NCBI GenBank assembly: GCA_965112155.1
Contig: OZ218099.1
Reading direction: 5' to 3' (one strand)
DNA length: 64,000 bases
DNA from: Podarcis liolepis
Lineage: Eukaryota
Part shown: positions 1-64,000 of the stretch, piece after piece
How the letters are laid out: each line of letters begins with the position of its first letter
Position numbering within the stretch: position 1 is the stretch's first letter
Position numbers and translations under genes: made by a program
The notes under the pieces: model-generated
Told to the model about the DNA's origin: nothing
The model's database searches: none
What the model saw: the letters and a program-made list of their open reading frames with translations, nothing else

Positions 1-2899
1 ATCTAGAGACAGAACTTTGCACTGGATTATCTGGAATACCTACTTACAGCCTCAAACCAAGTAACAAAGGCCAACTGACCTCTACAACATATACAAAGAA
101 ATAACAGCATTGGTCTTGCTGATGCAGCAGAGTAACACTGATAGTGTGAGCTATACTTCCATACATTAAAAAGCTGTTCCAGAAGAACTCAACTCAAGGA
201 TTCCTAGGATCTACTTTTCAATACAATATGGAAGTTGTTACAGAGCAAAGATGACTATTCACCAAAGCTATTAGGCAATATCCAACTGTTGTGTTCTGCT
301 TGTGCAACAGATTCCCCCTTCCTCTCTTCTCTGAAGTCTCCTGGGTGACCCCCAACCCAAAATCTGTTCTGGAGGGTTAGGGACCTCTCCACAAACTGAG
401 AAGATTGGAAGGCATGAGTGACAGCAGAACAGCTAAGAGCAAGTCCCATCATTCCATGGGTGCAACAATGGATCTTGTGTTGGGAAGATTTTGTAACATA
501 CCAATACTCTAAGTGAGCACAAATGTTTCTTCAGTATAGCTTAATTGTATTGTACCTACAAGGGCTGCTTTCGAAATCATTGGTGAGAGGGCAAGGTATC
601 TATCTATCTTTTAAATACATAAAGGAGTATGGGAAATATTCTTACAAGAGACCAATGCTTAACTATGGTTTAACACAACTGACCAACGTGCTCGTGTTCA
701 CTGCTCAGGCGTCCCTGCTTCATTTTTCACATGTTCCTTGCTACAACAAGCTACAAGCCTTGGACTGTTGTGCTGCCTATACCTGGGCTCAAAGTTTGTT
801 TCCCCCAAACAAACCATGAGTAGTAAGGTAAGAATAAACCTCTTATAATTTGTTCGGAGAGAAACAAACCACAATATCTGGTCTGAATATACAAGTGAAA
901 GCTTGTGCCTTATTGCTCCCAGAGCAGTATGGCCAACAGCAAGGGACGAACAAAGCAGGAAGCTTTGATCAGCAGGCACCCACTACTAATTTGCAATAAA
1001 CTGTGGTTAAACATTAAATATGCTTTATTGCGACGTGGAAACCAGTTCACTTATAGGCATCAAAGACTTCACTGTGTTAGGGGAAAGTCCCAGAATTAGA
1101 CATTTGGGCAGATTTTCTCTTTCTTTCAAGGATTACAATGGTTAAACATTTAACCATCTTCAGTGCTTTGTTTTAAGCTACTCTCTGTTGTTTCACAAGT
1201 ATGACAATTTAAAGACTCATTATTTGGATGCTGATATTCTAACGAATTGCATACACATGGCCAAAATATGTATGTGCTTAATACCTATTTGACACACCAT
1301 CTTTATATATAGGCTACAGATGCCTGCAGCCTCTCTTGTACATAATTCTCAAAATGAAAATAATCAAATAGGTAGCTCCTCCTCACATAAACTAGAAACA
1401 TCTGCCTGATATTTGACAGCCAGATGGACTATGTTATTAAGAACAAGACTAAAACAACTCTTCTGATTATATACAAAGTTTCCTAACCTGCACAACGACT
1501 TTAACTACTGCTCCCATAGGTGGAGCTGCCACAGCACGACCTTTCTCCTTCTGGGGCCGCACCCTTACATATAGCTCCAAAATAACTGCTGTACTTCATA
1601 ACTCTCAGATAGCTAATGATCCTGTAGTGTAGAGAAATACCTTAAAACTGTTCTCAAGTAGCTTTATCAGTAGGCCAAAACCAACACCAAGGATGGTGAC
1701 ACTAAGATTCTAGAAAACTGCATTCCCACAATCTTTGAAAACAGATGTCCAGTTTTAGAGTACAATGATTCAAAACTAAAGTGCTAGTTGTTCTCATCTG
1801 CCCCCCCAACAGTGAAGAACAAAGAAGTACACAAGTTATTTAATGTTATTAACACATCCATATTCTAAAGGCCAGCATGCACTGAAGCAGATTTCAAGAG
1901 GGTGGGGACCCTCTCAATTAACAAGAATTAAGAAGGCTTCACAACTGGTCTCGCTGCTCCTGACATGCATAAATTAGTGTATTTTTAAACGCAGGAGCTC
2001 AGACTTGGATTGACTTACACCCTTGTATAGATAGCAGCATGCACAGTCAGCAATCCCATTACAGCCACTCAATGCATACTGCAATGCATAGGCATATGCC
2101 TTTGCAGGATTGAACCATTAACTATTTGCCAGCATCAGTTTCATCTATCAGATTTTTTTTCCTGGCTTACCTTTGCATAAAGCCTATGAATTTGAAAGGT
2201 GACACCTAGACTAGCTTACAACATACAAAATGCAGGAGAAAATCCACATCATCCCTCAGGGTCTATTAAAGATTTATTACCAAAGATGTAAGTTAGCAGG
2301 CCTCTGGCTCAGGTTCACAGTTACACTGCCATCAAAATTAGGGGACTAAGCTGAAAATAACCAGGTGTGTCTTAGTTCCAGAAAGCAGCGCAAAACCTGT
2401 AATTTCTCCCCATGTGACAATTCAGCTAAAAGCTATAGCAGACATGACAAGTGACAAAAGGAGAAGAGTTACTCTGCAAAAAATAACCTAAACTTGGGCA
2501 ATTATCTCTTTCAAACCAGGCTACTTCCTAGAAGCCTCACAGTAAACAACTCCATCTGAGTATTATTCATTTTTCTTCACCGACAGCTGGTGCATTTCCA
2601 AACCTCATACTTCACTGTCAGAACCCTTCGGCCCAGAAACATGTAGTCAGGAATTTTTTCCCACCCCAGCTTAGAAGCCAAATAAAAGAAGTGGGGAAGA
2701 AAGGGGGGGGGAGAGAGAGAGAGAGAGAGAGGAGAGAAAGGAGACAAGAGCGATTTGCCCAAGGTCACAAAGGAAGTAACTGGGCACTACTGGGGCTCTC
2801 CCAGTCCTCATTTCCCCCCGTGTCGAGCCATGGCTAACTGTAAACACGGTTGCTCTGAAGTCAGTCTCCCTGCAATACCCAGGTCTTCCTTCCGAGTAA

Positions 2900-3790
2900 A
2901 CCCTGACTGTAACTGCGGTGGTTGAGCAGGCGAGGGACACGACGGTTTTACTTCCCGCTACGGGGCTTGATGCGCTTCTTGGGCGTTCCTCTGTCACCTC
3001 ACGGGAAAGCAGAGTCCGCTTGGGGTGGGGGGGCCGCGACCTGAAGGCCCCACCAGAGCGCCAGAGGCAAAGCGACCCCCGACCTCGCTTCTCCAAAGAC
3101 AGCCGCTTCCCTCAGGCCGTCGTCGCGCCCCCCCTTCCCCAACCCCCTCTCGGTTCATGCCAGAGCGGCGCCCCCTCACCGAGGTAAATGTCCCCGAAGG
3201 AGCCGCTCCCGATCTTCCGGCCAAGCCGGTACCGGTTCCCGACTCTCAACTCCATCGAGGCGGCTCGGCAGGACCCGGACCCAGTCGCGAGGGACCCTGA
3301 CTCAGAGCAGGGCGACGCCAGAGACCATCGCGGCCCTTAGCCCCGCCTCTCGACGCCGGAGGGATTCGGGGGCGACAGCGCACCCCGGGTGGGGAGGATG
3401 GACGCAGATTCCCCGAGACCCGGATCCTCCCTCAGCGCAGCTAAGCCCCAGCCGCCATATTATGTGACCTCACTTCCTTGGCAACAGGGGGCGGAGCTTT
3501 GCGACGGAGGAGCATCCTCTTCTGAGGGAAAGCTGGGTCAGGGGGACCAGATTGTGAGGCCGCGCGCGCGAGCGAGAAAGGGATGGGGAGGGAGAGGGGC
3601 CGCGTCTCCATGGTAACCGCTGGGCGCTGGAACCTGGGCGCGGGGCTTCCCCTCGGCTCATTGGCCGCTTTCGCCCCGCGGTAGGGTTTGGACTTGGCCC
3701 CACCCGTGAGAACCGAGGCAGCTGCCACCCCATAACCAGGGCTCCGCTCACGGGCGGGTCCAGCAGCAGCTGGCTGCGCCCTAGTATTGT
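2900..3790 (-). promoter_or_regulatory. CpG-island promoter/5'UTR of CSNK1D
   Basis: Abrupt GC- and CpG-rich block. YY1-like AATATGGCGGC and ETS GGAAGT on - strand (~3452-3478), RFX X-box-like GTCTCCATGGTAAC (3604-3617), CCAAT on - strand (~3660), GC boxes. Confidence 0.8.
3180..3255 (-). CDS. CSNK1D: Casein kinase I delta, coding exon 1 (gene continues beyond the left edge)
   Basis: Minus strand translates [25 protein letters not shown](G), 76 nt, then a GTGAGG donor at 3179. R at residue 8 fits delta (epsilon has K). Too short for the ORF track. Confidence 0.93.
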
Positions 3791-4429
3791 CAGAGATAAT
3801 TGGGCTTATTCACACAAACTTTTCTATAGGCTTCTGAGGCTGGAATAGCACGAAGCATGGTTGCAATACCGTCACGTAACCCCATAAAAAGATGGTGCCA
3901 AAGCACATGCTGGGGTTTGTCAACCCTCAAGATCTGAAACGGTTTCCAATTGATTCATGGATGGCAGTGTCCTTTCTTGAGGCGGGGCGGCTGGCAGTGA
4001 GAGAACTTACGGAAATGTCATGAAATCATAAGGATGAAGGTGGTTCAAGGAAGGCTATTCTTGAGATGTAAAGCTGTTTCTTATCGTTTCCCCACTTCAA
4101 TTTGGGATTTGAGCTCAGGATTTGCACCCTCCCCCAGGATGTGGCTGAAAAACAGGTTTCATATTTGGGCTGAGTTGTCTTTAATATGGGCCGTTTCATC
4201 TGGGAGAAGTGAATTCATGAATTCACTTCGTATTCATTTTATAGTGTTCTTACTCAAAGGCATGAATAGGAGGAGCCACGATGCATATGTTTTACACTGG
4301 ATGTTTTGCAGCTGATAAGCATCAGTCTGACTTAATTATGGTGTTTGGTGTAACGTGAAGAAACAAACCTTAACTTTGCTCTTTTATATCTAACTTGAGC
4401 TCTTTGGATTGCCAAGGTTAAGAATGTAT

Positions 4430-4512
4430 TCATCAGTCTGCTTTGTGTAGTCCACAAAATTGTGTGCCCTAACAGATTTGTCTCTTGAGGTGCCACTAGA
4501 CTCTTTAGTTTC
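4430..4512 (+). mobile_element. Degenerate Penelope-like terminal fragment
   Basis: gtagtccacaaaatt...tttgtctcttgaggtgccactagactc resembles the tail of the PLE copies at 29200-29280 and 42860-42920. Confidence 0.4.
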
Positions 4513-5962
4513 TTATGAAAGTTGACATTCAACATCATTCATTTAATACAAGATGACATCATTTTAGGTTCTCTTTAGAATGGACATAGTGAAAATATGT
4601 GGATCCAGAATTTTGGGAAGTCTTAGTGGACACTTTTTATATATAAAATGCCGAAATGTATTTATAACCATAGTGTGTTAGGCACAGTACTTGATTCCTA
4701 CTCTTTAAGATGGTAGGAAGAAGAAAACTGTGTGTTATCACTTTACACATAAAACATTAGAAAAGTAAAGTACTTTATTTACCAATGAGTCTGAAAAGTG
4801 CTGGTCAGAGTCTTAAATGATCTGAGGCATGAGTATCTAAAGGAGGATCCCCCCAAAAAACATTTCATAGTTAACCCATATTATGAAAGGTTGTTGTCAA
4901 GATAAAAATACTGCAATAAATTGTTTTATCCAAGAACCACTATTTGAAATCACTAGCACTGTGTCTTTCAGTTAAGGTGTGGTATGTAGGGCAGTGTGGG
5001 AGAATTATGAACATATTTTGCATTGTCTGACTTCCATAGCGATTGGTTTGGGAAAGTCAAATGATGGGGGTAAAGTGACCAGATATACTATTTGATATAC
5101 AGTGTTTTTAAAGTGCTGGTTTGTCTTTCAAATGCTTTAAAATGAAAGCAAACGATAAGAAATTAAGTATCCACCAGTGACCACTTGGGGTCAGTATTAC
5201 ACTACTGTTATTGAGCTTGAAACTAGATGCCTTCCAATGCCCACTTGGTGCAAAATATTCCCACAGCTCTGATTAAACTCAAGGTTATGTAACCCATGAA
5301 GGAGAGAAAGTAGTCAAATATGTAAGATTCTAGTACTCGGAGGTATGCTACTTCTAAAGACAGAAGTCCCTCTTAGTTACCATATGTAACAGGCACTACT
5401 AGACCTATTCCCAATGAAGACGTCCAACTTAGCAGCTCTAGCAGCACTTCCATAAGCATGCACTGTGAAATGGTATTTACCTTCTTCCCACCATTCAAAC
5501 ATGTAACCCACCCATTTAGGTACATTTCATCAAAAACCAAGTGCTTCAGACTATTGAGGGTGGGTGGATTACATGTTTGAATGTTCAGTTTTAGTGCATT
5601 CTTTAAGGCTGTCCTACATAATTTCTCTGCATGTGTGGATTAGCCCCTACTTTCATGCAATATGTTCTCTTAAATAACACTTGTGATGTTATGGAGAAAT
5701 ATTAGAGACGAGTTTCTGCCAAGTTATTCAAAAAGCTATGTATTGCTACAAATGCACATACATATAAATACATCAAGGCAATGAAGAAAAGTTAATCCAC
5801 TTTCTTAAAGTCACAGGGTACACCATCTGTAGAGAGAAGAGTATGAAGAGCAAGTCAGCAAATGTTCAAGAAAAAGGCTGCATCCTCCAAAAAGCCAATT
5901 AATGCATAAGAATATGAACAGTTATATTAGCAAGGATTTAAGCAATGAATAGCACTAGACTA

Positions 5963-6299
5963 TGGAGCTGTGAGTTAAACCACTGAGCCTGGGGCTTGCC
6001 GATCAGAAGGTCGGCAGTTCGAATCCCCGTGATGGGGTGAGCTCCCATTGCTCGGTCCCTGCTCCTGCCAACCTAGCAGTTCGAAAGCACGTCAAGTGCA
6101 AGTAGATAAATAGGTACCGCTCTGGCGGGAAGGTAAACAATGTTTCCGTGCGTTGCTCTGGTTCACCAGAAGCGGCTTGGTCATGCTGGCGACATGACCC
6201 AGAAGCTGTACGCCAGCTCCCTTCACCAGTAAAGTGAGATGAGACCCGCAACCCCAGAGTCGTCCGTGACTGGACCTAACTGTCAGGGGTCCCTTTACC
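5963..6299 (+). mobile_element. Sauria-type SINE
   Basis: tRNA-like B box GTTCGAATCC, family body (ggggtgagctccc...gcaagtagataaataggtacc), cctttacct tail. TSD TAGCACT(A/G)GACTA at 5950-5962 and 6300-6312. Confidence 0.88.
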
Positions 6300-6697
6300 T
6301 AGCACTGGACTAAATGTCCAGTGAAACCAAGTAAGATTTACATTTGTTTTAATTTTTATCGTTAATTGTAAACTGTGATTTCAGTGTTATCGAGTGCTAC
6401 ACTGGGACCCTTGCAGGAAGGGCAGACTACTAATACTTGTACTACAAATGCATGTGCTGTTGTGTAGCATAATTCAGTGCATACATTCTCAAAAGGAAAG
6501 CCCACTTAGTTCAGTGTGCTTTATTCCAAATAAGTGCACACACTTCACTAACCATTAAAATTCAATACAAAACTGCAATGAACTGAATTTCTTTCTGACT
6601 CTGAAATTGTAACAAGGAAATTTAAACTATATTGCCCGCAATTCTCCAGCAGCATTTCTACTTCAGTTGATAATTACCTCAGTCTAAAGTCATCAGT

Positions 6698-6722
6698 TTA
6701 GAAATCTGAGTAGTGTTTCAAC
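6698..6722 (-). CDS. UTP18: UTP18 exon 13 coding part, with stop
   Basis: TTTGCAG acceptor; LKHYSDF-TAA; followed 20 nt later by a GAG|GTAATT donor at 6677. Confidence 0.92.
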
Positions 6723-9700
6723 CTGCAAAGTTAAAACAGAGTTAATATGCAATAGTTTGAGATATTCCCAACTACAAGACCACAAAGCACCCTGCTTTAG
6801 CTTTCTAAATTATACCACAGTGGTTCTAATATTTTATGGCAATGTTTTCATCTAACATCAACATATCAGGGTACAGAGTAGCAAAGTATGTTTTTAAAAG
6901 AGACAAGGGAAATAAGAATGTGCAAGAAAATTCAAATTGTGCCTAGGTCAGTTAAATTATAAAAACCTGTTTTATTATTATTAGGTATCAAAGGCAATAT
7001 TCATCTAAGCTATACTAAGACTAGTTACTCTGAGTATGACTAACATTAATACTGCCCACAGTCAATAATATAACACAAATCTGAAGAAATCTAAGAGTTA
7101 AGTATCACTGTAATTGCAGTAGCATGATTTAATACGTACCTATACAATAAAGCTCTGCCTTTGTTATTTGCTATGGAAAAATATCCACTTCTGGGTGAGA
7201 AGTCCATGGAGTTAGCCAAGTATATTAACTTTTTTTTGAACACCGGAAAATTTGGGAATACAGTAAATGAAGGAATGTGCACCTGCGAAGGAGAGTGGAG
7301 CAAGGTAATGAAACAGAGGGGCTGGGTAAGTGAAAGCATACTTCACTGTCATACATAATATAATTAATAATAATAATATTTTTTTATACCCCACCCTCCC
7401 CAGCCAAAACAGGGCTCGGAGCGGCTAACATGAAAATAAACCTTCAAACATTAATTTTTACAGTTACTTTCAAGACAATAACTCTGAACCCAACACTTTA
7501 TCTTAAGCAAAGGCTTGTGCACAACTAGCAGGATTTTCTAACCCTTTCCCCTGCATCTGTCCATTTACAAGCTACTTTAGAAATTCCCTGAGTTTTGGTA
7601 CAGAGGATCTCCCAGGATGGGAGGCTGGAGGAAGAGGGGGAAACTCCCAGGTGAGACCTGGGAGGGTTCACTCTTCTGTGTGGAATAAAGGTTAAGATAT
7701 TGGTCTTTTATTCTCTTTCACTTCTTCTTTCTTTTCTTTTCCTTTTTTCCTACTTTTCTTCTCTAGATTAGTTTGGCTTTATGAAAAGTATTAATAAAAA
7801 GTGATTATAAAAAAGAAAATTTCCTGTCCAGGATCTTTCTAACTACAGATTTTGCATATACAGTTACAATTAAAACTACATGGGCTGATCCTCACACCTT
7901 GTGGGCTGCCTGTTCCTGCACTTGCAGGATATGAACCACATGACGTTTCCACCAGCTGTGTGACATCTAGGTTTTTCTGGAGCTAAATCCCACTTTTCGC
8001 CTAAATGGTAGCAATGTGAAAAGCTTTTCTAATATGATAAAATGGATGTTTTGGGGTTCTCTCATTTTCCCCTGTTCCAAAGCAGAAATTGGCAGACTGT
8101 GTGCACCTGGTGAAAAGGAAAAGGTTTCCCCATATAAAGCTCCTAAAATGAGAAATGTTTGCCTCAAACCATAGAGTATAGGCATTTCTGTCTTTCTGTT
8201 GTCGTATTTTTGGTAATTTCCCAGAACACTTATTCAAACTCAATACATTCTCACGATCCAAGAACCACGCAACGTGTGTGTCTGTTCTATGTATGTGAAA
8301 ATGCTTGCAGCTTGCAATTACTTGAGCAACTAGGATGTCACAGAATGTTCAGACATGCAAAGCGCTCAAGGTGAAGTGGTCAGCAACCGAATGCTGACAA
8401 ATAACAAAACTTCTGTAAAGGAAAATGATAATCACGAGCAGGAGAAAAATTCTCCGGTAAGCGACCTAGTTATAATAGTTATAAGAGGAACTGTTTTTTG
8501 TTTGTTTTGCTGAATTAAGGCCAGGGGAGGTGGACAGGGGATCTCTGTAGGCATGGGAATCCAAGGCTGGGATGCTGAGGAGGACCTTAGGAGCTGAAAA
8601 GAACAAGCAGGAAAACTCCAGCTTAAATTGAATCGAATTAATACTTAGCCATTGAATTAAACTTAGGAGAAATTCTTACCAGCTTTACCGCCTCATCTAC
8701 TTTATTAGAAGCAATTGCCAATATTTCAGTGGTGGGACTGAAGGATAACGATGTTGCAGGTGTGACCAAGTTCATTATAGCTTTAAGAGGCTTAGGACTA
8801 GTTTCTCTGAGACAGTCATCCTGAGCATACACATTCACAACTCCAGAACTAGAACTAAAAAAAAAAAGAGTTTGTGGTTTATAAAATCCTTAAACCAGAA
8901 TTAAATTAACTCAGCAATTTATATTCATGATCCTACGTTTCTCCAGAAGTACCAAGCGTCATTTCCTATCAGCTATACTGAGGAAATGTTCATGCGTAAC
9001 TATAGTAAAATCTTATTCATTTAAGTAAAAAGAGTGCATTTTTTTACTACGTTTATGCTTATGGTAAGTTTGTAGAAGGGAGGCTCCATCTACAGAAAGA
9101 GGTTTGACAGCTACAGCCATTCCTAGACTGGGAAAGCCTTGCCACAGTAGTTCATGCATGAAGTGATTTCAAGTAGATTACTCCAATGCACTCTATGTGG
9201 GGCTTTCCTTCTGCTTGCTCTGGAAGCTGCAGTTAGTGCAGAATGCTGCAGCACAATTGCTGACTCCTACATATGCTGCAAGAAGCTCACCTGTATCTTA
9301 GGGGGAGCAATTAGCCACGGCCATTTTTCAATCAAGGCAAGCAACACGGCAGCTCTACAGAATTTAAGGGCAAAAAGCTGCTCAATATGTATCAACCACG
9401 GACTAAAAATAAGGTATTTCTGAAGACTACTTTGATAAAGCCTGGAACTTGATCTAAAAAGCATTTGCAATGTGTTTATCTGTCATACTGGCAAGTTATT
9501 TTGTTACCATATATAAAGATACACCACTAAATTATTTGCCCTCTGAATTTGGCCTCTTATAGCACATTACAAAGAATGTTTACTCAGAAGTAAGTCCCAC
9601 TGAAATCAAGTGGATTTAATATGCTGAGAGCTGCAACATTAGTAACGCATGTCTAAACCCATAACTATCTGACAACTCCAGTGTCTTTGAAGTAGAGACC

Positions 9701-12700
9701 CTTCCGGCATGATCCAAGAAATAAAATATCTTAAAATATTGGCTCTGCTTCCACTTACCCACATGCCACATACTGGTTGTTTTTGGAGACTGCAATAGAT
9801 GTACCACACATACAACCTTCGTCATAAAATCTGTTTAGGCATCGTCTGCTTTTTACATCCCATACAAAAACTTCACCCTGAACTGACAGACAGAGAGACA
9901 AATAGGGAATTTTTAAGAGGAAGTAATATATGACATCAAAATGCTGGATTTAAAGGGGGGGGGGAAGCCTCTGCTAAACTATGAACAACTGAAGAGCACA
10001 GCAAGGAATAACTCCATACACTACTCAAAGATTATAACTATTATATAGTGAGTTTCTATTTAATAGGTACTCACATGCATACATCATAAGAAGTAAAAGG
10101 CACAACTGTTTCATGGTTTCTGGGGAGGTTGTATCGGGTCACAAATTCCAGTTTCAACTTAAGGCATCTTGCTATGAGTGCTTTCTAATCAGAAAATGAC
10201 CCTATGACAATTACTACTGTAACAGCTGCAACAGAGGCTATACAAAGTTCTCCTTTCACTAAAAAATGCACACCATACAGTGATGCCACATCTTATCTGA
10301 CTTACCAGAATGCGTGTAGATTTTGCTGCTATCTGGAGAGAAAGATGATTCCAAAGACTTCCCATTTATTTTCATGCTCCCAATAAGCTCTTTCGTCTAA
10401 AATAGAAATGCAATTGCTGATCAACACAAGTAGTCACAATATCATAAAGTGAAAGAGTCTGGTCTCATGAGAGGAATGTCATCATACAGTCATCATAAAA
10501 AGGAGGGGAAGAAAACTTGTAGGGTGCACGCAAATAAATATTGGCTGAATGTGTTTTCATATATGTATTTCTTAGTACACCACTGTGTTCCCTAATATGG
10601 TGCTCTGTTGCCCTATTTCCCTCCTGTTATTTATGGCTTTCTTCCTTTGGTTTATCTTTTTCCTTCTACAGTCTCCACCACACCACTGACTTATTCATTT
10701 ACAGTATTCAGATGACTTGTTTAATAAGAGACACTTACAACACAAAACTCTAAAGATAATCAACCGCTTAACTATTAGCCACCACTATTTGGATTTAACA
10801 AAATCAAAGTCAAGAAATCCACACCATCCCTGTGACCTGTCTGCTGAAATGGCTACTGCTGAGCAGCACAGAAGTTTTGCATGAAGCATAAGACTGCAAA
10901 ATGCTATGTGGTTCGTATTTGCCATATTAGTATTAAAATGTATTTTTAGTATGAACTCTAGCTGATACAACTTCTCTGCTGGTAGAATTGTGTTGCTGTT
11001 TGAACTTAAAATGCTCATTTTCAGAAACAAATGCAGATTTTACCTTCATTGTCAACAAATGCAGATAGCCTGATGTTCCATTAAGGAGCAGGAATCTTCC
11101 ATCTGGTGATACTTCAAAATTTTTGATAAACTTCTCCTCTAAACCTTAAGTCCAAAAAAACAATATGTGTTATATAGTTCCAGCACATATATATAGGAGC
11201 TAATTGCCAAAGCTAACTATTAGCTTATAAATTATGGTTTGGTTAATCTGGGTGCTTATTTATAAAGAATAATAGAACATTATTTCCTTGAATGTTTATT
11301 CTTTTTCTTATAGATGCCATTGTTCCAAAGACATGGAAGAACACTGGGCACTAGTTCTACCGCCATGTGACACAGTAAGAAGGAATTTAATCAGAAATCT
11401 TTTATGTCTAATTCAGAAAAAATAAAATTATATTTGAGCATTATTCGAATCTACTTAAAATTCAGTGTGTACAAAAATATAAGCAAGCAGTGAAACCTCA
11501 CCTCTGATATGGGTTATAGGAATAATTTTCCCAGCCATCATGTCGTATATATAGAACCGCTTGTTGTGTATGCTAGTTGCAATAACTTGCTCTCCATCTG
11601 CACTAAAACGTGCCTTGTACACTGGAAAGCCTTCCAGATGAATGCTCTGTATCTTTGGATTAGCGATGCCATCCACCTTTAAAGAGAAAAAGATGCATTC
11701 ATTTTTCACCTCAGAATGGGCAATATTTAAGAGGATTTCTAAAATACAAATGTAATGACTAGCGAATGCCAGTTTGTCTTGAATTTAAATTCCTTGATTT
11801 GACGGCAACCCAGAGTCCCACAGAAACATTGGGCTGCTTCTGCCTGCTACTGCACCATATGGAGCTCCACCATAACAAGGAACTCCTTCTGCTTCTATGC
11901 AAACAATGGGGATGACCCACTTGCTTCCATGCACTTTTGACTGTTTCCAGTCCTTAAAGTTTGGTATTTAAACCCCACCCCAACCAACCACCACATAGGT
12001 GTCTAAAGTATGTCTCAGCCAATCAGTTCCTATAAAATAGTATACAAGAACATAGAACAGAAACAATTGCATTATATATAAGGTAATTATTCCTCACCTG
12101 GAACAGTGAAACAGACCGATCAAGCCCAGCAGTCATAATAACTTGAGCAGAAGGATGGAACTGCACAGTTGTCAGTTTTGCATCTGACAGACGTTCACTA
12201 TTAGCAAACTTGCAGTTTTTCATCTAAAATGCAGAACAGGAACATGTTATGAAACTGCATAACCACTAAGTACGTATAGAAAAGAAAAATCTACGCACTC
12301 ATGACAGTATCCAACACTGCACAAGCAGCACTAAGCTACCCAAATAAGACCTCTCCTTCTGCTCCTCCCTGAATACCCCCACAAAAACTGCTCCACAAGG
12401 TCCTTCAACCGTCTGGAGCAGATTTTGAGGGTGGGTGTGAGGCTTCAGGACAGAGAAGAAGGTTCAAGTGTGCAAACAGAAATCTTCTGCCCAAGTGAAA
12501 CAGCAGCTTTGGACACAACCCTATGTCTGCACTACTGAAATATATTTCAGCAAATTTGCTACCAATTCTGTCCTAAGATACATTCAGTGTTCTAGGCAGT
12601 TTTCCATTTCCTAGTTTAGAGATGCATTAGCGATCCAAATTTTTATAAAATCAAGTTGTAGTCAACTCTGTGCAAGTGGTGTTCTGCTCACACCTGGAAC

Positions 12701-15700
12701 TTCCTCTTCTCACACTTCCCAAAAATCTGTTCCAGATGGTCCTCCAACCACCTGAAGCAGATTTTGAGGGTTAACAGCAGGCTTGCAGGAGAGGAGAAAA
12801 TTCCCAATGATTTTTTTATTTTACTGTTGAAGCTCTACATAACTATTTCATCATACTTAAAACTTTGCCAACTAAATATTCAAAACATGAAAATGCTTTC
12901 AATGTGTTGCATGAAGGGTCTCTTGAAACCTGTTGTTTTTCTCATATTTAACAGCTTCAAAGCCTATGAATTCTAATCACAAACACATTGTGTGCATGAA
13001 AATGAAAGATTGTTTTACCTGTAAAAAGCCTCTTGGTAAGGAGTCTGACACTGTCACGAAATTGCCTGTCTTGTGCATTAGTTCATCCCCTTCATCTTCG
13101 CTGTCATCTTAAAAAGAAATTATTTCAAACATTGTATTGTTTTATCTGTGCAGCCATATGAAAAGTGGCAACATAAGCTAAATGCAATATATGAAAAGAA
13201 GTCAGAACTTATTCAGTATACAGTCAGGTAGTGTGTCATAAACCCTGCTCCTACTCTCTTACAGCAGCTTGCAACGGTCAGTAGTAAGACAGTCTGCGTC
13301 CTCAGGTAAACAATCTAAAACAGGGTAGGCAGCCTTCAGGGTTGTGTGATCTACTTTGTTTTTTACTTGAACCTTGAAGGCAACCAAATTGAAGCCAAGT
13401 GCAAAATAAGAACTGCTTAAAATTCTCAAGGATAAGAACTGGAGTCAGATGCAAAATAAGCAGTTAAAGAAAATAAGAGTTAAGGAATGGGATGTGCAAC
13501 CCAGGAAACTGGGAACCAAGCAAGCATGTTCTTTCACACAAACACCCACATACACCTGAGGAGAAGCCAGCTCCCTGTAGCTGCTCCTTCTATGGCCAAT
13601 GGATGAGGCCAAGTTGGTCTCTCCCTTGCCATGATGTTCTTCCTACATTAGTCCCTGCGAGACTTCCTTAATCAGAAGTCCCAAAATCTTTCTCTGCAGA
13701 ACATGTGCAGAGGATTGCATCTTAATTACTTTATTGACTTTGGTTCATGCTATAGAAAGTCCCACATTTACCTTCATCTCTGGCTTTTCTTACTTTCTTC
13801 TTCCTGTCCCTCTGTGCCCAGGAAGGGGTTGCTCCCATTGCGCTCTGAAATCTAAGGAAGACAAGTCTGTACTTCACCCACAACTGTTACTTAAGACACA
13901 GCCTTATTCACTGAGGTAAGTAAAAAAAAACTATCAGAAATTTTAAGTAAATATGCCAGACAATTTTGAAAGATGGGTGAAAGAATGATGAGCATTAAAT
14001 ATCTGATGAAGAGAGGGATGCAGGGCAAGAAACTCAGGACAGACAGCCTTATAGTATCTCTCTCTCTCACACCCACACACCCCTTGTGATGCAAGAGCAG
14101 ATGCAAGCTGTTTAAAGGATGGACTGTGAAGGATGAAAAACATTTTCCTCAACCCTCCCCACCTCTCGCAAGTAAACCTCTCATTATGACAATAAATAGG
14201 GAAATGCTTTTGAAGTGTCCAAGCACCCCAGCCATTTTTGCCCTTCCTTTTTAAGTTCAATTTGAATCATCCTGCCATTTCCCCTTTTCTCAATATTAAG
14301 CAGTAAAACTTCATAGCTGCATAAAGAAAATTGATTTTTTTTGCATTTTAGTATGTATGGAAATAAATATAGACATCTTCAAAAATTCAGATTAATTTAC
14401 AAATTGTCTGTTTTGAGAAAACACATATTGGAAGGCCTCTTCAAAAATGAGGTTATATGCTAACATTTTTTGATGCCAATTCAAATAAATAATCAAAAAT
14501 TATTTTTTCTTAAGATGGTTGTCTCTTGTCCATGTTACCATTAACACTCACTGTTCTTGAAGTCTTCTTTGAAGTTTTTCCTTTGTAAGCTTCTTTTCTG
14601 CATCACTTTTCATCATGTTTTTTCGATATCGATGGGTCATGTCAATTCTAAGAGAAAAAAGTCACATGCTAAATTTGTATAGTTCTGTAAAAATATTAAT
14701 TTTACCAAGATGATCACTTTACAAATTAAAGCAAGTGAATAGCTTATATTTTGAAACAGTGGCATGTAGTTCATGTTACATAGTAAGATTACATAGTAGA
14801 GTCAACGTGATGGAGTGGTTAAGAGTGCCAAAGTAAGATTGGGAGATAAAGGTTCAAATCATCACTCAGCCATGAAATTCACTGAGTGGCCATAAATAAA
14901 ATACTTCCTCTTCCTAACCTACTTTACAGGATTAGCATGGGGAAGAAATGGAAAAAAGTTTATTTTAAAATCAGCTATAAGGTTCTAGAATTTCCAAAGC
15001 TCTTAAAAAGTGGACATCCTGGCAATATTTTGTAAAAACTTGCAGAAAACACACACATTAACATCTTCACTCAGAATGAATGGTTAAGATGATGGGTGGT
15101 ATCCAATTGTGCACTGATGCAATGGACTTCCACTTGCGCAAATGGGACTTTCCTTCAACCTGCAGCCACCCAAAATCTGCTCTGGAGGATCGACAGATTG
15201 CAGGGGGAAGAGGGAAAAGGTAAGTCACAGTACATCCGCTGGTGCGACTCTTGACCTTGCGCTCACAGTATGTAAGATGCTTACACCCCAAACCCACATA
15301 TGTTAGGTTGAAGACAAGCCCCACAAAGTTGAATCCAACTTGCTTACAACTACAGCTTTGCTTCACCACACTTGATTCACGAGTCAAAGTAAACCACTAA
15401 CCATGGATTACTGTGAAATGCAAACATAGCCTATGAGTGCTGCTTACATTTCCTCAACTTCATCATCTTCATCCACCCATGCTGGTTTTTCAGATGGAAG
15501 AAAGTTGTCTTCCATTTCATTATCCACTTCTGAGCCATCAGATTCTCCTTCAAGGAGATTCCCACTGAGCACGTCACCAACCTTAAAAAAAGAAAGAATA
15601 TTTTCTTTAATCTTAGAATTTAAAAACATGTTACAGATTGCCACCCATGAATCTTTAAAAATTCCTTAAAAACTTATCATTGTTTATTCTCAGACCACTT

Positions 15701-16802
15701 GTCAGGAGCCTGAAACTGAGATAACTGACAAGCCCAGTCTCAGCTGTACTGCCACATGAATCCTGAGGCATTTCGGACAGAACTTCCTGCTAACCACATA
15801 CCTGAGGAACATTGTGCTGTTCTACAACACCCATATAATAGCTTTCAGAGTTCAGAAGGCATACTTGCACTGTTTGCTGCCATGACAGGACAGCACCCCA
15901 CATCTGGATACTATGGTGAATTTACAAATATTTACGTGAACTGAAAAAGTTAGGAATTTTTTTAGGGGGTGAAGAACTAATTTGCTTGAATGTTACAGTG
16001 GGTATTCAGACTTAATTTACCACCTCCTGGAATACTTTCAAAGTGGACGAGACAGAAGATTGTGACCTCTAGATAAGGCATTCACACAGCCACCTACAAA
16101 GGGACAACCATTAGCAACTTTACAACCTCAACTGTTTGACTGAAGCCACAAAAAAATTATTTTTAAAAAACAGCACAAAAGAGTGCCCTTTTTCTATGCT
16201 GTGCTATCATAACTACAGCTGCACCCCTCTCTTCTGAACATTTGCTACTGAACCGGCAGGGCCGGCACCAGTTTTTGTGGACCAATGCTCCAGGTGTGTA
16301 AGACAGGCAGAAATTCCGTAATATGTACTGGTGAAACATCTGCATCACTGTATCTGCGTGTCCATAAACATCCACTCGTGCAATTCAAGCTTATCACGCT
16401 GCCAGCAGCTCGGGCAGGGATGTGGGGCTCATAGAAAGAAGAGAAAGCTGGTGGAAAGAACCATTATCCACTAGATACCGTGAGGCTGATTATTGCTATC
16501 CAGTCCGGGGGGGACAGACACACCAAAACAGGCTTCCCGCCTAATACCTTCGCCAGCGGGCCTTGCAGACGCTGCAGGTCGTCGTCTCCTTCCTCCACGT
16601 CCCCAAACAGCAGCTCCTCCAGGCCACGCTCCGCCGCGGGTTTCTCTGCCACGAGAGCCAAGTGCTGAGCCCGACGGATCTCCTCCGCGGCAGCCGCCAT
16701 GTGGCCGCCTCGCTCCTCGCCTCTTTCAAGCGGCCCTTTTCCGACCCGACGCCGCTTTCTGCCCTTCGACGCGCCTCGCCGGCCCGCAGCCCTCGCCTCC
16801 AT
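6698..16802 (-). CDS. UTP18: U3 snoRNA-associated protein 18 (WD40, SSU processome); spliced CDS of 13 coding exons, 1614 nt, 537 aa
   Basis: Exons 16802-16548, 15581-15448, 14647-14552, 13851-13772, 13107-13019, 12223-12098, 11676-11502, 11144-11044, 10396-10306, 9882-9759, 8854-8680, 7282-7140, 6722-6698. All GT-AG with consistent phases. Peptides match UTP18 (KPAWVDEDD, VQFHPSAQ, NPKIQSI, MDFSPRSGYF, HYSDF*). Confidence 0.96.
7140..7282 (-). CDS. UTP18: UTP18 exon 12
   Basis: VHIPSFTVFPNFP...MDFSPRSGYFSIANNKGRALLYR. Confidence 0.95.
8680..8854 (-). CDS. UTP18: UTP18 exon 11
   Basis: SSSGVVNVYAQDDCL...PKPLKAIMNLVT...EAVKL. Confidence 0.95.
9125..9420 (+). mobile_element. Degenerate L2-type LINE fragment
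   Basis: cttgccacagtagttcatgc...tagattactccaatgcactctatgtgggg corresponds to the L2 ORF2 'ATVVHAL..SRLDYCNALY.GLP' region, and resembles 23310-23390. Confidence 0.55.
9759..9882 (-). CDS. UTP18: UTP18 exon 10
   Basis: QGEVFVWDVKSRRCLNRFYDEG...NQYVACG. Confidence 0.93.
10306..10396 (-). CDS. UTP18: UTP18 exon 9
   Basis: TKELIGSMKINGKSLESSFSPDSSKIYTHS. Confidence 0.93.
11044..11144 (-). CDS. UTP18: UTP18 exon 8
   Basis: LEEKFIKNFEVSPDGRFLLLNGTSGYLHLLTMK. Confidence 0.93.
11502..11676 (-). CDS. UTP18: UTP18 exon 7
   Basis: VDGIANPKIQSIHLEGFP...IPITHIR. Confidence 0.95.
12098..12223 (-). CDS. UTP18: UTP18 exon 6
   Basis: MKNCKFANSERL...VQFHPSAQVIMTAGLDRSVSLFQ. Confidence 0.95.
13019..13107 (-). 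CDS. UTP18: UTP18 exon 5
   Basis: DSEDEGDELMHKTGNFVTVSDSLPRGFLQ. Confidence 0.92.
13772..13851 (-). CDS. UTP18: UTP18 exon 4
   Basis: FQSAMGATPSWAQRDRKKKVRKARDE; AG acceptor, GTAAAT donor. Confidence 0.88.
14552..14647 (-). CDS. UTP18: UTP18 exon 3
   Basis: IDMTHRYRKNMMKSDAEKKLTKEKLQRRLQE; AG acceptor, GTGAGT donor. Confidence 0.92.
14800..14950 (+). mobile_element. Degenerate tRNA-derived SINE (Squam3/MIR-like)
   Basis: gtgatggagtggttaagagtg...ggttcaaatc...cagccatgaaattcactgagtg. Confidence 0.5.
15448..15581 (-). CDS. UTP18: UTP18 exon 2
   Basis: VGDVLSG...KPAWVDEDDEVEE; TTTAAG acceptor, GTAAGC donor. Confidence 0.92.
16548..16802 (-). CDS. UTP18: UTP18 exon 1
   Basis: MEARAAG...ERGLEELLFGDVE...PLAK; donor GTATTA. 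A second in-frame ATG lies downstream, so the start is less certain. Confidence 0.85.
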
Positions 16803-17841
16803 GCTACCTCTGCCTTCACGGGACAAACCGGACGCGGAAAGGCCCGCACGTTCGCGTCACGGAAACCGGAAACGCCCTTCCCGCTCAGTTACCACAGAGA
16901 GGCACGCAGGCGCAAACACGTCCGCCCTCCCAGCCACAGTACTCAATGAAGCCGCCGTGACGCCGCCTGAATGAACATGCGATGTAAACAAACAGATAGA
17001 TTACCAGAGAGATACGCGGGCTGAGGGGGCTTTCGGCGCGAGCTCCTCACCCCTCCCCACCCCAAGGCAAATGGAGACCGGAATAAAACGACCTGCGTAA
17101 CATTTGTCTTTTTCTCTATGTCTTTGCCTTCCCCCGCTCCGTGAGAAGCACTGCCACGTGACCTCCTTGGCCCCGCCTCCTTTTCACATGACCTCAATGT
17201 TTCAGTGTATTCCCCCCCAACACACACACACTCTCTTTCCCCCATTTTCCCCCCTCATAAGAACCGCTCTCTAGGCGGGCTGTCCCATCACTTGTAAAAC
17301 AGTGGGGGGGGCAGGTGAAAGCACCTTTTTTTAAAAAAAGATTAACGTCTCCTCAGTTGAAGGCAAACTGAGACGGAGAGAAGCATCCCATCAAATCTGT
17401 AGCCGGTCGCGGCGACCGCTTTAACGCCGCGGCTGCGACCGTCCTCGGTCCCCATCGTCTCTCCTCCCCCCCCCTCTTCCGCATCATAGTTCAGGCCGCC
17501 CAGCCGCGTACGGCGAGCGAGGGCGATCCAAACAGCGAGGGGGCCAATGGGAGCGCGCCGTGGGCTGGGGCCGTACTACGCGTGCGCAGTGCGGTTATGC
17601 TAATGTTGTTGATATTCTGGGGCTTGGAGTTGAATGTCTTTTCTCTCACACACTCTGCGCTCTTCCCCCCCGTTTAAAGTGAGAGGCTGAACTTTCCTCC
17701 TCCTCCAACCTGGCTCTGCCCCTCGGAAAGGGGAGGGGGAGAGTCCGGGGGGTGGGGGCTGAGCCGAGGGGGCGGGAGGGGGGGAGGAGGAGGAGGAGGT
17801 GAGCGGCGGCGGCAGCGGCATCCTTTGCCCATGAGGGCCTG
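16803..17841. promoter_or_regulatory. Bidirectional CpG-island promoter between UTP18 and MBTD1, plus MBTD1 5'UTR
   Basis: Start codons about 1040 bp apart, head-to-head. CpG-rich ~16500-18400. CGGAA ETS-like sites 16835-16872, E-box CACGTGAC 17155-17162, CCAAT ~17544, NRF1-like GCGTGCGCA ~17580. Confidence 0.8.
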
Positions 17842-54790
<36,949 letters not shown>

Positions 54791-55956
54791 GTAATGGGTC
54801 ATGTAAAAAAACAACAACGCTTATTAATGGAGGGCAAAATTGATTGAGGATCAAGCATGGTCAGGCATGAAACATGCTGACTCATTGCCGCCCTCACTTT
54901 TCATTTAAAAATAGAAAGAACATCCATTTCCTCCAGTATTTGCATCAGCCCATAAGCCCATCTCATTGAATTAATCACAAGTGTTGAGTCCCTGTTTTTT
55001 CCTGCTGCTTCAGAACTCAGCAAATCTCCTCAAAATGAACTAAATGGAAGTGCTTTCAATGTACATACTGAAACAAAGTGAACTAAATGCCAATAGATTT
55101 CAGTTATCACTGGATATTATTTTATATCCTGGATGTCATATCCAAAAATAATCAGTGGTCACCCTAAAAAAAGAGGGAAACTAGTTTTGGAAGATTTTAA
55201 AAACATCACCCCCCAAAATTAATAGACCTTTGTCAACAGCCTGCCACATTTTTCTTTAAGCTGAAAACAGATTTCAAAATGAGAAACACTCTCATTTATA
55301 TGTTCCCAAAATAAGTCCCTGTTGTGTGTTACTATTCTGATTATCATTCTGACACAATGAACAGGAGAAAATGAGCAGAATGAAAGGATTGAGTCACACT
55401 TGAGATCAATACAAACTGTAAGGTTGACATAGATGCCTCTTTCCAACTGTAAGAGAATTGAAAGTACAAAGCAATTTACTCCCAACAGTGTTTAGTGTGG
55501 AAATAGGTGCTTATTTAGTCTGAAGTAGACGGCTGCCTCTAAGAAAATGCAGGAGCTTATATTGTCAGTCTAATTCAGAGCTCCACTATGGAGAACTCCC
55601 CCACTTACTAGTATCTTGCTGGGCTTAATAGTGGAAAGGGTAGCACTGCATGCGCAAAGGATACTGGCAGGCTCATTAAAGTCTTGTCAATGTCCATATT
55701 TAGGTTGAAACAAAATGGTGCCCACTTGGAAAGGTGCTAGGTTTCAATCCTAGAAATATACACAAGTTGGGTCTGCTCCCCTTCCTTGTGAATTCTAACT
55801 AATGCAGAAATCTGGCTAGATTGGGAGGTTCTTTTCTGGACATAACCCAATTTGGACTCCACCAGAATCTATTGTGGGATCTTTCCTGTTCCAGGAGGGG
55901 CTTTTCAGGCATGGCCACAGATGCATATTGTCATATACCTGTGGCATGATTGGTGC

Positions 55957-56748
55957 TGTCAGAGCTGCTTGAAGATCCTAGCTCACAGAGGATCACGCTA
56001 GCCAGCGGTCATTAAGTAAAAGTCTTTATTGAATTACAGTTTCCATTCTCACGCTGCTGCGCGCAACTCTACGCCTAGTAGCTAGGTCGGCGAAGCTCCG
56101 TCTGAGTCTCCGCCCTGTGTGCACCAACTTAATATCCTAGCCTTGCTCCACCTTTTCCTCCTGACTGTCCTCCTCTGGGTCCCTCTACCCCCCGGGGCTT
56201 CTTCCTTCCGGGATTCTTCTGACGCTGACCCAGACCCTCCTGCCTCCTTGCGCCGGGCTTTAGGACCTGGCTCTCTTTCGGGGCTGCTTACTGCGCCGCC
56301 TTCCTCTGCATTTGAACTTGGCGCGCGCGCCCAACCTTCCACTTTCCTCTCAACCGTTTCTTCGCTCCCCGATGGAGGTGTGGCCATCCCCGACTCATGT
56401 CCTCCCTCCTGTGGAGGTGTGGCCACTCCTGACTCATGTCCTCCCTCCTGTGGTGAGCTGCCAGCGCTTCCCCCCTGGCTCCCTTCCTCTTCCCTGCTTC
56501 CTGGCGGTGACGCTGGTCCCGATTTCCAGCTGCTCCCCCCTGAGTCCTCTCTGGCTCTGTCTTCCTGGGGTGCCCCCCTAGACTCCCCCCTTGCCCTCGC
56601 CACTGGTGCTCCTTTCTGTGAATCCTCTGATTCACTGGAAAGACTAGGAGATCTCGGGTCGTCGTCGTCACTCATCTTTTCTTCTGCCTCCTCCCCTTCG
56701 CTCTCTGTTTCCTCCCTTGCCCGTGCTTCTGCTCCTAAACCCCTGACA
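55957..56748 (-). repeat. 3' LTR
   Basis: Direct repeat of 61787-62578; AATAAA on - strand at 56025-56030. Confidence 0.96.
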
Positions 56749-59700
56749 TCCATCCCCCCCTCGAAGCCCCCCATTCCCCCCTCCCCTCCTTCCGGTGCTG
56801 GAGCTGGGGGCTGCTGTTGCAAAGGGACGAACGTCGGGTATCGGTCGCTTCCCGTGGCAGGCCTCCATCTGAAGTCTCCCGGGTCTTCCTCCCCGCTCTC
56901 GTCGACGACAGTCACCTCCGCTTCCATCTCTGTGCCGCCGTGCTCGAAACCAGGGTCGTCCCCGAAAACGTCCATGTCCGTCTCTCCCTCACTTCCTCCT
57001 GTCGGTGTTGCTCGTCCTGGGCCTTCCAGCCACCGTCTGCGCCACTGCTCCTCTGGCCTATCGTCCCACCAATACGAGGGTTCTGATGCAGATCCCGAGG
57101 GTGACCCCTCCGGGGAACGGACGTCTTGTGTCGGGTCCTCGTCCGAGTCGAACCCCCGGAAAGTGCTGGCCGAAAGTGTGGGCGTGAAAAGCCAGTCGTC
57201 AAAATATTCTGCTGGCATAGGTCTATGGGGAAAGAGGGCATGAAACTCGTCTTTGAGGAGAGGTTCGTCCAAGGCGTAGCCCGGCACCCAGCTGTTCGCA
57301 CTGGCCGGGGTGCCCTCCTTGGCGAGAAAGTATTCTACCCCCTCTTCCCCCCATCTGGAGTCCAAAATCTCAGTGACTTCGTTGATGCGCTCCTTCTGTG
57401 CCACTTCCGCGTGCCCTGTTCTGTCTCTGACCGGACTCGGTGCTGTTCCGGGTTCCTGGAACCTGTGCGGTGCCTTGTAGGGAGTGAGCACCGATCTGTG
57501 GAATACCGGATGCATTCTGGAACCCTCCGGAAGTGCCAGTCTGAAAGCTACCGGGTTGACCTGCTCTTCGACTTGGTAGGGCCCCAGTTGCTTATGCCCT
57601 AGTTTCTTCTTGGCCAACGACCTGGCCGGCACTGCGTGGGCTGCTAACCAAACCCAGTCTCCCACGTGGAGCTCTTCTCCAACCCTTCTGTGCTTGTCTG
57701 CTTGTACCTTGTATGCGTGCTTGGCCAGCTCCAGGTGGCGCCTCAGCTGATCGTGGACCTCCTGCAGCTCCGACGCGAACGCATCTGCTGTCTGCGGCTC
57801 CCCCTCCCCCATTCTTTCCAGTCCCGGGAAGGTTCTGGGGTGCCTCCCGTTGTTGGCGAAGAACGGCGTGACCCCCGTGGACACGTGCTTCGTGTTGTTG
57901 TAGGCGAACTCGGCAAGCGGTAGGTAATCCACCCACGTCGCAGGCTGTTGATTTGCATAACATCTCAGGTACTGCTGCATGATGGCATTGACCCGCTCCG
58001 CTTGCCCGTTGGTCTGCGGGTGTCTCGCCGACGCCAGGTTGATCTTGACGTTCAGGAAGCCCATCAGCTTCTGCCAGAAATTCGAGATGAACTGCCGCCC
58101 CCGGTCGGACAGAATAGACCGTGGCAGACCGTGAACCTTGAACACGTGGTCTATGAACAGTTTGGCGGTTTGCTCCGCCGTGGCCACCTTCGCACACGGA
58201 ATGAAATGCGCCATCTTGGAAAACAGGTCCACCACCACCAGCACTGCCGTCTTGCCCCTTGAGCTGGGCAGATCCGTGACAAAGTCCAGAGCCACCCTTT
58301 CCCAAGGTTCGACCGGAGTTTGCAGCGGTTCCAACAGTCCGGCCGGCGGTTTGTGCACTGGTTTGGCCCTCTGGCAGGTGTCGCACCTCGCCACGTAGTC
58401 TGCGACCTCCCCTCTCATACCAGGCCACCAGAAATCCCTGGCTACTAATTCCACCGTCTTCTCCTTGCCAAAGTGCCCGGCCGTGGGCGCGTCGTGCAGC
58501 TGCTGCAGCACCTTGGCTCGAAGTTCGTCTCCCGGCACGTAGATGGCCCCTTTTCGGATGAGCAATCCATCTCGTAGCCGGAAACCGTCGGCCGCTGCCT
58601 TGCCCCTTTGCACCTCTGCCATCTTTGCTTGTGCGAAGGAGTCCTCCTGCAACGCACGTCGCACCGCCTCTAGGTCCACGGTCGCCGCGGCGCACGCCCA
58701 CACTGCTGGTGCGAAGATGTGCATGGCGGCCGCTGGCGTTGCGTCCTCCAGATACTGTGGCTTACGGGAGAGAGCGTCTGCCATGATGTTGGTGTCCCCC
58801 GGGACATACTCTATTCGGAAGTCGAAGTTTGCAAAGAACTCAGCCCAACGTATCTGCCTCTGGTTCAGGAACTGTGCCGTGCGCCAGTGCTCTAGATTCT
58901 TGTGGTCCGTGCAAACCTGCACCGTGTGCTTGGCGCCGATCAGAAAGTGCCTCCACGCCTTGAACGCTGCGTGAATGGCCAGCAACTCCCTGTCCCAGAT
59001 GGTGTAGTTCTGTTCGGACTTGCTGAGCTTCCTGGAGTAAAACGCTCCCGGTCGCCACACCCCCTGCGGGTCTTTCTGCAACAGGACCGCCCCCACGGCT
59101 CTGTCCGAGGCGTCTGTCTCCACCCTCATCGGCTTGCTGGGGTTGACATGAAGCAGCTGCTCTTCCGACGCGAAGAGACGCTTGAGTGCCTGAAAGGACT
59201 GCTCCGCCTGCGCTGTCCAAACGAACTTCTTCTTCTTGGAGCTAAGCGTGTCAGTGATGGCCGCTGTCTGCATCGCGAAGCCCTTGATAAACTTGCGATA
59301 GAAGTTCGCAAAGCCGACAAACCGTTGGACCTCCTTCCGGTTGCGCGGACTCTTCCAATCCAACACCGCTCGAACCTTGGCGCTGTCCATGGCGAGCCCC
59401 TTGTCAGACAGCTTGTAGCCCAGAAAATCCACCTCCGGCACGTCAAATTGGCACTTCTCCAGCTTGGCGTAGAGCCTATGTTGCTTTAGCCTGCTCAGCA
59501 CTTCCTTGACGTGTCCGTCATGCTCCTGCTGCGACTCCGAAAAGATCAGGATGTCATCTAAGAAACAGACGCACGTCTTGTAGAGAAGTCCCGCCAACAC
59601 GTGATGCATAAACGCTTGAAAAACGTGGGAGCCATTTTGCAATCCAAAAGGCATAACTCTATATTCGTAGGTCCCCAGTGGCGTGAACATGGCTGTCTTC

Positions 59701-60689
59701 CACTCATCTCCTTCCCGCATGCGAATGAGGTTGTACGCCCCCCGCAGGTCCAACTTGGTGAACACTCTGCCCTTCCGTACCTTTGCCAGGAGGTCGTCAA
59801 TACGGGGCATGGGGAAGTCCGATGGCCTAGTCAGACTGTTCAAAATCCTGTAATCCACTACCAGTCTTTTCTGGGGCGTGTCCCGCTTCTTAACAAAGAA
59901 TACGGGACTGCCCCCCACTGCCCTGGACTCCCGGATGAAGCCGCGTTGCAAATTATGGTCAATGAACTCTTTGAGTTCCTGCAGTTCGTCCTCTGACATG
60001 GAATACAGTTTCCCTTTAGGCAGCGCCGCCCCCGGCAGCAGGTCAATTTTGCAGTCATATGGTCTGTGAGGGGGTAGCCTGTCTGCCTCCTTCTCGCAGA
60101 AAACTTCCAAAAATTCAGCGTACTTGTGTGGAATCGCTTGCAGCGTGCCTAGCAGCAGCTGTGACTCCTCTTCCTCTCCTTCCTGCCTGGGCACGATGCA
60201 GTGTTCAGCACAAAAGGAAGAGCCGAAGGTCAGCTGCCTCTGGTAACAAGCCATCGCTGGGCTGTGCTTGTCCAGCCAACTCATGCCCAATACAATGGGC
60301 GTGTCAGATAGTCGAGTGACGTTGAAGCTGATGATTTCTCTGTGATTCCCAAGTCGCATCACCATTGGTGGCGTCTGCTTCACCACTTGCCCCCCGAGCA
60401 GCTCCCTGCCATCCACCGTGACAACCTGCAGGGGCAGTGTGGCCGGCAGCAACTGCACAGCGTGCCTGTCGACAAAGTCCTGCCCTATAAAGTCCGCATT
60501 GCTGCCTGAGTCAATGGTGATTGGCACGTCCATGGTGATTCCATTGGGCAGTTGGAGAGACGCTGTGAGCCTCACTACTGGTTTGGGCGGGAGGGGGTTC
60601 ACGGGCTGTAAAATCGCTGGGGACTGCGTCACTAACACGTCTGGCTGGGCCCCAGTGCCTCTTCCTCCAGCCAGACAGCCTCGTTTCCC
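56082..60689 (-). CDS. pol: Pol polyprotein (protease, RT, RNase H, integrase, chromodomain-like, long acidic tail), probably expressed by -1 frameshift from gag
   Basis: Protease IDSGS; RT MPFGL and FLDDILIFS; RNase H ETDASD; integrase H..H..C..C, DDE core and GPY. The track ORF 56082-60767 has no ATG upstream of the slip site. Confidence 0.93.
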   Translation of the reverse strand, partial: GKRGCLAGGRGTGAQPDVLVTQSPAILQPVNPLPPKPVVRLTASLQLPNGITMDVPITIDSGSNADFIGQDFVDRHAVQLLPATLPLQVVTVDGRELLGGQVVKQTPPMVMRLGNHREIISFNVTRLSDTPIVLGMSWLDKHSPAMACYQRQLTFGSSFCAEHCIVPRQEGEEEESQLLLGTLQAIPHKYAEFLEVFCEKEADRLPPHRPYDCKIDLLPGAALPKGKLYSMSEDELQELKEFIDHNLQRGFIRESRAVGGSPVFFVKKRDTPQKRLVVDYRILNSLTRPSDFPMPRIDDLLAKVRKGRVFTKLDLRGAYNLIRMREGDEWKTAMFTPLGTYEYRVMPFGLQNGSHVFQAFMHHVLAGLLYKTCVCFLDDILIFSESQQEHDGHVKEVLSRLKQHRLYAKLEKCQFDVPEVDFLGYKLSDKGLAMDSAKVRAVLDWKSPRNRKEVQRFVGFANFYRKFIKGFAMQTAAITDTLSSKKKKFVWTAQAEQSFQALKRLFASEEQLLHVNPSKPMRVETDASDRAVGAVLLQKDPQGVWRPGAFYSRKLSKSEQNYTIWDRELLAIHAAFKAWRHFLIGAKHTVQVCTDHKNLEHWRTAQFLNQRQIRWAEFFANFDFRIEYVPGDTNIMADALSRKPQYLEDATPAAAMHIFAPAVWACAAATVDLEAVRRALQEDSFAQAKMAEVQRGKAAADGFRLRDGLLIRKGAIYVPGDELRAKVLQQLHDAPTAGHFGKEKTVELVARDFWWPGMRGEVADYVARCDTCQRAKPVHKPPAGLLEPLQTPVEPWERVALDFVTDLPSSRGKTAVLVVVDLFSKMAHFIPCAKVATAEQTAKLFIDHVFKVHGLPRSILSDRGRQFISNFWQKLMGFLNVKINLASARHPQTNGQAERVNAIMQQYLRCYANQQPATWVDYLPLAEFAYNNTKHVSTGVTPFFANNGRHPRTFPGLERMGEGEPQTADAFASELQEVHDQLRRHLELAKHAYKVQADKHRRVGEELHVGDWVWLAAHAVPARSLAKKKLGHKQLGPYQVEEQVNPVAFRLALPEGSRMHPVFHRSVLTPYKAPHRFQEPGTAPSPVRDRTGHAEVAQKERINEVTEILDSRWGEEGVEYFLAKEGTPASANSWVPGYALDEPLLKDEFHALFPHRPMPAEYFDDWLFTPTLSASTFRGFDSDEDPTQDVRSPEGSPSGSASEPSYWWDDRPEEQWRRRWLEGPGRATPTGGSEGETDMDVFGDDPGFEHGGTEMEAEVTVVDESGEEDPGDFRWRPATGSDRYPTFVPLQQQPPAPAPEGGEGGMGGFEGGMDVRGLGAEARAREETESEGEEAEEKMSDDDDPRSPSLSSESEDSQKGAPVARARGESRGAPQEDRAREDSGGSSWKSGPASPPGSREEEGSQGGSAGSSPQEGGHESGVATPPQEGGHESGMATPPSGSEETVERKVEGWARAPSSNAEEGGAVSSPEREPGPKARRKEAGGSGSASEESRKEEAPGGRGTQRRTVRRKRWSKARILSWCTQGGDSDGASPT
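56749..56760 (-). other. Polypurine tract
   Basis: GGGGGGGATGGA immediately 5' of the 3' LTR on the - strand. Confidence 0.85.
60617..60689 (-). promoter_or_regulatory. -1 ribosomal frameshift signal (G GGA AAC + pseudoknot)
   Basis: Heptamer 60689-60683 in the gag frame; 6-nt spacer; 10-bp stem GTCTGGCTGG/CCAGCCAGAC; loop CTGGGG pairs with downstream CCCCAG. Confidence 0.82.
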
Positions 60690-61696
60690 TGCTGTGGTCC
60701 TCCTTGCTGTGTTGCTGCAGTCACCATTGCTGAGGCTGCAGTGAGCTTGTGGGGCCTCTGGGGACACTCTTTCGCCATATGCCCTGGCTCCTCACAGACG
60801 TAACACTTCCTGTTCCCTCTAGGAGGCTTCGCTTTCACTGCTGCTGGTGCTAGGGCTCTGGTTGCTGACTGAGCCCTTGCACCTCCCACCTCCATAGGTT
60901 CGGCTCCTCCTCCTGGCGGAGGCGTGGATTGCGTCCGCGCTGCTTCCCTGGGAAAGAAGGAGGGGCCCCCGGCTGGTTCGCGCCCTCCACGCCCTTCGTC
61001 CCTGTTCCACGGACGTCCTTCCAGCCTCACCCCCACTGCCAGTGCCCTCTGAACGACCTCCTGGGTGGTTCGGGGTCTCTCCCCCCTGGCGATCTCATCT
61101 TTAATCGAGTTATGCAGCCCCTCCCAAAAGAGGTCTCTTACAGGAGCCGAATCTCTGTCCCATTCCAGGGCACTGACCAAGGCGAAAAAGCGGGCATGGT
61201 ACTGCCTGACGCTGGCCCTCCCTTGTCTCAGCCCATGCACCTCCTTCCGTGCAAGATCCACGTCAATACTTGATAAAAAACACCCATCCATTGCTTTAAT
61301 AAAGGCATCTGCATTCTGTAGCGCCGGATCCTTATCTCTCCATAAATTGCGTAGCCATGCTCTCGCATCCCCATGCAGATGGGACATGATGAACCCCACT
61401 CTCTCTTGTTCATCTCTAAAGTCTTTATGCAGCAGTTGCAGTGCGCACAGTATGTCGGCTCTAAAGTTGGGATACTGTTGCAGGTTCCCATCGAAGTGAG
61501 AGACCAGCCCGCCTGTCCGTCTCGCCAACCCAATGCCCTCCTGCCGGGGTGTCTGCTTTGTCAGCACGTCTAACCTGACCTGGAGATCCCTGCAGGCTGC
61601 GGCTGCTTCCTCCTCCCTCTTCCTGGATGCTAGAGCCTCGGCGTTCAGTTGTGCCACCGCGTTTCTGAGTTCCTCTATCTGCTGCTCAGCCGTCAT
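60632..61696 (-). CDS. gag: Gag (coiled coil, capsid, CCHC zinc knuckle), 354 aa
   Basis: Intact ORF; LRQGRASVRQY capsid motif, EPMEVG motif, CYVCEEPGHMAKEC knuckle. Confidence 0.93.
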   Translation of the reverse strand: MTAEQQIEELRNAVAQLNAEALASRKREEEAAAACRDLQVRLDVLTKQTPRQEGIGLARRTGGLVSHFDGNLQQYPNFRADILCALQLLHKDFRDEQERVGFIMSHLHGDARAWLRNLWRDKDPALQNADAFIKAMDGCFLSSIDVDLARKEVHGLRQGRASVRQYHARFFALVSALEWDRDSAPVRDLFWEGLHNSIKDEIARGERPRTTQEVVQRALAVGVRLEGRPWNRDEGRGGREPAGGPSFFPREAARTQSTPPPGGGAEPMEVGGARAQSATRALAPAAVKAKPPRGNRKCYVCEEPGHMAKECPQRPHKLTAASAMVTAATQQGGPQQGNEAVWLEEEALGPSQTC

Positions 61697-61773
61697 GTCG
61701 TCTGCCGTTCGTGAGCTTGCTAGTAGGCACCTGTGTCTCTCCCCTCCTCGAGGCTGTAGATGCCCACAAGTTG

Positions 61774-61784
61774 AGACGGAGCTT
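61774..61784 (-). promoter_or_regulatory. Self-priming primer-binding site
   Basis: AAGCTCCGTCT, 2 nt after the 5' LTR, is the exact complement of AGACGGAGCTT at 61933-61923 within the LTR; no TGG tRNA-type PBS. Confidence 0.78.
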
Positions 61785-61786
61785 AC

Positions 61787-62578
61787 TGTCAGAGCTGCTT
61801 GAAGATCCTAGCTCACAGAGGATCACGCTAGCCAGCGGTCATTAAGTAAAAGTCTTTATTGAATTACAGTTTCCATTCTCACGCTGCTGCGCGCAACTCT
61901 ACGCCTAGTAGCTAGGTCGGCGAAGCTCCGTCTGAGTCTCCGCCCTGTGTGCACCAACTTAATATCCTAGCCTTGCTCCACCTTTTCCTCCTGACTGTCC
62001 TCCTCTGGGTCCCTCTACCCCCCGGGGCTTCTTCCTTCCGGGATTCTTCTGACGCTGACCCAGACCCTCCTGCCTCCTTGCGCCGGGCTTTAGGACCTGG
62101 CTCTCTTTCGGGGCTGCTTACTGCGCCGCCTTCCTCTGCATTTGAACTTGGCGCGCGCGCCCAACCTTCCACTTTCCTCTCAACCGTTTCTTCGCTCCCC
62201 GATGGAGGTGTGGCCATCCCCGACTCATGTCCTCCCTCCTGTGGAGGTGTGGCCACTCCTGACTCATGTCCTCCCTCCTGTGGTGAGCTGCCAGCGCTTC
62301 CCCCCTGGCTCCCTTCCTCTTCCCTGCTTCCTGGCGGTGACGCTGGTCCCGATTTCCAGCTGCTCCCCCCTGAGTCCTCTCTGGCTCTGTCTTCCTGGGG
62401 TGCCCCCCTAGACTCCCCCCTTGCCCTCGCCACTGGTGCTCCTTTCTGTGAATCCTCTGATTCACTGGAAAGACTAGGAGATCTCGGGTCGTCGTCGTCA
62501 CTCATCTTTTCTTCTGCCTCCTCCCCTTCGCTCTCTGTTTCCTCCCTTGCCCGTGCTTCTGCTCCTAAACCCCTGACA
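61787..62578 (-). repeat. 5' LTR
   Basis: Direct repeat of 55957-56748; TATA-like TATTAAG at 61964-61958, predicted TSS ~61933. Confidence 0.96.
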
Positions 62579-64000
62579 GGTGCGTTCCTTTTCATAAAGG
62601 CCACTGCAGAGGCTGCAGTTTGCTTGACATGAGTCAGTCTTTGCCTGCCAGCACCAAGCAGCTGTTCTGGTATTCAGCAGGAAAGGTCCCATTTACACCA
62701 TGCAGTGGGTTGCAGTGTGCACAGGGTCTCTGAACAGCGAGGAACCAAAAATCTGCAAAGCCCACTCAGTTTCACCTGCTTCTGCTGGGGTGAACAAATT
62801 GAGGATTTGATTTATTTATCAAATTTCTCCTCACCTAGCCCTAGCTTTAACTATTCCTACTTCTTGGATAGTTGTAACTATTGGAGCACATACTGACTAC
62901 AGTTGTTGGTTAGAGAGAAAAATGTTCCACATCTCACAAACGGGAATGAAGTGTCTTTCCCCGTAAGCATACTGAAGACCTATGGCATATTTAAAACAAT
63001 AGGCAGAAAGCCAAGCGCAGCTCATTATACATCCTCATTTTTCGGTCATTACAACATCTCTATACAGATGCATTGTTCAGTAGTAACTCACCTCGCTACT
63101 TAAAAGCTGGTCTTGTTTCCTTGAGTGTTCACGCTACTAACTTTGTTTGTATTTGAAATGTTAAGAATTATAAAACTGGTTGCATTTTTTCAGCACTGAA
63201 AACATCAAACCTTTAGGTAATTTTTGAGAGACTGGTCTCTTGGAGAGCATGCAATGTCCCCAAATGAGTCCCATTTTTATACATACATACAGTGTTAATT
63301 GATTTGACGTAGGGTCTTCAATGCACTGAATTTCCAAGGTTGCAAGGCTGGGGGGTGATTGGGAATGCTACAGGACCTCATTGAGTTTACAAAAGTTCAG
63401 AAGAAACTTGCATATATCTGCTACCTTCTTGCCTTCTGAGAACTCTCCATGTTTACCCTAACCAATAAAATATCAGAGTCCCATATATCTCCTTGTATCG
63501 TACTGTATATGTAGGAGCCAGGCCCGGCTGTGTGGCTTTTTGAGATGGCTTTTCTTTTCGCAATATGCCCTTTTCTAATCCTTCGGATGAAATGCTTTAT
63601 TTGTGCCACTGTCTCAGGCATGTTGAAAGATCAGAAAACAGGTATTTGATGATAGGGATGAAATTAGCCTCTGTGCTTCCTTCCATCAATTACTAAGGGT
63701 AGTGCCAGAATACCAGCTTACTTTGAACTGTAGCTGCGGAATTTCACCACTGGGATCTACATGTGAGAGGTCCATTTTCAATATGAAATAATGATGTGAT
63801 GATGAAAAAGCACGCCCCCCCTTTTTTGGTGCAGCTATTAAGAGCATTGGAGCATAGATCCATAATGAATTTTGTAACCTTAAATTTAGGTCCTCTTGCC
63901 AAATAGAAATAACTAGAATGAACTGAACAAAATATTTCCTGTGGTGTAAGATGAAAATCGAGAGCATTATAATGAGCAACCAGACTTCATTATCATGCAT

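Follow-up and report, generated by a model that had tools for sequence, protein, structure and literature searches.

The window, the 64,000-nt stretch of the Podarcis liolepis genome analysed here, contains on its minus strand an intact LTR retrotransposon of 6622 bp, a chromovirus of the Tf1/sushi type. The element is bounded by two 792-bp LTRs (5′ LTR, 61787–62578; 3′ LTR, 55957–56748), which are identical in sequence and run from TG to CA, and is flanked by a 5-bp target-site duplication, GCACC (62579–62583, with a twin at 55952–55956). The primer-binding site (PBS; 61774–61784) pairs over 11 nt with LTR positions 61933–61923 and their twin 56103–56093. The pairing is present in both the MFE and the centroid folds; the energy of the whole-region fold around the PBS is not unusual (z −0.56). 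Based on this complementarity, the start site is placed at 61933/56103, and the segment 61923–61933 (twin 56093–56103) would serve as both the RNA 5′ end and the self-primer. Self-priming of this kind, in which the PBS pairs with the 5′ end of the RNA itself, is found in Tf1 and its vertebrate relatives, according to the available text of PMC4600332. A TATA-like sequence, TATTAA (56129–56134), lies 31 nt upstream of the inferred start site and overlaps codons ILS, and a polyadenylation signal, AATAAA, is located at 56025–56030.

The gag gene (60632–61696) encodes 354 aa from its first Met, including a capsid and a CCHC knuckle. The heptamer GGGAAAC (60683–60689) is a potential slippery site, and together with a stem downstream of it suggests a −1 frameshift from gag into pol; the site resembles the frameshift sites of PEG10 and sushi elements. 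The pol frame (56082–60791, 1569 codons from stop to stop) encodes PR, RT, RNase H, IN with H2C2, core and SH3 segments, a chromodomain and a long tail. The LTRs with TG and CA ends, the target-site duplication, gag followed by PR-RT-RH-IN, the C-terminal chromodomain and the self-priming PBS are all features of Tf1/sushi elements (V-clade). Its most probable affiliation is with the vertebrate V-clade. An MBT-repeat gene, probably MBTD1, lies nearby (Pfam MBT at 44473 and 47516; further exon-like stretches at about 48800 and at 54600–54790), and the element is inserted antisense to it, some 1.2 kb 3′ of one of its exon-like stretches.

The chromodomain that the earlier note had placed at the integrase C-terminus (57219–57383) is real, though degenerate. 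Its Pfam Chromo score is 19.1 bits, under the 25.1-bit cut-off, compared with 30–47 bits in four distant relatives. HP1 chromodomains are its best matches by sequence and by fold, with weak E-values. Residues N, K and T of the element align with Y, W and Y of HP1, presumably the residues of the methyl-lysine cage, and the chromodomain is, as judged from this alignment, one without the aromatic cage.

The pol frame continues past the chromodomain for 377 aa (57215–56085, minus strand). It crosses the polypurine tract (PPT; 56749–56762) in frame, reads the whole of the inferred U3 and seven codons of R, and ends at a stop codon in R (56082–56084). A total of 221 codons lie inside the 3′ LTR, so that 667 of 792 positions of the LTR (84%) are open; the same frame holds six stops in the LTR, every one at or past 56084. 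These measurements bear out the extension of about 375 codons, about 220 of them in the LTR, described in the earlier note, and the aromatic islands, the basic cluster and the other motifs it quoted are all in place. The assignment of the stop to R had relied on a predicted start site; the 11-nt pairing between the PBS and the LTR now fixes that site independently. Near the end of the tail lies a basic cluster (56142–56174), potentially NLS-like or DNA-binding, and a basic cluster occupies the same place in both families of relatives described below. The LTR part also contains an in-frame tandem duplication of 39 bp (13 codons; 56373–56449), which is not found in six relatives aligned.

The LTR contains 12% T, and it had been cautioned that GC- and purine-rich DNA has few stops by chance. 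Dinucleotide shuffles (5000 each) argue against this, with a stop-free frame arising at a probability of 0.0004 over the whole tail, 0.055 over its pre-LTR part and 0.011 over its LTR part. An antisense frame of 385 codons is also open, and was rejected as a gene: it has no Met, and its codon-shuffle P is 0.044. Neither this frame nor the tail matches any Pfam family. In the ESM Atlas, no usable match was found for the tail, and the related protein P0056 retrieved chromodomain clusters only, under 0.9. Single-sequence folding was uninformative (pLDDT 46).

Related proteins were collected through indexed searches, a full profile-library search and cluster look-ups, which together gave at least 106 proteins, the window's two included. 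Among the matches listed, the closest are UniRef entries of Podarcis muralis, up to 98% identical over RT-RH-IN. Integrase identity to the window is 84–98% in its own family (the window family), 50–54% in a sister family, and 32–39% in fish and fungal chromoviruses, from which the two families stand apart, also in an integrase tree of fetched matches (FastTree, 27 sequences). The named members of both families, among the members listed, come from Podarcis throughout. A search of viral and metagenome contigs yielded no DNA of relatives.

Retention of the frame was scored in motif-bearing proteins of both families, all of them gene predictions and thus biased toward open frames, with the matching end taken at the TATA box and start site. 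In the window family, 16 of 33 proteins run to the matching end (P0059 arrives there via a shifted stretch), 7 end or shift earlier in the LTR, 5 shift at the PPT, and 5 end before the PPT. The corresponding numbers for the sister family are 15, 6, 2 and 4 of 27, counted without P0091 and P0092, which also run to the end. Over both families, the frame is thus lost at the PPT in 7 of 60 proteins, and in a further 13 of 60 it stops or changes within the LTR. The LTR part comprises 209–221 codons in the window family and about 100–115 in the sister family, and in both the last features of the frame are a basic cluster and, behind it, an L-x-W motif. In the window, this motif overlaps the TATA box; because the conserved end overlaps both the TATA box and the self-primer, constraint at the DNA level partly explains its conservation.

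Compared with P0037 and P0050, the LTR part of the window's element has accumulated about 100 replacements and 6 in-frame indels (4–6 between subfamilies) and no stop. The probability that 100 replacements remain stop-free by chance is 0.001–0.006, assuming that nonsense makes up 5–7% of non-synonymous changes. Together with the shuffles, this stop-free divergence leads us to reject a GC artefact as the source of the tail frame. Among the 12 of 35 indels listed, a one-base deletion at 56754, in the G run of the PPT, was present in 12 contigs of contig set X1 (about 7% of depth) and 21 of set X7 (about 12%), and in none of sets X5 or X6; it is either a genuine variant or an error at the homopolymer. 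Set X6, guessed to be RNA, has a higher depth over the LTR, and contig depth is unable to rank regions. Since the deletion recurs, shortening the G run of the PPT by one base in some of the other copies, individual elements may do without the LTR part or obtain it in trans. Among the 40 of 1136 substitutions listed, 7 fall in the tail, 4 synonymous and 3 not, too few to use. Taken as a comparison of predicted proteins, these data support the view that the tail is a conserved family feature of a Podarcis chromovirus clade.

Directly behind the chromodomain, the tail contains a motif (57135–57206) like the TND-interacting motifs (TIMs) of host proteins, composed of a predicted helix (YFDDWLF), an 8-residue S/T linker, FRGF and an acidic stretch. 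In both families, the layout is a helix with an anchor F, a linker of 8–9 residues and FxGF, in one or two copies. All 19 clusters that represent the two families carry the motif (shuffle P ≤ 0.006 each), counts that are inflated by a pattern written after seeing the sequences and by the presence of the motif in the profile that fetched the sister family; the first sister-family matches were found from the window sequence alone, without a motif-bearing profile. It was found in none of 10 fish, fungal and other chromovirus matches, several of which have very short tails, and had no match in 23,081 upstream residues. The count does not include P0070, whose prediction is chimeric, P0079, which is no retroelement, or P0052 and P0010/P0046, whose frame is lost ahead of the motif; fragments lacking a chromodomain were also set aside. 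Three clusters carry two full copies. In the sister family, the motif lies in the same register, usually with a second copy 35–45 residues further on, and the linkers are strongly acidic.

The motif is, by alignment of the subfamilies, the best-kept part of the tail. Between the two most distant subfamily members, 17–20 of its 21 residues are retained, compared with 45–46 of 99 in the next stretch and 105–108 of 208 in the LTR part; identity between the same subfamilies is about 85% in pol versus about 45–50% in the tail outside the motif. An AlphaFold2 model built with 41 sequences shows a confident chromodomain and a helix on EYFDDWL, with pLDDT of about 70 falling to below 50, and has low confidence beyond; in the low-confidence FRGF region there is no sign of packing on the chromodomain. 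The earlier note had listed YFDDWLF merely as one of several aromatic islands; the island is present, but the informative part is the FxGF region, and the LTR-coded stretch is only about 50% identical between subfamilies.

The available text of PMC9987994 defines a TIM as a helix with F/V/L/I anchors, a D/E-rich linker of 8–16 residues, often with G/S/T and phosphorylated by CK2, and FxGF; FxGF is needed by all known LEDGF/HRP2 partners, several proteins carry TIMs in tandem, and CK2 enhances binding. The stricter consensus, as given in the accessible part of PMC8022399, is D/ExExFxGF. Measured against these definitions, the helix anchor F is present in 19 of 19 clusters, FxGF is present, and the linker is 8–9 residues throughout. 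The linker is acidic in the sister family; in the window family it contains five S/T and no D/E, and the acidic run follows FxGF rather than preceding it. The strict consensus is matched by 0 of 9 window-family clusters and 5 of 10 sister-family clusters. The tail contains 19 CK2-type sites. A profile of 8 motif copies searched against the PDB returned no TIM-bearing chain at E ≤ 10. Thus the motif appears TIM-like in layout only, and the case is weaker for the window family than for the sister family.

An extension of pol for targeting or nuclear localization was among the possibilities raised in the earlier note, and it is the best reading, given family-wide retention and the conserved motif. 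Specifically, we give about an even chance to a scheme in which the tail, predicted to be mostly disordered, stays on the integrase and would tether it to LEDGF/HRP2 via the helix, linker and FxGF, with the basic end used for import or DNA binding. In this scheme, a −1 frameshift would make Gag-Pol, and the protease would leave the tail on IN, yielding an integrase of about 800 residues. Phosphorylation of the S/T linker could provide the charge that D/E gives in the sister family, and the motif would dock on the TND of LEDGF/HRP2. Since LEDGF and HRP2 are H3K36me3 readers, docking would bias insertion toward transcribed, H3K36me3-marked gene bodies, with the tail replacing the cage-less chromodomain in this role. 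U3 would double as a loosely constrained acidic spacer, and the basic cluster would serve nuclear import or DNA binding; the frame may be held across a fast-changing U3 because this cluster sits at its far end. The insertion site, in an intron or at the end of the MBT-repeat gene, is weak evidence for gene-body bias (n = 1). A broader proposal, to which we give somewhat less than an even chance, is that the clade captured a host-type FxGF TIM to hitch its integrase to LEDGF/HRP2, converging with HIV by linear-motif mimicry, while its cage decayed and the whole of U3 was made coding.

The tail could instead be a selected integrase extension whose aromatic and acidic motifs bind another partner, in which case targeting would not proceed via LEDGF/HRP2. 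Such a partner could be a different TND, for instance that of IWS1, TFIIS or MED26, or a transport factor, or a part of the element itself, its capsid or its chromodomain. Conservation shows function and not the identity of the partner, the window family lacks the strict LEDGF consensus, and further conserved aromatic islands (YWWD/E, WRR) are left unexplained by tethering. Yet FxGF is specific to LEDGF/HRP2 among TNDs in the available text of PMC9987994, the 8–9-residue spacing and tandem copies fit TIMs, and the AlphaFold2 model gives no hint of FRGF binding the chromodomain; we consider a different partner somewhat unlikely. A second alternative is that only the pre-LTR motif matters, or nothing at all, the LTR part being tolerated read-through in T-poor DNA that is ended by constraint on the TATA box and self-primer. 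Its divergence far exceeds that of pol (about 50% versus 85% identity), and the low T content, the recurrent loss of frame at the PPT and the open antisense frame all fit such read-through. What makes this account unlikely is that a stop-free frame is improbable even at this composition, and that U3, unrelated in length between the two families (about 100 versus about 210–220 codons), is in each of them open as far as the start site, with a basic cluster at the end of the frame. Moreover, T-poverty may itself follow from coding, as Sushi U3s are T-rich in the available text of PMC3601003.

The tail might also, or mainly, be made as a separate 378-aa protein by way of splicing to a subgenomic RNA; like the LTR-overlapping accessory genes of retroviruses, it would then work in the nucleus as an activator or decoy. 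A candidate acceptor (AG at 57224–57223, within 57216–57240) with an in-frame Met at 57218, 4 nt later, was recognized from its letters; none of the 591 AG sites exceeds it in pyrimidine count, though it shares the top value, and the Met is kept in 34 of 34 family proteins. The LTR/PBS junction ACA/GTAAGC, previously suggested as the donor, does not stand up as a good one: it agrees with the consensus at 6 of 9 positions, its score is equalled or exceeded at 48 of 267 GT sites, and its sequence is explained by overlap with the self-priming PBS, which adjoins the donor-like GTAAGC. A better donor (7 of 9) lies at 61730, between the PBS and the start of gag, and the leader as far as the LTR end contains no upstream frames other than two short ones. 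On the other hand, the Met is missing from the corresponding place in the sister family, the pyrimidine run may merely encode FHALFPH, the splice-site scores are crude counts, and both families carry the frame as a continuation of pol. No junction into the candidate acceptor was seen among the 15 of 320 joints listed. We regard a spliced product as distinctly unlikely, and return to tethering of the integrase through its tail as the preferred reading.

If LEDGF/HRP2 tethering is correct, the element, an amniote retrotransposon active in recent times, would represent a second, independent route to LEDGF, taken with a LEDGF/HRP2 motif of the host type; a gene-body insertion bias would be expected in lacertid genomes, and the promoter region would be constrained both as coding sequence and as a regulatory region. 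Should binding fail, a well-supported and apparently undescribed integrase extension remains. The extension may already be mentioned by Piskurek 2009, on an Anolis chromovirus. In the literature searched, titles and abstract openings apart from the papers cited here and short of most subscription papers, FxGF is not described for any retrotransposon integrase, nor is the lizard extension, and the parts available do not address site choice by vertebrate chromoviruses.

The element resembles vertebrate V-clade (Tf1/sushi) chromoviruses, both Sushi-like and Amn-like, in domain order, chromodomain, self-priming PBS and 5-bp target-site duplication, as far as these are described in the available parts of PMC2774666 and PMC4600332. 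The fish chromovirus matches are 34–38% identical in integrase, and their frames appear to reach or pass the PPT. In contrast to the element, the fish and fungal matches lack FxGF, and the fish proteins carry a basic RGRGRP patch directly after the chromodomain where the element has a long acidic tail through U3. A pol frame in the LTR, treated in the earlier note as a departure for chromoviruses, is not new, being already present in plant CRM group A, where pol runs on into the 3′ LTR and supplies the integrase with a putative targeting domain (PMC3059260, available text). The layout therefore has precedent, and it is the integrase extension that is apparently undescribed. In CRM group A, the same text describes an LTR-coded CR motif that replaces the chromodomain, a tRNA-Met PBS and a partner that is unknown; the element keeps its chromodomain, has its conserved motif before the PPT, resides in an animal host and has a self-priming PBS. 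On the strength of its chromodomain and self-priming PBS, membership of CRM group A was rejected for the element.

With the TIMs of KMT2A/MLL1, JPO2, IWS1 and JIL-1, as presented in the available portions of PMC9987994, PMC8022399 and bioRxiv 624023, the element shares a hydrophobic helix, a linker of 8–9 residues, FxGF and tandem copies, as well as a disordered acidic context and CK2-type sites. The DFxGFDE of JIL-1 (bioRxiv 624023, in part) resembles the window's motif in having an acidic run after FxGF. For the host proteins binding has been shown, whereas the motif of the element is known from sequence, with an S/T linker without D/E in the window family. Like the integrase tails of Ty1 and Ty5, which offer a precedent, the tail would combine a disordered C-terminus with a short targeting motif, an NLS and phosphorylation control; Ty1 and Ty5 are Copia-type elements with the yeast partners AC40 and Sir4, and the available text of PMC9673352 describes no LTR overlap for them. 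LEDGF binding is described as lentivirus-specific, via a folded pocket at the integrase core-domain dimer, in the part of PMC3185499 available. The proposed outcome for the element, tethering to active genes, is the same, but unlike the lentiviral integrases with their pocket, the element would use a linear, host-type motif on its tail.

A frame that runs antisense to the tail (56086–57243, plus strand) stays open for 385 codons without containing a Met, and its codon-shuffle P value is 0.044, indicating that composition does not fully account for its openness. Within the tail itself, a second conserved aromatic island, YWWD/E followed by W(R/K)R.W, lies at 57074–57030 (minus strand) and is found in 7/7 aligned family members. 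A one-base deletion at 56754, in the G run of the PPT, recurs in other copies of the element (contigs of X1 and X7), and a frame change at this G run occurs in seven predicted proteins. In the fish chromoviruses P0069 and P0071–P0076, the pol frame apparently reaches or crosses the PPT, and a basic RGRGRP patch, presumably AT-hook-like, directly follows the chromodomain.

The element is antisense to an MBT-repeat gene (about 17800–54800, plus strand; presumably MBTD1-like), close to the 3′ end of the gene. A minus-strand gene, which we take to be UTP18-like, starts near 16700, head to head with the MBT-repeat gene. Another CpG island, at 3001–4000, contains possible minus-strand gene starts. 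The window also contains a 389-bp self-inverted (palindromic) element with 97% arms (42544–42932) and smaller ones at 49286–49421 and 52365–52500, all of which are likely MITE-type repeats.

The self-priming PBS (61774–61784) pairs perfectly over 11 nt with its complement at 61923–61933, thereby fixing the transcription start site. On the minus strand, a donor-like site is positioned between the PBS and gag (61730), and a strong acceptor-like site with an in-frame Met is positioned at the start of the tail (57224–57216). This putative donor and acceptor are placed similarly to those of an env-type subgenomic splice.

Follow-up and report, generated by a model that had tools for sequence, protein, structure and literature searches.

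An LTR retrotransposon in the genome of the lizard Podarcis liolepis carries, 2 nt past its 5' LTR, an 11-nt site that is the exact complement of the predicted first 11 nt of its own RNA, and the best explanation of this arrangement, which we regard as probable, is that the element would start reverse transcription by self-priming of the Tf1 type. In the proposed mechanism, transcription would start at A61933, and RNA nt 1-11 (AGACGGAGCUU) would loop back over R-U5 to anneal to the primer-binding site 2 nt past the LTR. Cleavage behind nt 11 by the RNase H that the element encodes would leave a free 3'-OH, from which minus-strand DNA would be extended across the GT spacer, U5 and R. We infer the transcription start, the RNase H cleavage and the priming itself from sequence; pol encodes an intact RNase H domain. 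An initial annotation of this DNA had already arrived at self-priming, and its reading is supported here as the best explanation, all of its sequence-testable parts having held.

The Tf1 primer consists of RNA nt 1-11, which anneal to the primer-binding site and are released by an RNase H cut between nt 11 and 12 (PMC7175516). Both the Tf1/sushi group and the related Tcn1 clade are described as self-priming (PMC6317226), and a passage of PMC4600332 that cites Butler et al. (2001) extends self-priming to elements from fungi to vertebrates. For the vertebrate Tf1/sushi elements it was proposed in 2001 by Butler et al., as cited in PMC6317226 and in that passage of PMC4600332. Chromoviruses of the V clade, which stand close to those of fungi, have been described from fishes, amphibians and amniotes (PMC2774666). 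The literature thus already covers the mechanism, its occurrence in the clade and the clade's presence in amniotes, and our finding, which is expected for the clade, leaves the known mechanism unchanged. To our knowledge, self-priming has been proven in fission-yeast elements only, the vertebrate case being a sequence inference drawn from old or decayed copies. The lizard copy, with its identical LTRs, intact genes, a primer pair lying exactly at the predicted start, and an abundant family in related lizards, is a clean natural case for checking the vertebrate prediction by observation. That a lacertid family is transposing now with an 11-nt self-primer, identical in length to that of Tf1, is a more tentative reading that we consider somewhat doubtful; if true, it would mean that the RNase H rule of cutting after nt 11 has been conserved between fission yeast and an amniote, and it would provide a natural vertebrate system for the direct observation of self-priming.

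Anatomy and coding capacity of the element

The analysed stretch of DNA, referred to here as the window, is 64,000 nt long and contains a complete LTR retrotransposon on the - strand at 62578..55957 (6,622 bp); all element features given below lie on that strand. By its sequence it is a chromovirus-type Ty3/gypsy element of the fungal/vertebrate clade. Its LTR ends were set by aligning the LTRs with each other and by a 5-bp target-site duplication, GCACC, which abuts the 5' LTR at 62579..62583 and recurs downstream of the element at 55952..55956; with GCACC on both flanks, the insertion is clean. The 5' LTR (61787..62578) and the 3' LTR (55957..56748) are each 792 nt long, with TGTCAG...CTGACA termini, and are 100% identical. 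As there are 0 differences between them, the insertion is very recent. The predicted subdivision of the 5' LTR places U3 at 62578..61934, R from 61933, and the end of U5 at 61787. A polypurine tract, GAGGGGGGGATGGA (56749..56762), directly adjoins the 3' LTR.

The gag gene (60632..61696) is intact and encodes 354 aa with a Retrotrans_gag/Ty3 capsid fold and a CCHC zinc knuckle. DUF4939 is matched weakly (28.3 bits against a cut-off of 29 bits), and the top match among solved structures is the PEG10 capsid (7lga, E = 9.5e-4). PEG10 is itself derived from a sushi-type element. The pol ORF (56082..60767, 1561 aa) is likewise intact and is read in the -1 frame with respect to gag. Within the gag/pol overlap, at 60683..60689, a slippery heptamer, G_GGA_AAC, stands in register with the gag frame and is a candidate site for a -1 frameshift into pol; the frameshift heptamer of PEG10 is also G_GGA_AAC.

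The domains of pol follow the Ty3/gypsy order of protease, RT, RNase H and integrase, and among solved structures the best match is Ty3 Gag-Pol (E = 3e-135). Catalytic motifs DSG, FLDD, DAS, HHCC and D-D-E are visible in the translation, and the zinc-binding and core domains of the integrase were detected together with a Tf2-1-type SH3 domain (SH3_Tf2-1). C-terminal to the integrase, Pfam Chromo is matched weakly (E = 0.0056, 17 bits against a cut-off of 25.1 bits), and PF00385 is present in nearly all of the listed pol relatives of the lizard element. The initial annotation had called the element structurally complete, and both LTRs, the target duplication, the polypurine tract, intact gag and pol genes and the slippery site were indeed all found. 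From this intact structure and the zero LTR divergence alone, we infer that the element may be active at present.

The pol ORF extends about 460 aa beyond the SH3 domain of the integrase (56082-57470, - strand). This tail crosses the polypurine tract and the whole U3 of the 3' LTR, with its stop codon 9 nt past the 3'-LTR copy of the 11-mer described below, and it has no Pfam match. The GA-rich LTR contains long ORFs in several frames, and the tail is only putatively coding.

The self-complementary pair and its predicted fold

The LTR-terminal CTGACA is followed on the - strand by GT, then by AAGCTCCGTCT and CAAC. The GT spacer (61785..61786) between the terminal CA and the predicted primer-binding site AAGCTCCGTCT (61774..61784) is the dinucleotide that integrase would trim; since it is what integrase would remove beside the terminal CA, the geometry is that expected of a true primer site. 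The site is the exact complement of 61933..61923, where AGACGGAGCTT (61923..61933), the predicted RNA nt 1-11 and proposed self-primer, is preceded in the LTR by GGATATTAAGTTGGTGCACACAGGGCGGAGACTC and followed by CGCC. The duplex of 61784..61774 with 61933..61923 is exactly 11 bp long, and both flanking base pairs are mismatched. In the window, the 11-mer occurs at these sites and as the 3'-LTR copy at 56103..56093, and nowhere else. In the 700 nt upstream of the gag ATG, an unbiased search returned the 61933/61784 pair as the lone inverted repeat of at least 8 nt, and a literature search for the 11-mer returned unrelated PCR primers alone.

The RNA start is predicted from its TATA-like and initiator-like context. 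A61933 is the A of an initiator-like TCAGAC and lies upstream of AATAAA (61855..61860), the sole polyadenylation signal of the LTR, and 31 nt downstream of T61964, the first letter of TATTAAG (61958..61964), which is the sole TATA-like motif of the LTR. Being on TCAGAC and 31 nt past the TATA-like T, A61933 fits an initiator at the usual TATA distance. The initial annotation had given the same position relative to TATTAAG and TCAGAC, as well as the exact complementarity of the primer-binding site to the LTR and the lack of a tRNA-type TGG at that site, and each of these was confirmed.

The last of these points bears on whether the primer could come from a host RNA. The 5' LTR is followed by GTAAGCTCCGTCTCAAC with no adjoining TGG, the first one lying about 20 nt downstream of the LTR, and the lack of a TGG at the primer-binding site excludes priming by a tRNA 3' end. 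There are other ways in which a host RNA could serve: a tRNA fragment, as in the half-tRNA priming of copia-type elements, or a small RNA might pair with 61784..61774, the LTR complement being incidental or otherwise used. Half-tRNA priming does exist in other LTR elements (PMC6317226). However, a host-RNA primer would leave unexplained both the exact position of the complement, on an initiator-like motif 31 nt past the TATA-like motif, and the different self-complementary pairs that three clade relatives carry in the same geometry (see below), and we consider it distinctly unlikely. No tRNA gene was found in the 64-kb window, and no Rfam family matches the lizard element.

It is extremely improbable that the complementarity is a mere coincidence in a GA-rich LTR. 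Compositional bias does favor chance matches to some degree, in that it lifted the shuffle rate above the naive estimate. Even so, among dinucleotide-shuffled LTRs an exact complement of at least 11 nt at an offset of 0-6 nt past the LTR arose in 59/20,000 (0.3%), and at an offset of 0-4 nt in 9/5,000 (0.18%), both rates leaving out of account where the match falls relative to the TATA-like motif and AATAAA. A start about 30 nt past the sole TATA-like motif and before the sole AATAAA is a position satisfied by roughly 1% of those in the LTR. Coincidence is also at odds with the recurrence of the geometry in the three relatives.

The initial annotation had proposed folding the leader and had named three inner stems. 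In the predicted structures of the RNA from 61933 to 61765, the 11-bp helix closes both the minimum-energy and the centroid fold, enclosing a 150-nt domain with nested stems, and all three of the named stems (CCUAG/CUAGG, AGAGUUGC/GCAGCUCU and GAUCCU/AGGAUC) are in the predicted minimum-energy fold. The pair probabilities of the helix are 0.75-1.0 in leaders of 169 nt and 240 nt, and 0.82-0.93 if the RNA is made to start 12 nt further upstream. In longer contexts the minimum-energy fold retains the complete helix at 334, 384 and 634 nt, and 10 of the 11 pairs at 534 nt. At 434 nt the helix loses by 1.3 kcal/mol to a pairing with the artificial 3' end, and we discounted this apparent loss as an effect of the truncation point of the RNA. 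The 11-bp duplex by itself has a predicted energy of -18.2 kcal/mol; the fold energy of the whole leader is unremarkable (z = -1.2). The signal in these predictions is a specific helix rather than overall leader stability.

A helix that closes a 150-nt domain with nested stems could also have a structural or regulatory role in the leader, acting in packaging, dimerization, translation control or masking of the primer site, while the primer comes from elsewhere. Stems of this kind, between U5 and the leader, occur in retroviral leaders. We nevertheless consider such a role without priming unlikely: some primer must have its 3' end paired 2 nt past U5, no other candidate is visible, and the pairing ends exactly at the spacer, as the 3' end of a primer requires. 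Moreover, in Tf1 one and the same helix is both structure and primer (PMC7175516).

The same geometry in environmental relatives

A profile scan of IMG/VR yielded 22 chromovirus contigs, mostly LTR elements assembled as circles; the circular contigs have terminal overlaps of 71-123 nt. Three of them, L006, L009 and L017, show the layout of the lizard element within LTR ends whose positions we deduced from polypurine tract and inverted termini, each contig being a single collapsed circular copy. In L006 (termini TGTAAGG...CCTTACA, spacer GC), the pair is 10 nt long (primer-binding site AGATTAGGAT), with its 5' arm 32 nt from the TATA-like motif, and shuffles reached that length in 12/5,000 cases. 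The pair of L009 (TGTCAGC...CCTGACA, spacer TT) is 9 nt long (primer-binding site CTGTTCGAT), with the 5' arm at 35 nt and a shuffle count of 2/5,000; that of L017 (TGTCAGG...CGTGACA, spacer CT) is also 9 nt long (primer-binding site ACGTTCCTC), with the 5' arm at 38 nt and 15/5,000 shuffles. In each inferred LTR the TATA-like motif is the only one. An unbiased search gave the primer pair as the longest inverted repeat before gag in L009 and L017.

The 2-nt offset after ...ACA is common to these three contigs and the lizard element, and the four primer sequences are mutually unrelated. Across distant members of the clade, complementarity is kept while the putative primer sequence is free to change. 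The initial annotation had made its reading depend on complementarity in related subfamilies; the three distant relatives retain complementarity, with different sequences. The same unbiased inverted-repeat search found no such pair in L007, L021 and L022, which lie outside the clade; L007 and L022 have candidate primer sites that begin with TGG.

Shorter pairs were seen in four other contigs. In L003, L012, L013 and L015, a 7-nt AGAACTC past the LTR matches GAGTTCT about 30-40 nt after the TATA box; in L013 the partner is GAGTTTT, which pairs with AGAACTC via one G:U. We did not accept these pairs as evidence of self-priming, as 7 nt is too short, although they recur in diverged copies.

Contigs L002-L023 are filed as viral in IMG/VR and are chromovirus LTR retrotransposons. 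In several of them pol is interrupted by 5-9 in-frame stops, suggesting either that the copies have decayed or that the host uses a variant genetic code.

Placement among known elements and the lacertid family

Over the pol region, identity to the lizard element is 84-93% for Podarcis muralis proteins and 47-49% for proteins of Anolis and Gekko; more distant matches are to amphibian, fish, chytrid, Microbotryum and green-algal chromoviruses. In maximum-likelihood trees of the region from RT to integrase, built without Tf1 or sushi-ichi reference sequences, the element falls with L006, L009, L017 and vertebrate, chytrid and Microbotryum sequences in a clade with an SH-aLRT of 100. The clade includes frog, salamander and fish sequences (fish in one of the two trees), and the plant and algal sequences fall outside it. 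Searches with gag gave eight relatives at 59-89% identity, of which two (P0001 and P0007) have N-terminal extensions that end before the primer-binding site and are uninformative for it. With gag as the query, a scan of metagenomes returned one distant, uninformative contig (L001), and a scan of viral contigs returned no match.

The closest functional parallels are Tf1 and Tf2 of Schizosaccharomyces pombe and Tj1 of S. japonicus, which like the lizard element are Ty3/gypsy elements with a primer site complementary to the start of their own RNA (PMC7175516, PMC4600332). The complement is exactly 11 nt long in Tf1 and also exactly 11 nt in the lizard element, counted from the predicted +1. However, self-priming has been shown experimentally for Tf1, whereas in the lizard element it is deduced from the sequence. 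A chromodomain integrase is a feature of Tf1 and Tf2; in the lizard element the chromodomain match is weak and below the Pfam cut-off. Tf1 has a single gag-pol ORF, whereas gag and pol are separate ORFs in the lizard element, with pol in the -1 frame behind GGGAAAC; the lizard element further differs from Tf1 in its host, its 792-nt LTR, and the long C-terminal tail of pol that runs into the LTR.

Among the vertebrate Tf1/sushi elements (sushi-ichi, Amn-like, V-clade), the affinities of the lizard element are seen in its grouping with Anolis, Gekko, amphibian, fish and chytrid elements, and in a gag that is nearest to the PEG10 capsid, with a weak DUF4939. It belongs to a family of lacertid lizards (93% to Podarcis muralis proteins) and, with 0 LTR differences, is much younger than most described vertebrate copies. 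The Tcn1-clade chromoviruses of fungi, mosses and club-mosses are related to Tf1/sushi and are predicted to self-prime (PMC6317226, PMC7175516), and L006, L009 and L017 show the same layout. The Tcn1 clade differs in having plant and fungal hosts, and in that SM-Tcn1 is without a recognizable self-primer (PMC2864245).

Contigs from four organisms contain thousands of pieces of the lizard family. Among the 40 best-supported of the 130 variable places in these contigs, none lies inside either 11-mer; variable positions near the pair are 61772, 61769-61771, 61916 and 61946. At best, this pattern would indicate conservation of the 11-mers rather than covariation between them. Two of the organisms, D and E, have 1,209 and 11,071 contigs, respectively, with at least 80% likeness to 61500-62578, including many rearranged LTR variants, and this abundance points to recent bursts in related species.

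Two single contigs show unusual junctions. In one, 61937 is linked back to 61839 by a junction with 2 additional letters; the resulting tandem copy reaches from 4 nt before the predicted start to 16 nt past AATAAA, roughly the length of R, and may either delimit R in a related copy or be a plain duplication. The other runs from the LTR end through GTAA and a T to an LTR start (61783-61787/62578), thereby retaining the spacer together with nt 1-2 of the primer-binding site, and resembles a 2-LTR circle or the remnant of a tandem LTR.
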